A DNA stretch of 64,000 bases, taken from sequence record KX452698. One strand, written 5' to 3'. The position numbers and the translations under genes are program-made. The stretch is from Shigella phage KNP5. Of the stretch, positions 1 through 64,000 are shown piece after piece; within the stretch, counting starts at the first letter, position 1; the number at the start of each line of letters is the position of its first letter. The notes beneath the pieces are model-generated. The model made no database searches and had not been told where the DNA came from. It saw only the letters and a program-made list of their open reading frames with translations.

Positions 1-104
1 CCCATGGTCCACGCTTCATTAAATTGCTGTTCGCCTGAATTACTAAACCACTCGGCGAAAGCATTTAACACATCTTTAGAACCTTCAATAATTATCTTTG
101 CCAT
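1..104 (-). CDS. hypothetical protein, N-terminal part only (gene continues past window start)
   Basis: ATG at 104-102 overlaps the TAA of the upstream ORF (TAATG); open minus-strand frame to position 1; begins [19 protein letters not shown]. Confidence 0.4.
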   Translation of the reverse strand, partial: MAKIIIEGSKDVLNAFAEWFSNSGEQQFNEAWTM

Positions 105-466
105 TACAAGCTCTCAGTAAAGGTACGAGCGATAACGTCGCGCTGCTGTTCCGGAGTCAGAGAGTTAAAGCGAACTGCATAACCGGATACACGGATGGTC
201 AGCTGCGGATATTTTTCCGGATGCTTAACTGCATCTTCCAGAGTTTCACGACGCAGAACGTTAACGTTCAGGTGTTGACCACCTTCAATTTTAACTGTAG
301 GCTGTGGTTCAATTTCAATTTCACGGGTGTGCAAACCGTAGAAAATTTCTGGGTCTACAAAAGAGTCCTCTTTAAAGGTTTTAGAAACAATAATTCGTGC
401 TTGAATACCATCTTCAAAATAAATAGTACCTTTATGTGTGCCTTCAAGAATTTGATATGCTTTCAT
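104..466 (-). CDS. autonomous glycyl radical cofactor (GrcA/YfiD-like) protein
   Basis: 120 aa; C-terminus carries the glycyl radical motif [25 protein letters not shown] typical of GrcA and the PFL C-terminus; T4 is known to encode a YfiD homologue (Y06I). Confidence 0.75.
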
Positions 467-472
467 ATAACC

Positions 473-802
473 TCAATTAGAAAATAAATTTATCCAAGAC
501 TGTTCTTTAATTAAAAATGGCTCAGAATCATATGCCATTAAACTTTGGGTGATTAGTCCTTTAAAAGGTCCATCAATAAATTCCATGGTAAAATATGGAA
601 TTTTATTCATTAATCTTGCATTAGGAGCAGTACACAAAACTCTGCATCCTTTGAATACACCTTTTTGTAATTTGTATTGCTTAGGATAAAATTCGCTCAA
701 GACGTTGTTATTTGCCAAAATTTCAAAATGATTCACCAATTTATTTTTAATAGTTTTTGGCGAAAAATAAAGATATTCGAAAAGCTGTGTGTCTGTCATC
801 AT
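473..802 (-). CDS. hypothetical protein
   Basis: ORF track 473..853; start trimmed to the ATG at 802-800, which overlaps the upstream TGA (ATGA). Confidence 0.5.
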   Translation of the reverse strand: MMTDTQLFEYLYFSPKTIKNKLVNHFEILANNNVLSEFYPKQYKLQKGVFKGCRVLCTAPNARLMNKIPYFTMEFIDGPFKGLITQSLMAYDSEPFLIKEQSWINLFSN

Positions 803-1386
803 TGCATTCCGATTACGAAAAACTGCGGACGAGTAATACCACCAGTGCAACATTTACTATTGCAACAGTATTGTACAGTTTCAATATGAATATCGTAAAT
901 TTTATCCATATCGGGAGATTTAACCGGCTCATCGATTATATACAAAATCCGCGAAAGCGATAAACCTCTGAACTTGCTGCCTCTATTACCGATAAAACTA
1001 CGGACAGAATCAGTAAATAAACGAAAACGTATATCATCACTAGAATAACGAGAAAATTCTTTTTTAATGTGGCCTGCAGAAATTTTAGCGTAAGCTGAAG
1101 TATTAGAAAGAACAATAACTGTTCCACCGTCATACAGCCAATTAGCAGCAAAGTTAGTCACAGCAGTTGATTTACCGGATTGACGTCCACCATCTAGTCG
1201 AAGTGTGCAATACTGTTTGAGTAAGTCTTCAAATGGTAGGATATAATCGTTTTTACAAATTTCTTCTACTCTAGCATCAGAATGGTATGTAAAAGCATTC
1301 ATCAGGGATAGATAAGGACCAGTTAAAAATGTTCTCATTTTATTCTCTCTAAATTTGGGCCATTCCATGGCGCATGAATTGTCCAT
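799..1386 (-). CDS. P-loop NTPase-like hypothetical protein
   Basis: 195 aa; Walker A-like GGRQSGKST and Walker B-like ILYIIDE; no family recognised. Confidence 0.55.
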   Translation of the reverse strand: MDNSCAMEWPKFRENKMRTFLTGPYLSLMNAFTYHSDARVEEICKNDYILPFEDLLKQYCTLRLDGGRQSGKSTAVTNFAANWLYDGGTVIVLSNTSAYAKISAGHIKKEFSRYSSDDIRFRLFTDSVRSFIGNRGSKFRGLSLSRILYIIDEPVKSPDMDKIYDIHIETVQYCCNSKCCTGGITRPQFFVIGMQ

Positions 1387-1491
1387 TTCTGTATTTACCC
1401 ATTACCGCACTTGGGCTCGACCTTATTACAGGTTGGCGGGAATCCCTCATAGAATCATGAGGTCCAGCTTGTTCCCATATTTCTTATTTGC

Positions 1492-1965
1492 TTATTTGAA
1501 TGATTTGACGTACTGAATAGAGCCTTTGCTATTCACGAAAGCGATTTTACCATTTTTGTTATACATGGTAGCAGTACGCTGATAACCATAAGTTTGTTTA
1601 CCAGATTGATAACCAACTAATGCAAAATTATCTTCACCCATTTTATTCTGCTTCGCGCGGATACGTTCATGACCATGTGCCATAAGAACCTTAGCGTCGC
1701 CAGTTGCAATGGATCTACGAGTTTTTTCATCTTCAACTGTATTAACAAAGTCGTCAAATGAATCAAATTTAGCGTGAGATTTATTATACAGTTTTCCATC
1801 TACTGCATAATTATATCCCTGTACATCCATCTCAACTTCTGTACCATCATCCAATACAGCAGTGATTTTTTGACCTTTTTTAAATTTCAAAAGATCAGTA
1901 AAAGATTCAGCGATAATTTGAGAATTAATAGCTGCTTCAGTGATAAATTCTTGATATGTTTTCAT
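1492..1965 (-). CDS. head internal protein (IP-like) with N-terminal capsid targeting sequence
   Basis: 157 aa; begins MKTYQEFITE, matching the T4 IP capsid-targeting sequence with I-x-E protease sites (ITE, IAE); late promoter just upstream. Confidence 0.7.
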   Translation of the reverse strand: MKTYQEFITEAAINSQIIAESFTDLLKFKKGQKITAVLDDGTEVEMDVQGYNYAVDGKLYNKSHAKFDSFDDFVNTVEDEKTRRSIATGDAKVLMAHGHERIRAKQNKMGEDNFALVGYQSGKQTYGYQRTATMYNKNGKIAFVNSKGSIQYVKSFK

Positions 1966-1974
1966 GTGTTTCCT

Positions 1975-2391
1975 TTAAATGTAAATAGTTTTACCGTAGT
2001 ATTTATACCAGTGTGGCTTCATTAAAATTTTTTCATCGAGTCGTTGTTGACTCAACTTAATAGCTGATTTGCATGGATTATAATCATTTTTCCATTCTGC
2101 TGGAATATCGCTGATGTCAGGAACTTCAGTATCTTTTATATTAAACCCACGTTTTAAGCATTCCGTTATAATGTCTGATTGACGCTTTCGCAAAAATTCT
2201 AACTTATCATAAAAGAACGTAACATGACCAGAGCCTAAAATAAACTCGGAAGATATTTTAAAATCTTTAACCCGCTTACCATTTGCAACATGTTTACGAA
2301 CTATACCAAAAACACGCGGCAGTTCACGGTATTCTGCGATTAAATGTTGATCAGCAAGTTCAGATACTAAAGTCAAATTAATACGAGTCAT
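1975..2391 (-). CDS. denV: endonuclease V, pyrimidine dimer DNA glycosylase
   Basis: 138 aa; [17 protein letters not shown]...WYKYYGK closely matches T4 DenV. Confidence 0.92.
2000..2007 (-). promoter_or_regulatory. T4 late promoter core TATAAATA (inside the 3' end of denV) upstream of the IP-like gene
   Basis: plus strand tatttata = minus TATAAATA, about 35 nt upstream of the ATG at 1965. Confidence 0.6.
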
Positions 2392-2406
2392 TTTATCCCT
2401 CCAAGT

Positions 2407-2446
2407 AACTGTGAATATACTATCACAGTTCTAGAAGAAAGTAAAC
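2407..2446 (-). promoter_or_regulatory. early promoter (-35 GTTTAC) with the -10 region in the loop of an 8-bp hairpin, upstream of denV
   Basis: minus strand GTTTAC-18nt-TAGTAT; hairpin AACTGTGA/TCACAGTT at 2407-2430. Confidence 0.5.
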
Positions 2447-2450
2447 AACT

Positions 2451-2981
<531 letters not shown>

Positions 2982-3437
2982 TTAAAAGAGGCTGTTCATT
3001 ATTCGGTAAAGTGAAGGACCCATCACATATTGCCACTGAGTACGAGGAATAAGGGCAAAAGCATCCATCTCTGGAATCATAACACCATCTTTATTTTCAA
3101 AATAAGACTCGCAATGGCAATTTCTAAACATCTCATGCTCTACTGGAATCGTATAATAAAATAACTGTAAGTCTTTATTACTAGAATATTTAAATACACC
3201 TAGGTCTTCTAGAAGGTCTGAATTATAATCGATAAAACCAGTCTCTTCTGAGCATTCTCTTTTTGCAGCTTCCAGTGCATTCAAATCAGAACTTTCTACA
3301 CGGCCCTTTGGAATATCCCAGCGATGTGCCATCATTCCAGGTTTACGAGAACCAGTAACTCGTCCCATAAATAAATCTTTATCTTCTGTCATAAAGATAA
3401 TACCAGCTGATAATGTTTTCATTTTAATTTCCTGCAT
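2982..3437 (-). CDS. nudE: Nudix hydrolase
   Basis: 151 aa; Nudix box EAAKRECSEETG; position immediately after e as in T4 (e.1); alternative start at 3422. Confidence 0.85.
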   Translation of the reverse strand: MQEIKMKTLSAGIIFMTEDKDLFMGRVTGSRKPGMMAHRWDIPKGRVESSDLNALEAAKRECSEETGFIDYNSDLLEDLGVFKYSSNKDLQLFYYTIPVEHEMFRNCHCESYFENKDGVMIPEMDAFALIPRTQWQYVMGPSLYRIMNSLF

Positions 3438-3907
3438 TCAGTGATAAAGTTATTTAAATTTTGAGTATATTTCTTTTCATCAAAAATCTTTTGTTGTCTG
3501 CGTAGCCGCCATGGCATTTCAATGAACGTGTACCATATCCCAGATAATATTGCTGCTGTAAAAATATTAACAAGTATGGTTAAAAGAATCCAATCTCCTA
3601 TTCTGTCCATTGGATTTTTTATAAAAAAGTAAAATACGAATGATGTCACAGGAAGACTAATAATATACCACAGAATCATAATTTTATCTGTGAACCAATC
3701 AGCGTTCGTTAACTTAGCGCGACCATTATGAATACACACGAATTTATCGTCTGTTATAGTAGATGGCTTAACTGGTTGATATCCCATTCTAAACTCCCTA
3801 ATCAACAAATTTTTCATATCTTCGGAACAGCCATTCCAGTCAACTCTATCAACTGGAATGCCATCATCCCCATCATCTAAATCATACCAGCGAGTTTTTA
3901 AAATCAT
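3419..3907 (-). CDS. hypothetical membrane protein (T4 e.2-like position)
   Basis: 162 aa ORF with hydrophobic segments; ATGA overlap with next gene. Confidence 0.6.
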   Translation of the reverse strand: MILKTRWYDLDDGDDGIPVDRVDWNGCSEDMKNLLIREFRMGYQPVKPSTITDDKFVCIHNGRAKLTNADWFTDKIMILWYIISLPVTSFVFYFFIKNPMDRIGDWILLTILVNIFTAAILSGIWYTFIEMPWRLRRQQKIFDEKKYTQNLNNFITECRKLK

Positions 3908-4266
3908 TTGATTTTCCTACAATCATTCACGAATTCTTTCATTGATTCATTTTCAATATAAGACATGTAGCTATTGTATTCTTTTAATTGTATTTTGTAA
4001 TCCTTTTTTCTTTGCCAATTTATTTTAAAATTATCATAATGAAAAAATAGCATGGTACCAAAGAATGAAAATAATGAAATCGCTATAGTAAAACGAAGTT
4101 CACTCCAAACATCTGTTATAATTGCTGAACTATCGATGTTTAAAATAATACAGTCAATCATTAATCCAATAAGACTACCAGCAAGAGCTGCAGCCAACGC
4201 CACAGCAAGAATTAATAGCGCCTCGGGAAACGAATATTTGACTTTATTTAGTTTTGGCTTTTGCAT
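3904..4266 (-). CDS. hypothetical membrane protein (e.3-like position)
   Basis: 120 aa; hydrophobic core LLILAVALAAALAGSLIGL. Confidence 0.6.
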   Translation of the reverse strand: MQKPKLNKVKYSFPEALLILAVALAAALAGSLIGLMIDCIILNIDSSAIITDVWSELRFTIAISLFSFFGTMLFFHYDNFKINWQRKKDYKIQLKEYNSYMSYIENESMKEFVNDCRKIK

Positions 4267-4661
4267 CGTGATTCCTTAACAAATTTCATAATTTCATCAA
4301 ATTCATACGCAGCAAGTTTAAGCTGATGTTCTTTTTTAATCTTTTTGCACTGGGCTTTCCAATCACGTATACGTTTACGATAGTGTCTTCCTTGATACCA
4401 GTATCCTACCCAATTCACAGGTACTAATAAAAGCGGAACTACCAATGGAAAAATTAGTGTTGCTCCAAATATTACACCAGATTCAATATCAGTCATAACG
4501 TCTATAACCATTCCAGCAATCAGCAAAATCACAAATGATACAGCTACCACAGGACCTATTAACACATCAGTAGAAATTAGCTGACGCTTTGGTTCATACT
4601 TCACAGGTTTACTTGGAAGGTATAGTGATGGCTTTGACATATTCTCTACATTCCTTAACAA
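4248..4661 (-). CDS. hypothetical membrane protein (e.4-like position)
   Basis: 137 aa; two predicted TM segments. Confidence 0.55.
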   Translation of the reverse strand: MLRNVENMSKPSLYLPSKPVKYEPKRQLISTDVLIGPVVAVSFVILLIAGMVIDVMTDIESGVIFGATLIFPLVVPLLLVPVNWVGYWYQGRHYRKRIRDWKAQCKKIKKEHQLKLAAYEFDEIMKFVKESRCKSQN

Positions 4662-5223
4662 ATTTTTCTAATAATAAATCGCTTTCAAAATTGGGATTTT
4701 CTACGAATTTATCAAAAAGATCATCAACAATAGTTAAGATATTCTTTTTACTAAGAATACGTTTATTTTCATGCTTTGTTTCAGAATCAATTATAAGAGT
4801 AAAGAAATATTTCTTTCCCTGAAATTTTACCGTAGTATCAATATAAAATAAATTTGACTTTTGTAAATTACGTTTAAACCATGCGTCACTTAAACTATAA
4901 ACGCCAAGATAATCATAATCGTCGTTTAAATAACAAACCGTCCATTCAGGAGAAATGAAATCAGTAAATTCAACATCAAAATCACATGTCAATGAATGAA
5001 TTGATTCAATACTGTTAATGAGTATTCCAGGACGTATTAAAGACTTTTTACCTCTAGAAAATCTTCCGGAAAGGCTTTCATCAGTTTCATATGAAGACCC
5101 CCAATAGTAATTACGTCCTTCTGCCATACGTTTAAGAGCATTTAGTAATTGGTCTGGAACATCAACCTGTCTTTGGAACTCTTCAAACATTGAATTGAAA
5201 TCACTTTGCATTTTCATTTTCAT
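4609..5223 (-). CDS. hypothetical protein (e.5-like position)
   Basis: 204 aa ORF in operon-like array. Confidence 0.6.
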   Translation of the reverse strand: MKMKMQSDFNSMFEEFQRQVDVPDQLLNALKRMAEGRNYYWGSSYETDESLSGRFSRGKKSLIRPGILINSIESIHSLTCDFDVEFTDFISPEWTVCYLNDDYDYLGVYSLSDAWFKRNLQKSNLFYIDTTVKFQGKKYFFTLIIDSETKHENKRILSKKNILTIVDDLFDKFVENPNFESDLLLEKFVKECREYVKAITIPSK

Positions 5224-5264
5224 TCCTATTTACTCCAAGTATAAGGGGCCGAAGCCCCTTATCA

Positions 5265-5858
5265 TTATTTCAGAGAATTAATGTATTCCTGAACATCGGC
5301 AGAGGTAGTTTCAACCCCAGAAATATTACCGTTAAAGGTTTCAACTCGAGCAAGGGTATCTTCAATATCAACCTTAGTCAGTGCTGCAATTTCAACTACA
5401 TCATCGGCAGTACTAATTCCAAGGGCATTTGCTGCACGAGTTTCACGGATATATTCCAATTTAACCGCAAGTTCTTGACGAGCATCATCTAACTCAACTA
5501 CTTTCTTGGCGATTTCAATTCGCATTTCAGCATAACCGTCAGCCTTAGTAGTCAACTGCTCAGCTGTTCGACGATATAGCAAGCCGAGTTTAGCGTGCAT
5601 TGTTACATCTTGACCTTCGGAAAGAAGTTTACGAATTTCACGCTCTTTTGATTCGGCCTGTCGATTCTTTTCGACAATAAGTTCACGAATACGTTTTTCT
5701 TCATTAATAGATTTAACAGAAGCAGTTTTTAGATCTTTAATTTTATCAAGCAGTTTTGCTGCTGCAGCAGTATACTGTTCTTCAACAGATAGATTTTTAG
5801 CCATAGCAGAACCAAGTTTAGTGCGAATAAATTCAACAATTTTCTTCAGTGTGTTCAT
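5265..5858 (-). CDS. hypothetical coiled-coil protein (e.6-like position)
   Basis: 197 aa, charged and heptad-rich; strong early promoter upstream. Confidence 0.6.
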
Positions 5859-5889
5859 AGTATTTCCTTAGGTTGATTAAAAATAAAAT

Positions 5890-5929
5890 CTGTGGAAGAA
5901 TTATATCATACTATTTAAGAGATGTAAAC
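5890..5929 (-). promoter_or_regulatory. early promoter GTTTACA-17nt-TATAAT
   Basis: minus strand aGTTTACAtctcttaaatagtatgaTATAATtc, upstream of the ORF at 5858. Confidence 0.6.
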
Positions 5930-6446
5930 TATTTTTAATTTTACAAATTCGTTCAGCTTCTTCAACGGCGGCGGCGATAATGCTTTTAGCTATAGGAGTA
6001 CTAATACTAGTAGCTTTTACACTTAACACGATTTCTTTATCTTTACTAGGCCAACCCCATGATTTTTCACCATGAGTGCCTTTAATAACAGCAGACACCT
6101 CAAGTGAGCATCCACTGTCACATGTTTTTACATTAACAACCCAAGGGTCACTTTTCTCAACCGATTTCTCAGCCGGTTTATCCCAGTAAATATTAAGAAT
6201 ACGTGGGACATCAAATTTAGCAGGGCAAATCTTAACTGTAAGACCTTCGCTTTCTAGCCAATTAATAAGAGGGCGTTCATACATGCGGCGATGTGGGCTT
6301 TGGACTCGACAAGCCTTGTGCCCATTGCTTGCGGCTTCACTAAGCTGTTCTAATACCTGTTTTTGCATTATTGATAAGATATCATCAAAAGATTTTTCGG
6401 AAGTTTCATTCAGTTCGGTATAAAGAGACATAACGGTTTTCCTCAA
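5901..6446 (-). CDS. hypothetical protein (e.7-like position)
   Basis: 181 aa ORF. Confidence 0.6.
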   Translation of the reverse strand: MRKTVMSLYTELNETSEKSFDDILSIMQKQVLEQLSEAASNGHKACRVQSPHRRMYERPLINWLESEGLTVKICPAKFDVPRILNIYWDKPAEKSVEKSDPWVVNVKTCDSGCSLEVSAVIKGTHGEKSWGWPSKDKEIVLSVKATSISTPIAKSIIAAAVEEAERICKIKNSLHLLNSMI

Positions 6447-6450
6447 ATTG

Positions 6451-6487
6451 TAGGCTCATAATATCTCAATCATGAGCCTATGTAAAC
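6451..6487 (-). promoter_or_regulatory. early promoter (-35 GTTTAC) followed by a 9-bp hairpin enclosing the -10
   Basis: minus GTTTACA TAGGCTCAT gattgagatatt ATGAGCCTA; -10 TATTAT. Confidence 0.5.
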
Positions 6488-6805
6488 TTATTTCATATTA
6501 TTGAAATATTCTTCTGCGATTTCGTCGTTATCGTGGTAAACTTTAGAAGACAGTTTAACATAACCTTCTGCTGTGAACATATTAATCACAACCTTTACAG
6601 TATACCACTGTCCGTCTTCATTACCCATTACTGCGTAAGTTTCAAACATCGGATGGTCAGGACCGATAACTTTAATATCATTCACTGTACGACCGAAATC
6701 TTCTGAAACGCATTTCATAAAGAAGTTGAACAGTTCGCCGTAATTATCCATTTCATTCTCCAAGTTGTTTTTCTGTATCAGTAGTTGATAGTTGTATAGT
6801 ACCAT
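6488..6805 (-). CDS. hypothetical protein (e.8-like position)
   Basis: 105 aa ORF. Confidence 0.6.
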   Translation of the reverse strand: MVLYNYQLLIQKNNLENEMDNYGELFNFFMKCVSEDFGRTVNDIKVIGPDHPMFETYAVMGNEDGQWYTVKVVINMFTAEGYVKLSSKVYHDNDEIAEEYFNNMK

Positions 6806-6824
6806 GGAAGAGCAGGGATGTAAA
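6796..6824 (-). promoter_or_regulatory. early promoter TTTACA-17nt-TACTAT
   Basis: minus tttcacaaaactaTTTACAtccctgctcttccatggTACTAT, upstream of the ORF at 6805. Confidence 0.45.
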
Positions 6825-6955
6825 TAGTTTTGTGAAAAAATTTTTAAAAATTTTTAGGGAATTCTAGGGCAGGGAGGGGCAATTAAAAGATAGGATAATA
6901 TATTATAAAGGGTAGAAACTAAATGATGTCTAGAGAGGTCCAGAAAGGCCTAGAT

Positions 6956-6986
6956 ACCAAAAAGCCCCAACCTTTTGGTCGGGGTT
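6956..6986 (-). terminator. rho-independent terminator (minus strand)
   Basis: minus AACCCCGACC aaaa GGTTGGGGC followed by TTTTT; downstream of the IP-like gene. Confidence 0.7.
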
Positions 6987-6993
6987 AAGAATG

Positions 6994-7467
6994 TTATTTG
7001 ATTTGTTTAGCAGACCAAATGCGGTCTTTAATAATTTTTTGAATGTCTTCAACATACTCAAGAGAGTGAACATGTGGATTATCTTTGAAACTATAAGCAC
7101 GGGCTAACTTTTGGCCTTCGGTTTTGATTACTAAAAGCTCTTTAAGGATAGCTTCATATTTAGAGATAATTCCTTTAACAATATTTTTTTCTTGTGCAAC
7201 TTTAGGATCTGCTTTAGGAGCAGGTTTACCCGAAGCCTTTGCAAAAGCAGCGCCAGTAGCAACTAGACTTTTCCAGGCCATACTAACCGCATTTCCCGTA
7301 AATCCTTCTGCTTTCATGTCGCGAGCAAATTGGAATCGTGATTCGTCAGAAGCATCTTTATAGGAATATTTACCCGCTGCAATGGCTGCTTTTGCGACAG
7401 CTTGAATTTCGGTGCTAGATGCTTCATTTAACACCGCTTCATTTAAAAATTGAGCATATGATTTCAT
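6994..7467 (-). CDS. head internal protein (IP-like) with capsid targeting sequence
   Basis: 157 aa; begins MKSYAQFLNE↓AVLNE↓ with L-x-E sites; own late promoter and flanking terminators. Confidence 0.65.
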   Translation of the reverse strand: MKSYAQFLNEAVLNEASSTEIQAVAKAAIAAGKYSYKDASDESRFQFARDMKAEGFTGNAVSMAWKSLVATGAAFAKASGKPAPKADPKVAQEKNIVKGIISKYEAILKELLVIKTEGQKLARAYSFKDNPHVHSLEYVEDIQKIIKDRIWSAKQIK

Positions 7468-7507
7468 CTTATTTCCTGTTTTAATTCGTGGATTTAATAT
7501 ACTACTA

Positions 7508-7515
7508 TATTTATA
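7508..7515 (-). promoter_or_regulatory. late promoter core TATAAATA
   Basis: plus tatttata; about 40 nt upstream of the ATG at 7467. Confidence 0.6.
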
Positions 7516-7516
7516 C

Positions 7517-7547
7517 TAAAAAGCCCCAACCTTTCGGTCGGGGCTAA
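7517..7547 (-). terminator. rho-independent terminator ending the tRNA / stable-RNA transcription unit
   Basis: minus GCCCCGACC gaaa GGTTGGGGC followed by TTTTT. Confidence 0.7.
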
Positions 7548-7850
7548 GCCTTGCGGCAACCTTGTCGGGGTTCCACCTGCTAAGGCAAGTGTTTGTACGA
7601 AACGCCGGGATTCGAACCCGGTTATTAAGCAGTTGACGCTACTCAATATTTTTAAAAGGCCATATCTCGACCATATCCGAACGTTCCGTCAAAAACGCTA
7701 CTCGGCTTACGGCAAAGATATTTCCTCGAATCGATAATTCGGTGCGCCGTTTCAGCTGTGATAGTAAAGAACCAGAACACAGTAAAACTGTGGGAGGAAC
7801 TATACTCCAGGGAACATCAGTCCGACGACTTACCGGTAGCGACCCGGTTT
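7548..7850 (-). ncRNA. candidate stable small RNA region (T4 species 1/2 RNA-like position)
   Basis: about 300 nt non-coding between the ORF at 7852 and the terminator; contains a tRNA T-arm-like element CCGGGTTCGAATCCCGG; T4 carries two stable RNAs in the same cluster. Confidence 0.35.
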
Positions 7851-7851
7851 C

Positions 7852-8202
7852 TTAATATTCTTTTAAAGTATCAATCTGTTCACGACGTTTACGCCATAAA
7901 TCAATTGCTTCATACGCAGATTCAGCATTTCGAATTAGTCGGCATTTGTGTAAAGACTTATGATTTTGATATTGTGTAGATAACGGAATTTTATCTAAAA
8001 GGTCTTTACGTTCAAAGTATTCGTAACCATCTAAGCCAAATGAACGATTTTTAAGAAATTGCCAATGACCATATTCGTTTTCGACATAAACATAATCCGC
8101 ATGTTGATAAAGCAAATTAATTACACGTTCAGAAATAACAGTGTCATTGTGATTAAAATAAAATGTTAAATCATGAACTACTAAATAAACATTACCTTTC
8201 AT
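7852..8202 (-). CDS. hypothetical protein embedded in the tRNA cluster
   Basis: 116 aa ORF between tRNA-Arg and the stable-RNA region; no GIY-YIG or HNH motif seen. Confidence 0.5.
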   Translation of the reverse strand: MKGNVYLVVHDLTFYFNHNDTVISERVINLLYQHADYVYVENEYGHWQFLKNRSFGLDGYEYFERKDLLDKIPLSTQYQNHKSLHKCRLIRNAESAYEAIDLWRKRREQIDTLKEY

Positions 8203-8218
8203 ATTTTCCTCACTTAAT

Positions 8219-8294
8219 TGGTCGAGACAGTAGGGATCGAACCTACGACCTAGGACTTAGAAGGTCCTTGCTCTTCCTTCTGAGCTATGCCTCG
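8219..8294 (-). tRNA. tRNA-Arg (anticodon UCU), CCA encoded
   Basis: hand-folded cloverleaf: acceptor CGAGGCA/TGTCTCG, anticodon loop CUUCUAA, T-loop TTCGATC. Confidence 0.85.
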
Positions 8295-8298
8295 TATT

Positions 8299-8373
8299 TG
8301 GCGGACATGCATGGATTCGAACCATGGACCAATTGATTAACAGTCAACTGCTCTACCACTGAGCTACACATCC
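8299..8373 (-). tRNA. tRNA-Asn (anticodon GUU), CCA encoded
   Basis: hand-folded: D-arm GCTCAGTGGTAGAGC, anticodon loop CUGUUAA, T-arm CATGG-TTCGAAT-CCATG. Confidence 0.8.
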
Positions 8374-8377
8374 AAAT

Positions 8378-8464
8378 TGGTGGGGAGTGATGGAGTCGAA
8401 CCACCCGAGTCGCAATGACAATGGATTTACAGTCCACACCGCTACCTCTACGGGATAACTCCCC
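8378..8464 (-). tRNA. tRNA-Tyr (anticodon GUA), class II long variable arm, CCA encoded
   Basis: perfect 7-bp acceptor GGGGAGT/ACTCCCC, anticodon loop CUGUAAA, long variable arm; D-arm slightly irregular. Confidence 0.65.
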
Positions 8465-8476
8465 TAATTCTTAATT

Positions 8477-8551
8477 TGGTGGCCCTGGGTGGAATTGAAC
8501 CACCATCTGGCGATTATGAGTCGCTTGCTTGAACCTTCCAGCTACAGGGCC
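8477..8551 (-). tRNA. tRNA-Ile (anticodon CAU, lysidine type; Met not excluded), CCA encoded
   Basis: anticodon stem-loop GCGA-CUCAUAA-UCGC resembles bacterial tRNA-Ile2; acceptor GGCCCTG/CAGGGCC. Confidence 0.8.
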
Positions 8552-8552
8552 T

Positions 8553-8628
8553 TGGTGCTGATTGACGGAATCGAACCGCCGACCTTCTCATTACAAGTGA
8601 GTTGCTCTACCTACTGAGCTAAATCAGC
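8553..8628 (-). tRNA. tRNA-Thr (anticodon UGU), CCA encoded
   Basis: acceptor GCTGATT/AATCAGC, anticodon loop CUUGUAA. Confidence 0.85.
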
Positions 8629-8633
8629 AAAAC

Positions 8634-8723
8634 TGGCGGAGGCGATAGGATTTGAACCTATGAGTCGCCGGAGCGACTGCCGGTTTTCAAGACCGGTGCA
8701 TTAAACCACTCTGCCACGCCTCC
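8634..8723 (-). tRNA. tRNA-Ser (anticodon UGA), class II, CCA encoded
   Basis: acceptor GGAGGCG/CGCCTCC, anticodon stem-loop CCGGT-CUUGAAA-ACCGG, long variable arm. Confidence 0.85.
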
Positions 8724-8725
8724 AG

Positions 8726-8799
8726 TCTCCATACAAGGATTTGAACCTTGGACCTCCTGATCCCAAATCAGGCGCTCTACCAAACTGAGCTACACGGAG
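8726..8799 (-). tRNA. tRNA-Pro (anticodon UGG), CCA not encoded
   Basis: anticodon stem-loop CCTGA-UUUGGGA-TCAGG, T-arm CAAGG-TTCAAAT-CCTTG. Confidence 0.8.
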
Positions 8800-8809
8800 T
8801 AAATTAAAT

Positions 8810-8883
<74 letters not shown>

Positions 8884-8888
8884 AAATT

Positions 8889-8975
8889 TGGTGCGAGAAG
8901 TGGGACTCGAACCCACAAGGAAATCATTCCGCAGCATTTTAAGTGCTGTGCCTTTACCAATTTGACCATTCTCGC
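8889..8975 (-). tRNA. tRNA-Leu (anticodon UAA), class II, CCA encoded
   Basis: acceptor GCGAGAA/TTCTCGC, anticodon stem-loop CAGCA-CUUAAAA-TGCTG, long variable arm. Confidence 0.85.
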
Positions 8976-8976
8976 G

Positions 8977-9049
8977 CTGGGAATAAAGGACTCGAACCTT
9001 TGCATCCTGGAATCAAAATCCAGTGCCTTACCAACTTGGCTAATTCCCA
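8977..9049 (-). tRNA. tRNA-Gln (anticodon UUG), CCA not encoded
   Basis: acceptor TGGGAAT/ATTCCCA, anticodon stem-loop CTGGA-UUUUGAU-TCCAG. Confidence 0.8.
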
Positions 9050-9135
9050 ATTATTAACAAAGGCTCTTAAGCAAGAACCCTTGATGATAGAGGGTATTAA
9101 TCAGTGCGATATGAGTTAATAATAACAAATAATTC

Positions 9136-9715
9136 TTAAAGCAAATTAAACATTTTAACGGTCGGCAAAACAATTTCTTCTTCTATATAAGAGTATTTAA
9201 CACTCTCAACTACACGCAAAAAATCATAATCATAATACTCAGAAGCATTACCTAAAATATTAATAAGTCCTTCAAGCACTTTATTACCATTCACAAAGAA
9301 TAAGTCAAATACACGTTCTTCATCTTCTTCAGATTTATTACCAAGATCAACTTCTATGCGAAAGACCTTTTTAATGAATTCTGGATAAAGCTGGTCTGAG
9401 AACAGTCCTTCAACCNNNNNNNNNNNNNNNNNNNNNNNNNNNNNNNNNNNNNNNNNNNNNNNNNNNNNNNNNNNNNNNNNNNNNNNNNNNNNNNNNNNNN
9501 NNNNNNNNNNNNNNACCACAATAGCGCTCAATTTTAGTACTAGAATATCTGCTTTTAAACTTCTTCAAAAGATACTGAAATTGTAAGATTTCATGCTCTT
9601 CTACGCCAAACAATGTTTTGGTTTTATTGTTGTCGCCATCATTTTCCCAGGTAGTGACATCAATTACGTAGCCCTGCGGAATTGTAGTACCTAAACAAAT
9701 ATTCATTTTCACCAC
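9136..9715 (-). CDS. hypothetical protein interrupted by a 99-nt unresolved (N) block
   Basis: ORFs 9410..9715 and 9136..9531 flank the N run in different frames; probably one gene of about 190 aa. Confidence 0.4.
9416..9514. other. unresolved sequence (99 N)
   Basis: run of n characters. Confidence 1.
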
Positions 9716-10005
9716 GCTGCATTAATGTAAGTATATTTAATACATTCAAGACCCAAAGGATTCTTGAAAATATCATATTCAAGAGGACCTTTTTCTGTTT
9801 CAATAAAGAAATCAAAATTTACTGTATTAAATGTACGGTCTTCCTTTACTAATTTAACTTGAGAAGATGAACGGCCAATGTAAACCTTTTCAACTTCAAA
9901 ATATGTTAAAACGCCATAATCATCAATCAAGGCTTTAGCTGCTTCTTGATCATATTTATATCCATTTTCAATGGATGATACTTTCGCATAAAGAATCACT
10001 ATCAA
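9709..10005 (-). CDS. hypothetical protein
   Basis: 98 aa ORF in the hypervariable block between the tRNA cluster and the ipI locus. Confidence 0.5.
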   Translation of the reverse strand: MIVILYAKVSSIENGYKYDQEAAKALIDDYGVLTYFEVEKVYIGRSSSQVKLVKEDRTFNTVNFDFFIETEKGPLEYDIFKNPLGLECIKYTYINAAW

Positions 10006-10412
10006 CCTCTATCAACAATAACATGAGTATGAGCATTTACAATTTGCCACCAATCGAAACGATTGGAACCATAATCTGGTTTATTTTCATTTTCTTTAAT
10101 GATATCACGCAGTTTATCTTCTGTTTCAGCATACGCAATTAAATCATCATATCCACCACAAGGATAATAATTATCACCTGCGAATAAAAGAAAATTTACC
10201 TTAGATGGATTTACGTAATAATGGTCTTTAGGATATTTAGTTCCTCTCCAATCAGTTACTTCAACATAACGATAAGAAAATCCATTTTTACTTTCAATCC
10301 AACTCCACGCTTCAAAAGGAGTATTAAAAACTTTATCAGGTATTAAATTACCTTCAAAATGAGAAGGATTTGCATAATCCCCAGCATAAACATAGTATTC
10401 GTTAATACTCAT
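10002..10412 (-). CDS. hypothetical protein
   Basis: 136 aa ORF; ATGA overlap with neighbours; no recognisable motif. Confidence 0.55.
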   Translation of the reverse strand: MSINEYYVYAGDYANPSHFEGNLIPDKVFNTPFEAWSWIESKNGFSYRYVEVTDWRGTKYPKDHYYVNPSKVNFLLFAGDNYYPCGGYDDLIAYAETEDKLRDIIKENENKPDYGSNRFDWWQIVNAHTHVIVDRG

Positions 10413-10598
10413 CTATTCACCTTTAGAAATTTTATCCATAACGATAGCAATTAAACCAATTAAAAATGCTACTACAAGTGAAAAAACATTTTCTGCTGTA
10501 GTCAATAATCCGCAAATAAATCCAACAAACATTGAAAAACTAAAAGCGGAAGCAGAAATTGCAATAGCAACATTTCGAATTAATTCACAACGTTTCAT
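10413..10598 (-). CDS. small hydrophobic membrane protein
   Basis: 61 aa, one or two TM segments; preceded by an early promoter-hairpin repeat. Confidence 0.45.
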   Translation of the reverse strand: MKRCELIRNVAIAISASAFSFSMFVGFICGLLTTAENVFSLVVAFLIGLIAIVMDKISKGE

Positions 10599-10618
10599 TT
10601 TATTCTCCTCGGTAGTTG

Positions 10619-10680
10619 ATAGGGTAATAGTATCACAACTAAAACCCTATGTAAACAACTTTGTGAAATTATTTTAAATC
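10619..10680 (-). repeat. promoter-hairpin repeat copy A (PeSL-like early promoter plus stem-loop)
   Basis: 32-nt identical core atgtaaacaactttgtgaaattattttaaatc shared with 10979-11010, plus 7-bp hairpin atagggt/accctat. Confidence 0.7.
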
Positions 10681-10926
10681 TTCTAATCGTTTCTTCATCT
10701 TAGAACCATTTTTAGCAATTTCTCCTGCATCGGAGCATAATGCTAAAAGTGCTTTAACTTTAGTTTGGTCTCCTTTAAAAGATGAAGGATCGACTGCAGC
10801 AGCAAGTTCTTTAATACGAGAGAAAAGACGCTCAGCTTCAGCTAAAGCCATTCCAAGCTTTACTTCCATACCGTGAGAAGATTCAGTGATAGTGGTTTTT
10901 GTAGCAAACTCTTTGAAAGTTTTCAT
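10669..10926 (-). CDS. small IP-like protein at the ipI locus (putative capsid-targeted)
   Basis: 85 aa; begins MKTFKEFATKTTITE↓ (CTS-like with I-x-E site); sits immediately downstream of 57B, where T4 carries ipI. Confidence 0.55.
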   Translation of the reverse strand: MKTFKEFATKTTITESSHGMEVKLGMALAEAERLFSRIKELAAAVDPSSFKGDQTKVKALLALCSDAGEIAKNGSKMKKRLEDLK

Positions 10927-10946
10927 TTTATTTTCCTAATTAATTT

Positions 10947-11695
<749 letters not shown>

Positions 11696-11696
<1 letters not shown>

Positions 11697-12421
11697 TATA
11701 GTACCTTTAGTGTATTTTTAATTTTAGAAAAAAGTTCTTCAAGAGAACCATCGTTTGTAATTACTAAATCGCCATCACGAATTGGCAATCCAGCTTCTGT
11801 AATATGAGTATCATTGGATTTTTGACCAGGACGAACTACATGAATTACTGTAGCACCCATCGCCCTAGCCGCATCCATTTCATGATCTTGACGAGTATCA
11901 GGAACGATATAATAATCATAGCCTGAGTTAAATTTATCAAGATAATCTAAAGCAAATAATTTTACCCAATACATGCGGTCGAAGTTATTAACAATCAAAT
12001 CCGTACCTAGGGCTTGCATCAGACGACGGACTGACCATTGATCTTCAATATTATTTATAACGTCAGCAATCTTATTAAATGCTACGAAAGTAACTGATTC
12101 TTTTCCTTCGTCATCAAAAACAAACACGCCTTTAATTGGGCTTTTACTATTAAGATAGCAAAATGCTTGTTCCATAATCGTAATTACTTCTAATTTAGTC
12201 AAATTCAAATTAGTCTCACGATCATAGTCAATTCCTTCAAACTCTTTACGAGTTAAGCAAGGATAGTCAGTGTTTGCTGCAAATACGCCCCATGCATAAG
12301 CCAATGCATCTTTAATAGGACCAGCAAGTTGATATTTAGCTGCAGAATAATTATTCATGATAAAATCTGCAGTAGTATCTTTTCCACTACGCTTTACACC
12401 ACTTAAAAAGATTAGTTTCAT
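11696..12421 (-). CDS. 1: deoxynucleoside monophosphate kinase
   Basis: 241 aa; P-loop GVKRSGKDT; matches T4 gp1. Confidence 0.92.
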
Positions 12422-12470
12422 ATGTTTCTCCTCAAATTTAGTTAAGATTATAACACATGAAACTGAAGCA

Positions 12471-13001
12471 TTAAACTTCTGCTATAATTTTGCCATCTTT
12501 TTCTACTTGAAAATACGTATAAGGAATCGTTGCTGTGCATACTAAAGCTGGGTCTGAATCTTCTGTGTAGCTAAATTCTACTTCAGACAGGTCAGAAACC
12601 CAAGGCTTATAAAAATTTATTGACATCACAATTTCAGTTTTACTATTATCTAAAATGTAAAGCGTAATGTATTCAGGACCTGTTTTTTGGGCAGTATTTT
12701 CACCTGTAAGATAGTTACTAGTTCCTAGCATCCATTCATACATTCCTATCCACGACTTAAGCTCTTCATCAACTATAAATCTCACGATGAGTGGATCGTA
12801 CTCAAATGTAACTCCTGGACGCTGTGCTCTACCTAGTCCAAACGGCCCAGTCACGGTATCAGTAACAGGTATTCTAATTCCCGGAATAGGAACTGATTGA
12901 GCATTTAAAGTAAAAGCAGATGTAGTATTACTATGTGGTATTGATACTACAAAGTTAGTTGTATTTGCTTGGTTAAAAATTTGTTGCAGTGCTTGCGACA
13001 T
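12471..13001 (-). CDS. 3: tail tube terminator / sheath stabiliser gp3
   Basis: start trimmed to the ATG at 13001 with GAGGA SD (MSQALQQIF...), giving 176 aa as in T4 gp3. Confidence 0.85.
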   Translation of the reverse strand: MSQALQQIFNQANTTNFVVSIPHSNTTSAFTLNAQSVPIPGIRIPVTDTVTGPFGLGRAQRPGVTFEYDPLIVRFIVDEELKSWIGMYEWMLGTSNYLTGENTAQKTGPEYITLYILDNSKTEIVMSINFYKPWVSDLSEVEFSYTEDSDPALVCTATIPYTYFQVEKDGKIIAEV

Positions 13002-13107
13002 ATATTCCTCATAATGCTTTATAAATGTTGGTGGTATAATGGGTCTAAGTCCCTTCCATTCAATTCCAATTAGAACAAACAATAGAAAAGAATGGAAGAT
13101 AATAGAA

Positions 13108-13932
13108 TTAGATATTTGACCAGACTTTGTTTGCAGAGAAACGTTTTCCTTTTGAAACGAACTGCTGAAGTGGCATTAACACAACGTTCGCCCAGTCTTT
13201 CGGGGCGATTTCAACAAGGCTACCCATAATATTACCAGGTATATATGCCTTAATCATTTGGTCTGCACCTCTAAATCCTTTCACTTGACTCCAATCAATT
13301 TTTAATTTCGTTTTATTAGTAATAGTAGGTGTATTTGAATATTGCTTTAAAAGCTCTTCTAGAAATTGCTGACGAGCTTTAGGTGGAATATAGTGCAAGT
13401 TCAATCCGTACATTAAATTATGTTTACCTAAACCAAGATAAATTATCAAAGGAAATTTATCCCAGTAAGGAAGAGTTTCCTTGTGTTTAGCATCATAAGC
13501 AAAAGCATATATTCGTCCCGGCTGCGGGCGAACAACCTTATGTCCTTTTACTTGCTTAATAGTTTCAGCAAACCACTTTCTGGTTTTATTATTAATTGCT
13601 GCGCCTTCATTACGAATTTTATCACGTAATGTTTGCCTGAATGAATTTATCATAAGCAGTTGTCTTTCTTGCTTATTGAGTTTATTCATTGGTTTTGATT
13701 CAAGCTTTTGAATCTTTTCAGCTGTTTTAATTCCTGAAGCATATTTTGACATTGCTGAAGTAAACGTAGAGTATTTGATTCCTCTTTCTTCGGCAAATTG
13801 CTTTCCTGTCATTCCTTTTGCTTTGGCCTTTCTGTATTCAAGACCTATCTGAATCCATTTCTTTTCGTTTAATGATTGCTTAACCTTTGGAACTTGGGGA
13901 GTGCTTTCATTAATTATTTGAAAAATAGCCAT
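13108..13932 (-). CDS. 2: DNA end protector protein gp2
   Basis: 274 aa, length and position match T4 gp2. Confidence 0.88.
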
Positions 13933-14384
13933 TATGCCCCCTTAAAGCCAAGAGCTCGTAATCCATCTTCTGTTAGAATTCTAAATTTTATTCCACGCTT
14001 TTCAGCTAAAGCTTGCGCTGCTTTCCATTTGTCAGTATTAACGGAATATGTATAAATTTCATTCATAAATCTTTTCTTCGCTGCAGTTGTTAGATGTGCT
14101 GGTTTAACTGGTGGTTGTGTTTCTTTTTTAGGTTTTATTTCAATAAAAAATTCTTGTCCAGAAGAATCTTTCATCCAAATATCCATGAAGTATCTACGTT
14201 TTTTCCCTTCTGCATTACAAAAATAAGGAATTACTGCTGTTTCACTACCCCATGCAATAATTTCTGGATTTTTATCTAACCATTCAAAAAAGAATTTTTC
14301 CCAATTTGATCTATACGTAATTTTTTTAGGGTCACCTCTATATTTTGATATATTTTTAGGAACCCATTTTCCAGAATATGCCAT
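13932..14384 (-). CDS. 4: head completion protein gp4
   Basis: 150 aa, matches T4 gp4. Confidence 0.88.
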
Positions 14385-14395
14385 TGGATTCTCCT

Positions 14396-14418
14396 TATAA
14401 ATAGATAATATATTTATA
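14396..14418. promoter_or_regulatory. divergent late promoters (TATAAATA on both strands) for gene 53 (+) and gene 4 (-)
   Basis: plus tataaata at 14396-14403; minus TATAAATA from plus tatttata at 14411-14418. Confidence 0.7.
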
Positions 14419-14431
14419 AACAGGAGGGCCC

Positions 14432-15022
14432 ATGCTCTTTACATTTTTTGATCCGATTGAATATGCGGCCAAAACGGTGAATAAAAACGCGCCGACTATT
14501 CCTATGACAGATATTTTTAGAAACTATAAAGACTATTTCAAACGTGCTCTTGCGGGATACCGCTTACGTACTTATTATATTAAAGGTTCACCACGCCCGG
14601 AAGAATTAGCAAATGCTATATATGGAAATCCGCAGTTGTATTGGGTTTTATTGATGTGTAATGATAATTATGATCCGTATTATGGATGGATTACTTCGCA
14701 AGAAGCTGCTTATCAAGCATCTATACAAAAATACAAAAACGTAGGTGGAGACCAAATAGTATATCATGTGAATGAAAACGGTGAAAAATTTTATAATTTA
14801 ATATCATACGATGATAATCCATATGTTTGGTATGACAAAGGTGATAAAGCTAGAAAATATCCTCAATATGAAGGAGCACTTGCTGCGGTCGATACGTATG
14901 AAGCTGCTGTTCTTGAAAATGAAAAACTTCGTCAAATAAAAATAATAGCAAAATCAGACATCAATTCATTTATGAACGACCTTATACGTATAATGGAGAA
15001 ATCTTATGGAAATGATAAGTAA
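14432..15022 (+). CDS. 53: baseplate wedge protein gp53
   Basis: 196 aa, matches T4 gp53. Confidence 0.9.
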   Translation: MLFTFFDPIEYAAKTVNKNAPTIPMTDIFRNYKDYFKRALAGYRLRTYYIKGSPRPEELANAIYGNPQLYWVLLMCNDNYDPYYGWITSQEAAYQASIQKYKNVGGDQIVYHVNENGEKFYNLISYDDNPYVWYDKGDKARKYPQYEGALAAVDTYEAAVLENEKLRQIKIIAKSDINSFMNDLIRIMEKSYGNDK

Positions 15023-16733
15023 TAACCTTAATTGGTTTGTTGGTGTTGTTGAAGATAGAATGGACCCATTAAAATTAGGTCGTGTTCGTGTTCGTGTGGT
15101 TGGTCTGCATCCACCTCAAAGAGCACAAGGCGACGTAATGGGTATTCCAACTGATAAATTACCATGGATGTCAGTTATTCAACCTATAACTTCTGCAGCA
15201 ATGTCTGGAATTGGAGGCTCCGTTACTGGTCCAGTAGAAGGAACTAGAGTTTATGGTCATTTTTTAGACAAATGGAAAACTAACGGAATTGTCCTTGGCA
15301 CGTATGGTGGAATAGTTCGCGAAAAGCCTAATAGACTTGAAGGATTTTCTGACCCAACTGGACAGTATCCTAGACGTCTAGGAAATGATACTAACGTATT
15401 AAACCAAGGCGGAGAAGTAGGATATGATTCGTCTTCTAATATTATTCAAGATAGCAATCTAGACACTGCGATAAATCCTGATGATAGACCGCTATCAGAG
15501 ATTCCAACTGATGATAATCCAAATATGTCAATGGCTGAAATGCTTCGCCGTGATGAAGGATTAAGACTAAAAGTTTATTGGGATACCGAAGGATATCCGA
15601 CAATTGGTATTGGTCATCTTATCATGAAGCATCCAGTTCGTGATATGACTCAAATTAATAAAGTTTTATCAAAACAAGTTGGTCGTGAAATTACCGGAAA
15701 TCCGGGTTCTATTACAATGGAAGAAGCGGTAACTTTATTTGAACGTGATTTGGCTGATATGCAACGTGACATTAAATCACATTCTAAAGTTGGCCCAGTT
15801 TGGCAAGCAGTTAATCGTTCTCGTCAAATGGCATTAGAAAATATGGCATTTCAGATGGGCGTTGGCGGTGTAGCTAAATTTAACACAATGTTAACTGCTA
15901 TGTTAGCCGGAGATTGGGAAAAAGCATATAAAGCTGGTCGTGATTCATTGTGGTATCAACAAACAAAAGGCCGTGCATCCCGTGTTACCATGATTATTCT
16001 TACCGGGAATTTAGAATCATACGGTATTGAAGTGAAAACACCGACTAGGTCTTTGTCAGCAATGGCTGCTACTGTAGCAAAGTCTTCTGATCCAGCTGAT
16101 CCTCCTATTCCGAATGATTCGAGAATTTTATTTAAAGAACCTGTTTCTTCATATAAAGGTGAATATCCATATGTTCACACAATGGAAACTGAAAGCGGTC
16201 ATATTCAGGAATTTGATGATACTCCTGGGCAAGAACGATACAGATTAGTTCATCCGACTGGAACGTATGAGGAAGTATCACCGTCAGGAAGAAGAACAAG
16301 AAAAACTGTTGATAATTTGTATGATATAACAAATGCTGATGGTAATTTTTTGGTAGCTGGCGATAAAAAGACTAACGTCGGTGGATCAGAAATTTATTAC
16401 AACATGGATAATCGTCTCCACCAAATAGATGGAAGCAATACAATATTTGTGCGTGGCGATGAAACTAAGACGGTTGAAGGTAATGGAACTATCCTAGTAA
16501 AAGGTAATGTTACTATTGTAGTTGAAGGTAATGCTGACATTACAGTTAAAGGAGATGCTACCACTTTAGTTGAAGGAAATCAGACTAATACAGTAAATGG
16601 AAATCTTTCTTGGAAAGTTGCTGGGACAGTTGATTGGGACGTTGGTGGTGATTGGACGGAAAAAATGGCATCTATGAGTTCTATTTCATCTGGTCAATAC
16701 ACAATTGATGGATCGAGGATTGACATTGGCTAA
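15006..16733 (+). CDS. 5: baseplate central spike and tail lysozyme gp5
   Basis: 575 aa; embedded lysozyme domain DTEGYPTIGIGHL; C-terminal beta-helix repeats (VEGNxT). Confidence 0.95.
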   Translation: MEMISNNLNWFVGVVEDRMDPLKLGRVRVRVVGLHPPQRAQGDVMGIPTDKLPWMSVIQPITSAAMSGIGGSVTGPVEGTRVYGHFLDKWKTNGIVLGTYGGIVREKPNRLEGFSDPTGQYPRRLGNDTNVLNQGGEVGYDSSSNIIQDSNLDTAINPDDRPLSEIPTDDNPNMSMAEMLRRDEGLRLKVYWDTEGYPTIGIGHLIMKHPVRDMTQINKVLSKQVGREITGNPGSITMEEAVTLFERDLADMQRDIKSHSKVGPVWQAVNRSRQMALENMAFQMGVGGVAKFNTMLTAMLAGDWEKAYKAGRDSLWYQQTKGRASRVTMIILTGNLESYGIEVKTPTRSLSAMAATVAKSSDPADPPIPNDSRILFKEPVSSYKGEYPYVHTMETESGHIQEFDDTPGQERYRLVHPTGTYEEVSPSGRRTRKTVDNLYDITNADGNFLVAGDKKTNVGGSEIYYNMDNRLHQIDGSNTIFVRGDETKTVEGNGTILVKGNVTIVVEGNADITVKGDATTLVEGNQTNTVNGNLSWKVAGTVDWDVGGDWTEKMASMSSISSGQYTIDGSRIDIG

Positions 16734-16767
16734 TATACTTCCAATGAGCGCTGATTTAGGAGAATCC

Positions 16768-17262
16768 ATGGAAGGTTCTTCTATCGACGTCACCTTTACC
16801 GCTCAATTAGAAACAGGTGAAACGTTAGTATCTATAAATATAACTAGTTACGAAGAAACTCCTGGGGTTTTAGTAGAAGAAAATCGTTTATATGGAACGT
16901 ATGAATCTGTATTTGGATTTGGAAATGATGCGTTGAAATATCGTTTAGATAATGAATTTAAAACTGCTGCTTCATGGGAAGACCTTCCAACTGATTCTAA
17001 TACTCAGTTATATTTATGGAAAGCTCCTCAGAACCTCCAGAAGACATTCACTTACGAAGTAACATTAATATATGACTACCAAGAACAAAGTGAATCTGGA
17101 GGTTCTGGCAGTAATTCTAGGTCATCTTCTGATACCACTGAACCAACGAATCCTCCAGCTCCAATAAGAAAAACTCTCGTTAAAAATTACACAAAAACTA
17201 TAGTTGGAAATTGGAGTCGTTGGGCTAATAAACTGAGAAGCTACGTGTATGAGAGGCCATAA
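16768..17262 (+). CDS. 5.1: gp5.1-like protein
   Basis: ORF track 16705..17262; start placed at the ATG preceded by AGGAG ([10 protein letters not shown]); upstream alternative starts possible. Confidence 0.6.
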
Positions 17263-17556
17263 ATGTCAGGATTAAGTTATGATAAGTGTGTTACTGCTGG
17301 CCATGAAGCGTGGCCTCCAACAGTCGTGAATGCTACACAAAGTAAAGTATTCACTGGAGGAATTGCTGTTCTCGTAGCAGGTGATCCAATTACAGAACAT
17401 ACAGAAATTAAAAAGCCATATGAAACACATGGCGGAGTGACACAACCTAGAACTTCTAAGGTATATGTCACTGGAAAGAAAGCTGTTCAAATGGCTGATC
17501 CAATATCATGCGGTGATACAGTGGCTCAGGCATCATCTAAAGTATTCATTAAATAG
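17263..17556 (+). CDS. 5.4: baseplate spike tip PAAR-repeat protein gp5.4
   Basis: 97 aa, same length as T4 gp5.4. Confidence 0.85.
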
Positions 17557-17564
17557 GATTTAAA

Positions 17565-19547
17565 ATGGCAAATACCCCTGTAAATTATCAATTAACAAGA
17601 ACAGCAAATGCTATTCCCGAGATATTCGTCGGGGGTACATTTGCTGAAATAAAACAAAACCTCATTGAATGGCTTAATGGTCAAAATGAATTTTTGGATT
17701 ATGATTTTGAAGGCTCAAGATTAAACGTTCTGTGCGACCTTTTGGCTTATAATACATTATACATTCAGCAGTTTGGTAATGCTGCCTTGTACGAAAGCTT
17801 TATGCGTACTGCTAATTTGCGTAGTTCAGTAGTTCAAGCTGCACAAGATAATGGATATTTACCTACTTCAAAATCAGCTGCTCAAACTGAAATTATGCTA
17901 ACTTGTACAGATGCATTGAATAGAAATTACATTACTATTCCTCGCGGTACTCGCTTTTTAGCATATGCAAAAGATACTTCCGTTAATCCTTACAACTTTG
18001 TATCTACCGAAGATGTTATTGCTATTCGCGATAAAAATAACCAATATTTTCCACGTTTAAAATTAGCCCAGGGGCGTATAGTAAGAACTGAAATCATTTA
18101 TGATAAATTAACACCTATTATCATTTATGACAAAAATATAGATAGAAACCAAGTTAAACTATACGTTGATGGAGCAGAATGGATTAACTGGACAAGAAAG
18201 TCAATGGTTCATGCTGGTTCTACATCGACAATTTACTACATGCGTGAAACTATTGATGGGAATACCGAATTTTATTTTGGTGAAGGTGAGATTTCTGTTA
18301 ATGCCGCAGAAGGAGCATTAACCGCTAATTATATTGGAGGTCTTAAACCTACCCAGAACTCTACGATTGTTATTGAGTACATCAGTACTAACGGCGCAGA
18401 TGCGAATGGCGCAGTCGGATTTTCATATGCAGATACATTAACAAATATAACTGTCATCAACATTAATGAAAATCCAAACGATGACCCAGATTTTGTTGGG
18501 GCAGATGGCGGCGGTGATCCAGAAGATATTGAACGTATTCGTGAATTGGGTACTATTAAACGCGAGACCCAGCAACGCTGCGTAACTGCGACGGATTATG
18601 ATACATTCGTTTCAGAGAGATTTGGTTCTATTATTCAAGCAGTTCAGACTTTCACTGATTCTACTAAACCTGGTTATGCATTTATTGCTGCTAAACCTAA
18701 ATCAGGGCTATATTTAACTACTGTACAGCGCGAAGATATTAAAAATTATCTCAAAGACTATAATTTAGCTCCTATTACACCGTCAATTATTTCTCCTAAT
18801 TATCTTTTTATTAAGACTAATTTAAAAGTCACATATGCTTTAAATAAGCTGCAAGAATCCGAACAGTGGCTCGAAGGTCAAATAATTGATAAAATTGATC
18901 GTTATTATACCGAAGATGTAGAAATTTTTAACTCATCTTTCGCTAAATCTAAGATGTTGACATATGTAGATGATGCAGACCATTCTATCATTGGTTCATC
19001 AGCGACAATTCAAATTGTTCGTGAAGTACAAAACTTCTATAAAACGCCTGAAGCAGGTATTAAATACAATAATCAAATAAAAGATCGTTCTATGGAATCT
19101 AATACGTTTTCATTTAATTCCGGACGAAAGGTTGTAAATCCTGACACTGGTTTAGAAGAAGATGTATTATATGACGTTCGCATAGTATCAACAGACCGAG
19201 ATTCTAAAGGAATTGGTAAAGTTATTATTGGTCCATTTGCTTCTGGCGATGTTACAGAAAATGAAAACATTCAGCCATATTCAGGCAACGATTTTAACAA
19301 ATTAGCAAATTCTGATGGACGCGACAAATACTATGTTATCGGTGAAATAAATTATCCAGCTGATGTGATTTATTGGAATATCGCTAAAATTAATTTAACA
19401 TCTGAAAAATTTGAAGTTCAGACTATTGAATTATATTCTGATCCAACCGATGATGTTATCTTTACTCGCGATGGTTCACTGATTGTATTTGAAAATGACT
19501 TACGTCCACAATACTTAACTATCGATTTGGAGCCTATATCACAATGA
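17565..19547 (+). CDS. 6: baseplate wedge protein gp6
   Basis: 660 aa, matches T4 gp6. Confidence 0.92.
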   Translation: MANTPVNYQLTRTANAIPEIFVGGTFAEIKQNLIEWLNGQNEFLDYDFEGSRLNVLCDLLAYNTLYIQQFGNAALYESFMRTANLRSSVVQAAQDNGYLPTSKSAAQTEIMLTCTDALNRNYITIPRGTRFLAYAKDTSVNPYNFVSTEDVIAIRDKNNQYFPRLKLAQGRIVRTEIIYDKLTPIIIYDKNIDRNQVKLYVDGAEWINWTRKSMVHAGSTSTIYYMRETIDGNTEFYFGEGEISVNAAEGALTANYIGGLKPTQNSTIVIEYISTNGADANGAVGFSYADTLTNITVININENPNDDPDFVGADGGGDPEDIERIRELGTIKRETQQRCVTATDYDTFVSERFGSIIQAVQTFTDSTKPGYAFIAAKPKSGLYLTTVQREDIKNYLKDYNLAPITPSIISPNYLFIKTNLKVTYALNKLQESEQWLEGQIIDKIDRYYTEDVEIFNSSFAKSKMLTYVDDADHSIIGSSATIQIVREVQNFYKTPEAGIKYNNQIKDRSMESNTFSFNSGRKVVNPDTGLEEDVLYDVRIVSTDRDSKGIGKVIIGPFASGDVTENENIQPYSGNDFNKLANSDGRDKYYVIGEINYPADVIYWNIAKINLTSEKFEVQTIELYSDPTDDVIFTRDGSLIVFENDLRPQYLTIDLEPISQ

Positions 19548-22500
19548 CAGTAAAAGCACCTTCAGTCACTAGTCTCAGAATTTCCAAGTTATCCGCAAAT
19601 CAGGTGCAAGTACGCTGGGATGACGTTGGTGCTAATTTCTACTATTTTGTAGAAATCGCTGAGACAAAAACAAACTCGGGGGAAAATCTCCCGAGTAATC
19701 AATACAGATGGATTAACTTAGGATATACTGCAAATAACAGCTTCTTTTTTGATGATGCTGACCCGTTGACATCATACGTTATTAGAGTAGCTACAGCTGC
19801 ACAAGATTTTGAGCAGTCTGATTGGATTTATACCGAAGAGTTTGAAACTTTTGCTACAAATGCTTATACATTTCAAAACATGATTAAAATGCAATTAGCC
19901 AATAAATTCATTCAGGAAAAATTTACTCTTAATAATTCTGATTATGTTAATTTTAACAATGACACTATAATGGCTGCATTGATGAATGAATCATTCCAAT
20001 TCAGCCCATCATATGTTGACGTTTCATCAATAAGTAATTTTATTATTGGTGAAAATGAGTATCATGAAATACAGGGTTCTATTCAGCAAGTATGTAAGGA
20101 TATTAACCGAGTTTATTTGATGGAATCAGAAGGGGTTCTATATCTTTTTGAGCGCTATCAGCCTGTAGTTAAAGTATCCAATGATAAAGGACAAACCTGG
20201 AAAGCTGTAAAGCTCTTCAATGACCGCGTAGGATATCCTTTATCTAAGACGGTATATTACCAATCTGCAAACACAACATACGTTCTAGGATACGACAAGA
20301 TTTTCTATGGCCGCAAATCTACTGATGTTAGATGGTCAGCCGATGATGTCAGATTTAGTTCTCAGGATATAACATTCGCTAAACTTGGCGACCAATTGCA
20401 TTTAGGATTTGATGTAGAAATTTTTGCCACTTACGCGACTTTACCGGCGAATGTATACCGCATTGCAGAAGCTATTACTTGCACCGATGATTACATTTAC
20501 GTTGTTGCCAGAGACAAAGTTAGATACATAAAAACAAGTAATGCACCTATAGATTCTGATCCATTATCTCCAACATATTCGGAAAGGCTTTTTGAACCTG
20601 ATACAATGACTATAACTGGAAATCCTAAAGCAGTATGCTATAAAATGGATTCTATCGGTGATAAAGTTTTTGCTCTTATTATTGGTGAAGTTGAAACATT
20701 AAATGCTAATCCTAGAACATCAAAAATAATTGATTCTGCTGATAAAGGAATATATGTTTTAAATCATGACACAAAAACGTGGAAAAGAGTTTTTGGCAAT
20801 ACTGAAGAAGAAAGAAGACGTATTCAACCGGGGTATGCGAATATGTCAACTGATGGTAAATTAGTTTCTCTATCATCGAGTAATTTTAAATTTTTAAGTG
20901 ATAACGTTGTTAATGACCCTGAAACTGCAGCAAAATATCAGTTAATCGGTGCTGTTAAATATGAATTTCCTCGTGAATGGTTAGCTGATAAGCATTATCA
21001 TATGATGGCATTTATAGCAGATGAAAAGTCTGATTGGGAAACTTTTACGCCTCAGCCGATGAAATACTATGCAGAACCATTCTTTAACTGGTCTAAAAAA
21101 TCTAACACACGGTGTTGGATAAACAACTCTGATAGAGCTGTAGTAGTTTATGCTGATTTAAAATACACTAAAGTTATTGAAAATTTTCCAGAAACATCTC
21201 CAGATAGATTAGTTCATGAATACTGGGATGACGGCGATTGCACTATAGTAATGCCAAATGTTAAATTCACTGGATTTAAAAAATATGCATCTGGGATGCT
21301 TTTCTATAAATCCTCCGGTGAAATAATTTCTTACTATGATTTTAACTATCGTGTTAGAGACACTGTCGAAATTATTTGGAAGCCAACTGGAGTATTTTTA
21401 AAGGCATTTTTACAAAACCAAGAACATGAAACTCCTTGGTCGCCTGAAGAAGAGCGTGGATTAGCTGACCCTGATTTAAGACCATTAATTGGCACAATGA
21501 TGCCTGATTCTTATTTGTTGCAGGATTCGAATTTTGAGGCATTTTGCGAAGCATATATTCAGTATCTTTCTGATGGATATGGAACTCAGTATAACAATTT
21601 ACGAAATTTAATTCGTAACAAATATCCACGAGAAGAGCATGCGTGGGAGTATTTGTGGTCAGAGATATATAAAAGAAACATTTATTTAAATGCTGACAAA
21701 CGTGATGCTGTTGCAAGATTTTTCGAATCACGTAGCTATGATTTTTATTCTACTAAAGGAATTGAAGCATCATACAAATTTCTTTTTAAAGTTCTTTATA
21801 ATGAAGAGGTTGAAATTGAAATTGAATCTGGGGCTGGTACTGAATATGATATAATCGTTCAATCTGATTCTTTGACCGAAGACTTAGTAGGACAAACGAT
21901 TTATACAGCTACAGGAAGATGTAATGTTACTTATATAGAAAGAAGCTATTCTAATGGTAAATTGCAATGGACCGTAACTATTCATAATCTTTTGGGAAGA
22001 TTGATTGCCGGTCAAGAAGTTAAAGCAGAAAGACTTCCGAGTTTTGAAGGCGAAATTATTCGTGGGGTTAAAGGAAAGGATTTGCTTCAAAATAATATAG
22101 ACTATATTAATAGAAGTCGATCATATTATGTAATGAAAATTAAATCCAATTTGCCTTCTTCCCGCTGGAAATCTGACGTTATTCGTTTTGTTCATCCAGT
22201 AGGATTTGGATTTATAGCAATTACCCTTTTAACGATGTTTATTAATGTTGGTTTAACTCTTAAACACACAGAGACTATAATTAATAAATACAAAAACTAT
22301 AAATGGGATTCTGGATTGCCTACTGAATATGCTGATAGAGTAGCTAAATTGACTCCGACTGGTGAAATTGAGCATGATTCGGTAACAGGCGAAGCAATTT
22401 ATGAACCTGGCCCAATGGCTGGCGTAGAATATCCTCTTCCTGATGACTATAATGCTGAAAATAACAATTCAATATTTCAAGGTCAATTGCCGTCTGAACG

Positions 22501-22642
22501 ACGCAAATTAATGAGTCCTCTATTTGACGCATCTGGAACAACATTTGCGCAATTTAGAGATTTAGTTAATAAACGTCTAAAAGATAATATAGGAAATCCA
22601 AGAGACCCTGAAAATCCAACACAGGTTAAAATAGATGAATGA
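19544..22642 (+). CDS. 7: baseplate wedge protein gp7
   Basis: 1032 aa, matches T4 gp7. Confidence 0.92.
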   Translation: MTVKAPSVTSLRISKLSANQVQVRWDDVGANFYYFVEIAETKTNSGENLPSNQYRWINLGYTANNSFFFDDADPLTSYVIRVATAAQDFEQSDWIYTEEFETFATNAYTFQNMIKMQLANKFIQEKFTLNNSDYVNFNNDTIMAALMNESFQFSPSYVDVSSISNFIIGENEYHEIQGSIQQVCKDINRVYLMESEGVLYLFERYQPVVKVSNDKGQTWKAVKLFNDRVGYPLSKTVYYQSANTTYVLGYDKIFYGRKSTDVRWSADDVRFSSQDITFAKLGDQLHLGFDVEIFATYATLPANVYRIAEAITCTDDYIYVVARDKVRYIKTSNAPIDSDPLSPTYSERLFEPDTMTITGNPKAVCYKMDSIGDKVFALIIGEVETLNANPRTSKIIDSADKGIYVLNHDTKTWKRVFGNTEEERRRIQPGYANMSTDGKLVSLSSSNFKFLSDNVVNDPETAAKYQLIGAVKYEFPREWLADKHYHMMAFIADEKSDWETFTPQPMKYYAEPFFNWSKKSNTRCWINNSDRAVVVYADLKYTKVIENFPETSPDRLVHEYWDDGDCTIVMPNVKFTGFKKYASGMLFYKSSGEIISYYDFNYRVRDTVEIIWKPTGVFLKAFLQNQEHETPWSPEEERGLADPDLRPLIGTMMPDSYLLQDSNFEAFCEAYIQYLSDGYGTQYNNLRNLIRNKYPREEHAWEYLWSEIYKRNIYLNADKRDAVARFFESRSYDFYSTKGIEASYKFLFKVLYNEEVEIEIESGAGTEYDIIVQSDSLTEDLVGQTIYTATGRCNVTYIERSYSNGKLQWTVTIHNLLGRLIAGQEVKAERLPSFEGEIIRGVKGKDLLQNNIDYINRSRSYYVMKIKSNLPSSRWKSDVIRFVHPVGFGFIAITLLTMFINVGLTLKHTETIINKYKNYKWDSGLPTEYADRVAKLTPTGEIEHDSVTGEAIYEPGPMAGVEYPLPDDYNAENNNSIFQGQLPSERRKLMSPLFDASGTTFAQFRDLVNKRLKDNIGNPRDPENPTQVKIDE

Positions 22643-23639
22643 TTCAAGTGTTATCTATCGTGCGATAGTTACTTCAAAATTTAGAACAGAAAAAATGCTG
22701 AATTTTTATAATTCAATTGGAAGTGGTCCGGATAAAAACACTATCTTTATCACATTTGGAAGATCAGAACCGTGGTCATCAAATGAAAATGAGGTGGGCT
22801 TTGCTCCACCTTATCCAACTGATTCTGTATTGGGTGTAACTGACATGTGGACTCATATGATGGGAACTGTAAAGGTTCTTCCATCTATGCTTGATGCAGT
22901 TATTCCTCGTAGAGATTGGGGAGATACTAGATATCCGGATCCATACACATTTAGAATTAACGATATTGTAGTGTGTAACTCAGCTCCTTACAATGCTACT
23001 GAATCAGGCGCAGGCTGGTTAGTATATCGTTGTTTAGATGTTCCTGATACCGGAACGTGTTCAATAGCATCTTTAACTAATAAGGATGAATGTCTTAAGT
23101 TAGGTGGAAAATGGACTCCTTCTGTTAGGTCAATGACTCCTCCTGAAGGTCGAGGAGACGCTGAAGGAACAATCGAACCCGGCGACGGTTATGTTTGGGA
23201 ATATCTTTTTGAGATTCCGCCTGATGTATCTATAAATAGATGCACGAATGAATATATCGTAGTTCCTTGGCCTGAGGAATTAAAAGAAGACCCGGCTAGA
23301 TGGGGGTATGAAGATAATCTCACTTGGCAACAAGATGATTTTGGATTAATTTACCGTGTTAAGGCAAATACTATCCGTTTTAAAGCATATTTAGATTCAG
23401 TTTACTTTCCTGATGCTGCATTACCGGGAAATAAAGGATTTAGACAAATATCAATAATCACCAATCCTCTTGAAGCTAAAGTTCATCCAAATGACCCAAA
23501 CGTTAAAGCTGAAAAGGATTATTATGATCCGGAAGATTTAATGAGGCATTCGGGCGAAATGATTTATATGGAAAATAGGCCACCTATTATCATGGCAATG
23601 GATCAAACAGAAGAAATCAATATTCTGTTTACATTTTAA
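22635..23639 (+). CDS. 8: baseplate wedge protein gp8
   Basis: 334 aa, matches T4 gp8. Confidence 0.92.
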   Translation: MNDSSVIYRAIVTSKFRTEKMLNFYNSIGSGPDKNTIFITFGRSEPWSSNENEVGFAPPYPTDSVLGVTDMWTHMMGTVKVLPSMLDAVIPRRDWGDTRYPDPYTFRINDIVVCNSAPYNATESGAGWLVYRCLDVPDTGTCSIASLTNKDECLKLGGKWTPSVRSMTPPEGRGDAEGTIEPGDGYVWEYLFEIPPDVSINRCTNEYIVVPWPEELKEDPARWGYEDNLTWQQDDFGLIYRVKANTIRFKAYLDSVYFPDAALPGNKGFRQISIITNPLEAKVHPNDPNVKAEKDYYDPEDLMRHSGEMIYMENRPPIIMAMDQTEEINILFTF

Positions 23640-23644
23640 CTTAA

Positions 23645-23668
23645 GGGAGCCCATGGGCTCCCTTTTTC
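23645..23668 (+). terminator. rho-independent terminator after gene 8
   Basis: GGGAGCC catg GGCTCCC followed by TTTTTCTT. Confidence 0.7.
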
Positions 23669-23670
23669 TT

Positions 23671-23678
23671 TATAAATA
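23671..23678 (+). promoter_or_regulatory. late promoter core TATAAATA for gene 9
   Basis: exact TATAAATA about 25 nt upstream of the gene 9 ATG. Confidence 0.7.
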
Positions 23679-23702
23679 CTATAAACTCATAAGGAAACCG
23701 CT

Positions 23703-24569
23703 ATGTTCATTCAAGAACCAAAGAAATTGATTGATACCGGCGAAATTGGTAACGCTTCTACTGGTGATATCTTATTCGACGGTGGTAATAAAATTAATAG
23801 TGATTTTAACGCAATTTATAATGCGTTTGGCGATCAGCGTAAAATGGCAGTAGCAAATGGCACTGGAGCAGATGGCCAAATTATTCATGCTACTGGATAT
23901 TATCAAAAACACTCTATTGCAGAGTACGCAACTCCAGTAAAAGTTGGCACTAGGCATGATATTGATACCTCTACTGTAGGTGTTAAAGTTATCATTGAAA
24001 GAGGCGAACTTGGTGACTGCGTTGAATTTATTAACTCAAATGGATCTATATCAGTTACTAATCCTTTAACGATTCAAGCGATTGATTCAATAAAAGGTGT
24101 TTCAGGTAATTTAGTAGTAACTAGTCCATATAGTAAAGTAACTTTACGCTGTATTTCATCTGATAATTCTACGTCTGTTTGGAATTATTCTATTGAAAGT
24201 ATGTTTGGACAAAAGGAATCACCAGCTGAAGGTACATGGAATATTTCTACATCCGGGTCAGTTGATATTCCACTATTTCATCGTACTGAATACAATATGG
24301 CTAAATTGCTAGTTACATGCCAATCGGTAGATGGAAGAAAAATTAAAACAGCAGAAATAAATATTCTTGTAGATACTGTTAATTCAGAGGTAATTTCTTC
24401 TGAATATGCTGTCATGCGGGTTGGAAATGAAACCGAAGAAGACGAAATCGCTAATATTGCATTTAGTATTAAAACAAATTATGTAACAGCGACTGTAAGT
24501 TCTTCTATTGTTGGCATGAGAGCGGCAGTTAAAGTTATCGCTACGCAGAAAATCGGGGTGGCTCAATAA
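23703..24569 (+). CDS. 9: baseplate wedge, long tail fiber socket protein gp9
   Basis: 288 aa, matches T4 gp9. Confidence 0.92.
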   Translation: MFIQEPKKLIDTGEIGNASTGDILFDGGNKINSDFNAIYNAFGDQRKMAVANGTGADGQIIHATGYYQKHSIAEYATPVKVGTRHDIDTSTVGVKVIIERGELGDCVEFINSNGSISVTNPLTIQAIDSIKGVSGNLVVTSPYSKVTLRCISSDNSTSVWNYSIESMFGQKESPAEGTWNISTSGSVDIPLFHRTEYNMAKLLVTCQSVDGRKIKTAEINILVDTVNSEVISSEYAVMRVGNETEEDEIANIAFSIKTNYVTATVSSSIVGMRAAVKVIATQKIGVAQ

Positions 24570-26374
24570 TGAAACAAAATATTAATATCGGTAATGTTGT
24601 AGATGATGGTACCGGTGACTACCTGCGTAAAGGTGGTATAAAAATAAATGAAAACTTTGATGAGCTTTATTATGAACTCGGTGATGGTGATGTTCCATAT
24701 TCAGCCGGTGCCTGGAAAACTTATAACGCTTCATCTGGGCAAACATTAACAGCAGAATGGGGAAAATCATACGCTATTAATACTTCGTCTGGGAGAGTAA
24801 CACTACAACTTCCTAAAGGAACTGTTAATGATTACAACAAGGTAATTAGAGCTAGAGACGTATTCGCTACATGGAACATCAATCCAGTTACGCTAGTAGC
24901 TGCTTCTGGTGATACGATTAAAGGATCGTCATCATCTGTTGAAATTAATATTCAATTTAGTGATTTGGAGCTAGTTTATTGTGCTCCAGGACGTTGGGAA
25001 TATGTCAAAAATAAGCAAATTGACAAAATTACCAGTTCAGACATTAGTAATGTAGCTCGTAAAGAATTTTTAGTTGAAGTTCAAGGACAAACTGACTTTT
25101 TAGATATTTTCCATGGAACTAGTTATAATGTCAATAACATCAGAGTAAAACATCGTGGTAACGAATTGTATTACGGCGATGTATTTAGCGAAAACAGTGA
25201 CTTTGGTTCTCCAGGGGAAAATGAAGGAGAATTAATTCCTCTCGATGGATTTAATATTAGGCTAAGACAGCCTTGTAATATTGGTGATACTGTTCAAATT
25301 GAAACATTTATGGATGGTGTATCACAATGGAGAAGTTCATATACAAGACGCCAAATAAAAGTACTAGATTCAAAACTAACATCAAAGACTTCTTTAGAAG
25401 GAAGCATTTATGTTACTGATTTATCGGCGATGAAATCAATTCCATTCTCCGCATTTGGATTAATTCCTGGCGAACCCATTAATCCTAATTCTCTTGAGGT
25501 TCGTTTTAATGGAATTTTACAGCAGCAGGCTGGAACAGCTGGATATCCTCTGTTTTTGTGTGAAGGTGCTAATTCAGATACGCAAGAAGGATGTATATCT
25601 CTTGGTGGCGAATGGAAAGAATCAAACACCGATTATTCTATAGAATATGAAGACGGAAAACCTATCAGTCTTTTATTTGATAGAAAATTTGAATCCGGTG
25701 ACATTATCGTTATAACATGGTTCAATAATGATTTAGGAACTCTTTTAGAAAAAGATGACATCATTGAATTGACTGATGACCGTTATGTTAGTAAAGGATC
25801 ATCTACTGAAGTTACTGGTGATGTGGCCTTAACAGATTTTGATAAAATCGGTTGGCCAAATGTTGAAAAAGTTGATTCTTATACTAGAACGTATAATTCA
25901 ATATCATCTATTTTCGACAGCATTTATCCTGTTGGTTCAATTTATGAAAATGCTATAAACCCAAATAATCCGGTGACTTATATGGGATTTGGTTCATGGA
26001 AATTATTTGGTAAAGGACAAGTTTTAGTAGGATGGAATGATGATGTTACGGATCCAAACTTTGCTTTAAACAATAATGATTTAGATTCTAGCGGAAATCC
26101 TTCACATACGGCAGGTGGAACGGTTGGAACAACATCAGTAACGCTTGAAAACGCAAATCTTCCTGCAACTAAAACCGACGAAAGAGTTTTAATTGAAGAC
26201 GAAAATGGATCGGTTATTATTGGAGGTTGCCAATATGACCCAGATGAAACTGGTCCTATATATACAAAATATCGTGAAGATTACGCAACAACAAACTCTT
26301 CACATACTCCTCCTGCTAATATTAGTAATATTCAACCGTCTATTACTGTATACCGTTGGATAAGGATTGCATAA
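24569..26374 (+). CDS. 10: baseplate wedge protein gp10
   Basis: 601 aa (T4 gp10 is 602). Confidence 0.92.
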
Positions 26375-27033
26375 TGAGTTTACTTAATAATAAAGCGGGA
26401 GTTATTTCCCGCTTAGCAGATTTTCTTGGTTTTAGAACTAAGAAAAATGATATTTCGGTTATGAATAATCAGCCAGTAGGTGCTGTAACAATTTCACAAA
26501 TAGCAAAAGGGTTTTATGACCCAAATGTAGAATCTGCTATTAATGATGTTAGAAATATGGCAGAGCAACAGGTTGGAGCTGTATTAGTTAATATAAGTGG
26601 CGTATCTCCTACTGGCGTGCAGCAAACAGACTATTGGTCATTTGAAGGAACTGTCAATGATACTTCAGCCAAACCAGGTGACCCGGTTATTGTTAACATG
26701 TTTGGCATTCCTGTTAAAGCTACTAATGGAATGACTTCAATCGAATTTACCAGTGCCGTTAGAACAGCTCTGCAGGAAATGGTTGCAAAATTTATTGCAA
26801 TTGATTCATTTGAAGACCATCCTACCATAGGAAATAAAATACAAGTTAAGTATTTAGATAATCAAGAACATATCTTAGAACAATACTCTGATAAAGGAAT
26901 TACTTTCAAACAAGAAATAATTTCTCCTTCTAAACCTGGGTATGGAACTTGGCAATTATTAGGTGCGCAAACTGTTACGCTAGATAGTCACACACAACCT
27001 ACAGTATTTTATTATTTTGAGAGAATAGCATGA
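26374..27033 (+). CDS. 11: baseplate wedge protein gp11
   Basis: start at the ATG overlapping the gene 10 stop (TAATG), giving 219 aa as in T4. Confidence 0.9.
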
Positions 27034-28580
27034 GTAACAATACATATCAGCACGTATCAAATGAATCAAAATATGTTAAATTCGATCCTACTGGATCGAA
27101 TTTTCCTGACACTGTCACGACAGTGCAGTCTGCATTATCAAAAATAAGTAATATCGGCGTAAATGGTATTCCTGATGCAACTATGGAAGTTAAAGGAATA
27201 GCAATGATTGCGTCAGAGCAAGAGGTTTTAGATGGAACTAATAATTCTAAAATCGTTACACCCGCTACATTAGCAACAAGATTATTGTATCCAAATGCTA
27301 CTGAAACTAAATATGGTTTAACGCGCTATTCAACAAATGAAGAAACATTAGAAGGCTCAGATAATAATTCATCAATAACGCCGCAAAAACTGAAATACCA
27401 TACCGACGATGTGTTCCAAAATAGATATTCGTCTGAGTCATCAAATGGAGTTATTAAAATATCATCTACACCTGCAGCTTTAGCTGGAGTTGATGATACT
27501 ACGGCAATGACTCCATTAAAAACGCAAAAACTTGCAATAAAATTAATTTCACAAATAGCTCCTTCCGAAGATACTGCATCAGAATCTGTGAGAGGCGTAG
27601 TTCAATTATCTACTGTTGCGCAAACTCGTCAAGGAACTCTCCGCGAAGGATATGCAATTTCTCCGTATACCTTTATGAATTCTGTTGCAACACAAGAATA
27701 TAAGGGTGTTATACGTTTAGGAACACAATCGGAAATTAACAGTAATTTAGGAGATGTTGCAGTAACAGGTGAAACATTAAATGGTCGAGGAGCTACTGGT
27801 TCTATGCGCGGTGTAGTAAAATTAACGACGCAAGCCGGTATTGCCCCCGAGGGTGATGGCTCTGGAGCATTAGCATGGAACGCAGATGTAATTAATACAC
27901 GCGGTGGACAAACTATTAATGGTTCTTTAAATTTAGACCATCTTACAGCAAATGGAATTTGGTCGCGCGGCGGTATGTGGAAAAATGGTGATCAACCTGT
28001 TGCCACTGAAAGATATGCGTCTGAAAGGGTTCCAGTTGGAACTATTATGATGTTTGCGGGTGATTCTGCACCTCCAGGTTGGATTATGTGCCATGGTGGA
28101 ACCGTGTCAGGAGATCAATATCCTGATTATAGAAACACAGTTGGAACAAGATTTGGTGGTGATTGGAATAACCCTGGCATTCCTGATATGCGAGGTCTTT
28201 TCGTCAGAGGAGCTGGCACAGGAGGTCATATTTTAAATCAACGAGGACAAGATGGTTATGGAAAGGATAGACTTGGCGTAGGATGTGACGGAATGCATGT
28301 TGGCGGTGTTCAAGCACAACAAATGTCATACCATAAACATGCTGGTGGCTGGGGAGAATACCAAAGACATGAAGCTCCATTTGGCGCGTCCGTTTATCAA
28401 GGATATCTTGGAACTAGAAAATATGCCGACTGGGATAACGCTTCATACTTCACTAATGATGGATTTGAATTAGGTGGACCGAGAGATGCCCTTGGTACAC
28501 TTAATCGTGAAGGATTAATTGGTTATGAAACTAGACCATGGAATATATCATTAAACTATATTATTAAAATTCATTACTAA
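27030..28580 (+). CDS. 12: short tail fiber protein gp12
   Basis: 516 aa (T4 527); N-terminus [20 protein letters not shown]. Confidence 0.92.
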
Positions 28581-28589
28581 GGATTACAA

Positions 28590-30047
28590 ATGATTGAATT
28601 AAAAGAGTTACCTTTTGTTGATAGCGTTCCTGGCGAAGGTCAGGAACGTATTTCATGGATTAAAAATGGTGAAGAAATATTAGGAGCTAGTACTAAGTAT
28701 GGAAACGATGGGTCAATGAATAGACCAACTGTTTCCGTGTTTAAAAACGTCGAGGTTCTCGACGAAAATGTAGGAATTCTTAAAACTGCCATTGAAACAT
28801 CTCAGGAAGATATTAAAACTATTCAAGGCATTTTAGATGTATCAGGAGATATAGAAGCGCTATCACAGATCAGCGTTAATAAAAATGATATATCAAGTTT
28901 AAAGACGCTCACAAGTGAACATACTGATATATTAAATGGTACAAATACTACGGTTGATAATATTCTTTCTGATATTGGTCCATTTAATTCGCAAGCAAAT
29001 TCAGTTTATAGAACGATTAGAAATGATTTGCTGTGGATTAAAAGGGAACTAGGACAATATGCTGGACAAGATATTAATGGTCTTCCTGTTGTAGGAAATA
29101 GCAGCACGGGGATGAAGCACCGTATCATTAATAATACAGATGCTATAACTTCCCAAGGAATACGTCTAAGTGATTTGGAAGAAAAATTTATTGAATCTGA
29201 TGTAGGTTCGCTTACAATCGAAGTAGGAAATCTTAGACAGGAATTAGGACAAAGACCGCCTTCATTTAGTGAAAGTATATATTCACGTGTGCATAATTTA
29301 GATCAATCACAAATTAATCTTAATTCCGAAATTAAATCTATCAAAACTTCTATTGGATATCCAGGAAATACTTCAATAATCACAGATGTTAACACTAATA
29401 CACGAGAAATTTCAGCTTTAACTGATGAGCTAAATAAAAGCGGAGGTGTTAAACAGCGATTAACTGTCATTGAAACATCAATTGGCTCAGATGATATTCC
29501 TTCTAGTATTAAAGGTAAAATTAAAGATAATACAACATCTATTGAGTTTTTAAATGGAATTGTTGGTGAAAACACTTCATCTGGACTACGAGCAAACGTT
29601 TCGTGGTTAAACCAAATTGTTGGAACTGATTCTAGCGGTGGACAACCTTCTCCTCCTGGGTCTCTTTTAAATAGAGTTTCAACTGTTGAAACTTCCGTTA
29701 ATAGACTGAATAATGATGTTCAAAACTTGCAAGTTGAAATTGGTAATAACAATTCCGGAATTAAAGGACAGGTTGTAACATTAAATAAATTAGTAAATGG
29801 AACAAATCCAAATGGTTCAACTGTCGAAGAACGTGGATTAACTAATTCAATAAAAGCTAATGAAACTAACATTTCTTCTATTAATCAAGAAATGCGTAGT
29901 ATTAAAAGTAATGTATCTTCATTACAGGCGGATGTTCAGACTTTACAGGAAGCAGGTTATATTCCTGAAGCTCCAAAAGATGGTCAAGCTTACGTTCGTA
30001 AAGACGGCGAATGGGTATTACTTTCTACCTTTTTATCACCAGCATAA
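28590..30047 (+). CDS. wac: fibritin (whisker antigen control)
   Basis: 485 aa; coiled-coil repeats; C-terminal foldon [27 protein letters not shown]. Confidence 0.95.
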
Positions 30048-30079
30048 CATGGGGCCGCAAGGCCCCAAAGGATTTTTAA

Positions 30080-31781
<1,702 letters not shown>

Positions 31782-31822
31782 TAAATATTATAAACTAATT
31801 AAAGCCCAGATTAGGAGAAATC

Positions 31823-34960
<3,138 letters not shown>

Positions 34961-34965
34961 ATATA

Positions 34966-34973
34966 TTAAAGCA
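34966..34973 (+). promoter_or_regulatory. late promoter core TATAAATA for gene 18
   Basis: exact TATAAATA about 20 nt upstream of the gene 18 ATG. Confidence 0.65.
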
Positions 34974-34991
34974 TATTAAAGAGGATTAAAA

Positions 34992-36971
34992 ATGACTTTA
35001 TTATCTCCGGGCATTGAGCTCAAAGAAACTACGGTTCAAAGCACCGTGGTTAATAACTCTACTGGTACAGCAGCTTTGGCCGGTAAATTCCAGTGGGGTC
35101 CTGCTTTTCAAATTAAACAGGTTACAAATGAAGTAGATTTAGTTAATACTTTTGGTCAACCTACAGCTGAAACTGCTGACTATTTTATGTCTGCAATGAA
35201 TTTCTTACAATACGGAAATGATTTGCGAGTTGTGCGTGCTGTCGATAGAGATACCGCTAAAAACTCATCTCCGATTGCCGGTAATATTGAATACACTATT
35301 TCTACCCCAGGTAGTAACTACGCGATTGGAGATAAAATCACGGTTAAGTATGTTTCAGAAGATGTTGAAACAGAATGTAAAGTTACCGAAGTAGATGCTG
35401 ATGGAAAAATTAAGAAAATTAATATTCCTACCGCAAAAATTATCGCTAAAGCGAAAGAAGTAGGCGAATATCCAGCATTAGGTTCTAACTGGACCGCGGA
35501 AATTTCTTCGTCTTCCTCTGGTTTAGCTGCAGTAATAACTCTTGGAAAAATTATTACTGATTCTGGTATTTTATTAGCTGAAATTGAAAATGCTGAAGCT
35601 GCTATGACAGCTGTTGACTTTCAAGCAAATCTCGAAAAATATGGAATTCCAGGAGTAGTAGCTCTTTATCCAGGCGAGTTGGGCGATAAAATCGAAATTG
35701 AAATCGTATCTAAAGCTGATTACGCAAAAGGTGCTTCTGCATTACTTCCAATTTATCCAGGTGGCGGAACACGCGCATCTACTGCCAAAGCAGTGTTTGG
35801 ATATGGACCACAAACTGATTCACAATACGCTATCATAGTTCGTCGCAATGATGCTATTGTTCAAAGCGTTGTTCTTTCGACAAAGCGAGGTGAAAAAGAT
35901 ATTTACGATAGTAACATCTATATTGACGACTTTTTCGCAAAAGGTGGTTCAGAATATATTTTCGCAACTGCACAAAACTGGCCAGAAGGCTTCTCTGGAA
36001 TTTTAACTCTGTCTGGTGGATTATCATCAAATGCTGAAGTAACAGCAGGAGATTTGATGGAAGCTTGGGACTTCTTTGCTGACCGTGAATCTGTTGATGT
36101 TCAGTTGTTTATTGCGGGTTCTTGTGCCGGTGAATCTTTAGAAACAGCATCTACTGTCCAAAAACACGTCGTTTCAATTGGGGATGCTCGCCAAGATTGC
36201 TTAGTACTGTGCTCGCCACCGCGTGAAACTGTAGTTGGAATTCCTGTAACTCGTGCTGTTGATAACTTAGTCAATTGGAGAACTGCAGCAGGTTCATACA
36301 CTGATAATAACTTTAATATCAGTTCAACCTACGCAGCAATTGATGGTAACTACAAGTATCAGTATGACAAATATAATGATGTAAATCGTTGGGTTCCATT
36401 AGCAGCTGATATTGCTGGTTTATGCGCGAGAACCGATAACGTTTCTCAGACTTGGATGTCTCCAGCTGGTTATAATCGCGGCCAGATTTTGAACGTTATT
36501 AAACTTGCTATTGAAACTCGCCAGGCGCAGCGCGACCGTTTATATCAAGAAGCTATCAACCCAGTAACTGGTACAGGTGGTGATGGTTACGTATTGTATG
36601 GTGATAAAACAGCTACTTCTGTTCCTTCTCCATTTGATCGTATTAACGTTCGTCGTCTGTTTAATATGTTGAAAACGAATATCGGACGTAGTTCAAAATA
36701 TCGTTTGTTCGAATTAAACAACGCGTTTACTCGTTCATCGTTCCGCACAGAAACTTCCCAGTACTTGCAGGGAATTAAAGCTCTCGGTGGAATTTATGAA
36801 TATCGTGTAGTTTGCGATACAACAAATAACACTCCGTCAGTAATTGATAGAAATGAGTTTGTTGCAACATTCTACATCCAACCGGCTAGAAGCATTAACT
36901 ACATTACCTTAAACTTCGTAGCAACTGCTACTGGCGCAGATTTCGATGAGTTAACTGGTCTTGCAGGTTAA
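34992..36971 (+). CDS. 18: tail sheath protein gp18
   Basis: 659 aa, matches T4 gp18. Confidence 0.95.
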   Translation: MTLLSPGIELKETTVQSTVVNNSTGTAALAGKFQWGPAFQIKQVTNEVDLVNTFGQPTAETADYFMSAMNFLQYGNDLRVVRAVDRDTAKNSSPIAGNIEYTISTPGSNYAIGDKITVKYVSEDVETECKVTEVDADGKIKKINIPTAKIIAKAKEVGEYPALGSNWTAEISSSSSGLAAVITLGKIITDSGILLAEIENAEAAMTAVDFQANLEKYGIPGVVALYPGELGDKIEIEIVSKADYAKGASALLPIYPGGGTRASTAKAVFGYGPQTDSQYAIIVRRNDAIVQSVVLSTKRGEKDIYDSNIYIDDFFAKGGSEYIFATAQNWPEGFSGILTLSGGLSSNAEVTAGDLMEAWDFFADRESVDVQLFIAGSCAGESLETASTVQKHVVSIGDARQDCLVLCSPPRETVVGIPVTRAVDNLVNWRTAAGSYTDNNFNISSTYAAIDGNYKYQYDKYNDVNRWVPLAADIAGLCARTDNVSQTWMSPAGYNRGQILNVIKLAIETRQAQRDRLYQEAINPVTGTGGDGYVLYGDKTATSVPSPFDRINVRRLFNMLKTNIGRSSKYRLFELNNAFTRSSFRTETSQYLQGIKALGGIYEYRVVCDTTNNTPSVIDRNEFVATFYIQPARSINYITLNFVATATGADFDELTGLAG

Positions 36972-37006
36972 TACGGTGCATTCTAAAGGCCTGTTTCGGC
37001 AGGCCA

Positions 37007-37074
37007 TATAAATACACTATATCCTTAATTCTTTAATTCTATATGCCCTAGGTTAAACATAGGGATATAAATAC
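37007..37074 (+). promoter_or_regulatory. two late promoter cores (TATAAATA at 37007-37014 and 37067-37074) upstream of gene 19
   Basis: exact motif twice; the first directly follows the hairpin GGCCTG tttcgg CAGGCC. Confidence 0.65.
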
Positions 37075-37087
37075 TACAGAGGCTAAT

Positions 37088-37579
37088 ATGTTTGTAGATG
37101 ATGTAACACGAGCGTTTGAATCTGGTGATTTTGCTCGACCTAACTTATTCCAAGTAGAAATTTCTTATCTTGGACAAAATTTTACGTTTCAATGCAAAGC
37201 CACTGCTTTACCAGCTGGTATTGTAGAAAAAATTCCAGTCGGATTTATGAACCGTAAAATTAACGTAGCAGGCGATCGTACATTCGATGACTGGACTGTT
37301 ACAGTAATGAACGATGAGGCACATGATGCTCGCCAGAAGTTTGTTGATTGGCAAAGCATTGCTGCTGGGCAAGGGAACGAAATTACTGGTGGAAAACCAG
37401 CAGAGTATAAAAAGAGCGCTGTTGTTCGCCAATACGCTCGTGATGCTAAAACTGTAACAAAAGAAGTCGAAATTAAAGGCCTGTGGCCTACTAACGTGGG
37501 TGAACTTCAATTAGATTGGGATTCAAACAATGAAATCCAAACCTTTGAAGTAACTCTTGCTCTCGATTATTGGGAATAA
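37088..37579 (+). CDS. 19: tail tube protein gp19
   Basis: 163 aa, matches T4 gp19. Confidence 0.95.
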   Translation: MFVDDVTRAFESGDFARPNLFQVEISYLGQNFTFQCKATALPAGIVEKIPVGFMNRKINVAGDRTFDDWTVTVMNDEAHDARQKFVDWQSIAAGQGNEITGGKPAEYKKSAVVRQYARDAKTVTKEVEIKGLWPTNVGELQLDWDSNNEIQTFEVTLALDYWE

Positions 37580-37611
37580 AATGAATGGGGAGAAATCCCC
37601 ATCCTGCTTAA

Positions 37612-39236
<1,625 letters not shown>

Positions 39237-39237
<1 letters not shown>

Positions 39238-39497
39238 TGGAAGGTTTAATTGAAGCTATTAAATCAAACGACCTCGTAGCCGCTCGTAAATTCTTTGCTG
39301 AAGCCATGGCTGCAAGAACGATTGATTTAATTAAAGAAGAAAAAATCGCTATCGCTCGTAATTTCTTAATCGAAGGTGAAGAACCTGATGATGATGAGGA
39401 TGATGACGAAGACGAGGATGATGAAGATAGCGATGATAAAGACGACAAAAAAGACAAAGACTCTGACGAAGATGACGAAGACGAGGATGATGAATAA
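39237..39497 (+). CDS. 67: prohead core protein gp67
   Basis: 86 aa; [20 protein letters not shown] followed by an acidic D/E tail. Confidence 0.88.
39384..39494 (+). repeat. low-complexity GAT/GAA/GAC codon tract (poly-Asp/Glu tail of gp67)
   Basis: gatgatgatgaggatgatgacgaagacgaggatgatgaa... Confidence 0.8.
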
Positions 39498-39922
39498 TGC
39501 TTCTGATCCCTGAAACTCATGAATTAGTTCTCGAGAATGTCGAAGCACTTATTCCTGAAGCACAGGGTCGCTTTGACGAATTGTCTTCTGCTTTAAATAA
39601 AGACGATATAAATACAATTGTCGAGAATATGCTTGATGATGAAACTGATTTAGCGATTGCATTAGCTTCTATTAATGAAGATATGCCGCTAAATGAATTC
39701 ATCGTTAAACATGTTTCTGCTCGTGGTGAAATTACACGTACCAAAGACCGTAAAACGCGTGAACGTAATGCATTTCAAACCACCGGGCTGTCTAAAGCAA
39801 AACGTAGACAAATTGCTCGCAAAGCTACCAAAACGAAGATTGCCAATCCAGCAGGTCAATCTCGTGCTCAGCGTAAGCGTAAAAAAGCTCTTAAACGCCG
39901 TAAAGCATTAGGATTAAGCTAA
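39497..39922 (+). CDS. 68: prohead core protein gp68
   Basis: 141 aa, matches T4 gp68. Confidence 0.88.
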
Positions 39923-40560
39923 TGAATGAACCCCAATTACTAATTGAAACTTGGGGTCAACCTGGCGAAATTATTGATGGCGTGCCAATGCTTGAATCTC
40001 ATGATGGGAAAGACCTCGGTTTAAAACCTGGTTTATACATCGAAGGAATATTCATGCAAGCGGAAGTCGTCAATAGAAATAAACGTCTTTATCCAAAACG
40101 CATATTAGAAAAAGCGGTAAAAGACTATATCAATGAGCAAGTTTTAACTAAACAAGCTCTCGGAGAATTAAATCATCCTCCACGCGCTAATGTTGACCCG
40201 ATGCAAGCCGCTATCATTATAGAAGATATGTGGTGGAAAGGAAATGACGTATACGGACGAGCTCGTGTTATTGAAGGTGACCATGGTCCTGGAGATAAAT
40301 TAGCAGCTAATATTCGTGCCGGATGGATTCCAGGAGTTTCTTCTCGTGGATTAGGTTCATTGACTGACACAAATAAAGGTTATCGTATCGTAAACGAAGG
40401 ATTCAAATTAACTGTAGGTGTTGATGCAGTATGGGGTCCAAGTGCTCCAGATGCATGGGTAACTCCTAAGGAAATTACCGAATCACAGACGGCGGAAGCC
40501 GATACAAGTGCCGATGACGCCTATATGGCTCTCGCAGAGGCCATGAAAAAAGCGTTATAA
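39922..40560 (+). CDS. 21: prohead core scaffold protein and protease gp21
   Basis: 212 aa, matches T4 gp21. Confidence 0.93.
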   Translation: MNEPQLLIETWGQPGEIIDGVPMLESHDGKDLGLKPGLYIEGIFMQAEVVNRNKRLYPKRILEKAVKDYINEQVLTKQALGELNHPPRANVDPMQAAIIIEDMWWKGNDVYGRARVIEGDHGPGDKLAANIRAGWIPGVSSRGLGSLTDTNKGYRIVNEGFKLTVGVDAVWGPSAPDAWVTPKEITESQTAEADTSADDAYMALAEAMKKAL

Positions 40561-40590
40561 ATATTATTATCTAAACAACAGGACTACAAA

Positions 40591-41400
40591 ATGCTTAAAG
40601 AACAACTGATTGCTGAAGCGCAAAAAATTGATGCTTCCGTTGCTCTTGATAGTATTTTCGAATCAGTTAATATTTCTCCGGAAGCAAAAGAAACTTTCGG
40701 CACTGTATTCGAAGCTACCGTCAAGCAGCACGCCGTTAAATTAGCTGAATCTCATATCGCTAAAATTGCTGAAAAAGCAGAAGAAGAAGTAGAAAAAAAT
40801 AAAGAAGAAGCCGAAGAAAAAGCTGAGAAGAAAATTGCTGAGCAAGCTTCTAAATTCATCGACCATCTTGCAAAAGAATGGCTCGCTGAAAATAAATTAG
40901 CAGTTGATAAAGGCATCAAAGCCGAACTGTTTGAATCCATGCTTGGTGGATTAAAAGAGCTCTTTGTTGAACACAACGTTGTTGTTCCAGAAGAATCAGT
41001 TGATGTTGTAGCTGAAATGGAAGAAGAGCTGCAAGAACATAAAGAAGAATCAGCTCGTCTGTTCGAAGAACTCAATATGCGCGACGCATATATCAATTAT
41101 GTGCAGCGTGAAGTGGCATTGAGCGAAAGTACTAAAGATCTGACTGAGTCTCAAAAAGAAAAAGTCTCTGCTCTGGTCGAAGGTATGGATTATTCAGATG
41201 CATTCTCAAGTAAATTGAGTGCCATCGTAGAAATGGTGAAGAAATCTAATAAAGATGAAAGCACTATTACTGAGGGTATAAATACTCCTGATACTGAAGC
41301 AGCCGGACTGAATTTCGTCACTGAAGCTGTAGAAGATAAAGCTGCACCTGGTGCAGAAGATATTGTAAGTGTATATGCGAAAGTCGCATCTCGTTTCTAA
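40591..41400 (+). CDS. 22: prohead core scaffolding protein gp22
   Basis: 269 aa, charged coiled-coil, matches T4 gp22. Confidence 0.93.
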   Translation: MLKEQLIAEAQKIDASVALDSIFESVNISPEAKETFGTVFEATVKQHAVKLAESHIAKIAEKAEEEVEKNKEEAEEKAEKKIAEQASKFIDHLAKEWLAENKLAVDKGIKAELFESMLGGLKELFVEHNVVVPEESVDVVAEMEEELQEHKEESARLFEELNMRDAYINYVQREVALSESTKDLTESQKEKVSALVEGMDYSDAFSSKLSAIVEMVKKSNKDESTITEGINTPDTEAAGLNFVTEAVEDKAAPGAEDIVSVYAKVASRF

Positions 41401-41418
41401 TTTTAAAGGTTAACACAA

Positions 41419-42984
41419 ATGACTATCAAAACTAAAGCTGAACTTTTGAACAAATGGAAGCCATTACTGGAAGGTGAAGGTTTACCGGAAATTGCTAATA
41501 GCAAACAAGCGATTATCGCTAAAATCTTTGAAAACCAGGAAAAAGATTTCCAGACAGCTCCAGAGTACAAAGACGAAAAAATCGCTCAGGCGTTCGGTTC
41601 TTTCTTAACAGAAGCTGAAATCGGTGGTGACCACGGTTACAACGCTACTAACATCGCTGCTGGTCAGACTTCTGGCGCAGTAACTCAGATTGGCCCAGCT
41701 GTTATGGGTATGGTACGTCGTGCTATTCCTAACCTGATTGCTTTCGATATTTGCGGTGTTCAGCCGATGAACAGCCCGACCGGTCAGGTATTCGCACTGC
41801 GTGCAGTATATGGTAAAGACCCAATCGCTGCTGATGCTAAAGAAGCATTCCACCCAATGTATGGTCCAGATGCAATGTTCTCTGGTCAGGGTGCTGCTAA
41901 GAAATTCACTGCTTTAACTGCTGGCGCTACTACTGTCAAAGGTGACATCTATACTTATTTCTTCCAGGAAACTGGTACTGTATATCTGCAAGCTTCCTCT
42001 GTAGTAACAATTAGTTCAAGTGCTGATGATGCAGCTAAATTAGATGCTGAAATTAAGAAACAAATGGAAGCTGGTGCACTGGTAGAAATCGCTGAAGGTA
42101 TGGCTACTTCTATCGCTGAACTTCAGGAAGGTTTCAACGGTTCGACCGATAACCCATGGAATGAAATGGGCTTCCGTATCGATAAACAAGTTATCGAAGC
42201 TAAATCTCGTCAGCTGAAAGCTGCTTACTCTATCGAATTAGCACAAGACCTCCGCGCTGTTCACGGTATGGATGCTGATGCTGAACTGTCTGGTATTCTG
42301 GCTACCGAAATCATGCTGGAAATCAACCGTGAAGTTGTTGATTGGATTAACTACTCAGCTCAGGTTGGTAAATCTGGTATGACCCTGACTCCGGGTTCTA
42401 AAGCTGGTGTGTTTGACTTCCAGGATCCGATTGATATTCGTGGCGCTCGCTGGGCTGGTGAATCCTTTAAAGCTCTGTTGTTCCAGATTGACAAAGAAGC
42501 AGTTGAAATTGCTCGTCAGACCGGTCGTGGTGAAGGTAACTTCATTATCGCTTCCCGTAACGTAGTTAACGTTCTGGCTTCAGTTGATACTGGCATTTCT
42601 TATGCTGCACAGGGTCTGGCTACCGGCTTTAACACTGATACTACCAAGTCAGTATTTGCTGGTGTTCTGGGTGGTAAATACCGTGTATATATCGACCAGT
42701 ATGCTAAACAGGATTATTTCACTGTAGGTTATAAAGGTCCGAACGAAATGGATGCTGGTATTTACTACGCTCCATATGTAGCTCTGACTCCGCTGCGTGG
42801 TTCCGATCCGAAGAACTTCCAACCAGTAATGGGATTCAAAACTCGTTACGGTATCGGTATCAACCCATTTGCAGAATCCGCTGCTCAGGCTCCGGCTTCT
42901 CGCATCCAGAGCGGTATGCCTTCTATTCTGAATAGCCTTGGTAAAAACGCTTACTTCCGCCGTGTATATGTTAAAGGTATCTAA
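41419..42984 (+). CDS. 23: major capsid protein gp23
   Basis: 521 aa, matches T4 gp23. Confidence 0.97.
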   Translation: MTIKTKAELLNKWKPLLEGEGLPEIANSKQAIIAKIFENQEKDFQTAPEYKDEKIAQAFGSFLTEAEIGGDHGYNATNIAAGQTSGAVTQIGPAVMGMVRRAIPNLIAFDICGVQPMNSPTGQVFALRAVYGKDPIAADAKEAFHPMYGPDAMFSGQGAAKKFTALTAGATTVKGDIYTYFFQETGTVYLQASSVVTISSSADDAAKLDAEIKKQMEAGALVEIAEGMATSIAELQEGFNGSTDNPWNEMGFRIDKQVIEAKSRQLKAAYSIELAQDLRAVHGMDADAELSGILATEIMLEINREVVDWINYSAQVGKSGMTLTPGSKAGVFDFQDPIDIRGARWAGESFKALLFQIDKEAVEIARQTGRGEGNFIIASRNVVNVLASVDTGISYAAQGLATGFNTDTTKSVFAGVLGGKYRVYIDQYAKQDYFTVGYKGPNEMDAGIYYAPYVALTPLRGSDPKNFQPVMGFKTRYGIGINPFAESAAQAPASRIQSGMPSILNSLGKNAYFRRVYVKGI

Positions 42985-42998
42985 TCTTTGACGATTTA

Positions 42999-43029
42999 AG
43001 GGACCTTCGGGTCCCTTTAGTTGTTTTTA
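42999..43029 (+). terminator. rho-independent terminator after gene 23
   Basis: AGGGACC ttcg GGTCCCT followed by a T-rich run. Confidence 0.7.
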
Positions 43030-43032
43030 TGG

Positions 43033-43040
43033 TATAAATA
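43033..43040 (+). promoter_or_regulatory. late promoter core TATAAATA for gene 24
   Basis: exact motif about 28 nt upstream of the gene 24 ATG. Confidence 0.65.
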
Positions 43041-43067
43041 AATCATATAAACCAAAAGGAAAGCGCA

Positions 43068-44351
43068 ATGGCTAAAATCAACGAACTTCTGCGCGAATCA
43101 ACCACAACGAATAGCAACTCAATCGGTCGCCCAAATCTCGTTGCTTTGACTCGCGCTACCACTAAATTAATATATTCTGACATTGTAGCAACGCAAAGAA
43201 CTAATCAACCTGTTGCTGCTTTTTACGGTATTAAATACCTTAACCCAGATAACGAATTTACATTTAAAACTGGTGCTACTTACGCTGGCGAAGCTGGGTA
43301 TGTAGACCGAGAACAAATCACAGAATTAACAGAAGAGTCTAAATTAACTCTCAATAAAGGCGATTTATTCAAATATAATAATATCGTTTATAAAGTATTA
43401 GAAGATACACCATTTGCTGATATTGAAGAAAGCGATTTAGAATTAGCTCTTCAGATTGCAATCGTTCTTTTAAAGGTTCGTCTATTTTCTGATGCTGCAT
43501 TAACAAGCAAATTTGAAAGCTCTGATAGCGAAATTGCGGATGCTAGATTCCAGATTAATAAATGGCAAACCGCAGTTAAATCTCGTAAACTTAAAACTGG
43601 CATCACAGTTGAATTAGCACAAGATTTAGAAGCAAATGGATTCGATGCTCCTAATTTCTTGGAAGATTTGCTTGCAACTGAAATGGCGGATGAAATCAAT
43701 AAAGATATTCTACAGTCTTTGATTACAGTATCAAAACGCTATAAAGTTACAGGAATTACTGATACTGGATTCATTGATTTGAGTTATGCATCTGCACCTG
43801 AAGCAGGTCGTTCATTATACCGAATGGTATGTGAAATGGTTTCGCATATCCAAAAAGAATCAACTTACACAGCAACGTTCTGTGTTGCTTCAGCTCGTGC
43901 CGCTGCGATTCTTGCTGCATCAGGTTGGTTAAAACATAAACCAGAAGATGACAAATATCTTTCACAAAATGCCTACGGGTTCTTAGCTAATGGTTTACCG
44001 CTTTATTGCGATACCAACAGCCCATTAGATTATGTAATCGTTGGTGTAGTAGAAAATATCGGTGAAAAAGAAATTGTTGGGTCAATTTTCTATGCTCCGT
44101 ATACAGAAGGTCTTGACTTAGATGACCCTGAACATGTAGGTGCATTTAAAGTTGTAGTTGATCCAGAAAGTTTGCAGCCATCTATCGGTTTATTAGTTAG
44201 ATATGCTTTATCTGCAAATCCTTACACTGTAGCAAAAGATGAAAAAGAAGCAAGAATAATTGATGGTGGAGACATGGATAAAATGGCGGGTCGTTCAGAT
44301 TTGTCTGTTTTATTAGGTGTTAAGCTACCAAAAATTATCATTGATGAATAA
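43068..44351 (+). CDS. 24: capsid vertex protein gp24
   Basis: 427 aa, matches T4 gp24. Confidence 0.95.
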   Translation: MAKINELLRESTTTNSNSIGRPNLVALTRATTKLIYSDIVATQRTNQPVAAFYGIKYLNPDNEFTFKTGATYAGEAGYVDREQITELTEESKLTLNKGDLFKYNNIVYKVLEDTPFADIEESDLELALQIAIVLLKVRLFSDAALTSKFESSDSEIADARFQINKWQTAVKSRKLKTGITVELAQDLEANGFDAPNFLEDLLATEMADEINKDILQSLITVSKRYKVTGITDTGFIDLSYASAPEAGRSLYRMVCEMVSHIQKESTYTATFCVASARAAAILAASGWLKHKPEDDKYLSQNAYGFLANGLPLYCDTNSPLDYVIVGVVENIGEKEIVGSIFYAPYTEGLDLDDPEHVGAFKVVVDPESLQPSIGLLVRYALSANPYTVAKDEKEARIIDGGDMDKMAGRSDLSVLLGVKLPKIIIDE

Positions 44352-44354
44352 AAC

Positions 44355-44380
44355 AAAGGGACCTTTCGGTCCCTTTTTAT
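44355..44380. terminator. bidirectional terminator between convergent genes 24 and rnlB
   Basis: AAAGGGACC tttc GGTCCCTTT flanked by A-run and T-run. Confidence 0.7.
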
Positions 44381-45385
44381 TTAACTTACCAATTCAATCC
44401 AAGCCGGACGAAGTACATCTTGTACCATTTTAACTAATTCCTTCTTAATCAAAGAAGGATTATCCGCTTGAGTTAGAGTAATACCTTCACGAGAAGTTTC
44501 TTCCAAAATATCTTGAACAGTTAGTCCCATCACCTTTCCAAAATCCTTTGGACCAATTTCGCCAATTTTAGAAATAACGTTATTTACTCGGTTCAGTGTA
44601 ACGTAACAAGCTAAAATTCCAACCAATTTGTTATCAGCTTCTGACAGTTCAACTTTAGCTTTAATAGGCTTATCAGACTTTTTCTTTTCACTGAATTTAG
44701 AGTTCTTGCATTTGATAGCTACGCGATTGCCATTAGGCATCCAAGAAGGATAACAAGGTTTCAATACATATCCTTCAGCGGTAAATACTTCGCCTTTTGC
44801 TTCAGCATTCCAAACGCATTTATTTGCATCAACTAATCCAGCATGGTCTACCGTAAAATTATAATCCTGGACTACAGAATCTAAATCATTTGGCAATTTA
44901 ATAAGCTCTTCAAATTTACCGCGACCTAAAAGTGGAGCCATTTTAAATTTAAATGTATTGCAGAATGATTCCATCATATAATCATCAACATAAGTCACAT
45001 CACCGCTTTCTGTAGTAACAATAATGTCAAATACATAAAAATCTTTATCACCATAATCGACATTCTTCTGAATGCCAGGTCCAGCGAATTCGCCGAAGAC
45101 TTGATAAGATACAACTGCCGAAGTTTCCATAATATCTTGTACTGCTTTAATGGAATCAGCGTAATTCTTTAAAATAATTTCATATCCAAAGAAATCTTCA
45201 GCGGGAAGAATCGGTCCAGTACGTTTAGCACAAGTTGCTTTATCACGCTCAATAATTAATGAGAAATTTGTGCCATGAATCTTTTCACGAGCTACCCATT
45301 CGCCACCAGTCAATCCTAAACTATAAAGTTTTTCAATGAATTTAGAATTGTAATGATTTTCAAGACTGCTATACTTTTTAAACAT
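44381..45385 (-). CDS. rnlB: RNA ligase 2
   Basis: 334 aa; [13 protein letters not shown]; adenylation lysine motif EKIHGTN; matches T4 Rnl2. Confidence 0.93.
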
Positions 45386-45394
45386 AATTAATCC

Positions 45395-45673
45395 TCAAAA
45401 TGTAATTTCTAACCAATCACCATCACGCTGATCACTATTGACTTTAAAGCTAAATCCTTCTTTTCTCAGCCAATCACCAATTTCTTCAGTAATCAATTTA
45501 TCGCGAGCAGTACAATAATAACTAAAATATGTTTTACCTTGTTCAGCTGCTTTATTAGCAAGTTCTGAAAAATCTTTAATAAAACACTCTAGCTTAAACT
45601 GTTTGCTTTTAAGTGCTTTTTCTCGTAATTGATTAGCAAAAGATTCATTTTCATAAAGATCATACTGTTCCAT
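45395..45673 (-). CDS. hypothetical protein (T4 24.2-like position)
   Basis: 92 aa ORF. Confidence 0.6.
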   Translation of the reverse strand: MEQYDLYENESFANQLREKALKSKQFKLECFIKDFSELANKAAEQGKTYFSYYCTARDKLITEEIGDWLRKEGFSFKVNSDQRDGDWLEITF

Positions 45674-45875
45674 TTTTCACCTTTTTATTAATATGTCTTT
45701 TTCTATAGACAACTTTTTCTCGAGTCTCAAATTTATTCTTAGCAGTCATAGCTCGAGCCCATAATACAGCCACTTCTTTTGCCTGTAAGTTCAATTCACG
45801 AGCAATTTCAATGAATGACTTTCCAGACTCATGGAGTGTAAACACCACAACCTCAGTTCTCATAATCAATCTCAT
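45660..45875 (-). CDS. hypothetical protein (T4 24.3-like position)
   Basis: 71 aa ORF. Confidence 0.55.
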   Translation of the reverse strand: MRLIMRTEVVVFTLHESGKSFIEIARELNLQAKEVAVLWARAMTAKNKFETREKVVYRKRHINKKVKNGTV

Positions 45876-45964
45876 GTTATCGAGTTGGTGCCATTATATA
45901 CATCATTTTATGAGTGTGTTTTGTGTGCTTTCAAAATGAAGAAAGGGGCCGAAGCCCCTTATGA

Positions 45965-48036
45965 TTATGGATAGGTATAGATGATACCAGTTTCTAAAGC
46001 AGTTTTATGAATGATGTATCCATTACGTGATTCTTGAACATCAACTTCTGGATAGTCTTTCATCATCTTCTGAAGGGTGTAACGGTGCAGGTAGTATTTA
46101 CTATCTGGATCTTCAGTTTTCCAATCTTTACCTTCTTCGGTCATTTTTTGGATTTCATCCATAACCCACCAACCGCACCAGATATAAGCTGAAGTACGAT
46201 GTGGAAGAGGATGAACATAAGGCAATTCACCTTCTGGTTCCGGAGCAACTTTATCAGTCACCTGAACTTGGCCTGTTGCTTTAACTGTTTTACTGTCATA
46301 GTCAGTTGCTGTAACGACAGCAGTAACTTCAATAGTTTGACTTCCAATAGATGAGGTATCGACAGTATATACGTTAGTTGACCCTTCCACAGGAGAAGAA
46401 TCTTTCTTCCATGAATAAGTAATTTGTGCTGCTTCAGGTGCTCCAGTAACATTAGCTGTAAATGTAGCCGAAGCATCTTGCTGAACGTTAATAGAAGGAG
46501 GAGTCAATGCAACCTGTGGATTCATTGTCTTCTTATTAACCGTCAGTGACACTTCGTTGGAAGTAACTTCCTTTTCATTGTAATTTTCTGCAGTTACTTG
46601 CGCTACACATTTAATTCTTTTTACTCCACTTGTAGTTGGAGTATAGTTAAATGTAGAGTTAGTTTCTCCACCAATTTGAGAATCATCTACATACCATTTA
46701 TATGTAGCAGTTGCGCCGTCGGGTTGAGAAGCTAAGGCAGCAGTAAATTGAACAGCTGTTCCAATTACTCCAGCTGGAGGACTAGCAGGAGTTACAGCTA
46801 AGGTAGTTGTCTGCNNNNNNNNNNNNNNNNNNNNNNNNNNNNNNNNNNNNNNNNNNNNNNNNNNNNNNNNNNNNNNNNNNNNNNNNNNNNNNNNNNNNNN
46901 NNNNNNNNNNNNNNNNNNNNNNNNNNNNNNNNNNNNNNNNNNNNNNNNNNNNNNNNNNNNNNNNNNNNNNNNNNNNNNNNNNNNNNNNNNNNNNNNNNNN
47001 NNNNNNNNNNNNNNNNNNNNNNNNNNNNNNNNNNNNNNNNNNNNNNNNNNNNNNNNNNNNNNNNNNNNNNNNNNNNNNNNNNNNNNNNNNNNNNNNNNNN
47101 NNNNNNNNNNNNNNNNNNNNNNNNNNNNNNNNNNNNNNNNNNNNNNNNNNNNNNNNNNNNNNNNNNNNNNNNNNNNNNNNNNNNNNNNNNNNNNNNNNNN
47201 NNNNNNNNNNNNNNNNNNNNNNNNNNNNNNNNNNNNNNNNNNNNNNNNNNNNNNNNNNNNNNNNNNNNNNNNNNNNNNNNNNNNNNNNNNNNNNNNNNNN
47301 NNNNNNNNNNNNNNNNNNNNNNNNNNNNNNNNNNNNNNNNNNNNNNNNNNNNNNNNNNNNNNNNNNNNNNNNNNNNNNNNNNNNNNNNNNNNNNNNNNNN
47401 NNNNNNNNNNNNNNNNNNNNNNNNNNNNNNNNNNNNNNNNNNNNNNNNNNNNNNNNNNNNNNNNNNNNNNNNNNNNNNNNNNNNNNNNNNNNNNNNNNNN
47501 NNNNNNNNNNNNNNNNNNNNNNNNNNNNNNNNNNNNNNNNNNNNNNNNNNNNNNNNNNNNNNNNNNNNNNNNNNNNNNNNNNNNNNNNNNNNNNNNNNNN
47601 NNNNNNNNNNNNNNNNNNNNNNNNNNNNNNNNNNNNNNNNNNNNNNNNNNNNNNNNNNNNNNNNNNNNNNNNNNNNNNNNNNNNNNNNNNNNNNNNNNNN
47701 NNNNNNNNNNNNNNNNNNNNNNNNNNNNNNNNNNNNNNNNNNNNNNNNNNNNNNNNNNNNNNNNNNNNNNNNNNNNNNNNNNNNNNNNNNNNNNNNNNNN
47801 NNNNCAGCTTCTGGAACTGTATTTGTTGCAACCACCTTAATAGTCTTTTGACCGGCAGGTCCTTTTAATACATAATCAAAAGTTGCTTCAGCTCCATCCT
47901 GTGGAACATTATCTACACTCCAAGCATAGGTAATAGTTCCACCTTCGGTTTGACCACTTGGTGCAGCAGTAAACTGCTTGGTTTCATCAATAACTCCAGT
48001 AGGTGTTTTAGGAGTTATATCAACTGTAAAAGCCAT
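45965..48036 (-). CDS. hoc: highly immunogenic outer capsid protein Hoc, interrupted by a 990-nt unresolved block
   Basis: N-terminal 77 aa (MAFTVDITPKTPTGVIDETKQF) before the gap and 282 aa after it (QTTTLAVTPASP ... IIYTYP) match T4 Hoc; flanks are in different frames. Confidence 0.85.
46815..47804. other. unresolved sequence (990 N) inside hoc
   Basis: run of n characters; ORFs called through it are artefacts. Confidence 1.
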
Positions 48037-48045
48037 AAGTTATCC

Positions 48046-48726
48046 TTATTTTAATGTTACGAAAGAAGAATTACGTGTTTCACGAATTAGAACTGATCCG
48101 TCACGATTAATGTAGTAAATTAAGCTAAACAAAGTTTGGTGTGCTGACGCGTGTTCAAAACTAGTTGGGTGAGATTTCCAATCCGGAGTTTCAGCAATCC
48201 ATTGGTAAATCCACCAAGGAACAGTGCAGAATCCTGGATTTTTTCCAATCAGCTGAAGATTTGGGCTAAAGTTTTCCGGAAGAGTAAATACAGACGGCTT
48301 TTCAGATTCAATAATCTCAGCTACAGCCTGTTCGAATTTTTCTTCAACAAAAGGAGTATCTTCAATCAAAACATCGGTATTTTCAGGAATTTTATCCGTT
48401 TCTACTACTTCAATTTTAATGTCAGATTTAACCGGAGAATCAATCAGAAGTGCTGCCTCTGGATTGACTTCTTCATCGTCATATTTTAATCCGTCTGCGG
48501 CATCAGCAGCATCAATTAAGTCTTTAATAGATAACCCATCAGTCTCTGGCATAGGTTCACTAGCGAGCTTCTGGAGGGCTTCTTCAATATCAATAACGAT
48601 ATTATCAAAAGATTTATTCTTTTTGACCTTTATACCAAACTGTTCAGCATATTCAGCTAATTTAGCTTTAGCTTCTTTATTATCATCAAGAGCCTTCAGC
48701 TCTGCAATATAATCTTTATCTATCAT
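48046..48726 (-). CDS. inh: inhibitor of prohead protease
   Basis: 226 aa; position after hoc as in T4. Confidence 0.8.
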   Translation of the reverse strand: MIDKDYIAELKALDDNKEAKAKLAEYAEQFGIKVKKNKSFDNIVIDIEEALQKLASEPMPETDGLSIKDLIDAADAADGLKYDDEEVNPEAALLIDSPVKSDIKIEVVETDKIPENTDVLIEDTPFVEEKFEQAVAEIIESEKPSVFTLPENFSPNLQLIGKNPGFCTVPWWIYQWIAETPDWKSHPTSFEHASAHQTLFSLIYYINRDGSVLIRETRNSSFVTLK

Positions 48727-48776
48727 AATATTTCCTCAGTATAAATATAGATATATTTATTACATGGTATTTAGAC

Positions 48777-50288
48777 ATGACTGACATTAAAGTACATTTT
48801 TATGATTTTAGTCACGTGAGAATTGATTGTGAAGAAAGTACATTTCATGAACTCCGTGATTTCTTTAGCTTTGAAGCTGATGGGTATCGTTTTAATCCGA
48901 AGTACAAATATGGTCACTGGGATGGACGAATCCGTCTTTTAGATTATAATCGCCTTCTTCCATTCGGCTTAGTCGGGCAAATTAAAAAGTTCTGTGATAA
49001 CTTTGGCTATAAAGCCTGGATTGACCCGCAGATTAACGAAAAAGAAGAATTATCAAGAAAAGATTTTGATGAATGGCTTTCTAAATTAGAAATCTATTCA
49101 GGAAATAAAAGAATTGAACCACACTGGTATCAAAAAGATGCAGTGTTCGAAGGATTAGTTAATCGTCGTAGAATTCTTAATCTTCCAACATCCGCAGGTA
49201 AATCTTTAATTCAAGCTTTGCTCGCTCGGTATTATTTGGAAAATTATGAAGGCAAAATTCTTATCATTGTTCCAACAACTGCTCTGACAACTCAGATGGC
49301 TGATGACTTTGTTGACTATCGTTTATTCAGTCATGCAATGATAAAGAAAATTGGTGGTGGAGCATCAAAAGATGATAAATATAAAAATGATGCACCAGTC
49401 GTTGTTGGCACATGGCAAACTGTAGTAAAACAGCCAAAAGAATGGTTCTCACAGTTTGGAATGATGATGAACGATGAATGCCATCTTGCCACAGGAAAAA
49501 GTATTTCATCTATCATATCAGGTTTAAATAACTGTATGTTCAAATTTGGTTTGTCTGGTTCATTACGTGATGGCAAAGCCAATATCATGCAGTATGTTGG
49601 AATGTTTGGTGAAATATTTAAGCCAGTAACGACTTCTAAATTAATGGAAGATGGACAAGTAACTGAGTTAAAAATTAATAGCATTTTTCTTCGCTATCCC
49701 GATGAGTTCACTACTAAATTAAAGGGAAAAACTTATCAAGAAGAAATAAAAATTATTACTGGACTCAGTAAAAGAAATAAATGGATCGCTAAATTAGCTA
49801 TTAAGCTTGCACAAAAAGATGAAAACGCTTTTGTCATGTTTAAACACGTATCGCACGGTAAAGCTATTTTCGATTTAATTAAAAATGAATACGATAAAGT
49901 TTATTACGTATCAGGGGAAGTTGATACCGAAACACGCAACGTAATGAAAACCTTAGCTGAAAACGGTAAAGGAATAATTATAGTAGCTAGTTATGGCGTA
50001 TTTTCTACTGGTATTTCAGTTAAAAATCTGCATCACGTTGTTTTAGCACACGGTGTTAAATCTAAAATTATTGTATTGCAAACAATAGGTCGCGTATTAC
50101 GTAAGCATGGTTCTAAAACAATCGCAACGGTCTGGGACCTCATCGATGATTGCGGTGTTAAGCCAAAATCTGCTAATACGAAAAAGAAATACGTTCATTT
50201 GAACTATCTTTTAAAACATGGCATTGATCGTATTCAGCGCTACGCAGATGAAAAATTTAATTACGTAATGAAAACAGTTAATTTATAA
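48777..50288 (+). CDS. uvsW: UvsW DNA/RNA helicase
   Basis: 503 aa; Walker A PTSAGKS, DECH box; matches T4 UvsW. Confidence 0.93.
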   Translation: MTDIKVHFYDFSHVRIDCEESTFHELRDFFSFEADGYRFNPKYKYGHWDGRIRLLDYNRLLPFGLVGQIKKFCDNFGYKAWIDPQINEKEELSRKDFDEWLSKLEIYSGNKRIEPHWYQKDAVFEGLVNRRRILNLPTSAGKSLIQALLARYYLENYEGKILIIVPTTALTTQMADDFVDYRLFSHAMIKKIGGGASKDDKYKNDAPVVVGTWQTVVKQPKEWFSQFGMMMNDECHLATGKSISSIISGLNNCMFKFGLSGSLRDGKANIMQYVGMFGEIFKPVTTSKLMEDGQVTELKINSIFLRYPDEFTTKLKGKTYQEEIKIITGLSKRNKWIAKLAIKLAQKDENAFVMFKHVSHGKAIFDLIKNEYDKVYYVSGEVDTETRNVMKTLAENGKGIIIVASYGVFSTGISVKNLHHVVLAHGVKSKIIVLQTIGRVLRKHGSKTIATVWDLIDDCGVKPKSANTKKKYVHLNYLLKHGIDRIQRYADEKFNYVMKTVNL

Positions 50289-50313
50289 GGGCTTCGGCCC
50301 TTTGGAGAAAAAA

Positions 50314-50544
50314 ATGTTACTAGAATTTAAACAATTTCTTTATGAAGCTTCTATTGATGAATTTATGGGTAAAATTGCCTCTTGTCAAACAATAGAAGGT
50401 CTAGAAGAACTTGAAGCTTATTATAAGAAAAGAGTTAAAGAAACTGAATTAAAAGATACTGATGACATCTCAGTCAGAGATGCTTTGGCAGGAAAAAGAG
50501 CTGAATTAGAAGATTCAGACGATGAAGTAGAAGAAAGCTTTTAA
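50314..50544 (+). CDS. uvsW.1: UvsW.1 accessory protein
   Basis: start at MLLEFKQFLYEAS, giving 76 aa as in T4. Confidence 0.8.
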   Translation: MLLEFKQFLYEASIDEFMGKIASCQTIEGLEELEAYYKKRVKETELKDTDDISVRDALAGKRAELEDSDDEVEESF

Positions 50545-50599
50545 ATTAAAAAAGGCCCAACCAAAAAGGAAGGGCCAAAACTATAGACTAAAGGTCACA

Positions 50600-50767
50600 C
50601 TATAGCAAAAGTTGCGTTTCATTTAATTGTTCTTCCGAACTTTCTGAAACTGGTAGTTCTTTAATGTAATTATAACAAGGCCCAGGATGTACAGGACCTT
50701 TGTCTGTTTCAACAACCAATGCAGAATCGATTGGAGTTTTACAGACAACACAAATCTTATCTGACAT
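50600..50767 (-). CDS. small Cys-rich hypothetical protein (not in ORF track; below size cutoff)
   Basis: hand translation MSDKICVVCKTPIDSALVVETDKGPVHPGPCYNYIKELPVSESSEEQLNETQLLL, 55 aa; CxxC ... C spacing suggests a small zinc-binding fold. Confidence 0.4.
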   Translation of the reverse strand: MSDKICVVCKTPIDSALVVETDKGPVHPGPCYNYIKELPVSESSEEQLNETQLLL

Positions 50768-50795
50768 GATTGTCTCCTCTAAATTATATATCTAT

Positions 50796-51020
50796 TTATA
50801 TAACTCTCATATGCATATCAATGCCCATATCTTTAGAATAAAAATATTCATCAAGATATCCAGCAAATTTTCCTTTAATATAAAGTACATCTTCACCGCA
50901 TGGATGGTCGGCCAGGATACGAATATCCTGACGCTTGAGATTATACTTTTTCATTAAGAATTGAATTTCCGTTTCGAATTCTTCTTCATAATTAAAAGCA
51001 TCATCAATGCTATATTTCAT
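50796..51020 (-). CDS. hypothetical protein downstream of uvsY (T4 uvsY.-1-like position)
   Basis: 74 aa ORF, ATGA-type overlap with uvsY. Confidence 0.6.
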   Translation of the reverse strand: MKYSIDDAFNYEEEFETEIQFLMKKYNLKRQDIRILADHPCGEDVLYIKGKFAGYLDEYFYSKDMGIDMHMRVI

Positions 51021-51433
51021 TATTTTCCAGCCTCAAATGCTCGCATGTCTTGAATATGCTTAATAGCAAATCCGCGTGATTTAATAGCATCAAGAGCTCC
51101 GCTACAGAAATCCAATAAAATTCCCCAATATTGCAATGAAGTATCAACTTTTAAAACATCCTTATCAGCTGATAGAACTGTCTTCATTTCTGATTTCTCA
51201 TAACGGTCCATACTAAATTCATCACCATCTCCTCGTCCCGAGTAGTAGTCTAATCTAGCTTTAAGAGCAACTTTTTTCTGTGCGTCAATTCTAAGCATTT
51301 CCTTTTTAATACTTGAATGCTTATTAAGCCATTTACTATATAACATCACATTATTAGCTGCTTCATACTGTAATTTAGTCGAATCTATAAACACATCTTT
51401 CTTCAATTCTTCTTGAAGATCTTCTAATTTCAT
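51020..51433 (-). CDS. uvsY: recombination mediator protein UvsY
   Basis: 137 aa, matches T4 UvsY. Confidence 0.93.
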   Translation of the reverse strand: MKLEDLQEELKKDVFIDSTKLQYEAANNVMLYSKWLNKHSSIKKEMLRIDAQKKVALKARLDYYSGRGDGDEFSMDRYEKSEMKTVLSADKDVLKVDTSLQYWGILLDFCSGALDAIKSRGFAIKHIQDMRAFEAGK

Positions 51434-51499
51434 ATTGTTCTCTATTCAATTGTTATTGGATGGACTTAGATTCATTATACCACGTTTATACGTGAAGCA

Positions 51500-51898
51500 T
51501 TATACTCTGTTACTGGAAGCCAGTTGTAGTTTTATCTGCTCAATATCATCAGGGTTATCGATGACTGAAAAGCGTATTTCTACTATCAGAGTATAATCAT
51601 CATAAACTGGTATTACATTAACTGCTAATTTATCAATACGTGGCTCGTAGTTTCTTACTGCGCTTTCAATGTTACGCTCAACAGTATCAGCAGTAAGAGG
51701 AGTCATATTCTCAAAAAGCTGATCAGATAAATCGCATCCAAATTCTGGGTCAAATGGCCTTGACCCTTTTCTAGTTGTAATAATTCCTAAAAGGCTATTT
51801 TTAATTGACCTTAATCCAAGGGATCTGGAAACGTCTTTGTCCCAATCCATTTTCATTTCTGGGTCAATGTCAGAATAAAGCTTATTAATATTTGCCAT
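51500..51898 (-). CDS. 25: baseplate wedge protein gp25
   Basis: 132 aa, matches T4 gp25. Confidence 0.92.
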   Translation of the reverse strand: MANINKLYSDIDPEMKMDWDKDVSRSLGLRSIKNSLLGIITTRKGSRPFDPEFGCDLSDQLFENMTPLTADTVERNIESAVRNYEPRIDKLAVNVIPVYDDYTLIVEIRFSVIDNPDDIEQIKLQLASSNRV

Positions 51899-52524
51899 TA
51901 CAATAGCTCAAAGAATTCTTTGAGTCCTCTTATTACATGAGCGTGAGTTTTTCCACACTCTGGACACTTAATTGGAACAGCCAAATAAACAGTAGGCTTT
52001 AAAAGCATATCTTTTATAGCTACAATATCTGACTCTGTGATGATAGAATATAAATCTTCCAGTTCTTTTTCATTTAAGTCTTCAACTGGAATGCTTTCAC
52101 CGTTAGCATGAATCGTTTCTATACATGATACTATCATGTGGGCTATATTTTTATCATCAAAAATTTTAGGGTAATGGAACTTAATTTTGATATTACCTAG
52201 TGTATACCAGAGGTCTTCTGGTGCATCTACTTGCGTATGTAATAGATTTATATGGGTTGGTATTTCAGTTCCACAGGTGCACTTCCAGGAGTTTTCGTGA
52301 TTAACTTCTCCAAGAGAATGCGCCCATAAATGAATCAGCAGTAGTTCTGATTCTTGGCGGTTTAAATCTTTTGCATTTGTGCATTCTTTGATTAGCTTTT
52401 TAACGATCTCTTCTACTGAACCGTTCTTTTTAGCAGTAATAAGCTCTAGATATTCTTTAAGAGTAAATGCGCGGCAGTTGATTATTTTAGAACCAACTCT
52501 CACATCAAATTTGTATTCATACAT
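51898..52524 (-). CDS. 26: baseplate hub protein gp26
   Basis: 208 aa, matches T4 gp26. Confidence 0.9.
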
Positions 52525-52545
52525 ATTTAGCTCCTTTATTTATCA

Positions 52546-52557
52546 TATTTATAAATA
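52546..52557. promoter_or_regulatory. overlapping divergent late promoters for gene 26 (-) and gene 51 (+)
   Basis: palindromic atatttataaatag: TATAAATA readable on both strands. Confidence 0.65.
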
Positions 52558-52574
52558 GAATAAAAGGAGCATCT

Positions 52575-53324
52575 ATGGCAAACATTATTCGTTGTAAATT
52601 ACCAGATGGTGTTCATCGTTTTAAACCATTTACGGTAGAAGATTATCGAGATTTTTTGTTAGTTCGAAACGATATAGAACATCGGTCACCACAAGAACAA
52701 AAAGAAATAATTGCTGATTTAATTGCTGATTATTTTGGAGACTATCCGAAGACTTGGCAACCATTTATATTTTTACAGGTATTTGTAGGGTCAATAGGCA
52801 AAACTAAAGTACCGGTCACATTTGTATGCCCAAAATGTAAAAAAGAAAAGACAGTTCCATTTGAAATATATCAAAAAGAATTAAAGGAACCTATTTTTGA
52901 CGTAGCTAATGTTAGAATTAAATTAAATTTTCCTTCTGAGTTTTATGAAAATAAAGCAAAGATGATTACTGAAAATATTCATTCTGTTCAAGTAGATGAA
53001 ATATGGTATGATTGGAAGGAAATTAGTGAATCAAGTCAAATAGAACTTGTTGACGCTATTGAGATAGAAACATTAGAAAAAATTCTCGATGCAATGAATC
53101 CTATTAATTTAACACTGCATATGTCGTGTTGTAATAAGTATGTAAAAAAATACACTGATATAGTAGATGTGTTTAAGCTATTAGTTAATCCAGATGAGAT
53201 ATTTACTTTTTATCAAATCAATCACACGCTCGTAAAAAGTAATTATAGCTTAAATTCAATAATGAAAATGATTCCTGCTGAGCGCGGATTCGTATTAAAA
53301 CTGATTGAGAAGGATAAACAATAA
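52575..53324 (+). CDS. 51: baseplate hub assembly protein gp51
   Basis: 249 aa, matches T4 gp51. Confidence 0.9.
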
Positions 53325-54499
53325 TGAGTATGTTGCAACGCCCCGGATATCCAAATCTCAGCGTTAAATTATTTGAGAGTTATGACGCTTGGAGTAATAA
53401 TAGATTTGTTGAATTAGCTGCTACTATTACCACATTAACTATGCGGGATTCTCTTTATGGTCGAAATGAAGGAATGCTACAGTTTTATGATTCTAAAAAT
53501 ATCCATACAAAAATGGATGGAAATGAAATAATTCAGATTTCTGTAGCTAACGCAAACGATATTAATAATGTTAAAACACGAATTTATGGATGTAAGCATT
53601 TTTCTGTATCTGTAGATTCAAAGGGCGATAACATCATTGCTATTGAATTGGGAACTATTCATTCCATAGAAAATCTTAAATTTGGCAGACCGTTTTTCTC
53701 TGATGTAGGTGAATCTATAAAGGAAATGCTTGGCGTCATTTACCAGGATCGCACATTATTAACTCCAGCAATAAATGCTATAAATGCTTATGTTCCTGAT
53801 ATTCCATGGACTAGCACATTTGAAAACTATTTGTCATATGTCAGAGAAGTTGCTCTAGCTGTAGGAAGTGACAAATTTGTATTTGTATGGCAAGACATCA
53901 TGGGAGTTAACATGATGGACTATGATATGATGATAAATCAAGAACCATATCCAATGATTGTCGGTGAGCCATCTTTAATAGGTCAATTCATCCAAGAATT
54001 AAAATATCCATTAGCATATGATTTCGTTTGGTTGACTAAATCGAATCCTCACAAACGTGACCCAATGAAAAATGCTACTATCTATGCTCATTCATTTTTA
54101 GATTCTTCATTGCCAATGATTACTACAGGAAAGGGCGAAAACTCTATTGTAGTGTCCAGATCAGGTGCTTATTCTGAAATGACTTATAGGAATGGCTATG
54201 AAGAAGCTATTCGTCTTCAAACTATGGCGCAATATGACGGCTATGCTAAATGTTCTACTGTCGGTAATTTTAACTTGACTCCTGGCGTTAAAATTATTTT
54301 TAATGATAGTAAAAACCAATTTAAAACAGAATTTTACGTTGATGAAGTTATCCATGAATTATCCAATAATAATTCAGTAACTCATCTATATATGTTCACT
54401 AATGCAACGAAACTGGAAACAATAGACCCAGTTAAGGTTAAAAATGAATTTAAATCTGATACTACCACTGAAGAAAGTAGTTCTTCCAATAAGCAATAA
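53324..54499 (+). CDS. 27: baseplate hub protein gp27
   Basis: 391 aa, matches T4 gp27. Confidence 0.93.
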
Positions 54500-54977
54500 A
54501 GAAGTTTCTATTCCTAAAATGGGTCTTAAACATTATAGCATTTTAAAAGATGTTAAAGGTCCTGATGAAAATTTAAAACTTCTTATTGATTCTATTTGTC
54601 CGAATTTATCACCAGCAGAAGTTGATTTCGTTTCCATTCATTTATTGGAATTTAATGGAAAGATTAAATCCCGTAAAGAAATAGATGGTTATACTTATGA
54701 CATTAATGATGTTTATGTGTGCCAAAGATTAGAATTTCAATACCAAGGAAATACATTTTATTTTAGACCTCCTGGAAAATTTGAGCAATTTTTGACAGTA
54801 AGCGATATGTTATCTAAATGCTTGCTTAAGGTCAATGATGAAGTTAAAGAAATTAATTTTCTTGAGATGCCAGCATTTGTATTAAAATGGGCAAATGATA
54901 TTTCTACAACTTTAGCAATTCCTGGCCCTAATGGTCCAATAACTGGAATTGGCAATATTATTGGATTATTTGAATGA
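54444..54977 (+). CDS. 28: baseplate hub distal subunit gp28
   Basis: 177 aa, matches T4 gp28; overlaps the gene 27 end. Confidence 0.85.
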
Positions 54978-56746
54978 AAAAGCCACAAGAAATGCAAACG
55001 ATGCGTAGAAAAGTTATTTCAGATAATAAACCAGTTCAGGAAGCGGCTAAATCCGCTTCTAATACTTTATCTGGACTTAACGATATATCTACGAAATTGG
55101 ATGATGCTCAAGCTGCTTCTGAATTAATTGCTCAAACTGTCGAAGAAAAATCGAATGAAATAATTGGAGCAATTGACAATGTAGAAAGCGCAGTGAGTGA
55201 TACTACTGCTGGTTCTGAGTTAATTGCTGAAACTGTTGAAATTGGCAATAATATTAATAAAGAAATCGGCGAATCGCTCGGGAGCAAATTAGATAAATTA
55301 ACAAGTTTACTAGAGCAAAAAATTCAGACAGCTGGAATTCAACAGACTGGAACTAGTTTAGCCACGGTTGAAAGCGCTATTCCTGTTAAAGTTGTTGAGG
55401 ACGATACAGCTGAATCTGTGGGTCCTTTATTACCGGCTCCTGAAGCAGTTAATAATGATCCTGATGCTGATTTTTTCCCTACCCCTCAGCCAGTTGAACC
55501 CAAACAAGAATCGCCAGAAGAAAAACAGAAAAAAGAAGCATTTAATTTAAAATTATCTCAAGCTTTAGATAAATTAACAAAGACTGTTGATTTTGGATTT
55601 AAAAAATCCATTTCAATTACTGATAAAATATCAAGCATGCTATTTAAGTATACTGTCAGTGCTGCTATTGAAGCTGCTAAAATGGTTGCATTAATAATGG
55701 CTGTTGTTATTGGAATAGACCTACTGATGGTTCATTTTAAATATTGGTCAGATAAATTTTCAAAAGCCTGGGATTTGTTTAGCACTGATTTTAAAACTTT
55801 TTCAAGCGAAACCGGAACTTGGGGTCCTTTATTACAGAGCATCTTTGAATCTATTGATGAAATTAAAAAGTTCTGGGAAGCTGGAGACTGGGGTGGATTG
55901 ACAGTAGCTATTGTGGAAGGACTTGGAAGTGTTCTTTATAATTTAGGAGAACTTATTCAACTTGGAATGGCTAAATTATCAGCAGCAATTCTTCGAGTTA
56001 TTCCTGGTATGAAGGATACCGCTGATGAAGTAGAAGGAAGAGCATTAGAAAATTTCCAAAATTCTACTGGAGCATCTCTCAATAAAGAAGACCAAGAAAA
56101 AGTAGCAAATTATCAAGATAAACGAATGAATGACGATCTTGGTCCAATAGCAAAAGGATTAGATAAAATTGCTAATTGGAAAACCCGTGCATCTAACTGG
56201 ATTCGTGGTGTTGATAATAAAGAAGCATTGACAACCGATGAAGAACGCGCAGCAGAAGAAGAAAAATTAAAGCAACTTTCACCAGAAGAAAGAAAAAATG
56301 CTTTAATGAAGGCTAATGAAGCTCGGGCCGCGATGATTCGTTTTGAAAAATACGCTGATTCTGCTGATATGAGTAAAGACTCAACGGTTAAATCAGTTGA
56401 AGCTGCTTATGAAGACCTTAAAAAACGAATGGATGACCCGGATTTAAATAATTCACCTGCAGTTAAAAAGGAGCTTGCTTCTAGATTTGCTAAAATTGAT
56501 GCTACTTATCAAGAGCTTAAGAAAAATCAACCTGAGGCCAAACCTGAAACTTCTGCTAAATCGCCAGAAGCAAAACAAGTCCAGGTAATAGAAAAGAACA
56601 AAGCGCAACAAGCTCCTGTTCAACAAGCATCTCCTTCAATCAATAATACTAATAATGTTATTAAGAAAAATACTGTCGTTCATAATATGACACCTGTTAC
56701 GAGTACAACTGCTCCTGGTGTATTTGGCGCGACTGGAGTTAATTAA
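54974..56746 (+). CDS. 29: baseplate hub / tail length determinator gp29
   Basis: 590 aa, matches T4 gp29. Confidence 0.93.
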   Translation: MKKPQEMQTMRRKVISDNKPVQEAAKSASNTLSGLNDISTKLDDAQAASELIAQTVEEKSNEIIGAIDNVESAVSDTTAGSELIAETVEIGNNINKEIGESLGSKLDKLTSLLEQKIQTAGIQQTGTSLATVESAIPVKVVEDDTAESVGPLLPAPEAVNNDPDADFFPTPQPVEPKQESPEEKQKKEAFNLKLSQALDKLTKTVDFGFKKSISITDKISSMLFKYTVSAAIEAAKMVALIMAVVIGIDLLMVHFKYWSDKFSKAWDLFSTDFKTFSSETGTWGPLLQSIFESIDEIKKFWEAGDWGGLTVAIVEGLGSVLYNLGELIQLGMAKLSAAILRVIPGMKDTADEVEGRALENFQNSTGASLNKEDQEKVANYQDKRMNDDLGPIAKGLDKIANWKTRASNWIRGVDNKEALTTDEERAAEEEKLKQLSPEERKNALMKANEARAAMIRFEKYADSADMSKDSTVKSVEAAYEDLKKRMDDPDLNNSPAVKKELASRFAKIDATYQELKKNQPEAKPETSAKSPEAKQVQVIEKNKAQQAPVQQASPSINNTNNVIKKNTVVHNMTPVTSTTAPGVFGATGVN

Positions 56747-56754
56747 GGAATAAT

Positions 56755-57849
56755 ATGGCAATTGTTAAAGAAATAACTGCTGATTTAATTAAAAAGTCTG
56801 GCGAGACAATTTCAGCTGGACAGAGTACTAAATCAGAAGTAGGAACTAAAACATACACAGCCCAGTTTCCAACTGGGCGTGCTAGTGGGAATGACACTAC
56901 AGGGGACTTCCAGGTAACAGATCTATATAAGAATGGATTATTATTTACTGCATACAATATGTCATCTAGGGATTCTGGAAGTCTCAGAACGATGAGATCT
57001 AACTACTCTTCTTCATCTTCTAGTATTTTACGTACAGCCAGAAACACTATCAGTAATACAGTATCAAAACTGTCAAATGGATTAATATCAGATAATAATT
57101 CAGGAACAATAAGTAAAGTTCCTGTTGCAAATATTCTTTTACCGAGATCTAAATCCGATGTTGATACATCATCACATAGATTTAACGATGTTCAAGATAG
57201 TCTTATTACAAAAGGTGGAGGTACTGCTACTGGTGTGTTAAGCAATATGGCTTCAACTGCAGTATTTGGAGCACTGGAAAGTATAACACAAGGTATAATG
57301 GCTGATAATAATGAACAGATTTATACGACAGCCAGAAGTATGTATGGTGGTGCTGAGAATAGAACTAAAGTGTTCACTTGGGATTTGACTCCGCGTTCCA
57401 CGGAAGATTTAATGGCTATTATTAATATCTATCAATATTTTAACTATTTTTCTTATGGTGAAACGGGTAAATCTCAATATGCTGCTGAAATAAAAGGATA
57501 TCTAGATGAGTGGTATCGCTCTACTTTTATTGAGCCATTAACTCCAGAAGATGCAGTTAAAAATAAGACGTTATTTGAGAAAATGACATCGAGTTTAACT
57601 AACGTTCTTGTAGTTTCAAACCCGACAATTTGGATGGTTAAAAACTTTGGCGCAACTTCTAAATTTGACGGAAAAACAGAAGTGTTTGGACCGTGTCAAA
57701 TTCAAAGTATTAGATTTGATAAAACTCCGAATGGTAATTTTAACGGATTAGCTATTGCTCCTAACCTTCCAAGTTCTTTTACGCTCGAGATTACTATGAG
57801 AGAGATTATCACGTTAAACCGTGCTTCTTTATATACGGGGACTTTCTAA
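56755..57849 (+). CDS. 48: baseplate tail tube cap gp48
   Basis: 364 aa, matches T4 gp48. Confidence 0.92.
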   Translation: MAIVKEITADLIKKSGETISAGQSTKSEVGTKTYTAQFPTGRASGNDTTGDFQVTDLYKNGLLFTAYNMSSRDSGSLRTMRSNYSSSSSSILRTARNTISNTVSKLSNGLISDNNSGTISKVPVANILLPRSKSDVDTSSHRFNDVQDSLITKGGGTATGVLSNMASTAVFGALESITQGIMADNNEQIYTTARSMYGGAENRTKVFTWDLTPRSTEDLMAIINIYQYFNYFSYGETGKSQYAAEIKGYLDEWYRSTFIEPLTPEDAVKNKTLFEKMTSSLTNVLVVSNPTIWMVKNFGATSKFDGKTEVFGPCQIQSIRFDKTPNGNFNGLAIAPNLPSSFTLEITMREIITLNRASLYTGTF

Positions 57850-58814
57850 TGTATTCTTTAGAGGAATTTAATAACCAAGCAATAAACGCAGACTTCCAAC
57901 GTAATAATATGTTTAGCTGCGTTTTTGCCACTACTCCATCAACTAAAAGCTCATCATTAATAAGCTCAATTAGTAACTTTGCTTATAACAACTTGGGGCT
58001 AAATTCAGACTGGTTAGGATTGACTCAAGGCGATATTAATCAGGGAATTACCACGCTAATTACTGCTGGTACACAAAAACTGATAAGAAAATCAGGGGTT
58101 AGTAAATATCTTATTGGTGCAATGAGTCAACGCACAGTTCAAAGTTTATTAGGTTCATTTACAGTTGGTACATATTTAATTGACTTCTTTAACATGGCAT
58201 ATAACTCATCTGGATTGATGATATATTCTGTAAAAATGCCAGAGAATAGATTATCCTATGAAACTGACTGGAACTATAACTCTCCTAATATTCGTATAAC
58301 TGGGAGAGAATTAGACCCTTTGGTTATTTCATTTAGAATGGATTCAGAAGCTTGTAACTATCGTGCAATGCAAGACTGGGTTAACGCTGTTCAAGACCCA
58401 GTAACTGGACTGCGTGCTTTGCCACAAGATGTCGAGGCAGATATTCAGGTTAATCTTCATGCTCGTAATGGATTACCTCATACTGCAGTGATGTTCACCG
58501 GATGCATTCCAATGTCAGTGAGCGCTCCTGAGTTATCATATGATGGAGATAACCAAATAACTACGTTTGATGTTACTTTTGCGTATAGAGTCATGCAGGC
58601 TGGAGCAGTTGATAGACAAGCTGCCCTTGAATGGCTTGAATCTGCTGCTATAAACGGTATTCAAAGCGTTCTCGGAAATAGTGGAGGCGTTACTGGATTA
58701 TCTAATTCGCTTTCACGACTTAGTAGATTAGGAGGAACTGCTGGAAGCATTTCAAACATTAATACTATGACAGGAATTGTCAATTCGCAAAGTAAAATAT
58801 TAGGAGCAATATAA
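57849..58814 (+). CDS. 54: baseplate tail tube initiator gp54
   Basis: 321 aa, matches T4 gp54. Confidence 0.92.
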   Translation: MYSLEEFNNQAINADFQRNNMFSCVFATTPSTKSSSLISSISNFAYNNLGLNSDWLGLTQGDINQGITTLITAGTQKLIRKSGVSKYLIGAMSQRTVQSLLGSFTVGTYLIDFFNMAYNSSGLMIYSVKMPENRLSYETDWNYNSPNIRITGRELDPLVISFRMDSEACNYRAMQDWVNAVQDPVTGLRALPQDVEADIQVNLHARNGLPHTAVMFTGCIPMSVSAPELSYDGDNQITTFDVTFAYRVMQAGAVDRQAALEWLESAAINGIQSVLGNSGGVTGLSNSLSRLSRLGGTAGSISNINTMTGIVNSQSKILGAI

Positions 58815-58818
58815 CAAT

Positions 58819-58848
58819 GGGGACCGAAAGGTCCCCATATTTTTATTT
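58819..58848 (+). terminator. rho-independent terminator after gene 54
   Basis: GGGGACC gaaa GGTCCCC followed by atatttttattt. Confidence 0.75.
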
Positions 58849-59133
58849 ACGGAATGAAATAAAAGCAGCAACTGAAGCAACTAAACTGTCTTCAATATAA
58901 ACTTCAATTTTTACCGGAGCTTCTGACTCAAATTTACCTGTTACTACACCTTGGAAAATGCTTTCAGTCTGCTCTGGCTTTGAAAAATTTTCAGAAGGAA
59001 AAATTCCGAACTTTTTATCTGTTCCAAAAATTTTGATAAATTCATCGTAAACTGCTTCATTAAAAGCGTTATCAGCAGGAATAACGCCTTCAACTACAAG
59101 TTCTTGACCTAAAAAGCGTAAAGAAGATTTCAT
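58843..59133 (-). CDS. hypothetical protein
   Basis: 96 aa ORF between gene 54 and the alt paralogue. Confidence 0.5.
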   Translation of the reverse strand: MKSSLRFLGQELVVEGVIPADNAFNEAVYDEFIKIFGTDKKFGIFPSENFSKPEQTESIFQGVVTGKFESEAPVKIEVYIEDSLVASVAAFISFRK

Positions 59134-59193
59134 TTTGTGTTCCTCATGTTATGTCAGTAAGACTACTATAACACAACACGAGGGACTTGTAAA

Positions 59194-61251
59194 CTACATC
59201 TTGAACTTTTTAGACATTCCGTTAATGTTAACCAAAGAAGCCAAGATTTGAGAAACTTCGTTTTCCTCTTCTTTTGATTCTTCTACAAGGAATTGATTAA
59301 ACCCAGCCATTGGACGAACTTCGCCAGTTTCCATTAGATGATCGCCATCATATACCGATTCTTCTAATTGTTCAGAAGGAGGAACGATTGTGCCTTCGAT
59401 TAGATACTTGTTATAAGCAGTTTCTTTCATCATGTACGTGCTTACTTTATTAATCTTCAACAAAATTCCACGTGGTAGAATAACTTCAGCTTCTGATGGA
59501 AATCCTGATAAATGACCTGGAACGATAACTTTGATTCGCTCAGCCCCTTTAATTACCATACCTACGCTAGTTTCAGCATCTTCATTCGCATAAGCAGAAT
59601 GACTGCCCATATGCATTAAATCTTCAGCATCAACAGAACCTTCTCCTTCACCAGAAAATACTGCGCCGGAATCATCTAGAGCCATATAGTTTTTACCATG
59701 CTCACCGAAGATATTTGGTTTAAGCGATGTGGATACGAAGTTCTTGAAATAGAACATTTTATTTTCAATATTATGGCGTAAAGTTTTAAAAGTAACTTCT
59801 TGTCCACGATAAAGCGTAGTTCCTGGAGGAAGAACTGATCCTTTGGCGAATGCAGAATCCAGAGTCTCGATGTGTTTAATAGCTCGTTCCATGTATTCTT
59901 CACGGGTAGAATCTGGTTTACCCAAGAGGAACGAGTTCATTTCAACATATGAATCTGCACAATAATCTTCAATTACATCAGACTCAGCCTGAGTCAGTCC
60001 TTTTGGAGTTACTTCGGTGCTTGCGTATTCATATGCCTGAGCAGCAGATTCATTAATCAATTTATAAATGCCATTCATGACAAATTGAATAATAGCTACC
60101 TTTTCGTCTGGCGTAGCTTTAGAACCTTTAACTAAATCATTGATAATTTTCTTAATAACATCAAAGCTATTAGAAATATTAATGTCAGCGAGATCGCTCA
60201 AAATTTTATCGGTTTTATAATCAAAGAATTCTTTATTCTTTAAATATTCTTGAGAACCTTGATATGTTATATCGCTCTGCAGTCTGATAGACGGATCACG
60301 TAAACGTGCATGGGCCAATGCAATATGATTTCGGAAGCTTTCTAGTTCATAATCGTTAGATTTAAAACGAGAAGCACTTCTCATACCACCAATAGCTCCT
60401 TTGCCGAAGTTTGAACCAATCTGAATAACGCCAGAGTTCATTGGTCCTTCTGCTTTATATACCGGAACTTTAGATTCAAACTCTTGATATTTCTTAGCAG
60501 CGAAGCTATCACCCTGAAGTGAAGCATCTACAGTAGAATATTGAGCTTGCGCTGCTAATCGACGACTAATTTTAGTTTTCTGAATAACAGCTTGATCCGT
60601 GCGCTTATCATTTTCTAAAGCAATAGAAGCAGCAACAGCAACAGCTTTAGGAACAGCATTACCTGTTTTGACATCTACATAAACATCACCAACCTTTGAT
60701 TCAACTTTTGTGAATAACTCAGTTGAAATAGGAGGTACACCTGGAATGTCTTCTAAATTGGCATTTTTACGGTAAACCATAATATATGCATACTTTTTAT
60801 CATAATCCCAGATTTCCTTTAAAAGAACATATCGACCTGCTCCTTTAGTACGTACTAAACGGTCAGCAATAACTTGCATTTGACGAGCAGCGCCATTTGT
60901 TTTACTTTTTAGTACGCGGAATAGGCATGCGTCAATTTTATACTGTTTCATTGTTTGAAGAGCAGTATCAAAAACCGCATTAATGACACCAATTGGATTT
61001 CCACCCAAGTTTTTAAGTTTAACTAATGATAGTTTTTCATTAACACCTATCATTACGATATGCATCATTTTATCACCTTGCTTAACGTTTTTATTTGTAT
61101 CACCGCCAGAGGTGTATGTACAAAATCTAAATCCAGGAAGCACGCTTTCTTCACCGGCTTGAATAGCAAAAATTTGAGGTATTTTATGCTTAGGATTTAA
61201 GTTAACAACCGGCGCCGAAGCGCCGTCAAATAATTCTGTAATAAGTTCCAT
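59194..61251 (-). CDS. Alt-like ADP-ribosyltransferase, second paralogue
   Basis: 685 aa; N-terminal about 230 aa near-identical to Alt (MELITELFD...); divergent middle; ART motifs LYRG, STS, EAEVILPRG. Confidence 0.85.
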   Translation of the reverse strand: MELITELFDGASAPVVNLNPKHKIPQIFAIQAGEESVLPGFRFCTYTSGGDTNKNVKQGDKMMHIVMIGVNEKLSLVKLKNLGGNPIGVINAVFDTALQTMKQYKIDACLFRVLKSKTNGAARQMQVIADRLVRTKGAGRYVLLKEIWDYDKKYAYIMVYRKNANLEDIPGVPPISTELFTKVESKVGDVYVDVKTGNAVPKAVAVAASIALENDKRTDQAVIQKTKISRRLAAQAQYSTVDASLQGDSFAAKKYQEFESKVPVYKAEGPMNSGVIQIGSNFGKGAIGGMRSASRFKSNDYELESFRNHIALAHARLRDPSIRLQSDITYQGSQEYLKNKEFFDYKTDKILSDLADINISNSFDVIKKIINDLVKGSKATPDEKVAIIQFVMNGIYKLINESAAQAYEYASTEVTPKGLTQAESDVIEDYCADSYVEMNSFLLGKPDSTREEYMERAIKHIETLDSAFAKGSVLPPGTTLYRGQEVTFKTLRHNIENKMFYFKNFVSTSLKPNIFGEHGKNYMALDDSGAVFSGEGEGSVDAEDLMHMGSHSAYANEDAETSVGMVIKGAERIKVIVPGHLSGFPSEAEVILPRGILLKINKVSTYMMKETAYNKYLIEGTIVPPSEQLEESVYDGDHLMETGEVRPMAGFNQFLVEESKEEENEVSQILASLVNINGMSKKFKM

Positions 61252-61254
61252 GAT

Positions 61255-63312
61255 TTATCCTTGAACGAACTTGTAAGGCATGTTTGCAATATCTATGCAA
61301 GATGCAATAATTCCAAGAGATGATTCTACTTTTTGTTTAACATTTGATGAAACAAATGATGCAAAATCAACTCTGTCTTCTATTTCAATATCACCTGTCA
61401 TTGCAACTACTTCACCGGTTTCCATTAGACGGTCACCGTCATAAATTACTGATTCGGTGAGTTCTTCTGTAGTCATAACTTCAGCTTGAATAAGCTTGTT
61501 GTTAGTTTTAGCTGTTCCATCATTGTAAGATGCGTCGGTTATTTTATTGACTTTGACCATCAATCCACGCGGCAAAATGACTTCCATTTCATTTGAAGGC
61601 GCTAAACTTCCACCTGGTAAAACAACGTTGACTTTATCAGCCCCAGTAATAACCCATCCAATTCCAACTAAATTATCGCTAGAATTAACAAGTCCTTCAT
61701 CGTTTTTATCGATAGAAATGTTTAGACGCTTTTCGTCTGGTAAAACACCCACAGCTGAATCAGTCATCCAAGTACCAAAAATGTTTGGATATAATGATGT
61801 TGATACAAAATTTCTAAAATAAAAAACTCGATTTTTTACCAATGCTTCATATATTGAAGGTAACATTCGCTGTGAACGATATAAAGTAATACCTTTTGGC
61901 AGTCGATCACCATTTTTAAAGGCTGAATCTAAATTATCGATGGCTTGTTCTATTTCTGGTGCTGTTAAAATACTTGTACGCTCATCTGGATTATATAATC
62001 CCAAAAGAGCATTATTCATGTCTACATATCCTGAACCTACGTATTCACGAATTCCGCGTTTTTGTGCCGGTGTGTATTTAGATGAATCTTTATTTTCGAC
62101 TATAGAATGCAATGACCATCCAACGGTAAGAGCATATCCACGTAATTCTCTTCGAATAATCTTTGTTTTTATTGCATTCCAAGAATTTTGCACTAACTCA
62201 TTCGCAGCATCTTGATTTAAATGCGAATGCTTGTTAATATTTCTTTCTAACCAAGCACCTTTATATTTTTCTAAAGTATCATCAACTATAGAAGCAATAG
62301 TTTCTAAAGTTTTTATTGAAGTAATAGATTCTTTTCGTAATCTTTCTAAAGCTTTATTTTTTATTTCTGCATTAACATCAGATTCTTTATCTTCAGGAAT
62401 TATAGAAGCTTCTCTGAATGCCATTCCAGCTGTAACACTATTAAGAGCATTCTCTAATGCAAATCCTGAAGTAGAAATAACAGTTAATTCGTTAGCATCA
62501 GAAATTAAAGGCGCGTCAGCGGGTTTATTTAATTCTGCTGCTGAAGCCTCAAATTTTTGAAACATTGGTGTTTCAAATCTAGAAGATTCTAATGATTGAC
62601 TTTGCGCAATTGCTCTACGGGAAATTTTAACTTTAACGATTACAGCTTGGTCAGAACGTTTATCGTTTTCTTGCGCAATAGATGCTGCAATTGCCTCATT
62701 TTTAGTTACTTGAGCTCCGGTATCTTTATTGATATAAACATCGCCGACCTTCGATTCAACTTTAGTAAAGAGCTCGGTACTAATTTCAGGAACTCCTGGA
62801 ATGTCTTCTAATGATACATTTTTGCGATGTATAAGAATATATGCATACTTTTTATCGTAATCCCAGAGTTCCTTAAGAAGGACGTATCTGCCACCTGAAC
62901 GACTACGGATAAGTCTATCAGCAATAAGTTGAATTTGACGAGCTTGACCAGCAGTTTTAGACTTAAGAATACGGAGCATACAGGCATCAATTTTATACTG
63001 ACGCATCGTCTGCATTGCAACAGTAAAAACTGAATTGATGTAATTAATTGGGCTTGGACCGAGACCTTTTAATTTAGCAATTGAGCCTTTAGCAGTTAAT
63101 GTAAAAGGAACAATATGCATCATTTTATCGCCCATCTTTAAATCGCGATTAGTATCACCTCCAGATGTATAGGTACATAAACGAAAGCCTGGCTGTTCAA
63201 TTGCGTCATCAACATGAACTGAAAAAATTTGTGGTATTTTCTTCTTTGGATTTAAGTTTGTAATCGGAAGAGTAGTATCTTCGTCAAATAATTCTGTAAT
63301 GAGTTCCATCAT
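61255..63312 (-). CDS. alt: Alt ADP-ribosyltransferase (packaged, injected)
   Basis: 685 aa; matches my recollection of T4 Alt along its length; motifs LYRS, STS, EMEVILPRG. Confidence 0.92.
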   Translation of the reverse strand: MMELITELFDEDTTLPITNLNPKKKIPQIFSVHVDDAIEQPGFRLCTYTSGGDTNRDLKMGDKMMHIVPFTLTAKGSIAKLKGLGPSPINYINSVFTVAMQTMRQYKIDACMLRILKSKTAGQARQIQLIADRLIRSRSGGRYVLLKELWDYDKKYAYILIHRKNVSLEDIPGVPEISTELFTKVESKVGDVYINKDTGAQVTKNEAIAASIAQENDKRSDQAVIVKVKISRRAIAQSQSLESSRFETPMFQKFEASAAELNKPADAPLISDANELTVISTSGFALENALNSVTAGMAFREASIIPEDKESDVNAEIKNKALERLRKESITSIKTLETIASIVDDTLEKYKGAWLERNINKHSHLNQDAANELVQNSWNAIKTKIIRRELRGYALTVGWSLHSIVENKDSSKYTPAQKRGIREYVGSGYVDMNNALLGLYNPDERTSILTAPEIEQAIDNLDSAFKNGDRLPKGITLYRSQRMLPSIYEALVKNRVFYFRNFVSTSLYPNIFGTWMTDSAVGVLPDEKRLNISIDKNDEGLVNSSDNLVGIGWVITGADKVNVVLPGGSLAPSNEMEVILPRGLMVKVNKITDASYNDGTAKTNNKLIQAEVMTTEELTESVIYDGDRLMETGEVVAMTGDIEIEDRVDFASFVSSNVKQKVESSLGIIASCIDIANMPYKFVQG

Positions 63313-63322
63313 ATCCTCTCTA

Positions 63323-63330
63323 GTGTTTAT
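63323..63330 (-). promoter_or_regulatory. late promoter core TATAAATA upstream of alt
   Basis: plus tatttata; about 12-18 nt upstream of the alt ATG; preceded by hairpin AAAGGCC ttcg GGCCTTT. Confidence 0.6.
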
Positions 63331-63361
63331 TCTATTTATAAAATTAAAGGCCCGAAGGCCT

Positions 63362-63550
63362 TTAATAATCTATTGGTAAGAGAGTACGATATATTTCAAA
63401 CTTTGGACCTTTTTCATAGGTATCAAATGTTTCTGTGAATTTATTATAAGCATATGCATCTATAAATTCAATCATAATTTGTGATACAGAAGTAGAAACA
63501 TCTCCGCCTTCTTTTTGAGCAACGACAATTGTTTCTAAGTAAGCTTTCAT
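63362..63550 (-). CDS. hypothetical protein
   Basis: 62 aa ORF between gene 30 and alt. Confidence 0.5.
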   Translation of the reverse strand: MKAYLETIVVAQKEGGDVSTSVSQIMIEFIDAYAYNKFTETFDTYEKGPKFEIYRTLLPIDY

Positions 63551-64000
63551 AGACCAGTTACCTCATGAAAATCACCAAATACATCCTCGAATGTATTAGC
63601 TTTAGTTTTATCTTCACGTAAACGAATCGCAATCGGAAGAAATAATTTAACGTAATCAGTGCGGCCATCAGATTTTAACCAACCGTTACATTCGCACTCT
63701 AGAATTTTTCCAATATAATAATTTTGGTTTTCCATGATGCGAGTACGGTCAAGTTCATGCGATTTTACACCGGCTTTATCTTTTAAGCCTGAACCAGCAT
63801 TTACTTTAATTTTTCCACACTCTGATTCAAGAATAAATCCACCCGCTTTAGTAGGGTCTTTACGGTGAGGATAAATTCCTACAATTTTTAAATCAACATC
63901 AATTACTTCTTTAAATTTATAAAGATTTTTTGAACGAGCATTTTCCCATAATCCATCGGTATTTTTGAGAATAATACCTTCAAGACCTTGGTCAATATAC
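63547..64000 (-). CDS. 30: DNA ligase gp30, C-terminal part (gene continues past window end)
   Basis: minus frame open from 64000; ...GIILKNTDGLWENARSKNLYKFKEVIDVDLKIVGIYPHRKDPTKAGGF...FGDFHEVTGL matches the T4 DNA ligase C-terminus; ORF-track 63547..63735 is its tail. Confidence 0.88.
   Translation of the reverse strand, partial: YIDQGLEGIILKNTDGLWENARSKNLYKFKEVIDVDLKIVGIYPHRKDPTKAGGFILESECGKIKVNAGSGLKDKAGVKSHELDRTRIMENQNYYIGKILECECNGWLKSDGRTDYVKLFLPIAIRLREDKTKANTFEDVFGDFHEVTGL

Follow-up and report, generated by a model that had tools for sequence, protein, structure and literature searches.

A 175-nucleotide segment identical to Escherichia coli grcA within vs.6, a predicted glycyl radical cofactor gene of T4-type phages

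The window analyzed here is the whole stretch of 64,000 nucleotides from Shigella phage KNP5 (KX452698), a T4-type phage genome with homologues of T4 lysozyme e, denV, and nudE just to the right of the vs.6 region. Near its left end, an open reading frame (ORF) on the minus strand begins with an ATG at positions 464-466, ends with a TAA at 104-106, and encodes 120 amino acids (Table 1). The product matched the Pfam family PF01228 (Gly_radical) with 66.9 bits (E, 2.6e-18; cut-off, 22.2), and it matched phrog_1209 end to end (1.4e-62), with residues 1-120 on profile positions 1-121. The predicted radical glycine (G95) is encoded at positions 182-184. The protein is the orthologue of T4 Vs.6/Y06I and a predicted 14-kDa autonomous glycyl radical cofactor. 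Over positions 1-1500, the window matched Escherichia phage KNP1 at 100% identity and the other top records listed at 96.7-99.4%.

Table 1. Features of the vs.6 locus, with positions counted along the window
Feature	Position	Strand	Description
vs.6/Y06I-type coding sequence	104..466	-	Predicted 120-aa phage GrcA-like autonomous glycyl radical cofactor; called from the ORF, Pfam, phrog_1209, and identity to T4
Glycyl radical loop RVSGYAVRF	167..193	-	Residues 92-100; inside the Pfam match; aligned with PFL 697-759
Phage-type 5' half (gene nt 1-178)	289..466	-	AT-rich; homologous to the N-terminal half of GrcA, from which it diverged long ago
Host-identical patch	114..288	-	175 nt identical to E. 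coli grcA nt 200-374; encodes EGGQHLNV...ARTFT
Phage-type tail	104..113	-	Final 10 nt with the stop codon; shares sequence with the beginning of the downstream ORF
Start of vs.5-like ORF	1..104	-	Begins with an ATG (102-104) that shares bases with the vs.6 stop (TAATG); continues beyond the window
Shine-Dalgarno-like GAGG	471..474	-	4 nt upstream of the vs.6 ATG, read from TAATTGAGGTTATATGAAA; putative ribosome-binding site of vs.6

A promoter and terminator scan of positions 1-2500 gave counts no higher than the shuffle level. The idea that a GAA to GAG change in the tail of vs.6 provides a better ribosome-binding site for the downstream ORF was unsupported, as T4 retains GAA. That downstream vs.5-like ORF comprises 73 amino acids in a close relative (L096, 2363-2584). 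The T4 reference vs.5 has the first 17 residues in common with it and then continues in another frame (L002, 3382-3558), pointing to a frameshift either in T4 or in how it was annotated. A 'WFSNSGEQ' N-terminal domain like that of the vs.5-like ORF was also observed upstream of vs.6 in Klebsiella phage KPV15 (L119, 1501-1992). On the other side of vs.6, the vs.8-like protein (799-1386, minus strand) carries a P-loop-like GGRQSGKST and is weakly similar to the terminase large-subunit ATPase (phrog_2, 4e-6); its gene is labelled 'large terminase subunit' in some GenBank records, and, in the ORF finder's list, 55 nt at its 3' end (799-853) also belong to the vs.7-like ORF. Farther along, ten tRNA genes (Arg, Asn, Tyr, Met, Thr, Ser, Pro, Gly, Leu, and Gln) are clustered at 8219-9049 on the minus strand.

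In T4, vs.6 lies at 63557-63919 of NC_000866, between vs.7/vs.8/denV and vs.5/regB. Its product, Vs.6 or Y06I (NP_049730; RefSeq name, autonomous glycyl radical cofactor GrcA), is the orthologue of our protein, with equal length and 118/120 identical amino acids. The two copies differ by two amino acids (T47A and R73H) and by three synonymous changes in the last 13 nt. As in T4, the window copy is flanked by vs.7, vs.8, and denV in one direction and by vs.5 in the other, within the regB-denV early-gene cluster, and this synteny was matched by the annotations of near-identical genomes. PMC8683613, summarizing Wagner et al. (2001), describes only two spare-part proteins as validated, namely Y06I and E. 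coli YfiD/GrcA: PFL-AE puts a glycyl radical on both, and both bind oxygen-cleaved pyruvate formate-lyase (PFL), restoring its activity. The gene and its function are already known, and their confirmation here adds nothing new.

The relationship to GrcA differed between the two halves of the protein. In BLASTP against E. coli GrcA, residues 61-120 aligned with GrcA 68-127 at 60/60 identity, and residues 22-60 were approximately 36% identical. Matches in the PDB included GrcA (6OWR; 8e-42, residues 22-120) and residues 697-759 of PFL (1H16/1CM5; 4.9e-26). A sequence-only reading of this DNA had proposed that the C-terminal ~60 residues, with the RVSGYAVRF loop, are close to GrcA and PFL, that the N-terminal half is different, and that T4 encodes a homologue able to repair oxygen-cleaved PFL. 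The Pfam match and the fully identical C-terminal residues bore out the first proposal, the BLASTP alignment agreed with the second, and the identity to Y06I, together with the biochemistry given in PMC8683613, supported the third. When the N-terminal halves alone of phage proteins and host GrcAs were compared as profiles (hhalign), they aligned over their whole length (probability, 96.8%; E, 2.1e-10; 62 columns). Because of this alignment, Vs.6 is a full-length, anciently diverged GrcA homologue and not a piece of host protein joined to an N-terminus from elsewhere. The product of the 5' half was identical to the N-terminal half of E. coli GrcA at 19/67 amino acids, versus 42/60 for that of Jiaodavirus. 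Measured against the GrcA/YfiD family (TIGR04365, IPR011140), Vs.6 is a small stand-alone glycyl radical protein (~14 kDa, 120 aa) with the RVSGYAVRF loop, a PF01228 match above the gathering score, a C-terminal module like PflB ~697-759, and an N-terminal half homologous to that of GrcA. Its score of 153.4 bits falls below the GrcA equivalog cut-off of NCBIfam TIGR04365 (170; E. coli GrcA, 233.9) because the N-terminal half has diverged.

A previous comparison placed vs.6 among the few ORFs of unknown function kept in all T4-like genomes examined and suggested a role in nucleotide metabolism (PMC1524935). Along these lines, the enzyme served by Vs.6 might be the phage's own anaerobic ribonucleotide reductase, NrdD, instead of host PFL. 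Both NrdD and NrdG are encoded by T4-like phages, oxygen cuts NrdD too at its radical glycine, and vs.6 co-occurs with the nrdD/nrdG genes across T4-like phages (PMC1524935). However, the module of our protein is identical to that of GrcA and aligned with PFL 697-759, and the best NCBIfam matches were GrcA, GrcA2/3, and PFL, with no NrdD model among the matches listed. In addition, the biochemistry reported in PMC8683613 concerns PFL and PFL-AE, and T5-like phages carry the gene as well. We therefore regard direct service to NrdD as very unlikely, while an indirect link through formate supply is possible.

The N-terminus of Vs.6 (MKAYQILE) invites comparison with T4 capsid-targeting sequences, in which case the protein would be packaged in the head and cut by the prohead protease. 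MKAYQ resembles the MKTYQEFI start found, for example, in the neighbouring ORF at 1492-1965 (MKTYQEFITEA), and ILE fits the (L/I)xE rule for prohead cleavage. Only MK.YQ is held in common with the MKTYQEFIAE-type start of T4 internal proteins, however, and T5-like homologues, which lack that system, start with MKAYQNLKSG. Moreover, the Glu is missing in the Karamvirus, Yersinia-phage, and Krischvirus versions, and in the profile comparison the segment aligned with the GrcA N-terminus MITGIQITK. Capsid targeting is thus hardly plausible, and the sequence-only reading was right to set the resemblance aside; the MKAYQ start, common to the T5-like homologues, is instead a feature of the GrcA-like phage family. 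The ORF at 1492-1965 (minus strand), with its canonical start, is an internal virion protein gene (DUF7412, phrog_3155) located between vs.8 and denV. The arrangement of internal-protein genes around vs.6 is unlike that in T4: denV and e are only ~60 nt apart (1975-2945), so that neither ipII nor ipIII of T4 lies there, and the internal-protein loci have been rearranged.

At the nucleotide level, the 3' part of vs.6 stood apart from the remainder of the gene. The longest exact match between vs.6 and E. coli grcA covered 175 nt (Table 1), which is beyond chance. The last 185 nt of the gene (104-288) contained only two differences from E. coli grcA, both synonymous and both within the last 10 nt, where the window reads GAGAGCTTGTAA and E. 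coli reads GAAAGCCTGTAA. In a blastn search of 5426 complete E. coli genomes, this stretch was found in all of them in the 95-99% identity band (best, 98.9%). The edges of the pairwise alignment were sharp, with identity beginning at ...TTGAAGGTGG and ending at the stop codon. Over the last 13 nt, each phage was 2-4 positions off E. coli, and up to 3 positions differed among phages. The base composition changed at the same boundary: the 5' half has a GC content of 0.33 and a third-position GC content (GC3) of 0.20, whereas GC3 is 0.42 in the patch and 0.42-0.43 in E. coli grcA, within a window of 35.5% GC. For the entire 64-kb window, the patch was the only E. coli chromosomal match found by megablast in every genome, and positions 22001-64000 gave no match at all to the E. 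coli genomes. Among the matches listed, the only one besides grcA, with lower-identity matches in positions 1-25000 also counted, was the tRNA-Tyr stretch, with a 91.5% match to a tRNA-Tyr on a 101.8-kb plasmid of E. coli O111:H8.

The gene that carries this patch is old. A tblastn search revealed vs.6 homologues in 1587 phage records, among them T5-like Demerecviridae and T4-like phages that infect Klebsiella, Enterobacter, Yersinia, and Aeromonas. The phages represented in phrog_1209 (Jiaodavirus, Slopekvirus, Karamvirus, Krischvirus, Aeromonas T4-like phages, and T5-like Demerecviridae) have the architecture, MKAYQ-type start, and conserved module seen in Vs.6. Their modules, unlike that of the window, differ from E. 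coli grcA at 28-56/183 nt, and Jiaodaviruses carry a K. pneumoniae-type patch instead. From this distribution, vs.6 is an old gene of T4-like and T5-like phages. The sequence-only reading had taken the gene to contain host-derived sequence, which holds for the 3' 175 nt identical to E. coli grcA and fails for the rest, an old phage gene. It had also expected low nucleotide identity to host grcA combined with conservation across T-even phages to speak against recent acquisition. This treated an old, conserved gene and a recent acquisition as mutually exclusive, yet both hold: the gene is conserved and old, and its 3' 175 nt are identical to E. coli grcA, so that this patch is recent. Homologues of vs.6 were also observed on T4-like IMG/VR contigs of up to ~150 kb (L111-L116 and L123). 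Their modules are nearest to Pasteurellaceae grcA, or to Pantoea grcA in L115 (30-39 differences), and the N-terminal half that they encode (MKAIQIIDDF...SIWLIEDNKARCLVAK...) falls between those of host GrcA and of the coliphage proteins.

To place the patch among host alleles, its 183-nt module was compared with grcA from 80 enterobacterial and Pasteurellaceae species, across which it was closest to E. coli (2 differences). The E. coli module itself differed from those of Citrobacter, Klebsiella, and Salmonella by 13, 24, and 29 nt, respectively. In a neighbor-joining (NJ) tree of the 170-nt patch, Tequatrovirus and Mosigvirus sequences formed an exclusive clade with Escherichia in 187/200 bootstraps. 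An ancestral capture of grcA followed by purifying selection alone, with no recent exchange, could in principle keep the module host-identical, because the peptide is extremely conserved: Citrobacter phage Margaery and the IMG/VR contigs L104-L106, compared over the module only, encode the 60 residues of E. coli GrcA. Synonymous sites are not protected by selection on the protein, however. In Margaery, the sequence specifying this same 60-aa peptide departs from that of E. coli at 28 nt, so that protein-level selection alone does not account for the nucleotide identity. Other T4-like genera likewise encode almost the same peptide with 28-56 nt differences, and peptides identical or near-identical to that of the window occur at 28-37/183 nt differences, against 0/175 in the window, where GC3 also rises from 0.20 to 0.42 at the boundary. 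Identity to the module of the window was bimodal among phage records, with 641 at 95% or above, 4 at 90-95%, and 862 below. The synonymous-site data in practice refute purifying selection alone, which we consider scarcely credible.

Identity by itself gives no direction, and the 3' end of E. coli grcA could also have been acquired from a T4-like phage. Against this, the patch has a host-like GC3 of 0.42, matching the rest of grcA, inside a phage of 35.5% GC; the E. coli module sits beside that of Citrobacter in the enterobacterial grcA tree (13 differences); and all 5426 E. coli genomes carry the module at the ung-grcA locus. Transfer from phage to host is close to untenable in light of these data, and the composition and the placement of E. 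coli next to Citrobacter argue for transfer from host to phage. The best reading of the 3' patch is a recent host-to-phage gene conversion within an old gene.

Comparison of phage alleles pointed to more than a single event. T4-type and Mosigvirus/JK45-type alleles differed at 18-23/180 nt in the 5' half (~11%), with flanks 66-89% identical. When the alleles closest to E. coli were compared (window, L093, L094, L097, L098, and HX01), the T4-type and Mosigvirus-type patches differed at only 0-2/170 nt, with more differences in the JK45 and L095 patches. The 170-nt patches of the window and of L098 were identical to each other and to E. coli. The contrast between T4-type and Mosigvirus-type alleles was significant both for synonymous codon differences (11/53 in the 5' half versus 0/57 in the patch; p = 1.8e-4) and for all sites (20/180 versus 0/170; p = 1.3e-6). 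JK45 and its near-twin L098 showed the opposite pattern, with 2/180 nt differences in the 5' half and 6/170 in the patch. The six patch changes of JK45 were present in 0/5426 E. coli genomes, and another E. coli allele as the donor of the JK45 patch was rejected, as no genome was better than 96.5%. Given more differences in the patch than in the 5' half, none of them known from E. coli, one of the two patches was replaced after the other had aged.

These data bear on how often the host sequence was copied. A single recent host-to-phage conversion could have been followed by spread among Tequatrovirus and Mosigvirus through phage-phage recombination in co-infections. T4-like phages recombine freely, the patch is the locally most conserved region, where crossovers would cluster, and it is identical in alleles whose flanks are only 66-89% identical. 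The private changes of JK45, absent from all E. coli genomes, likewise look as if copies age. Nevertheless, several phage lineages stand at 0/170 relative to the E. coli allele, so that such an event would have to be very recent relative to the lineage split, and the Klebsiella-type patch of Jiaodavirus needs at least a second host-to-phage event. We consider a single copy followed by spread possible, although rather doubtful. Repeated copying from the host and one recent copy with phage-phage recombination cannot be separated with these data. It is likely that the patch was renewed or passed on at more than one time, and the six changes of JK45 suggest that some patches are ageing rather than being refreshed.

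A counterpart in Klebsiella phages supported exchange with a second host genus. The patch of the Jiaodavirus KPV15 was identical to K. pneumoniae grcA at 158/160 nt, with a GC content of 0.56 in the module versus 0.38 in the flanks. Its last 23 nt contained 8 differences from the host and were identical to those of the related Jiaodavirus PKO111. In the NJ analysis, 164/200 bootstraps placed KPV15 together with K. pneumoniae and K. variicola, and the K. pneumoniae module was at least 90% identical in 138 phage records. Between KPV15 and PKO111, the patch (90.6% identity) was only slightly more diverged than the flanks (93-98%); because this contrast is weak, the Klebsiella case rests on host identity and GC content. 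For the PKO111 patch, the best candidate donor among the 80 species representatives plus K. pneumoniae and K. variicola reached ~86% over the module. Together with the E. coli-type patch, the Klebsiella-type patch implies at least two transfers from host to phage. The tract in each of the host-matched cases ended 10-23 nt before the stop codon, and a polymorphic phage tail was kept. As the tract lies inside the conserved module and the phage tail is kept, homology-dependent gene conversion is favoured over illegitimate capture of a fragment. Compared with close relatives, the KPV15 homologue (L119, 2001-2362) has a 1-nt deletion in its 5' half that leaves open only a 51-aa ORF over the module, reflecting either a sequencing error or a pseudogene.

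The Krischviruses JSE (L090, 1492-1908) and SFHK24 (L180, 1267-1683) differed at 5/234 nt upstream and at 48/183 nt in the module, with 3' modules reading LLREMLLDAVEH in SFHK24 and MSRDLLLDAVAN in JSE. The difference is a module swap, with no donor among the 80+ host species compared. Host matching of the patch may be under selection or may follow neutrally from homology. The Klebsiella-type residues L77 and E81 were present in two genera of Klebsiella phages; Enterobacter phage ENT3 has residues not matching those of its host. The modules of the Slopekvirus Rpl1 (L087, 1501-1863) and the Pseudotevenvirus Margaery (L086, 1501-1863) are closely similar, and L77 and E81 of Rpl1 arise through multi-nucleotide codon changes (GAA to CTG and AAG to GAA), which may reflect conversion over a very short tract or selection to match the host.

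Collectively, we assign a probability of roughly 0.8 to the reading that this gene is a vs.6/Y06I orthologue with a spare-part role, an old gene whose module was overwritten by E. coli grcA and, separately in Jiaodaviruses, by K. pneumoniae grcA. In this scheme, the host activase PflA would set the radical on Gly95, as reported in vitro for T4 Y06I, and the C-terminal module, mimicking PflB 697-759, would dock on PflB whose glycyl radical domain had been cut by oxygen, restoring PFL activity. The same activity is expected of the window copy because its functional module is identical to that of GrcA; its expression, radical activation, and benefit are proposed by analogy with T4 Y06I, for which the data are in vitro only. 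Under low or fluctuating oxygen, the output of acetyl-CoA, ATP, and formate could then continue after host expression is shut off, and the phage may bring its own spare part because host gene expression stops on infection. Formate could in turn act as the reductant of the phage class III ribonucleotide reductase NrdD, a link that would reconcile the suggested role in nucleotide metabolism (PMC1524935) with the PFL biochemistry. In the Tequatrovirus/Mosigvirus lineage, ~175 nt of the most conserved module would have been overwritten by E. coli grcA through homology-dependent (homeologous) gene conversion during infection, and a similar event would have occurred independently in Klebsiella Jiaodaviruses with K. 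pneumoniae grcA as the donor.

A broader proposal, to which we give even odds, is that the conserved 3' module is a recurrent landing pad for host DNA, ~160-175 nt of vs.6 being repeatedly overwritten by the allele of the current host. The E. coli type in Tequatrovirus/Mosigvirus, the K. pneumoniae type in Jiaodavirus, and the donor-less module swap in Krischvirus would then be instances of one process. If true, the module would offer a natural, datable record of host-to-lytic-phage gene conversion and possibly a marker of recent hosts. The patch might also be selected, as the spare part has to fit host PflB and PflA.

Our search of the open-access literature found no description of a host-grcA nucleotide patch, although it may have been noticed in key older papers. 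Nucleotide identity to host grcA is unmentioned in PMC1524935, PMC2211322, PMC13450708, and PMC8683613. Two points weigh against the proposed exchange: T4 degrades host DNA, and no documentation of host-to-T4 recombination was found in the literature examined. The vs.6 gene is a textbook-level T4 auxiliary gene, indicating that coliphages invest in host anaerobic energy and formate metabolism in the oxygen-fluctuating gut. The added result is the exact 175-nt E. coli patch in an old phage gene and its independent Klebsiella counterpart. The value of the finding lies in the nucleotide mosaic, a clear trace left in nature by homologous exchange that carried bacterial chromosomal DNA into virulent, host-DNA-degrading phages, with host-type patches seen independently for two host genera. 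As T4 and E. coli are tractable, the rate, enzymes, and selective benefit of such conversions are directly measurable.

Set beside known systems, vs.6 resembles its T4 orthologue most closely. T4 vs.6 also carries an E. coli-type patch at its 3' end, where 3/183 nt differ from E. coli. E. coli GrcA/YfiD (PDB 6OWR) is a full-length homologue that shares the 60 C-terminal residues and the 175 identical nucleotides, whereas the N-terminal half of Vs.6 is diverged (19/67) and 7 residues shorter, and vs.6 is located in an AT-rich phage early-gene cluster rather than at the ung-grcA locus. The C-terminal domain of PflB (PDB 1H16, 697-759), the part replaced by the spare part, has the RVSGYAVRF loop and flanking helices in common with Vs.6. 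It terminates an enzyme of 85 kDa, whereas Vs.6 is a separate protein of 14 kDa and is closer to GrcA than to PflB. Cyanophage psbA is an auxiliary metabolic gene with host-phage intragenic recombination. Both psbA and vs.6 are phage copies of a host metabolic gene that appear to exchange internal segments, leaving mosaics with host-like patches. Unlike cyanophage psbA, the present case involves a virulent coliphage that degrades host DNA, an exact patch of ~175 nt, and a repair cofactor rather than a core enzyme subunit.

What the first reader, a model, noticed from the sequence alone, without database searches (positions are those of the whole stretch)
799..1386. Unassigned small P-loop NTPase among the early genes
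A 195-aa protein with Walker A (GGRQSGKST) and a Walker B-like hhhhDE (ILYIIDE) but no further recognisable family signature sits in an early, accessory region next to the GrcA-like gene and the IP-like gene. It is not thymidine kinase or dNMP kinase. Small stand-alone ATPases in accessory regions are recurrent components of phage anti-defence or defence modules.
Basis: seen in the sequence. Interest (0 to 1): 0.45.

Follow-up and report, generated by a model that had tools for sequence, protein, structure and literature searches.

The report
Terminase-like mini ATPase (T4 Vs.8 orthologue)
The flagged gene is this T4-like phage's copy of T4 early gene vs.8, a stand-alone copy of the ATP-binding core of the DNA-packaging enzyme. 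A 2026 paper already showed that the bacterial immune sensor Avs2 recognises it, so the gene is real but no longer unassigned, and its own job in the phage is still unknown.

Summary
The window is Escherichia phage KNP1, a Tequatrovirus (100% identity).

**What the ORF is**
- ORF 799..1386(-) is real and carries intact Walker A (GGRQSGKST) and Walker B (ILYIIDE) motifs.
- It is the orthologue of T4 early gene vs.8 (about 92% identity over the conserved 179 aa; phrog_1488).
- Translation probably starts at ATG 1338, giving 179 aa rather than 195.
- The stop overlaps the vs.7 start (ATGA).

**What it resembles**
- It is not a nucleoside or nucleotide kinase.
- A profile-profile comparison with T4-type large-terminase ATPase domains gives probability 97%, E 5e-11. 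Walker A (RQxGK[ST]), an RG motif and Walker B-Glu fall in register.
- It lacks the terminase lid subdomain, the nuclease domain and the coupling motif.
- dN/dS of 0.07-0.15 shows purifying selection.

**What the literature says**
- Evans et al. (Nat Commun, Aug 2026; PMC13601566) report T4 vs.8 as a terminase-ATPase-like protein.
- In that paper it is toxic when co-expressed with the immune sensor EcAvs2.
- Its native role remains open; an anti-defence role is speculation.

**Verdict:** already known, an ordinary orthologue.

**Side finding**
- The leader upstream of vs.8 holds a structured element of about 80 nt with a 32-nt near-invariant core.
- The element also occurs in Vequintavirus and in ~46-kb phages that lack vs.8, usually next to tRNA clusters.
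- It has no Rfam match.

The parts
799..1338 (-). vs.8 coding sequence as most likely translated (179 aa plus stop).
   Evidence: ORF. About 92% identity to T4 Vs.8 from MRTFLTG onward. Homologues are 173-181 aa. phrog_1488 E 2.4e-78 over residues 3-179. dN/dS 0.07-0.15.
1165..1191 (-). Walker A / P-loop GGRQSGKST. The arginine-containing RQxGK[ST] form is the one seen in gp17 (SRQLGKT).
   Evidence: D-G-G-R-Q-S-G-K is invariant in 17 homologues. It aligns to the gp17 Walker A in HMM and hhalign comparisons.
964..972 (-). FRG motif just before the Walker B strand. It aligns with VRG of gp17.
   Evidence: R124 and G125 are invariant. The motif is in register with the terminase 'RG' in hhalign.
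928..948 (-). Walker B ILYIIDE, with the catalytic-type glutamate directly after the aspartate.
   Evidence: I134, I135 and E137 are invariant and D136 nearly so. The motif aligns to gp17 MIYIDE. It is strand beta4 of the AF2 model.
473..802 (-). vs.7 orthologue (109 aa, phrog_2049, unknown function). Its start overlaps the vs.8 stop (ATGA), which suggests translational coupling.
   Evidence: vs.7 is found in 921 phage records against 1008 for vs.8. It is absent next to vs.8 in Dhakavirus IME341.
1398..1476 (-). Conserved structured element in the leader upstream of vs.8. Components: P0 hairpin (GGGAA 1476-1472 / TTCCC 1442-1438, enclosing hairpin CCTCAT..ATGAGG); P2 (CCA 1436-1434 / TGG 1401-1399); near-invariant core ACCTGTAATAAGGTCGAGCCCAAGTGCGGTAA (1433-1402), which contains hairpin ACCT/AGGT. 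Whether it belongs functionally to vs.8 is uncertain.
1359..1371 (-). Short hairpin GCCAUGGAAUGGC with GGA in its loop. It lies between the conserved element and the vs.8 ribosome-binding site, is specific to T4-like phages and is conserved across genera.
   Evidence: Alignment A7 and the sequences. It was not tested further.
33128..34960 (+). Gene 17 (large terminase), the paralogue whose ATPase core (about residues 139-275) Vs.8 resembles.
   Evidence: It is the only window ORF other than vs.8 hit by the Vs.8-family HMM (E 3.7e-8 among 226 ORFs).

Best explanation
The gene is the KNP1 orthologue of T4 early gene vs.8. Its product is a stand-alone paralogue of the RecA-like core (subdomain I) of the T4-type large-terminase (gp17) ATPase. 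It has a five-stranded parallel sheet, a terminase-style P-loop (G-R-Q-S-G-K-S), an RG motif and Walker B-Asp-Glu.

Shown here:
- orthology and synteny;
- homology to the terminase ATPase core;
- intact catalytic motifs under purifying selection;
- absence of the lid subdomain, the C-terminal nuclease and the Ser/Thr coupling motif.

Shown by others for T4:
- early RNA and early protein;
- no fitness defect on knock-down in the laboratory;
- toxicity when co-expressed with the terminase sensor EcAvs2, with an AF3 model placing Vs.8 plus ATP in the pocket that binds the terminase ATPase domain.

Inferred: the protein binds (and probably hydrolyses) ATP-Mg but cannot cut or translocate DNA the way terminase does. 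It most likely acts through protein-protein contacts as an ATP-loaded terminase look-alike made minutes before the real terminase. My preferred reading is an accessory, host-dependent counter-defence or takeover function that Avs2 has learned to detect. The identity and fold part carries about 0.95 confidence; the native-role part carries about 0.3.
For: Identity:
- The window is 100% identical to phage KNP1.
- tblastn finds the protein in 1008 phage records, annotated vs.8 in AR1 and CC31.
- The T4 map and alignment agree.
- Synteny nudE-e-(IP/denV)-vs.8-vs.7-vs.6...regB holds in BW-1, CC31 and M12a; IME341 lacks vs.7 and vs.6.

Terminase relationship:
- phrog_2 (terminase large subunit) E 4e-6. 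18 of 36 family members hit it, best E 3.9e-8.
- Pfam Terminase_6N is hit by 15 of 36 members.
- The family HMM hits only vs.8 and gp17 among 226 window ORFs.
- hhalign gives probability 97.2%, E 4.8e-11 over 126 columns, with the motifs in register.
- The AF2 model has pLDDT 80.8.
- Foldseek returns the P74-26 TerL ATPase, the phi29 gp16 N-terminal domain and SF1/SF2 helicase domain 1.

Selection: dN/dS 0.07-0.15.

Expression and fitness: early RNA and early protein (PMC9697503 supplement); 'Not Fit' (PMC11879866 supplement).

Avs2: PMC13601566.

Neighbourhood: Vs.4/Acb2, a cGAMP sponge, lies in the same early cluster.
Against: - No biochemical data exist for ATP binding or hydrolysis by any Vs.8.
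- All terminase hits are below Pfam's gathering score (14.9 against 22 bits). A profile search of PDB sequences found nothing significant. Structural TM-scores are modest (0.45-0.53), so generic ASCE similarity contributes to the signal.
- The only experimental defence link is as a trigger of Avs2, which harms the phage. No defence system is known to be inhibited by Vs.8.
- PADLOC gave only noise.
- Remote family members have lost the Walker A lysine (GH[ST]) and Walker B, so catalysis is not universal in the wider family.
- The CRISPRi guides targeted the annotated start about 120 nt upstream of the likely real one, so 'dispensable' is weakly supported.
Confidence: 0.6

Rival explanations
1. 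Vs.8 is a genuine nucleic-acid-dependent ATPase. It would be a minimal helicase- or translocase-like motor, or a clamp. It would act early on host or phage DNA or RNA, for example in nucleoid disruption, replication or recombination assistance, or mRNA or tRNA metabolism. It might work with Vs.7. Its recognition by Avs2 would be a side effect of shared ancestry with terminase.
For: - The best structural matches include RecA-like domain 1 of SF1/SF2 helicases (SLFN11, RadD, RecD, DEAD-box) as well as terminases.
- AAA_30 and AAA_19 (RecD-like) families appear among weak Pfam hits.
- The catalytic motifs are intact and under selection.
- The gene shows translational coupling to vs.7.
- It sits among DNA and RNA enzymes (denV, regB, nudE).
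Against: - A single RecA-like domain without a second domain or lid cannot work as a monomeric helicase.
- No nucleic-acid-binding domain or basic patch was identified.
- No fitness effect appears in the T4 knock-down screen (with the caveat about guide position).
- The vs.7 model failed (pLDDT 43), so there is no evidence that Vs.7 supplies the missing parts.
- vs.7 is absent in some phages that keep vs.8.
Confidence: 0.25
2. Vs.8 modulates the phage's own packaging machinery. As a terminase ATPase-core look-alike, it would bind gp16, gp17 or the portal, for example to keep them inactive or to titrate a host factor until late infection.
For: It is homologous specifically to T4-type TerL, and the family is restricted to phages with that terminase type.
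Against: - It is expressed early, whereas the packaging proteins are late.
- It lacks the N-terminal roughly 135 residues and the C-terminal domain of gp17, which in established T4 work carry the gp16 and portal contacts (from my own knowledge; not tested here).
- It is dispensable in the screen.
Confidence: 0.07
3. Vs.8 is an evolutionary remnant of a terminase duplication with no present function.
For: The family is small: 50 representatives at E<=1e-3 among 1.84 billion proteins. It has no known phenotype.
Against: - dN/dS is 0.07-0.15.
- The catalytic residues are invariant across genera whose coding sequences are only 51-53% identical at nucleotide level.
- The gene is present in about 1000 sequenced phages at a fixed position.
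- The protein is detected early in infection.
Confidence: 0.03

Closest known systems
Bacteriophage T4 Vs.8 (NP_049732, UniProt P13318, T4p119; phrog_1488)
   Same: It is the orthologue. It shares about 92% amino-acid identity over the conserved 179 residues, the same neighbours (vs.7 downstream with an ATGA overlap, then vs.6/GrcA-like), the same leader sequence and the same motifs.
   Different: In KNP1 an internal-virion-protein gene (DUF7412), rather than denV, lies directly upstream. T4's database entry is 219 aa because it reads the non-coding leader as an N-terminal extension. That frame is closed by a stop in KNP1.
N-terminal ATPase subdomain I of T4-type large terminase gp17 (Pfam Terminase_6N, PF03237)
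   Same: The arginine-containing P-loop RQxGK[ST], the strand/helix order, the RG motif before the Walker B strand, and hhhhDE with the catalytic glutamate all match. hhalign gives probability 97%, E 4.8e-11.
   Different: Vs.8 has about 179 aa against 610 aa. It lacks the N-terminal extension, the adenine-binding YQ motif, the lid subdomain II and the nuclease domain. The TTT/TTS coupling-motif position is occupied by a conserved G-M/V-Q at the C-terminus. Vs.8 scores below the Pfam gathering cut-off.
Ksap1 / Ksap2, non-terminase activators of Avs2 (PMC13601566; PMC11564622)
   Same: These are lineage-restricted small phage proteins of unknown function. They are predicted to sit in the Avs2 terminase pocket, and they trigger Avs2 when co-expressed.
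   Different: According to that paper, Ksap1 and Ksap2 only share general secondary-structure similarity with terminase. Vs.8 is a true sequence homologue with Walker motifs and is predicted to keep the bridging ATP.
Stand-alone packaging-ATPase domains with solved structures (P74-26 TerL ATPase domain 4ZNI/7KS4; phi29 gp16 N-terminal domain 5HD9)
   Same: The ASCE fold class is the same. They appear among the Foldseek hits with probabilities 0.97-1.0.
   Different: TM-scores are only 0.43-0.48 and sequence identity 13-17%. Those domains work as parts of ring motors on a portal.

Membership tests
T4 Vs.8 family (phrog_1488) | Full-length sequence similarity to family members | tested here: met
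   phrog_1488 E 2.4e-78 covering 176 of 177 profile positions. About 92% identity to T4 Vs.8.
T4 Vs.8 family (phrog_1488) | Conserved position in the early cluster between e/denV/IP genes and vs.7-vs.6-...-regB | tested here: met
   vs.8 follows the conserved leader element in every T4-like locus that has enough sequence.
T4 Vs.8 family (phrog_1488) | Activation of EcAvs2 on co-expression (property reported for T4 vs.8) | not testable with these tools
   Reported for T4 vs.8 in PMC13601566. For the KNP1 protein it is only inferred from about 92% identity.
Large terminase subunit (TerL, T4 type) | ASCE ATPase core with Walker A (RQxGK[ST]) and Walker B plus catalytic Glu | tested here: met
Large terminase subunit (TerL, T4 type) | Pfam Terminase_6N at or above the gathering score | tested here: not met
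   14.9 bits against a cut-off of 22. The best family member reaches E 1.4e-4.
Large terminase subunit (TerL, T4 type) | ATPase lid subdomain II and Ser/Thr coupling (C) motif after the fifth strand | tested here: not met
   The protein ends at the fifth strand with FFVIGMQ. No further residues follow.
Large terminase subunit (TerL, T4 type) | C-terminal RNase H-like nuclease domain | tested here: not met
   179 aa in total. The hhalign match stops at gp17 residue ~275. So this is a paralogue of one subdomain and not a terminase, and GenBank labels of 'terminase large subunit' for it are misnomers.
Thymidine kinase / dNMP kinase (P-loop kinases) | Match to kinase families, with a lid and an NMP-binding region | tested here: not met
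   No kinase family appears in Pfam, NCBIfam or PHROG scans at E<=1. Fold matches are to helicase and terminase ASCE domains.
Known anti-phage defence or anti-defence ATPases (PADLOC models) | Significant match to a defence-system component | tested here: not met
   The best hit is PtuA at E 0.005 and 13.9 bits over the P-loop only.
RegB-type endoribonuclease (label carried by several GenBank records) | Similarity to RegB | tested here: not met
   No RegB family hit in any library. The label seems to be propagated annotation error.

The most novel reading that the evidence does not exclude
Vs.8 is a purpose-built molecular mimic of the terminase ATPase domain, made minutes after infection. It would occupy, mis-assemble or pre-empt host sensors that recognise terminase or related ATPase folds (for example Upx, or Avs1/Avs3-type sensors), or another ATP-dependent immune component. 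EcAvs2 would represent a host counter-adaptation that turns the decoy into a trigger. A separate possibility is that the near-invariant structured leader element upstream of vs.8 is a new class of phage RNA. That element is shared with Vequintavirus and ~46-kb phages, where it sits by tRNA clusters, and it may act on a conserved host factor.
Probability: 0.2. Interest if true: 0.7.

Novelty: already known. Interest (0 to 1): 0.3.

Why it matters
For the gene itself, the result removes a false 'orphan'. It is T4 vs.8, a terminase-ATPase paralogue already tied to Avs2 sensing.

Three practical points follow:
- The database start codon of T4 vs.8 is probably wrong.
- The genome-wide CRISPRi guides therefore missed the real ribosome-binding site, so 'dispensable' is not secure.
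- Several GenBank names for this gene ('endoribonuclease', 'terminase large subunit') are errors.

The open question is why about 1000 T4-like phages keep an early, catalytically intact terminase look-alike that can set off a host alarm. A clean deletion makes that question directly testable.

The conserved leader element may be the more original lead. It is a small structured motif with covarying helices and an invariant core, it has spread across unrelated coliphage families, and Rfam does not contain it.

Tried and rejected
- Pfam, NCBIfam and PADLOC scans gave no family at curated thresholds. The 'Conotoxin' hit is an artefact of the Cys-rich stretch CCNSKCC.
- A profile search of PDB sequences gave only insignificant hits (TraD-like coupling protein, FtsY; E about 0.07).
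- Pairwise BLASTP of Vs.8 against gp17 was weak (E 0.07). Only profiles showed the relationship.
- The Vs.7 structure prediction failed (pLDDT 43, three-sequence alignment), so no fold search was run. The word-index homologue search for Vs.7 returned only 8 proteins.
- Literature searches with 'vs.8' plus T4 terms failed or were swamped by 'vs. 8' in clinical papers. The key paper surfaced only through an Avs/terminase query.
- For the leader element:
  - Rfam gave nothing, with sroH at 10 bits and E 2 as noise.
  - ARAGORN found no tRNA.
  - No match in E. coli genomes on either strand.
  - The 10 hits in bacterial genome contigs are chance: about 17 were expected, and none continues into GCGGTAA.
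  - A pattern that freed the P3 3' strand returned only chance hits, so P3 and P4 never vary and carry no covariation evidence.
  - The single-sequence folding energy is no better than that of shuffled sequences (z -0.06).
  - RNAalifold on a MAFFT alignment recovered only P3 and P4.
  - T4 rnaC and rnaD show no clear homology.
  - I also considered, by eye and without testing, a sigma-70, sigma-28 or MotA promoter, an RfaH ops site, a twister ribozyme, and mimics of 5S rRNA, RNase P or tmRNA. None fitted.
- No covariance model was built.

Full report
**Source and observation.** The first 3.5 kb of the window are 100% identical to Escherichia phage KNP1 and 97-99% identical to many Tequatrovirus genomes. 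The ORF at 799..1386 on the minus strand is present. It encodes GGRQSGKST at 1165..1191 and ILYIIDE at 928..948. tblastn finds the protein in 1008 phage records. Records that use T4 gene names call it vs.8, and the downstream gene vs.7.

The T4 map confirms the order denV - vs.8 - vs.7 - vs.6 (GrcA-like) - vs.5 - vs.4 - vs.3 - regB. In KNP1 an internal-virion-protein gene (DUF7412, phrog_3155) sits between denV and vs.8.

**Start codon.** The alignment with T4 is about 92% identical from MRTFLTG onward and unrelated before it. Other homologues begin at the same methionine and are 173-181 aa long. A GAGAG Shine-Dalgarno sequence lies 8 nt upstream of ATG 1338. The T4 entry (219 aa) reads the upstream leader in frame, but that frame is closed by a stop in KNP1 and broken by indels in other genera. 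The protein is therefore most likely 179 aa (799..1338). Its stop overlaps the vs.7 start as ATGA.

**Family and fold.**
- Curated libraries give nothing above threshold.
- PHROGs places the protein in phrog_1488, 'unknown function' (E 3e-78), with a secondary hit to phrog_2, terminase large subunit (E 4e-6).
- Scanned one by one, 18 of 36 family members hit phrog_2 (best E 3.9e-8) and 15 of 36 hit Pfam Terminase_6N.
- A family HMM searched against all 226 window ORFs of at least 60 aa finds only vs.8 itself and gene 17 (E 3.7e-8). The alignment runs over gp17 residues 139-251, from before Walker A to the RG motif.
- A profile-profile comparison with 23 T4-type terminase ATPase domains gives probability 97.2% and E 4.8e-11 over 126 columns. 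GRQSGKS aligns with SRQLGKT, FRG with VRG and IIDE with YIDE.
- The AlphaFold2 model (pLDDT 80.8) is a five-stranded alpha/beta ASCE domain.
- Foldseek returns RecA-like domain 1 of SF1/SF2 helicases, the P74-26 terminase ATPase domain and the phi29 gp16 N-terminal domain, all at modest TM-scores.
- Among viral models, Foldseek returns many uncharacterised 145-175-aa proteins of large phages.

The protein stops after the fifth strand. It therefore has no lid subdomain, no nuclease domain and no Ser/Thr coupling motif, and it is a paralogue of one terminase subdomain rather than a terminase. No kinase family appears anywhere.

**Distribution and selection.**
- An exhaustive HMM search of 1.84 billion representative proteins finds only 50 at E<=1e-3, nearly all 150-185 aa.
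- Relatives in Proteus, Morganella and Providencia T4-like phages lie at a similar record coordinate (about 53-58 kb) to T4 vs.8; their gene neighbourhood was not examined.
- Some remote metagenomic members have G-H-[ST] in place of G-K-[ST] and have lost Walker B.
- Within Tequatrovirus, dN/dS is 0.07-0.15. Between genera the coding sequence is only 51-53% identical at nucleotide level while the motifs stay invariant.
- vs.7 accompanies vs.8 in most genomes (921 against 1008 records) but not all.

**Literature.**
- T4 vs.8 is an early transcript with early protein (PMC9697503 supplement).
- It is 'unknown function, phrog_1488' and 'Not Fit' in the CRISPRi-ART screen (PMC11879866 supplement). 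The guides listed there lie at 64,887-64,937, the annotated start, about 120 nt upstream of the likely real start. The negative result is therefore weak.
- Evans et al. (Nat Commun, 3 Aug 2026, PMC13601566) ran an AlphaFold 3 screen of T4 and PhiC120 proteins against the terminase sensor EcAvs2. [quoted passage not shown]
- The same authors reported its sequence and structural similarity to the T4 terminase ATPase domain, including Walker A and B. They modelled it in the terminase pocket with the bridging ATP (ipTM 0.84).
- They state that its role in infection is unresolved and suggest that such non-terminase activators might be anti-defence proteins.
- Vs.4, a few genes downstream in the same cluster, is the cGAMP sponge Acb2 (PMC10449767).

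My independent analysis thus reproduces a published conclusion, and the finding is already known.

**Mechanism.** The fold and motifs support an ATP-Mg-binding, probably hydrolysing, terminase-core domain. That domain cannot by itself cut or translocate DNA. Its early timing, its accessory location, its lineage restriction and its recognition by Avs2 fit best with action by protein mimicry in the host-phage conflict. This last step is inference, at about 0.3. The rivals are a nucleic-acid-dependent ATPase working with Vs.7, a packaging modulator and a relic. The report sections weigh them.

**Side finding: conserved leader element.** While checking the start codon I aligned the leaders of five genera. 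A 32-nt block, ACCTGTAA(N)AAGGTCGAGC-N5-6-GCGGTAA, is nearly invariant although the downstream proteins are only about 40% identical.

Occurrence:
- blastn finds the block in Vequintavirus phages and in the 44.9-kb phage Ivi.
- Exact-pattern scans of IMG/VR return 38 and then 55 contigs. The 17 loci new in the second scan include about 8 chance matches and 2 doubtful ones.
- In every T4-like locus with enough sequence, vs.8 follows on the same strand within 50-480 nt. In three Jiaodavirus-like loci an internal-protein gene is inserted between them.
- Vequintavirus, the ~46-kb phages and a 75-kb contig carry the element without any vs.8 homologue.
- In 10 of 12 such loci the element lies 220-750 nt from a tRNA gene cluster and in the same orientation.
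- Hits in bacterial genomes are chance.

Evidence for structure:
- The four nucleotides before ACCT pair with those after GGTAA. The junction-proximal pair is formed in 35 of 35 distinct sequences with five pair types: AU 19, UG 6, UA 5, CG 4, GC 1.
- G-U pairs make the structure strand-specific.
- A hairpin (P0) ends at a fixed register just upstream, with unrelated sequences in different lineages: GGGAA/TTCCC, GGGAG/CTCCC, AAAGG/CCTTT, AAAGC/GCTTT, AAAGA/TCTTT, GAGGG/CCCTC, GAATG/CATTC, GAGTG/CACTC, GGAAC/GTTCC and TGAGG/CCTCA. It is found in 16 of 21 distinct variants against 4.1 expected by chance.

Evidence against, or missing:
- P3 and P4 never vary.
- The folding energy of a single sequence is unremarkable.
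- No Rfam family matches.
- I did not build a covariance model or map transcripts.

In the window the element spans about 1398..1476(-). Its function is unknown. It may be a leader of vs.8, a separate small RNA, or a recombination or processing signal.

Noticed in passing
window 1398..1476 (-); also L002 (T4), L003-L008, L019-L058, L063-L066, L068: A structured element of about 80 nt with a near-invariant 32-nt core (ACCTGTAANAAGGTCGAGC-N5-6-GCGGTAA). Its flanking helices P0 and P2 covary. It lies upstream of vs.8 in all T4-like phages examined. It is also present in Vequintavirus, in ~46-kb phages (Ivi-like) and in a 75-kb contig, all of which lack vs.8. In 10 of 12 of those loci it lies 220-750 nt from a tRNA cluster in the same orientation. 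It has no Rfam match, no match in E. coli genomes, and no paper was found that contains the sequence.
   Followed up: partly
window 1359..1371 (-): Hairpin GCCAUGGAAUGGC with GGA in its loop, preceded by AAAUGGACAAU. It is conserved across T4-like genera between the leader element and the vs.8 ribosome-binding site. It resembles a CsrA-type GGA hairpin site, but this was not tested.
   Followed up: no
T4 NC_000866 64253..64912 (L002 5254..5913): The T4 RefSeq vs.8 CDS (219 aa) probably starts about 120 nt too far upstream and reads the conserved non-coding leader as protein. The CRISPRi-ART guides for vs.8 (64,887-64,937) target that region, so the 'Not Fit' call may not reflect a real knock-down of Vs.8.
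   Followed up: partly
proteins P0056, P0058, P0060, P0064, P0065, P0067, P0068 (alignment A3): Remote metagenomic relatives of Vs.8 (150-175 aa) carry G-H-[ST] instead of the Walker A G-K-[ST] and lack the Walker B D-E. This suggests a catalytically dead or re-purposed branch. No close relative was found among isolated phages.
   Followed up: partly
window 817..870 (-), Vs.8 residues ~157-168 of 179: The Cys-rich insert CCNSKCC(T)GG is present in Tequatrovirus-type Vs.8 only. It falls in the one low-confidence segment of the model and causes a spurious conotoxin Pfam hit. A possible metal site or disulfide was not examined.
   Followed up: no
GenBank records (e.g. OR125554, MH051915, PQ181262): vs.8 and vs.7 orthologues are variously annotated 'endoribonuclease', 'endoribonuclease RegB domain-containing protein' or 'terminase large subunit'. 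None of these labels is supported by family scans.
   Followed up: yes
window 1492..1965 (-) versus L025/L028/L035: Internal-virion-protein genes (MKTYKEFI... leader) occupy different sides of the conserved leader element in different T4-like phages. In KNP1 the gene is upstream; in Jiaodavirus-like contigs it lies between the element and vs.8. The element may mark a junction for cassette exchange.
   Followed up: partly
L071, L072 (IMG/VR contigs of 165 kb and 235 kb): A variant with AAGGTCGAGC-N6-GCGGTAA but without the ACCT/AGGT hairpin, followed by a shared conserved tail (GGAAGCGAAGCGGTTACATCC...). It may be a distant relative of the element or a chance match.
   Followed up: no
window 104..466 (-): The vs.6 orthologue is a 120-aa stand-alone glycyl-radical domain (Pfam Gly_radical E 2.6e-18), like the host's GrcA spare part for pyruvate formate-lyase. 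It lies two genes downstream of vs.8.
   Followed up: no

Follow-up and report, generated by a model that had tools for sequence, protein, structure and literature searches.

What does the gene between the tRNA cluster and the e.x genes of Shigella phage KNP5 encode, and could its product enter the host together with the phage DNA? The DNA analysed here (the window: 64,000 nucleotides of sequence record KX452698) is part of a Tequatrovirus genome and has the gene arrangement of RB51, RB32 and AR1. On the minus strand, 57B (Acb1) is followed by Ip5, the trna.x ORFs, ten tRNAs, a 116-aa ORF, rnaD and rnaC, then by a 157-aa ORF, e.8, the remaining e.x genes, e, denV and Ip4. An initial annotation, made from the sequence alone, had described the 157-aa ORF as a self-contained, late-expressed cassette between the e.x genes and the tRNA cluster, and had proposed its product as a candidate injected anti-defence protein. 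The ORF was found as described, and its placement was correct, with rnaC and e.8 as flanking genes (Table 1). It is reasonably probable that the product of the ORF belongs to a family of T-even internal proteins (Ips) that had not been named before, and that it works by the mechanism proposed below.

Table 1. Features of the 157-aa cassette, its neighbours and the prohead genes discussed in the text (positions are those of the window).
Feature	Position	Strand	Remarks
e.8, downstream neighbour	6488..6805	minus	own early-type promoter at 6796-6824
Downstream direct-repeat copy with terminator hairpin	6954..6989; stem 6965-6984	minus	-15.1 kcal/mol, z -3.0
DNA without T4 counterpart (promoter, ribosome site, ORF, start of second repeat)	6989..7512	minus	524 bp
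157-aa ORF	6994..7467, stop codon included	minus	RB32ORF133c family, phrog_2280
Predicted long antiparallel helical hairpin, residues 88-157	6997..7206	minus	AlphaFold2 model
A7 homopolymer, frameshift hot-spot near linker coding region	7184..7190	minus	G28 has A8
Predicted Lys/Pro-rich linker, residues about 79-87 (from 72 in the model)	7207..7233	minus	pLDDT 55
Predicted three-helix N-terminal domain, residues about 16-78	7234..7422	minus	conserved AGKYSYKDxSDESRFQFARDMK core
CTS-like leader MKSYAQFLNE|AVLNE|, codons 1-15	7423..7467	minus	two tandem L-x-E candidate gp21 sites
Shine-Dalgarno AGGAAA	7472..7477	minus	4 nt before start codon of 157-aa ORF; read from sequence
T4-type late promoter core TATAAATA	7508..7515	minus	40 nt between core and ATG
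Upstream direct-repeat copy with intrinsic terminator hairpin	7513..7548; stem 7522-7545	minus	-20.3 kcal/mol, z -3.9
rnaC (species 1 RNA), upstream neighbour	7596..7734	minus	98.6% identical to T4 rnaC
gp21 prohead protease	39922..40560	plus	Peptidase_S77, 1.5e-111
gp22 scaffold	40591..41400	plus	T4_CASP, 9.5e-90

The ORF begins with MKSYAQFLNEAVLNEASS, and the late promoter core that had been noticed upstream of it is present at the distance claimed. The hairpin terminators reported on both sides were confirmed as well: each is G+C-rich and followed by a T-run, and its folding equalled or surpassed that of all but one of 200 shuffled sequences. The upstream hairpin terminates the tRNA/rnaD/rnaC unit, in which rnaC had to be mapped by BLAST against T4 because Rfam has no model for either rnaC or rnaD. 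No sigma-70-type promoter was found on the coding strand from this terminator to the ATG of the 157-aa ORF, nor any sigma-70-type match on that strand in or beside the two repeats that contain the hairpins. The match to the promoter consensus and the insulating terminator suggest late expression. Early transcription from the tRNA/rnaC unit would be halted at the upstream terminator, and the gene would be read only from its late promoter, together with the head genes. Late promoter cores also precede Ip4 and the lysozyme gene e in the window, the latter a reminder that a late promoter alone does not amount to incorporation into the virion.

The two hairpins are direct repeats of one 35-36-nt sequence, 92% identical over 36 nt and 559 bp apart. 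In T4, the interval between rnaC and e.8 measures 284 nt and contains no gene and a single copy of the repeat. Nucleotides 1-83 of this interval match 7595..7513 of the window and nucleotides 49-284 match 6988..6752, the 35-nt overlap being the repeat that is duplicated in KNP5. The comparison with T4 makes the cassette an indel of 524 bp whose two borders are copies of the rnaC-operon terminator. T2 and T6 have the same empty site, again with one repeat copy. Gain and loss of the cassette could proceed by homologous recombination between the two terminator-repeat copies. The G+C content of the cassette (37.8%) is close to that of the window (36.1%) and thus gives no hint of foreign origin. 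Around it, many Escherichia and Shigella T4-like phages match an 801-bp stretch with 97-99.8% identity. The ORF itself is not new; it was recorded in phage RB32 in 2006 as RB32ORF133c, a hypothetical protein 'flanked by 34 bp imperfect direct repeat'.

A comparable geometry is known from PeSL (promoter-early stem-loop) cassettes, mobile regulatory elements of T4-type phages: two copies of a GGGG...CCCC stem-loop enclose an ORFan, and a sister phage has the motif once and lacks the gene (Arbiol et al. 2010, PMC2839356). The 157-aa cassette is likewise an ORFan bracketed by two stem-loop terminator copies, with a relative (T4) that has one copy and no gene, and it is likewise transcriptionally insulated by a promoter and a terminator of its own. 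In contrast to PeSL, its repeat has no sigma-70 early promoter, and the late TATAAATA lies almost wholly outside the repeat. For PeSL the recombination mini-circle was assayed; for the KNP5 cassette the likeness lies in the sequence geometry.

The gene is real, and it is dispensable, as T2, T4 and T6 do without a copy. Homologues were found by tblastn in 510 phage records, compared with 589 for e.8, and the family occurs in about 85% of the T-even genomes that carry e.8. Carriage is therefore the majority state, and T2, T4 and T6, which lack the gene at the syntenic site, belong to the minority; RB32, RB51, RB27 and AR1 have it, as does the BASEL phage Bas42 'AndreasVesalius' (gene bas42_0248). 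The gene is under strong purifying selection: pairwise dN/dS is 0.03-0.13, and the KNP5 and RB32 copies differ by 22 synonymous and 3 non-synonymous changes. Promoter, ribosome site and terminators are conserved among the homologue loci compared. A hairpin followed by TATAAATA lies directly upstream of homologues in Tequatrovirus, Jiaodavirus and Tegunavirus, with different hairpin sequences in the Klebsiella and Yersinia phages; in RB32, Sfk20, RB27 and Klebsiella phage phiKp_22 the promoter core comes immediately after the hairpin. Leader-bearing homologues keep the position just after the tRNA genes in four Tevenvirinae genera. These observations refute a chance ORF or annotation artefact without function, for which the only point is that no known domain is found in the protein and whose probability is negligible given the excess of synonymous changes, the 510 genomes and the conserved signals. 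Chance origin of the cassette elements is also unlikely, since TATAAATA occurs 24 times in the 64-kb window compared with 9.8 +/- 3.0 times in shuffled sequence, and of the 493 frames in the window that start with Met and reach 50 aa or more, only 3 begin MK[ST][YF]x[EQ]F, namely the 157-aa ORF, Ip4 and Ip5.

This N-terminal motif is central to the question of packaging. The initial annotation read the leader as a T4 capsid targeting sequence (CTS) with L/I-x-E sites for the prohead protease, and the sequence part of this reading is borne out. The N-terminus, MKSYAQFLNE/AVLNE/ASS, contains two candidate gp21 sites by match to (L/I)-x-E, L8-N-E10 and L13-N-E15. Its first ten residues are identical at 5 of 10 positions to MKTYQEFI[AST]E, the leader of T4 IPII and IPIII and of Ip4 and Ip9, and three further changes are conservative (S/T, Q/E and L/I); put the other way, half of the ten positions depart from the canonical CTS. 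T4 IPI has a comparable layout with I-T-E at residues 17-19, and mature IPI* presumably starts at residue 20. In homologues from Tequatrovirus, Mosigvirus, Jiaodavirus (Klebsiella), Tegunavirus (Yersinia) and metagenomes, the leader is 9-15 residues long, for example MKTYAQFLMTE, MKSYAEFLTE, MKFKEFLAE, MLKFNEFLAE and MLEYSEFLKE-LFCE. All of them retain x-F-L, within a pattern that can be given as [YFK]-x-[EQ]-F-L, and a hydrophobic-x-Glu boundary, right after which follows a conserved mature start, (A/Q)SxS(D/E)(V/I)xAxA. In some homologues P3 of the presumed cleavage site is Met or Phe, not Leu or Ile. Comparative conservation of the leader is the strongest argument for regarding it as a putative CTS.

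The machinery that such a leader would address is encoded in the same window, which contains gp20 (portal), gp67, gp68, gp21, gp22 and gp23. Leader, promoter and machinery together suggest packaging, gp21 cleavage and injection, and the 157-aa product is likely to be a packaged and processed internal protein. With its leader of 10-15 residues, the precursor (17.2 kDa) would be taken up into the scaffolding core that gp22 forms in the prohead. Cleavage by gp21 after Glu10 and/or Glu15 would then leave in the head a basic, helical protein of 15.5 kDa. This protein would enter the cell with the DNA and could act before any phage gene is expressed. In the literature that could be searched, no member of the family is covered by proteomic work on virions or by cleavage or injection experiments; a virion study of phage SH7 lists 13 detected structural proteins only.

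Packaging of the 157-aa product has been deduced, not directly observed, and it could instead be a late cytoplasmic protein whose CTS-like leader is a relic of recombination with ip genes. Leaders can indeed spread by recombination, as the two cassettes that phage Sfk20 carries at this site have 42 nt of leader DNA in common, 76% identical. A relic would be expected to decay, but the leader and its hydrophobic-x-E boundary are kept out to Klebsiella and Yersinia phages despite indels, and the leader is modelled as a flexible extension beyond the folded domains; an unpackaged protein is accordingly improbable.

Removal of 15 residues leaves a mature protein of 142 aa and 15.5 kDa with a pI of 9.6, in which 24 K+R stand against 16 D+E. 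An AlphaFold2 model built from an 8-sequence alignment (mean pLDDT 76.7) gives a predicted all-helical mature body, in which a linker (residues 72-87) joins a three-helix domain (residues 18-71) with an invariant AGKYSY...E.R..F core to a long helical hairpin (residues 88-154); leader residues 1-15 have low pLDDT and are modelled as flexible, outside the folded domains. The initial annotation, which had suggested structure prediction, saw no motif that it recognised in the body of the protein, and the searches agree. Pfam gave no family for the 157-aa protein at E up to 0.1, a profile search of PDB sequences gave a best E of 2.2, Foldseek gave no PDB fold match below E 1, and Foldseek against BFVD returned the protein's own family alone. 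An exhaustive phmmer search with the mature part against 1.84 billion representative proteins produced 9 matches, 8 of which are T4-like phage proteins or fragments. The ninth (P0017), a 2315-aa repetitive low-complexity protein, was discarded as spurious. In PHROGs, only phrog_2280 (function unknown) was matched, and database names for the family are all 'hypothetical' save for one UniRef 'Internal head protein', a Klebsiella-phage member.

The predicted fold also bears on a further alternative, that the protein is a dispensable accessory of the prohead core or scaffold, degraded by gp21 like gp22, gp67 and gp68, so that nothing functional is delivered. The C-terminal hairpin contains a third L-x-E site, L108-K-E110, and late expression would coincide with that of the core genes. 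This site is, however, placed in a long helix modelled with confidence (pLDDT about 85), and purifying selection acts over the full length of the mature domains, which one would not expect if the protein were to be degraded. Such a role is very improbable, somewhat more so than that of an unpackaged protein.

To return to a packaged and processed protein, its relation to known Ips has to be considered. The window's named Ips are Ip4 (1492-1965) and Ip5 (10669-10926). Annotators of RB32 and RB51 named Ip4, 5, 7 and 9 and left the 157-aa gene 'hypothetical'. Comparison of the mature part with Ip1, 2, 3, 4, 5, 7 and 9 gave zero BLASTP matches at E up to 10, and phrog_2280 differs from the PHROGs of Ip4, Ip5, Ip7 and Ip9. 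An orthologue of ipI, ipII or ipIII is ruled out by the locus and by the missing BLASTP match of the mature part. The possibility raised at the outset, that this might be a known T4 IP (an ipII or ipIII orthologue) in its usual place, is thereby excluded.

T-even Ips have only the CTS in common and have been proposed to form a diverse set directed against host restriction enzymes (Rao and Black, PMC3012670). Ip1, Ip2 and Ip3 each block a distinct GmrSD type IV enzyme (Silas et al. 2025, PMC12373910), and Bas37_0260, a CTS protein at the ipI locus, blocks McrBC (HIDEN-SEQ preprint, bioRxiv 10.1101/2025.11.20.689424). The 157-aa protein resembles IPI, IPII, IPIII and Bas37_0260 in being small and dispensable and in having an N-terminal CTS-type leader that ends in (L/I)-x-E. 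These proteins rely on the gp21/gp22 system, both parts of which KNP5 encodes, and the IPI, IPII and IPIII precursors are basic, as is the 157-aa protein (pI 8.9-9.5). Unlike them, it shows no similarity past the leader and no structural match in the PDB, its locus is rnaC-e.8 instead of 57B-trna.4 or denV-e, and its family is far more widely conserved than those inhibitors of GmrSD variants or McrBC.

Ip4 to Ip13 were reportedly described by Repoila and colleagues in 1994 as alternative T-even ORFs at the polymorphic IP loci, with only an 11-aa leader in common. Their cassettes are said to be flanked by a repeated regulatory sequence that could mediate shuffling, in the form of repeats of roughly 70 bp with an early promoter and an overlapping inverted repeat. 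The flanks of Ip5 in the window resemble early-promoter repeats of this type. In contrast to the cassettes of the two classical loci, the 157-aa cassette lies at a third locus, is bounded by a terminator repeat and has a late promoter only.

The 157-aa gene is outside the classical IP loci (57B-trna.4 and denV-e), and its site can receive more than one gene. In Shigella phage Sfk20, as also in pSs-1, RB14 and the Mosigvirus PhAPEC2, a second cassette, with its own terminator and a gene for a protein of 187 aa (MKTYAEFLTE|AAK...), sits between the 157-aa gene and e.8. BLASTP alignment of the 187-aa and 157-aa proteins is limited to the 11-aa leader, and hhalign of the two families gives a weak C-terminal match only (E 0.002-0.026, probability 2-14%), though PHROGs groups both in phrog_2280. 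A link is provided by Yersinia phage fHe-Yen9-01. Just after its tRNAs come a hairpin, TATAAATA and a gene for a 189-aa protein (MLQYNEFLKE|SLISE|A...), followed after 9 nt by a 178-aa homologue of the window protein and then a hairpin; from this arrangement the pair appears to form one late operon. The 189-aa protein has full-length collinear matches to P0015 (E 1e-13), the Sfk20 187-aa protein (E 1e-4) and the window protein (E 0.002). These full-length alignments show one diverged family, of which a genome has no, one or two copies at a conserved position after its tRNAs. The rnaC-e.8 site can be regarded as a probable third IP locus, because some phages hold two diverged paralogues there.

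What would an injected protein of this family do? The targets of Ip1, Ip2, Ip3 and Bas37_0260 are all type IV restriction enzymes, and by this analogy the chances that the 157-aa protein has an anti-defence role of some kind are about even. Its most likely target would be a nuclease-type defence of the host and, by further analogy with the Ips, perhaps a modification-dependent (type IV) restriction enzyme; inhibition of a type IV enzyme specifically is a tentative suggestion, clearly less probable than an anti-defence role as such. When ip4-10 were tried against additional GmrSD systems in the only panel published, no inhibition was reproducible, so a CTS is no guarantee of a findable target. 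Wide spread and strong conservation of the family cut against a simple IPI-like picture of sporadic, hypervariable genes. Breadth and conservation of this kind are unlike those of the known Ips and leave room for a more general role.

The protein might, for instance, be packaged and yet generic: a basic, DNA-associated head component that neutralises charge, helps to organise the DNA, or aids ejection or early takeover, with no specific defence target. The basic mature protein and its charge balance would suit this role, as would presence in most T-even-type genomes of four genera at low dN/dS (0.03-0.13), and duplication into paralogues that keep the architecture fits a conserved role better than an arms-race effector. 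T2, T4 and T6 nevertheless grow normally without the gene, and the basic IPII and IPIII were long thought generic, yet proved to be specific GmrSD inhibitors. The N-terminal domain, moreover, diverges between lineages, with dN up to 0.36. A generic component is on balance unlikely.

A speculative extension, doubtful as it stands, is that phrog_2280 represents an old and widely retained injected class, with its own locus after the tRNA genes and a target other than GmrSD or McrBC. Such a target could be a defence or another host factor common to Escherichia, Shigella, Klebsiella and Yersinia. In that case, a major part of what 'wild' T-even phages inject would have escaped the laboratory models, because T2, T4 and T6 all lack the gene, and the cassette, built from a terminator repeat and a late promoter, would be the late-gene counterpart of PeSL shuffling. 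Every T-even Ip of known function (since 2025) is a specific inhibitor of a type IV restriction enzyme, and the functional Ips were discovered only because they are carried by T4 or by a studied BASEL (Bas) phage. Most sequenced T-even-type phages, including many therapy candidates, carry the present family, which is still labelled 'hypothetical'. Recognising its product as probably injected raises the number of IP loci to three and may help to explain host-range differences among near-identical phages, while the concept of internal proteins stays as it was.

Intactness of the gene varies within the family. The A7 homopolymer near the linker coding region is a frameshift hot-spot, and in phage G28 the recorded A8 tract, either real or a homopolymer sequencing error, shifts the frame and predicts a truncated product of 97 aa. 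Truncated proteins also form clusters of their own among the homologues (P0006, P0008 and P0009).

The linker of the 157-aa candidate internal protein, a Lys/Pro-rich stretch joining its N-terminal domain to the C-terminal helical hairpin, is encoded across an A7 run. In phage G28 (about 6380-6400 of its stretch, L002) A8 takes the place of A7, giving a 97-aa product that retains the leader and the N-terminal domain. In RB32 and RB51, the A run is interrupted by a synonymous G. Several independent clusters of truncated homologues (P0006, P0008, P0009, P0022, P0036 and P0038) have ends close to this run. The length change and the truncations could represent homopolymer sequencing error or genuine on/off or domain-shedding variation.

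In Shigella phage Sfk20, PhAPEC2 and Yersinia phage fHe-Yen9-01, the same locus also encodes a second protein with a leader, 187-189 aa long (RB69ORF149c / RB14ORF136). Likewise annotated as hypothetical, it is distantly paralogous to the 157-aa protein. Near the tRNA cluster, fHe-Yen9-01 also carries a 128-aa ORF (433-819 of its stretch, L014) matching Pfam YadA_anchor.

Features of the window and of related phages; L007, L009 and L014 are stretches with their own coordinates
Feature	Position	Strand	Remarks
A7 run in linker-coding region	7184-7190	(-)	frameshift hot-spot
116-aa ORF	7852-8202	(-)	RB51ncORF141c / RB69ORF150c, phrog_3355; between tRNA-Arg and rnaD
tRNA genes (n=10)	8219-9049	(-)	
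Second leader-bearing protein gene	L007 (Sfk20) 1693-2256	(-)	
Second leader-bearing protein gene	L009 (PhAPEC2) 2089-2652		
Second leader-bearing protein gene	L014 (fHe-Yen9-01) 3422-3991		
Ip4	1492-1965	(-)	157 aa, MKTYQEFITE-AA
57B	10999-11454	(-)	Pfam Acb1, anti-CBASS nuclease, E 3e-60
Ip5	10669-10926	(-)	within 10600-11000

The tRNA genes of the window include Asn and Tyr, both absent from T4, and the cluster has no segB homing endonuclease insertion, in contrast to T4, RB32 and G28. Recognisable conservation of T4 rnaD is limited to ~50 nt (7803-7852), while rnaC shares 98.6% identity with its T4 counterpart. The window contains two masked runs of N, at 9416-9514 (99 bases) and 46815-47804 (990 bases); ORFs spanning the former are given with X residues.

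Ip4 follows denV, the counterpart position in T4 being that of ipII and ipIII downstream of e, and has its own TATAAATA at 2000-2007. Its length equals that of the protein under study by coincidence; the two sequences are unrelated. Ip5 is bordered on either side by a near-identical segment of ~50 nt (TTTCACAAAGTTGTTTACAT...GTGATACTATTA...) that includes an early-type promoter. These flanks are PeSL/Repoila-style, with the promoter inside the repeated segment, whereas the cassette of the 157-aa protein has a terminator repeat and a late promoter. Directly upstream of Ip5 lies 57B with its Acb1 match, placing two anti-defence-type genes side by side.

What the first reader, a model, noticed from the sequence alone, without database searches (positions are those of the whole stretch)
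9136..10926. Hypervariable block of unassigned small ORFs between the tRNA cluster and 57B
Five minus-strand ORFs have no recognisable motifs: one of about 190 aa interrupted by Ns, then 98 aa, 136 aa, a 61-aa membrane protein, and an 85-aa CTS-like protein. They occupy the position where T-even phages are known to swap internal-protein and accessory genes, and are bracketed by early promoter-hairpin repeats. Hyperplastic regions in T4-type phages are where host-range and anti-defence genes concentrate. The 136-aa ORF is aromatic-rich (YVYAGDYANPSHFEG ... YYPCGGYDD).
Basis: inference. Interest (0 to 1): 0.5.

Follow-up and report, generated by a model that had tools for sequence, protein, structure and literature searches.

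The report
Known T-even internal-protein / tRNA accessory locus
This stretch is the already described gene-swapping spot of T4-like phages between the tRNA genes and 57B: it holds the named injected head protein Ip5, three genes that T4 itself has (trna.2, trna.3, trna.4) and one widespread 171-aa gene, so it is real but ordinary, and four of the five functions are still unknown.

Summary
The five minus-strand ORFs exist and are real genes, but they are not unassigned or, mostly, hypervariable. The window is about 99.9% identical to Escherichia phage KNP1, a Tequatrovirus.

- **85-aa ORF:** it is 100% identical to the published Ip5 of RB15, RB32 and T6.
- **98-, 136- and 61-aa ORFs:** these are T4 trna.2, trna.3 and trna.4, at 86%, 99% and 100% identity.
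- **"~190-aa" ORF:** it is a 171-aa gene (RB32ORF135c family, phrog_2290). The 99-N run stands in for about 44 nt, so the reading frames join.

Real plasticity is limited to three things. The ip slot between trna.4 and 57B holds one to three ip cassettes in eight phages compared. The 171-aa gene is present or absent (absent in T4 and T6). trna.3 is present or absent (absent in T2). Every junction in the ip slot is a promoter-early stem-loop (PeSL). In this window the PeSLs bracket only ip5, not the whole block.

Ip5 is most likely a capsid-targeted, injected anti-restriction protein, but its target is unknown. The other four have no family, fold or literature assignment, apart from T4 Trna.2 co-purifying with the defence protein DRT1. 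Verdict: already known, low interest.

The parts
9136..9706 (-). 171-aa gene (RB32ORF135c family, phrog_2290), interrupted by the N run. It is acidic (pI 4.6) and carries the invariant motif GY....TTWENDGDNYKT.
   Evidence: Alignment to RB32 shows one continuous 516-nt ORF. phrog_2290 E 6.6e-68. Found in 572 phage records. T2 has it; T4 and T6 lack it. AF2 model pLDDT 85.5, pTM 0.81. dN/dS 0.14-0.19.
9416..9514 (.). Run of 99 N. It is an assembly-gap placeholder whose length is not the true length.
   Evidence: the same run is in KX452694. RB32 has about 44 nt at this place.
9709..10005 (-). trna.2 orthologue. It is 98 aa from TTG at 10005; more likely 96 aa from GTG at 9999, which aligns with the T4 ATG and follows a GAGG.
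   Evidence: 86% identical to T4 Trna.2 and 89% to RB32. phrog_2023 E 1.2e-46. 799 phage records. Start context read.
10002..10412 (-). trna.3 orthologue, 136 aa, acidic and aromatic-rich. The N-terminal half is variable. The conserved C-terminal ~65 aa (NFLLFAGDNYYPxGGxxDL...WWQIVNAxT) also occurs as a stand-alone small protein.
   Evidence: 99% identical to T4 Trna.3. phrog_1411. Alignment A1. Profile search finds 535 clusters, mostly 60-100-aa proteins matching profile positions 63-126. Absent from T2.
10413..10598 (-). trna.4 orthologue, a 61-aa protein with two predicted membrane-spanning segments.
   Evidence: 100% identical to T4 Trna.4. phrog_1692. 778 records, 504 of them at >=95% identity. 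Hydropathy.
10599..10668 (-). PeSL between ip5 and trna.4. It has -35 TTTACA (10655-10650), a TG-extended -10 TACTAT (10632-10627), a hairpin ATAGGGT/ACCCTAT (10619-10650) and an SD GAGGAG.
   Evidence: (-17.4 kcal/mol, z -2.3).
10669..10926 (-). ip5, internal head protein Ip5, 85 aa. Residues 1-15 (MKTFKEFATKTTITE; 10882-10926) are the capsid targeting sequence with a predicted prohead-protease site after E15. The mature part is 70 aa with pI 9.2.
10927..10998 (-). PeSL between 57B and ip5. It has -35 TTTACA (10985-10980), a TG-extended -10 TACTAT (10962-10957) and a 13-bp hairpin TGATGAGGTAGTG/TATTATCTCATCA (10947-10976).
   Evidence: (-14.8 kcal/mol, z -2.65).
10999..11454 (-). 57B = Acb1 (anti-CBASS phosphodiesterase). 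It is context and the conserved anchor of the locus.
   Evidence: Pfam PF23474 Acb1 3e-60. 99% identical to T4 57B. 1470 phage records.

Best explanation
The region is the tRNA-57B accessory locus of a T2/RB32-like Tequatrovirus. It has two parts.

**1. The ip5 cassette.** ip5 is a single-gene cassette flanked on both sides by PeSL elements: an early sigma-70-type promoter whose -10 region lies inside a hairpin. Its product carries the capsid targeting sequence shared with T4 IPI. By inference it is packed into the prohead, trimmed by the prohead protease after ...ITE (leaving 70 aa) and injected with the DNA. By analogy with T4 Ip1, Ip2 and Ip3, it most likely blocks one particular DNA-modification-dependent (type IV, GmrSD-family) nuclease of some hosts. 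That target has not been found. The PeSL repeats provide the homology by which ip cassettes are gained, lost and exchanged; here ip5 sits where T4 has ipI.

**2. The trna.4-trna.3-trna.2-ORF171 gene string.** The genes are tightly packed (separated by 0-2 nt or overlapping by 4 nt) and start at the PeSL promoter downstream of ip5. The string encodes a two-pass membrane peptide and three small acidic, aromatic-rich soluble proteins. These are conserved, non-structural accessory genes of unknown function. The most likely role is binding and neutralising host proteins early in infection. Variation in this part is by clean whole-gene deletion or insertion, not by rapid sequence change.

**Shown:** gene identities, repeats, promoter and hairpin motifs, cassette architecture, and purifying selection on the genes tested.
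**Inferred:** packaging, cleavage and injection of Ip5, its anti-restriction role, operon transcription, and any host-directed role of the other four.
For: - **Identity.** The window is 99.9% identical to KNP1. RB32, T4, T2 and T6 annotations supply the gene names. Ip5 is 100% identical to the deposited RB15 ip5.
- **Capsid targeting sequence.** MKTFKEF...ITE is shared with T4 IPI and nothing else is. The mature part is basic, like IPI*.
- **PeSL.** Repeats are, TTTACA-17-TACTAT with TG, and hairpins. All 22 junctions of the ip slot in 8 phages are versions of one element, including chimeras (T2 ip5>ip7, RB32 ip9>ip7, teqhad 57B>ip77). In the hairpin register tested, 84% of cells pair and 2 pairs show compensatory changes. 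This matches the published PeSL description (PMC2839356; PMC4122927).
- **Ip function by analogy.** T4 Ip1, Ip2 and Ip3 each inhibit one GmrSD subtype (PMC12373910).
- **Conservation.** trna.2 occurs in 799 records, trna.4 in 778, ORF171 in 572 and Ip5 in 495. dN/dS is below 0.55 for the four genes tested.
- **Gene-precise indels.** T4 and T6 keep only ATG-CTT-TAA where ORF171 lies. T2 lacks trna.3, with the junction in the repeated A(A/G)AGGT ribosome-binding sequences.
- **Hint of host interaction.** T4 Trna.2 was one of two T4 proteins enriched with DRT1 (PMC13275509).
Against: - T2 and T6 carry Ip5 yet are restricted by GmrSD of ECOR21 and ECOR17.
- ip4-10 were tested against the further GmrSD systems that restricted T-even phages, and no reproducible inhibition was found (PMC12373910). 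Ip5 is therefore not an inhibitor of any system tried so far.
- No late-promoter motif lies directly upstream of ip5. The nearest TATAAATA on that strand is at 12052-12059. By contrast, the two other CTS-bearing ORFs of the window each have one 35-41 nt upstream.
- ORF171 cannot be read through the N run in this phage.
Confidence: 0.75

Rival explanations
1. One reading: a hypervariable island of novel, unassigned ORFs, bracketed by promoter-hairpin repeats, that as a block carries host-range or anti-defence functions.
For: The locus does differ between T-even phages. It adjoins Acb1. The three soluble proteins are small, acidic and aromatic-rich, as many phage inhibitors are. T4 Trna.2 co-purified with DRT1.
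Confidence: 0.15
2. Ip5 is mainly a basic head-filling or DNA-condensing protein with no specific host target. The variety of ip genes would then reflect relaxed constraint rather than an arms race.
For: The mature part is basic (pI 9.2). No inhibition was seen when ip4-10 were tested against GmrSD systems. T2 and T6, which carry Ip5, are restricted by two GmrSD systems.
Against: All three T4 internal proteins that were examined have specific GmrSD targets. Ip5 is >=95% identical in 248 records, which is not what relaxed constraint would give.
Confidence: 0.2
3. The trna.4-ORF171 genes serve the tRNA cluster that follows them, for example in tRNA maturation or modification, or merely as the leader of the tRNA precursor transcript.
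For: They lie directly upstream of tRNA-Gln on the same strand. No intrinsic-terminator-like site was reported between 9136 and 9049. The hairpin at about 9058-9083 is not followed by a T run.
Against: There is no similarity to any RNA-processing or RNA-modification family. The trna.x names reflect map position only. ORF171 and trna.3 can be deleted cleanly in T4, T6 and T2, which keep functional tRNA clusters.
Confidence: 0.08
4. ORF171 is a DNA-mimic inhibitor of a DNA glycosylase, in the manner of phage phi29 p56. Its target might be a Brig-type defence glycosylase that attacks T-even DNA.
Confidence: 0.05

Closest known systems
[not shown]
   Same: Gene order and gene sequences match: DNA is 95-97% identical to RB32 and Ip5 is 100% identical. 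The repeats at the cassette borders are the same ones that the RB32 annotation notes as a '43 bp direct repeat'.
   Different: This phage lacks the Ip7+Ip9 cassette pair of RB32. Its ip5>trna.4 junction differs by only 2 of 70 nt from RB32's ip5>ip9 junction, as expected for recombination between the repeats.
Phage T4 locus trna.2-trna.3-trna.4-ipI-57B (NC_000866)
   Same: trna.2, trna.3, trna.4 and 57B are orthologous at 86%, 99%, 100% and 99% identity, in the same order and on the same strand.
   Different: T4 has ipI where this phage has ip5; the two proteins share only the first ~26 residues. T4 also lacks the 171-aa gene, keeping only ATG-CTT-TAA at its place.
PeSL (promoter-early stem-loop) mobile regulatory cassettes of T4-type phages (Arbiol et al. 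2010, PMC2839356; Comeau et al. 2014, PMC4122927)
   Same: They are intergenic, contain a strong sigma-70-like promoter with an AT-rich upstream part and a hairpin overlapping the -10 box, end in an SD and start codon, flank small non-essential ORFs, and show chimeric copies at indel borders.
   Different: The stem sequences are specific to this locus (ATAGGGT/ACCCTAT or GATGAGG/CCTCATC), not the G-tract/C-tract stems reported for RB49 and phi1. Promoter and terminator activity was not measured here.
T4 IPI*, Ip2, Ip3: injected inhibitors of GmrSD-family type IV restriction enzymes (Bair 2007; Rifat 2008; Silas et al. 2025, PMC12373910)
   Same: Ip5 has the same N-terminal targeting and cleavage signal, the same genomic slot, and a similar size and charge.
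   Different: The mature sequence is unrelated to IPI*. No GmrSD target is known. Natural carriers T2 and T6 are restricted by two tested GmrSD systems, and ip4-10 gave no reproducible inhibition.

Membership tests
T-even internal head proteins (Ip) | N-terminal capsid targeting sequence of about 10 residues (MKT[FY]xEF...) | tested here: met
   Ip5 starts MKTFKEFATK, with the first 7 residues identical to T4 IPI. The same signal is present in Ip7, Ip9 and the 77-aa Ip of related phages.
T-even internal head proteins (Ip) | Prohead-protease (gp21) site (L/I)-x-E shortly after the targeting sequence. The consensus is taken from established T4 knowledge. | tested here: met
   ITE at residues 13-15 aligns with ITE at 17-19 of IPI. 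Cleavage at that site in IPI would leave 76 aa. Cleavage itself was not shown.
T-even internal head proteins (Ip) | Identity with a protein already named as an Ip | tested here: met
   [not shown]
T-even internal head proteins (Ip) | Physically present in the capsid and injected with the DNA | not testable with these tools
   Needs virion proteomics or injection assays.
GmrSD (type IV restriction) inhibitors of the IPI*/Ip2/Ip3 kind | Sequence similarity of the mature protein to a known inhibitor | tested here: not met
   There is no similarity to IPI beyond residue 26. No PDB sequence match at E<=10 other than noise. Ip2 and Ip3 were not compared.
GmrSD (type IV restriction) inhibitors of the IPI*/Ip2/Ip3 kind | Relieves restriction by a GmrSD-family enzyme | not testable with these tools
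   Literature only. ip4-10 gave no reproducible inhibition of the systems tried. T2 and T6 carry Ip5 and are restricted by GmrSD of ECOR21 and ECOR17.
PeSL regulatory cassettes | Sigma-70-like early promoter (-35, -10) in an intergenic repeat with an AT-rich upstream part | tested here: met
   TTTACA-17 nt-TACTAT with TG at 10655-10627 and 10985-10957, both preceded by ATTTAAAATAATTT.
PeSL regulatory cassettes | Stable stem-loop between or over the promoter boxes | tested here: met
   Hairpins of -17.4 and -14.8 kcal/mol (z -2.3 and -2.65) enclose the -10 box. Across 14 junctions, 84% of cells pair and 2 pairs have changes on both sides. The support is modest because the sequences are related.
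PeSL regulatory cassettes | Flank small non-essential ORFs, and indel borders fall inside the repeats | tested here: met
   All 22 junctions of the ip slot in 8 phages are this element. Chimeric copies occur at T2 ip5>ip7, RB32 ip9>ip7 and teqhad 57B>ip77.
PeSL regulatory cassettes | Measured promoter and terminator activity | not testable with these tools
   Needs reporter fusions or transcript mapping.
T4 Trna.2 / Trna.3 / Trna.4 orthologue groups | Full-length sequence identity and conserved position between tRNA-Gln and the ip slot | tested here: met
   86%, 99% and 100% identity to the T4 proteins. Same order in T4, T6, RB32, R5505, OMNI12 and teqhad. PHROGs 2023, 1411 and 1692.
p56-type uracil-DNA-glycosylase inhibitors (considered for ORF171) | Fold similarity to p56 and an acidic DNA-mimic surface | tested here: inconclusive
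   [not shown]

The most novel reading that the evidence does not exclude
At least one of the three small acidic, aromatic-rich early proteins (ORF171, Trna.2, Trna.3) is an uncharacterised binder or inhibitor of a host defence protein. Two examples: Trna.2 acting on the reverse-transcriptase defence DRT1, with which the T4 protein co-purified; or ORF171 acting as a p56-like DNA mimic. In addition, the stand-alone ~65-aa domain of Trna.3, found in 535 protein clusters, could be a widespread inhibitor module.
Probability: 0.25. Interest if true: 0.55.

Novelty: already known. Interest (0 to 1): 0.18.

Why it matters
The locus itself is textbook T-even biology, so confirming it adds little. Its use is as a pointer.
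- Ip5 is a widespread injected protein (267 phage records at >=80% identity) whose target is still unknown after direct tests.
- Trna.2, Trna.3, Trna.4 and the 171-aa protein are conserved across hundreds of therapeutic-type coliphages without any assigned function.
- Anyone screening for anti-defence genes has here a short, well-delimited candidate list and a natural set of presence/absence variants: T2 lacks trna.3; T4 and T6 lack ORF171.

Tried and rejected
- **Family libraries.** Pfam, NCBIfam and PADLOC scans of all five proteins gave nothing above noise.
- **PDB sequence searches.** Single proteins and profiles A1 and A2 gave nothing.
- **Internal duplication in Trna.3.** I suspected that its two beta-alpha-beta halves were a duplication. 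hhalign of the halves gave probability 0.2%, so I rejected this.
- **Other RNA genes.** Rfam found only the ten tRNAs in 6500-11500.
- **Literature.** Searches for trna.3, trna.4 and Ip5 found no functional study. Repoila 1994 and Bair 2007 are not held in the library, so what I say about them rests on citations in other papers, the GenBank deposit and my own knowledge.
- **Naming trap.** The 'T2L trna.1/trna.2' ORFs of PMC2330249 lie inside the tRNA cluster and are not T4 trna.2.
- **Newer Pfam entries.** The precomputed accessions PF26894 (Trna.3) and PF27001 (Trna.2) are not in the local Pfam copy, so their names could not be read.
Full report
**What the window is.** The 1,961-nt stretch 9050-11010 matches 820 phage records. 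The best match is Escherichia phage KNP1 (KX452694.1, an UNVERIFIED Tequatrovirus record) at 99.9% identity, followed by RB33 and RB32 at 96%. The KNP1 record has the same run of 99 N at the same place. It differs from the window elsewhere: it has 5 N where the window has 32 nt at 10077-10108. The window is therefore that phage or a near-identical copy.

**The observation.** The ORF listing gives the five minus-strand ORFs as described, and ten tRNA genes end at 9049.

The first ORF is split by the N run into two pieces in different frames. Alignment to RB32 shows one continuous 516-nt gene (171 aa) in which the 99 N correspond to about 44 nt, and this removes the frame difference. The N run is therefore a gap placeholder and the ORF is 171 aa, not about 190 aa.

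dN/dS between phages is 0.14-0.19 for this gene, 0.26-0.54 for trna.2, 0.23 for trna.3 and 0 for trna.4. These four are coding genes under purifying selection. ip5 was not computed because its copies are nearly identical.

The 136-aa protein really is aromatic-rich: 19.1% F+W+Y against 9.8% +/- 2.9% for 50 long ORFs of the window. The 61-aa protein has two hydrophobic spans.

**Names.** The RB32 annotation and the T4 annotation name the genes. From the tRNA side they are RB32ORF135c (171 aa), trna.2, trna.3, trna.4, then the ip slot, then 57B.
- Identity to T4 is 86% for trna.2, 99% for trna.3, 100% for trna.4 and 99% for 57B.
- All five ORFs hit PHROG families: 2290, 2023, 1411 and 1692 (function unknown) and 3499 ('internal head protein').
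- None hits Pfam, NCBIfam or PADLOC.
- 57B is Acb1 (PF23474, 3e-60).

**How variable the locus is.** tblastn counts in the phage collection are:

| Gene | Records | Detail |
|---|---|---|
| 57B | 1470 | 501 at >=95% identity |
| trna.4 | 778 | 504 at >=95% |
| trna.2 | 799 | – |
| ORF171 | 572 | 252 at >=80%; the rest at 27-44% in Klebsiella, Aeromonas, Enterobacter and other T4-like phages |
| Ip5 | 495 | 267 at >=80%; 228 at about 48% are a paralogue beside the lysozyme gene |

The trna.2-4 genes are thus close to core genes of the genus.

Eight loci were compared in detail:

| Phage | Gene order from tRNA-Gln to 57B |
|---|---|
| Window | ORF171, trna.2, trna.3, trna.4, ip5, 57B |
| RB32 | As the window, plus Ip7 and Ip9 before Ip5 |
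| T4 | No ORF171; ipI instead of ip5 |
| T2 | ORF171, trna.2, trna.4, Ip7, Ip5 (no trna.3) |
| T6 | No ORF171; a 77-aa Ip plus Ip5 |
| R5505 | 77-aa Ip plus ipI |
| OMNI12 | 77-aa Ip plus Ip5 |
| teqhad | 77-aa Ip only |

Plasticity is therefore real but confined to three things: the ip slot, presence or absence of ORF171, and presence or absence of trna.3.

The two gene-sized indels are clean. T4 and T6 keep only ATG-CTT-TAA where ORF171 lies. In T2 the junction that removes trna.3 falls in the repeated A(A/G)AGGT ribosome-binding sequences that precede trna.3 and trna.2.

trna.3 also has two alleles that differ in the N-terminal half (62% identity between the window and OMNI12), while the C-terminal half is conserved.

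**The repeats.** The repeat finder gives a 69-nt family at 10616-10684 and 10946-11014 (83% alike), with a weak third copy at 6785-6853. On the minus strand each has TTTACA, 17 nt, then TACTAT with an upstream TG.

The two copies flanking ip5 fold into hairpins that enclose the -10 box: -17.4 and -14.8 kcal/mol, with z -2.3 and -2.65. The third copy does not fold this way. The stems differ in sequence (ATAGGGT/ACCCTAT versus TGATGAGG/CCTCATCA).

I extracted all 22 junctions of the ip slot from the eight phages. Every one is a version of this element. The 3' part goes with the downstream gene and the 5' part with the upstream gene. There are clear chimeras: T2 ip5>ip7, RB32 ip9>ip7 and teqhad 57B>ip77.

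The window's ip5>trna.4 junction differs from RB32's ip5>ip9 junction at only 2 of 70 positions. This is what recombination between the repeats flanking Ip9+Ip7 would leave.

On an alignment of 14 junctions, 84% of cells pair in the hairpin register tested and two pairs change on both sides. That is modest support, because the sequences are related.

These properties match the published PeSL elements: an early promoter plus stem-loop, flanking small ORFs in hyperplastic regions, with crossovers inside the element (PMC2839356; PMC4122927). In this window they bracket ip5 only, not the five-gene block.

**Ip5.** BLASTP of Ip5 against T4 IPI aligns only residues 1-26: MKTFKEF, then ...TITE. From established T4 knowledge, this is the capsid targeting sequence followed by a prohead-protease (L/I)xE site. 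Cleavage after E19 of IPI leaves 76 residues, and I recall IPI* being described as 76 residues. The equivalent cut in Ip5 after E15 would leave 70 residues with pI 9.2, against 9.0 for IPI*.

T4 Ip1, Ip2 and Ip3 each inhibit one subtype of GmrSD type IV restriction enzyme, with no cross-protection (PMC12373910). The best guess for Ip5 is therefore the same kind of job on another target. The evidence against any tested target is:
- T2 and T6 carry Ip5 and are restricted by GmrSD of ECOR21 and ECOR17.
- The same authors tested ip4-10 against further GmrSD systems without reproducible inhibition.

ip5 has no late-promoter motif of its own; the nearest TATAAATA on that strand is at 12052-12059.

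**The other four proteins.**
- **Trna.2.** The only functional hint is that T4 Trna.2 and Inh were the two T4 proteins enriched with wild-type DRT1; this was not followed up (PMC13275509).
- **Trna.4.** It is a 61-aa two-span membrane peptide, 100% conserved with T4.

**Verdict.** The finding points at a real and correctly located feature, but that feature is already described. Four of the five ORFs have published names, and the fifth belongs to a large family. The repeats are PeSLs. The claim of a hypervariable, unassigned block is overstated. What remains open is function: the target of Ip5, and any role of ORF171, Trna.2, Trna.3 and Trna.4.

Noticed in passing
window 6994-7467 (-), with 7508-7515, 6954-6989 and 7513-7548: A 157-aa ORF (RB32ORF133c homologue, phrog_2280) starts MKSYAQFLNEAVLNEA, which looks like a capsid targeting sequence with two LxE sites. 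It is basic (pI 9.5). A late-promoter motif TATAAATA lies about 41 nt upstream. It is flanked by 36-nt direct repeats (92% alike) that are terminator-like hairpins. All 25 sampled rows of its 510 phage records call it 'hypothetical'. It may be an unnamed internal head protein cassette. T4 has no such gene at this position.
   Followed up: partly
window 1492-1965 (-), with 2000-2007: A third ORF with a capsid targeting sequence (157 aa, MKTYQEFITEAA...) has TATAAATA about 35 nt upstream. It is presumably an ipII/ipIII-type gene. I did not examine it further.
   Followed up: no
window 46815-47804: A second and much longer run of N (990 bases) is present in the window.
   Followed up: no
window 8219-9049 and 7852-8202: The tRNA cluster is of the T2 type (Arg, Asn, Tyr, Met, Thr, Ser, Pro, Gly, Leu, Gln; ten genes) and has no segB homing endonuclease gene. 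The 116-aa ORF downstream of it matches the T2 ORF at the same place. T4 has segB and eight tRNAs here.
   Followed up: partly
window 9136-9155 / 9706-9734 and 10002-10012 / 10410-10420; L003, L004, L005: Whole genes are lost or gained with near codon precision. T4 and T6 keep ATG-CTT-TAA in place of ORF171. T2 lacks trna.3 through a junction in the repeated A(A/G)AGGT Shine-Dalgarno motifs.
   Followed up: yes
window 10002-10215 (C-terminal half of trna.3): The conserved ~65-aa C-terminal domain of Trna.3 exists as a stand-alone small protein in 535 clusters of a 1.84-billion-protein library. It is sometimes fused to other parts, for example an HTH domain. No function or solved structure is known.
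   Followed up: partly
window 10077-10108 vs KX452694.1: The GenBank KNP1 record has 5 N where the window has 32 defined bases. The window is therefore not a verbatim copy of that record, although it shares the 99-N gap.
   Followed up: partly
window 7470-7850: This stretch between the 157-aa ORF and the tRNA cluster has no long ORF. It contains a tRNA-like segment (7579-7618 resembles the 3' part of tRNA-Arg/Asn; repeat D6). It may correspond to the T4 stable RNAs rnaC and rnaD. Rfam reported nothing there at gathering threshold.
   Followed up: no

What the first reader, a model, noticed from the sequence alone, without database searches (positions are those of the whole stretch)
45965..48036. 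hoc is split by a 990-nt unresolved block that cannot be simple missing Hoc coding sequence
The readable flanks encode 77 aa (N-terminal) and 282 aa (C-terminal) that match T4 Hoc, which is 376 aa. Only about 17 aa (~50 nt) are unaccounted for, yet the block is 990 nt, and the two flanks are in different reading frames across an N run whose length is a multiple of 3. Either about 940 bp of extra material sits inside hoc (a mobile element such as a homing endonuclease ORF or intron, or extra tandem Ig-like domains with a frameshift) or the N run does not reflect the true length.
Basis: partly seen in the sequence, partly recalled or inferred. Interest (0 to 1): 0.65.

Follow-up and report, generated by a model that had tools for sequence, protein, structure and literature searches.

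The report
Assembly gap inside phage hoc gene
The 990 unreadable bases inside the capsid-decoration gene hoc are a scaffolding gap of arbitrary length in a draft T4-like phage genome, most likely hiding an ordinary linker plus one extra repeated Ig-like domain, not a 940-bp foreign insert.

Summary
Window 46815-47804 is 990 N inside hoc (minus strand). The flanks encode T4 Hoc residues 1-77 and 95-376 and are out of frame across the run.

The count of 990 is not a measurement.
- The window is 99.9% identical to the unannotated draft 'UNVERIFIED Escherichia phage KNP1'. Both carry the same 99-N run at the same site.
- That 99-N run stands for 41-44 nt in every gap-free relative, and it also breaks a reading frame.
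- KNP1's other N-runs miss the true distance by up to 738 nt. Its 719-N run sits between flanks that overlap by 19 nt in pSs-1.

In about 115 gap-free relatives the same two hoc points are separated by about 49 nt (376-aa Hoc, as in KNP1 and T4) or about 337 nt (472-aa Hoc with one extra 288-nt Ig repeat, as in pSs-1, ECp13 and RB30). The maximum is 392 nt, and none has a mobile element in hoc.

The left edge of the gap carries 8 of the window's 36 differences from KNP1. It also matches exactly the inter-repeat junction of the closest 472-aa alleles. The hidden sequence is therefore probably about 337 nt.

Verdict: assembly artefact over a known repeat polymorphism. Low interest.

The parts
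47805..48036 (-). hoc 5' fragment: ATG at 48036-48034, 77 codons (Ig-like domain 1, ending ...TNTVPEA) plus 1 base of codon 78
   Evidence: Translation. Matches T4 Hoc residues 1-76, E=3e-53. 232/232 nt identical to KNP1, ECp13, L028 and L034.
46815..47804 (.). Run of 990 N: a scaffold or assembly gap whose length is not a measurement
   Evidence: The homologous interval is 49 nt in KNP1 and 337 nt in ECp13, pSs-1 and L028. It is 47-392 nt in all sampled relatives.
45965..46814 (-). [quoted passage not shown]
   Evidence: Translation. Matches T4 Hoc residues 95-376, E=2e-174. Identical to KNP1 except in the first 61 nt.
46754..46814 (-). Divergent mosaic edge abutting the gap. It holds 8 of the 36 window-vs-KNP1 differences. 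The last 28 nt are the exact inter-repeat (D2|D3) junction of the closest 472-aa hoc alleles.
   Evidence: One search gives the SNP positions. One search gives Poisson P~6e-17 for 8 in 61 nt. Searches give the junction tables. No record matches this 125-nt edge above 96%. The mosaic 53-mer is absent from JGI metagenomes and GTDB genomes, and the 27-mer edge is absent from IMG/VR.
9416..9514 (.). The window's other N-run (99 N), used as an internal control. The same run at the same place occurs in KNP1. The true sequence in relatives is 41-44 nt inside one minus-strand ORF.
48046..48726 (-). inh (prohead protease inhibitor), immediately upstream of hoc: the normal T4-type neighbourhood
   Evidence: ORF. 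Pfam Phage_Inh_N/C on identical proteins in 21 contigs. Annotation of ECp13 and pSs-1.
45944..45962 (-). GC-rich hairpin (AAGGGGC-TTCG-GCCCCTT on the minus strand) followed by a T-rich tract, just after the hoc stop: probably the hoc terminator
   Evidence: Sequence. A terminator is annotated at the equivalent place in G29 and OE5505. Not tested further.

Best explanation
The 990 N are a join between two contigs in a draft, reference-ordered or scaffolded assembly of a Tequatrovirus close to pSs-1 and KNP1. The number of N is a placeholder or a poor estimate, so neither the '940 extra bp' nor the frame shift across the run is real information.

The break lies where hoc carries tandem 288-nt Ig-like repeats, which short-read assemblers collapse or break.

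The real sequence is most likely the 49-nt domain-1 linker plus one additional Ig-like repeat. That gives 337 nt in all and an in-frame 472-aa Hoc like that of pSs-1, ECp13 and RB30. Less likely it is the 49-nt linker alone, giving a 376-aa Hoc as in T4 and KNP1.

Shown: the N lengths are unreliable, only two length classes occur in relatives, and the edge carries the inter-repeat signature. Inferred: which of the two classes this phage has, and that repeat collapse caused the break.
For: (1) Origin. The window is 99.9% identical to KX452694 'UNVERIFIED Escherichia phage KNP1', which has no annotation and 13 N-runs. Both share an identical 99-N run with identical flanks. Three KNP1 runs are exactly 99 N, which points to a placeholder.

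(2) N length against truth.
- 99 N stands for 44 nt in Ec3-ASingh and 41-44 nt in 20 or more other phages.
- That site lies inside one ORF, and the window's flanks are out of phase across the 99 N too.
- KNP1 runs compared with the window or pSs-1: 5 N for 32 nt, 10 for 3, 86 for 138, 49 for -72 (flanks overlap), 99 for 140, 719 for -19 (flanks overlap), 588 for 316, 510 for 473, 67 for 138.

(3) Relatives.
- KNP1 has 49 real nt here, which restores a 376-aa Hoc.
- An evenly spread sample of 55 phage records gives 47-50 nt (31 records) or 337-392 nt (24 records).
- 27 loci from IMG/VR, ENA, Logan and NCBI give 49 nt (16), 337 nt (10) and 55 nt (1).
- The species exemplar pSs-1 has 337 nt and a 472-aa Hoc.
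- In the protein search the top 29 hits are 472 aa or (one) 468 aa. They are followed by a 355-aa G29 fragment, another 472-aa hit, and then 376-378-aa proteins. None is longer.

(4) The repeat is a known assembly breaker.
- RB30 hoc is annotated 'intragenic repeat led to appearance of additional immunoglobulin-like domain'.
- Logan contigs L039 and L040 end 110-119 codons into hoc.
- The Ec2-ASingh contig starts inside hoc.

(5) Evidence favouring 337 nt.
- 8 of the 36 differences from KNP1 lie in the 61 nt next to the gap.
- The terminal 28-mer gCAGACAACTACCTTAGCTGTAACTCCT is exact only at the D2|D3 junction of ECp13 and L028.
- Its first base G (codon ACG) occurs at 4 of 9 D2|D3 junctions and 0 of 28 D1|D2 junctions.
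- The window's domain start shares a 32-nt exact run with the ECp13 D2 start, against 23 nt for ECp13's own D3.
Against:
- The junction signature is not universal. More distant alleles have 27 of the 28 bases at the D1|D2 junction.
- Natural 376-aa alleles with a D2-start/D3-body chimera exist (P0032, L034).
- The right-hand contig stops 49 nt before the repeat, at a non-repeated sequence. Repeat collapse does not explain that stop.
- Where the number 990 came from is unknown. It is not the pSs-1 distance.
- The source record and its assembly method could not be identified.
Confidence: 0.9

Rival explanations
1. The gap hides only the 49-nt linker. This phage would then have the T4/KNP1-type 376-aa Hoc, and the N-run would be entirely spurious, like KNP1's 719-N run placed between overlapping contig ends.
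For: - KNP1 is identical to the window over the other 789 nt of the 3' fragment and all 232 nt of the 5' fragment, and it has 49 nt here.
- 49 nt is the commonest class.
- Long N-runs over zero real sequence occur in the sibling assembly.
- 376-aa alleles with a D2/D3 chimeric start exist.
Against: - If the phage were the same as KNP1 here, there would be no reason for a contig break, or for 8 SNPs in the last 61 nt.
- The edge 28-mer, including the ACG codon, was never seen at a D1|D2 junction (0 of 28).
Confidence: 0.22
2. The N count is roughly right because hoc carries two or three additional Ig-like repeats (625 or 913 nt in the gap, Hoc of 568-664 aa).
For: - Hoc homologues with 1 to 10 Ig domains exist in other phage genera (Fokine et al. 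2023, PMC10385173).
- IMG/VR relatives range from 277 to 558 aa.
- More repeats would make an assembly break more likely.
Against: - No Tequatrovirus-type relative sampled exceeds 392 nt here.
- Proteins with more repeats would outscore the 472-aa forms, yet none appeared.
- 990 does not fit 49+288k.
- N lengths in this assembly family are unreliable.
Confidence: 0.05
3. About 940 bp of foreign DNA (a free-standing homing endonuclease gene, a group I intron, or another mobile element) interrupts hoc.
For: - T-even genomes carry many homing endonuclease genes.
- SegE-like GIY-YIG and NUMOD3 genes are present or absent between inh, uvsW and uvsW.1, within 1-3 kb of hoc, in close relatives.
- 990 nt is a typical size for such an element.
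- hoc is non-essential, so disruption would be tolerated (AY101183 CDS note 'non-essential protein'; also established T4 knowledge).
Against: - None of about 115 gap-free relatives has any insertion inside hoc. All endonuclease genes seen are intergenic.
- A unique insert would normally assemble through rather than leave a gap.
- The size argument collapses once the N lengths are shown to be arbitrary.
Confidence: 0.03
4. hoc is truly inactivated in this phage by a frameshifting partial duplication or small indel in the repeat region, so the frame discordance is real even though the length is not.
For: Split hoc genes occur:
- G29 has a 55-nt tandem duplication in domain 2.
- OE5505, ACG-C40 and SfPhi01 are annotated with two Hoc pieces or fragments.
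Against: - Such cases are rare (about 4 of about 95 records).
- The frame discordance here is fully explained by the arbitrary N count, as it is at the 99-N site.
Confidence: 0.05

Closest known systems
T4 Hoc (highly immunogenic outer capsid protein; PDB 5vf3_Z, 8t1x; 376 aa)
   Same: Both readable fragments align end to end with T4 Hoc residues 1-76 and 95-376. The gene order is the same: rnlB-24.2-24.3-hoc-inh-uvsW.
   Different: The interval for residues 78-94 is replaced by 990 N. The sequence at the start of the second Ig domain differs from the T4/KNP1 type and resembles an inter-repeat junction.
472-aa Hoc with an intragenic 288-nt Ig-domain repeat (RB30 AY101183; pSs-1 gp193; ECp13; BF15)
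   Same: - The N-terminal 77 aa are identical to ECp13 and P0001.
- The C-terminal 282 aa are 98% identical to P0001 and P0002.
- The 28 nt at the gap edge are identical to the ECp13 and L028 D2|D3 junction.
- The window belongs to the pSs-1 species group, whose exemplar has this form.
   Different: The second repeat copy itself is not visible. The following 40 nt are a mosaic of D2-type and D3-type bases not seen in any record.
Draft record KX452694 'UNVERIFIED: Escherichia phage KNP1' (sibling assembly)
   Same: 99.9% identity over the whole window. It has the identical 99-N run and uses N-runs at repeated genes such as alt and the tail fibres.
   Different: KNP1 reads through hoc with 49 nt (376-aa form). 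It has N-runs in alt where the window is contiguous.
Free-standing homing endonuclease genes of T-even phages (seg/mob; GIY-YIG, NUMOD3/HNH)
   Same: Only the size of the N block and the genomic neighbourhood. Such genes are polymorphic next to uvsW in relatives.
   Different: None was found inside hoc in any relative, and no sequence is available here to test.

Membership tests
Hoc, T4-type capsid decoration protein | N-terminal string of Ig-like domains homologous to T4 Hoc | tested here: met
   phmmer against PDB: 5vf3_Z residues 1-76 (E=3e-53) and 95-376 (E=2e-174), with internal repeat matches between domains.
Hoc, T4-type capsid decoration protein | [quoted passage not shown] | tested here: met
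   Aligned without gaps to T4 residues 281-376, with 2 substitutions in the last 76 residues.
Hoc, T4-type capsid decoration protein | Position between inh and 24.3/24.2/rnlB | tested here: met
   ORFs. Annotated relatives. Identical Inh and RnlB proteins flank hoc in 20 contigs.
Hoc, T4-type capsid decoration protein | One uninterrupted ORF | not testable with these tools
   The joining sequence is N. Frames are discordant across 990 N, but they are equally discordant across the demonstrably wrong 99-N run.
472-aa Hoc variant with duplicated Ig domain (RB30/pSs-1 type) | Two tandem 288-nt Ig repeats between domain 1 and the MNPQV... domain | not testable with these tools
   The upstream copy would lie inside the N-run.
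472-aa Hoc variant with duplicated Ig domain (RB30/pSs-1 type) | Inter-repeat junction sequence (...AAAAAGAC|G CAG ACA ACT ACC TTA GCT...) at the start of the downstream copy | tested here: met
   28 of 28 nt identical to the ECp13 and L028 D2|D3 junction. The first-base G occurs at 4 of 9 D2|D3 junctions and 0 of 28 D1|D2 junctions. Suggestive, not decisive.
Mobile element (homing endonuclease gene or intron) inserted in hoc | Endonuclease ORF or intron structure within the block | not testable with these tools
   The block is all N.
Mobile element (homing endonuclease gene or intron) inserted in hoc | Presence/absence polymorphism at this site among close relatives | tested here: not met
   The interval never exceeds 392 nt in the 55 + 27 + 33 relatives examined. 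Endonuclease genes were seen only between inh/uvsW/uvsW.1.
Scaffolding gap of non-measured length | Other N-runs of the same assembly (or assembly family) disagree with the real sequence length | tested here: met
   99 N for 41-44 nt. KNP1 runs: 719 N for -19 nt, 588 for 316, 49 for -72, 5 for 32, and others.
Scaffolding gap of non-measured length | Gap located at repeated sequence that breaks assemblies | tested here: met
   - The tandem Ig repeats are about 80% identical, with a 32-nt exact run.
- Three other public assemblies break inside hoc.
- KNP1 gaps fall in the alt paralogues and in the tail-fibre genes gp259 and gp260; others fall in ordinary genes.
- The right edge is not at a repeat.

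The most novel reading that the evidence does not exclude
The N block really hides about 0.9-1 kb. That would be either a mobile element (homing endonuclease gene or intron) inserted in the domain-1/domain-2 linker of hoc, or a Hoc with three extra Ig-like repeats (about 664 aa). Neither has been seen in any Tequatrovirus.
Probability: 0.06. Interest if true: 0.4.

Novelty: not a real feature. Interest (0 to 1): 0.06.

Why it matters
It matters mainly as a caution. N-runs in draft phage records, here in a KNP1-like 'UNVERIFIED'-style assembly, carry no length or frame information. They should not be read as insertions.

Biologically, the only likely content is the known 376/472-aa Hoc length polymorphism, caused by duplication or loss of one 288-nt Ig-like repeat. 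That polymorphism is of some relevance to phage display and to mucus or cell adherence studies. It is already documented (RB30 record of 2002; Fokine et al. 2023).

A minor by-product concerns the 376-aa alleles in the nearest clade. Their different D2-to-D3 switch points are consistent with recurrent unequal recombination between the repeats, or with recurrent assembler collapse.

Tried and rejected
- Looked for the source record or an identical allele that reads through the gap. None was found.
  - The phage collection holds only KNP1 at 99% identity or more.
  - The 125-nt left edge matches nothing above 96%.
  - The 27-mer edge is absent from IMG/VR. The 53-mer mosaic is absent from JGI metagenomes and GTDB genomes.
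- Exact-protein look-ups of the neighbouring Inh and RnlB proteins gave 20 loci. The closest (Logan SRR27876834) is 98.9-99.6% identical and is a different phage.
- A literature search for KNP1 found nothing.
- Tested whether 990 is the distance in the likely reference, pSs-1. It is not: that distance is 337 nt.
- Considered that the N-runs were masks added by the data provider. Rejected, because KNP1's GenBank record carries the same 99-N run plus runs of 5-719 N, while ECp13, pSs-1 and Ec3-ASingh are unmasked at the same sites.
- Considered the junction 28-mer as a decisive marker. Downgraded, because more distant alleles have 27 of the 28 bases at the D1|D2 junction.
- PMC13390416 was read for Hoc domain-number variation and was not informative.
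- No structure prediction was run. The fragments are more than 90% identical to solved T4 Hoc, so it would add nothing.

Full report
**1. What is in the window**

The window has exactly two runs of N: 46815-47804 (990 N) and 9416-9514 (99 N). The 990-N run lies inside hoc, which is on the minus strand.
- Positions 48036-47806 encode 77 residues, MAFTVDITPK...TNTVPEA, with one spare base at 47805.
- From 46813 a different frame encodes 282 residues, QTTTLAVTP...IIYTYP, with the stop at 45967-45965.
- Against the PDB, the two pieces match T4 Hoc (5vf3_Z, 376 aa) at residues 1-76 (E=3e-53) and 95-376 (E=2e-174).
- A continuous ORF needs a gap length = 1 mod 3, but 990 = 0 mod 3.

The neighbours are the normal T4-type ones: gp24, rnlB, 24.2, 24.3, hoc, inh, uvsW.

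**2. Where the sequence comes from**

Of 722 phage records that match the 5-kb neighbourhood, only one is at least 99% identical: KX452694, 'UNVERIFIED: Escherichia phage KNP1' (India, unannotated, species group Tequatrovirus pss1). Over the whole window there are 36 substitutions in about 62 kb.

KNP1 has the same 99-N run, with identical flanks, at the place of window 9416-9514. It has 13 N-runs in all: 10, 99, 86, 49, 99, 5, 290, 183, 99, 719, 588, 510 and 67. Three of them are exactly 99.

The window is therefore a sibling draft from the same assembly procedure. The N-runs belong to the deposited sequence and are not biology. The source record itself is not in any collection I could search.

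**3. Do N-run lengths in this assembly mean anything? No.**

(a) The shared 99-N run corresponds to 44 nt in Ec3-ASingh, whose flanks are 99% identical, and to 41-44 nt in more than 20 other phages. In Ec3-ASingh the site lies inside one ORF (...KIERYCG NGLFSEQSLFIYEYL VEGLFSDQ...). The window's two flanks are out of phase across the 99 N, just as at hoc.

(b) KNP1's 5-N run equals 32 real nt in the window.

(c) Against pSs-1, KNP1's runs compare as follows:

| KNP1 N-run | True distance in pSs-1 |
|---|---|
| 10 | 3 |
| 86 | 138 |
| 49 | -72 (the flanks overlap) |
| 99 | 140 |
| 719 | -19 (the flanks overlap) |
| 588 | 316 |
| 510 | 473 |
| 67 | 138 |

The errors run from -71 to +738 nt. A 990-N run can therefore stand for 49 or 337 nt, and a frame mismatch across it is expected.

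**4. What relatives have between the same two points**

- KNP1 reads through with 49 nt, which restores a 376-aa T4-type Hoc.
- ECp13, the ENA contig L028 and the species exemplar pSs-1 have 337 nt. That is the same 49-nt linker plus one more 288-nt Ig-like repeat, about 80% identical to the next one, giving a 472-aa Hoc.
- An evenly spaced sample of 55 of the 646 matching phage records gives 47-50 nt in 31 records and 337-392 nt in 24.
- The top 33 distinct records of the first search give the same two classes.
- 27 loci from IMG/VR, ENA, Logan and NCBI give 49 nt (16), 337 nt (10) and 55 nt (1).
- A search of 5.8 billion proteins with the C-terminal fragment gave only 472-aa or (once) 468-aa proteins in the top 29. 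A 355-aa G29 fragment and one more 472-aa protein follow, then 376-378-aa proteins. Proteins with more repeats would have scored higher still, and none appeared.
- No relative has a mobile element in hoc. The homing-endonuclease genes seen (SegE-like GIY-YIG, NUMOD3) lie between inh, uvsW and uvsW.1.

The 472-aa form is long known. The RB30 hoc record annotates an 'intragenic repeat [that] led to appearance of additional immunoglobulin-like domain'. Fokine et al. 2023 describe Hoc homologues with up to 10 Ig domains in other genera (PMC10385173).

**5. Which of the two forms is hidden here**

Eight of the 36 differences from KNP1 fall in the 61 nt that abut the gap (46754-46814). The first difference to the right of the gap is 2.8 kb away. 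The Poisson probability of 8 in a given 61-nt stretch is about 6e-17, although substitutions are patchy in this genome. So this phage really differs from KNP1 at hoc.

In gene orientation, the edge reads g CAG ACA ACT ACC TTA GCT GTA ACT CCT.
- This 28-mer is identical to the junction between the two tandem repeats (D2|D3, preceded by ...SLTVNKKT) of ECp13 and L028.
- It differs at 4 positions from the domain-1/domain-2 junction of the whole nearest clade.
- Its first base G (Thr codon ACG) is found at 4 of 9 D2|D3 junctions and at 0 of 28 D1|D2 junctions.

The next about 40 nt switch between D2-type and D3-type bases four times. That pattern was found in no phage record (best 94-96%). The exact 53-mer mosaic is absent from JGI metagenomes and GTDB genomes, and the 27-mer edge is absent from IMG/VR. 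It would arise either from assembler bubble-popping over two similar repeat starts or from gene conversion between them. Both imply two repeats.

The window's repeat start also shares a 32-nt exact run with the ECp13 D2 start, against 23 nt for ECp13's own D3. That is enough to break small-k assemblies. Other public short-read assemblies break in the same place: Logan contigs end 110-119 codons into hoc, and the Ec2-ASingh contig starts inside hoc.

I therefore put about 0.65 on a 337-nt gap (472-aa Hoc) and about 0.22 on 49 nt (376-aa Hoc).

Caveats:
- More distant alleles carry 27 of the 28 bases at the D1|D2 junction.
- Natural 376-aa alleles with D2-start/D3-body chimeras exist.
- The right-hand contig stops at a non-repeated point 49 nt before the repeat, which I cannot explain.
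- The origin of the figure 990 is unknown. It is not the pSs-1 distance.

**6. Comparison with known things, and verdict**

The gene is Hoc by sequence, domain content and synteny. The only defining feature I could not test is ORF continuity. The best-fitting known variant is the RB30/pSs-1-type 472-aa Hoc. Its inter-repeat junction is present, but the second repeat itself is hidden.

Two readings are not excluded but have no positive support: a mobile element (about 0.03) and a Hoc with several more repeats (about 0.05). The only argument for either, the size of the block, fails once the N lengths are shown to be arbitrary.

The finding is a correct observation of an assembly artefact over a known repeat polymorphism. 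Its novelty class is 'not a real feature'. PCR or a single long read across 46650-47950 would settle the residual question, with expected products of about 300, about 590 or about 1240 bp.

Noticed in passing
window 9416-9514: A second N-run (99 N) lies inside a minus-strand ORF next to the tRNA cluster. The identical run occurs in KNP1 (record 62060-62158). Gap-free relatives have 41-44 nt there (15 codons, NGLFSEQSLFIYEYL, in Ec3-ASingh). The frames across it are also discordant.
   Followed up: yes
window 61751-62388 (alt gene region): The window is contiguous here and 99.5% identical to pSs-1 alt (ADP-ribosyltransferase). KNP1 has 290-N and 183-N runs around 576 nt of a divergent, apparently paralogous sequence. 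pSs-1 has two tandem alt-like genes (gp209, gp210), so KNP1 is probably mis-scaffolded at a paralogue.
   Followed up: partly
window 6915-6929, 12789-12831, 20161-20242, 30184-30376, 33000-33066, 53989-53990: The few differences between the window and KNP1 come in tight clusters of 2-4 substitutions. These could be small recombination patches typical of T-even mosaics, or consensus errors. They were not examined gene by gene.
   Followed up: no
L001 (KNP1), L005 (Ec2-ASingh), L034 (Logan SRR27876834): start of the second Ig domain of hoc: The 376-aa hoc alleles of the nearest clade begin like repeat D2 of the 472-aa form and switch to D3-type sequence at different points (about nt 37, about 85 and about 100 after the junction). 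This suggests recurrent loss of one 288-nt repeat by unequal recombination, or recurrent collapse by assemblers.
   Followed up: partly
L055 (vB_EcoM_G29, MK327940) hoc; L056 (OE5505, MK373785) hoc: G29 hoc carries a 55-nt perfect tandem duplication inside Ig domain 2. The duplication shifts the frame, and the gene is annotated as two 'PKD domain' ORFs. OE5505 hoc is also annotated as fragments. hoc is occasionally disrupted, or mis-assembled, in complete genomes.
   Followed up: partly
L028, L036, L038, L039, L045, L047, L048 versus window 48727-50544: Relatives carry a SegE-like GIY-YIG gene between inh and uvsW and/or a NUMOD3 endonuclease gene between uvsW and uvsW.1. The window has neither: the inh-uvsW spacer is 50 nt and uvsW.1 follows uvsW directly. 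This is an ordinary homing-endonuclease presence/absence polymorphism.
   Followed up: partly
KNP1 record 134426-135144 and 50315-50363 (L030, L029): The 719-N and 49-N runs in KNP1 separate flanks that overlap by 19 and 72 nt in pSs-1. The N-runs there were inserted between contig ends that should have been merged.
   Followed up: yes
window 45944-45962: A perfect GC-rich hairpin (AAGGGGC/GCCCCTT) followed by a T-rich tract on the minus strand, directly after the hoc stop. It is annotated as a terminator in G29 and OE5505.
   Followed up: no
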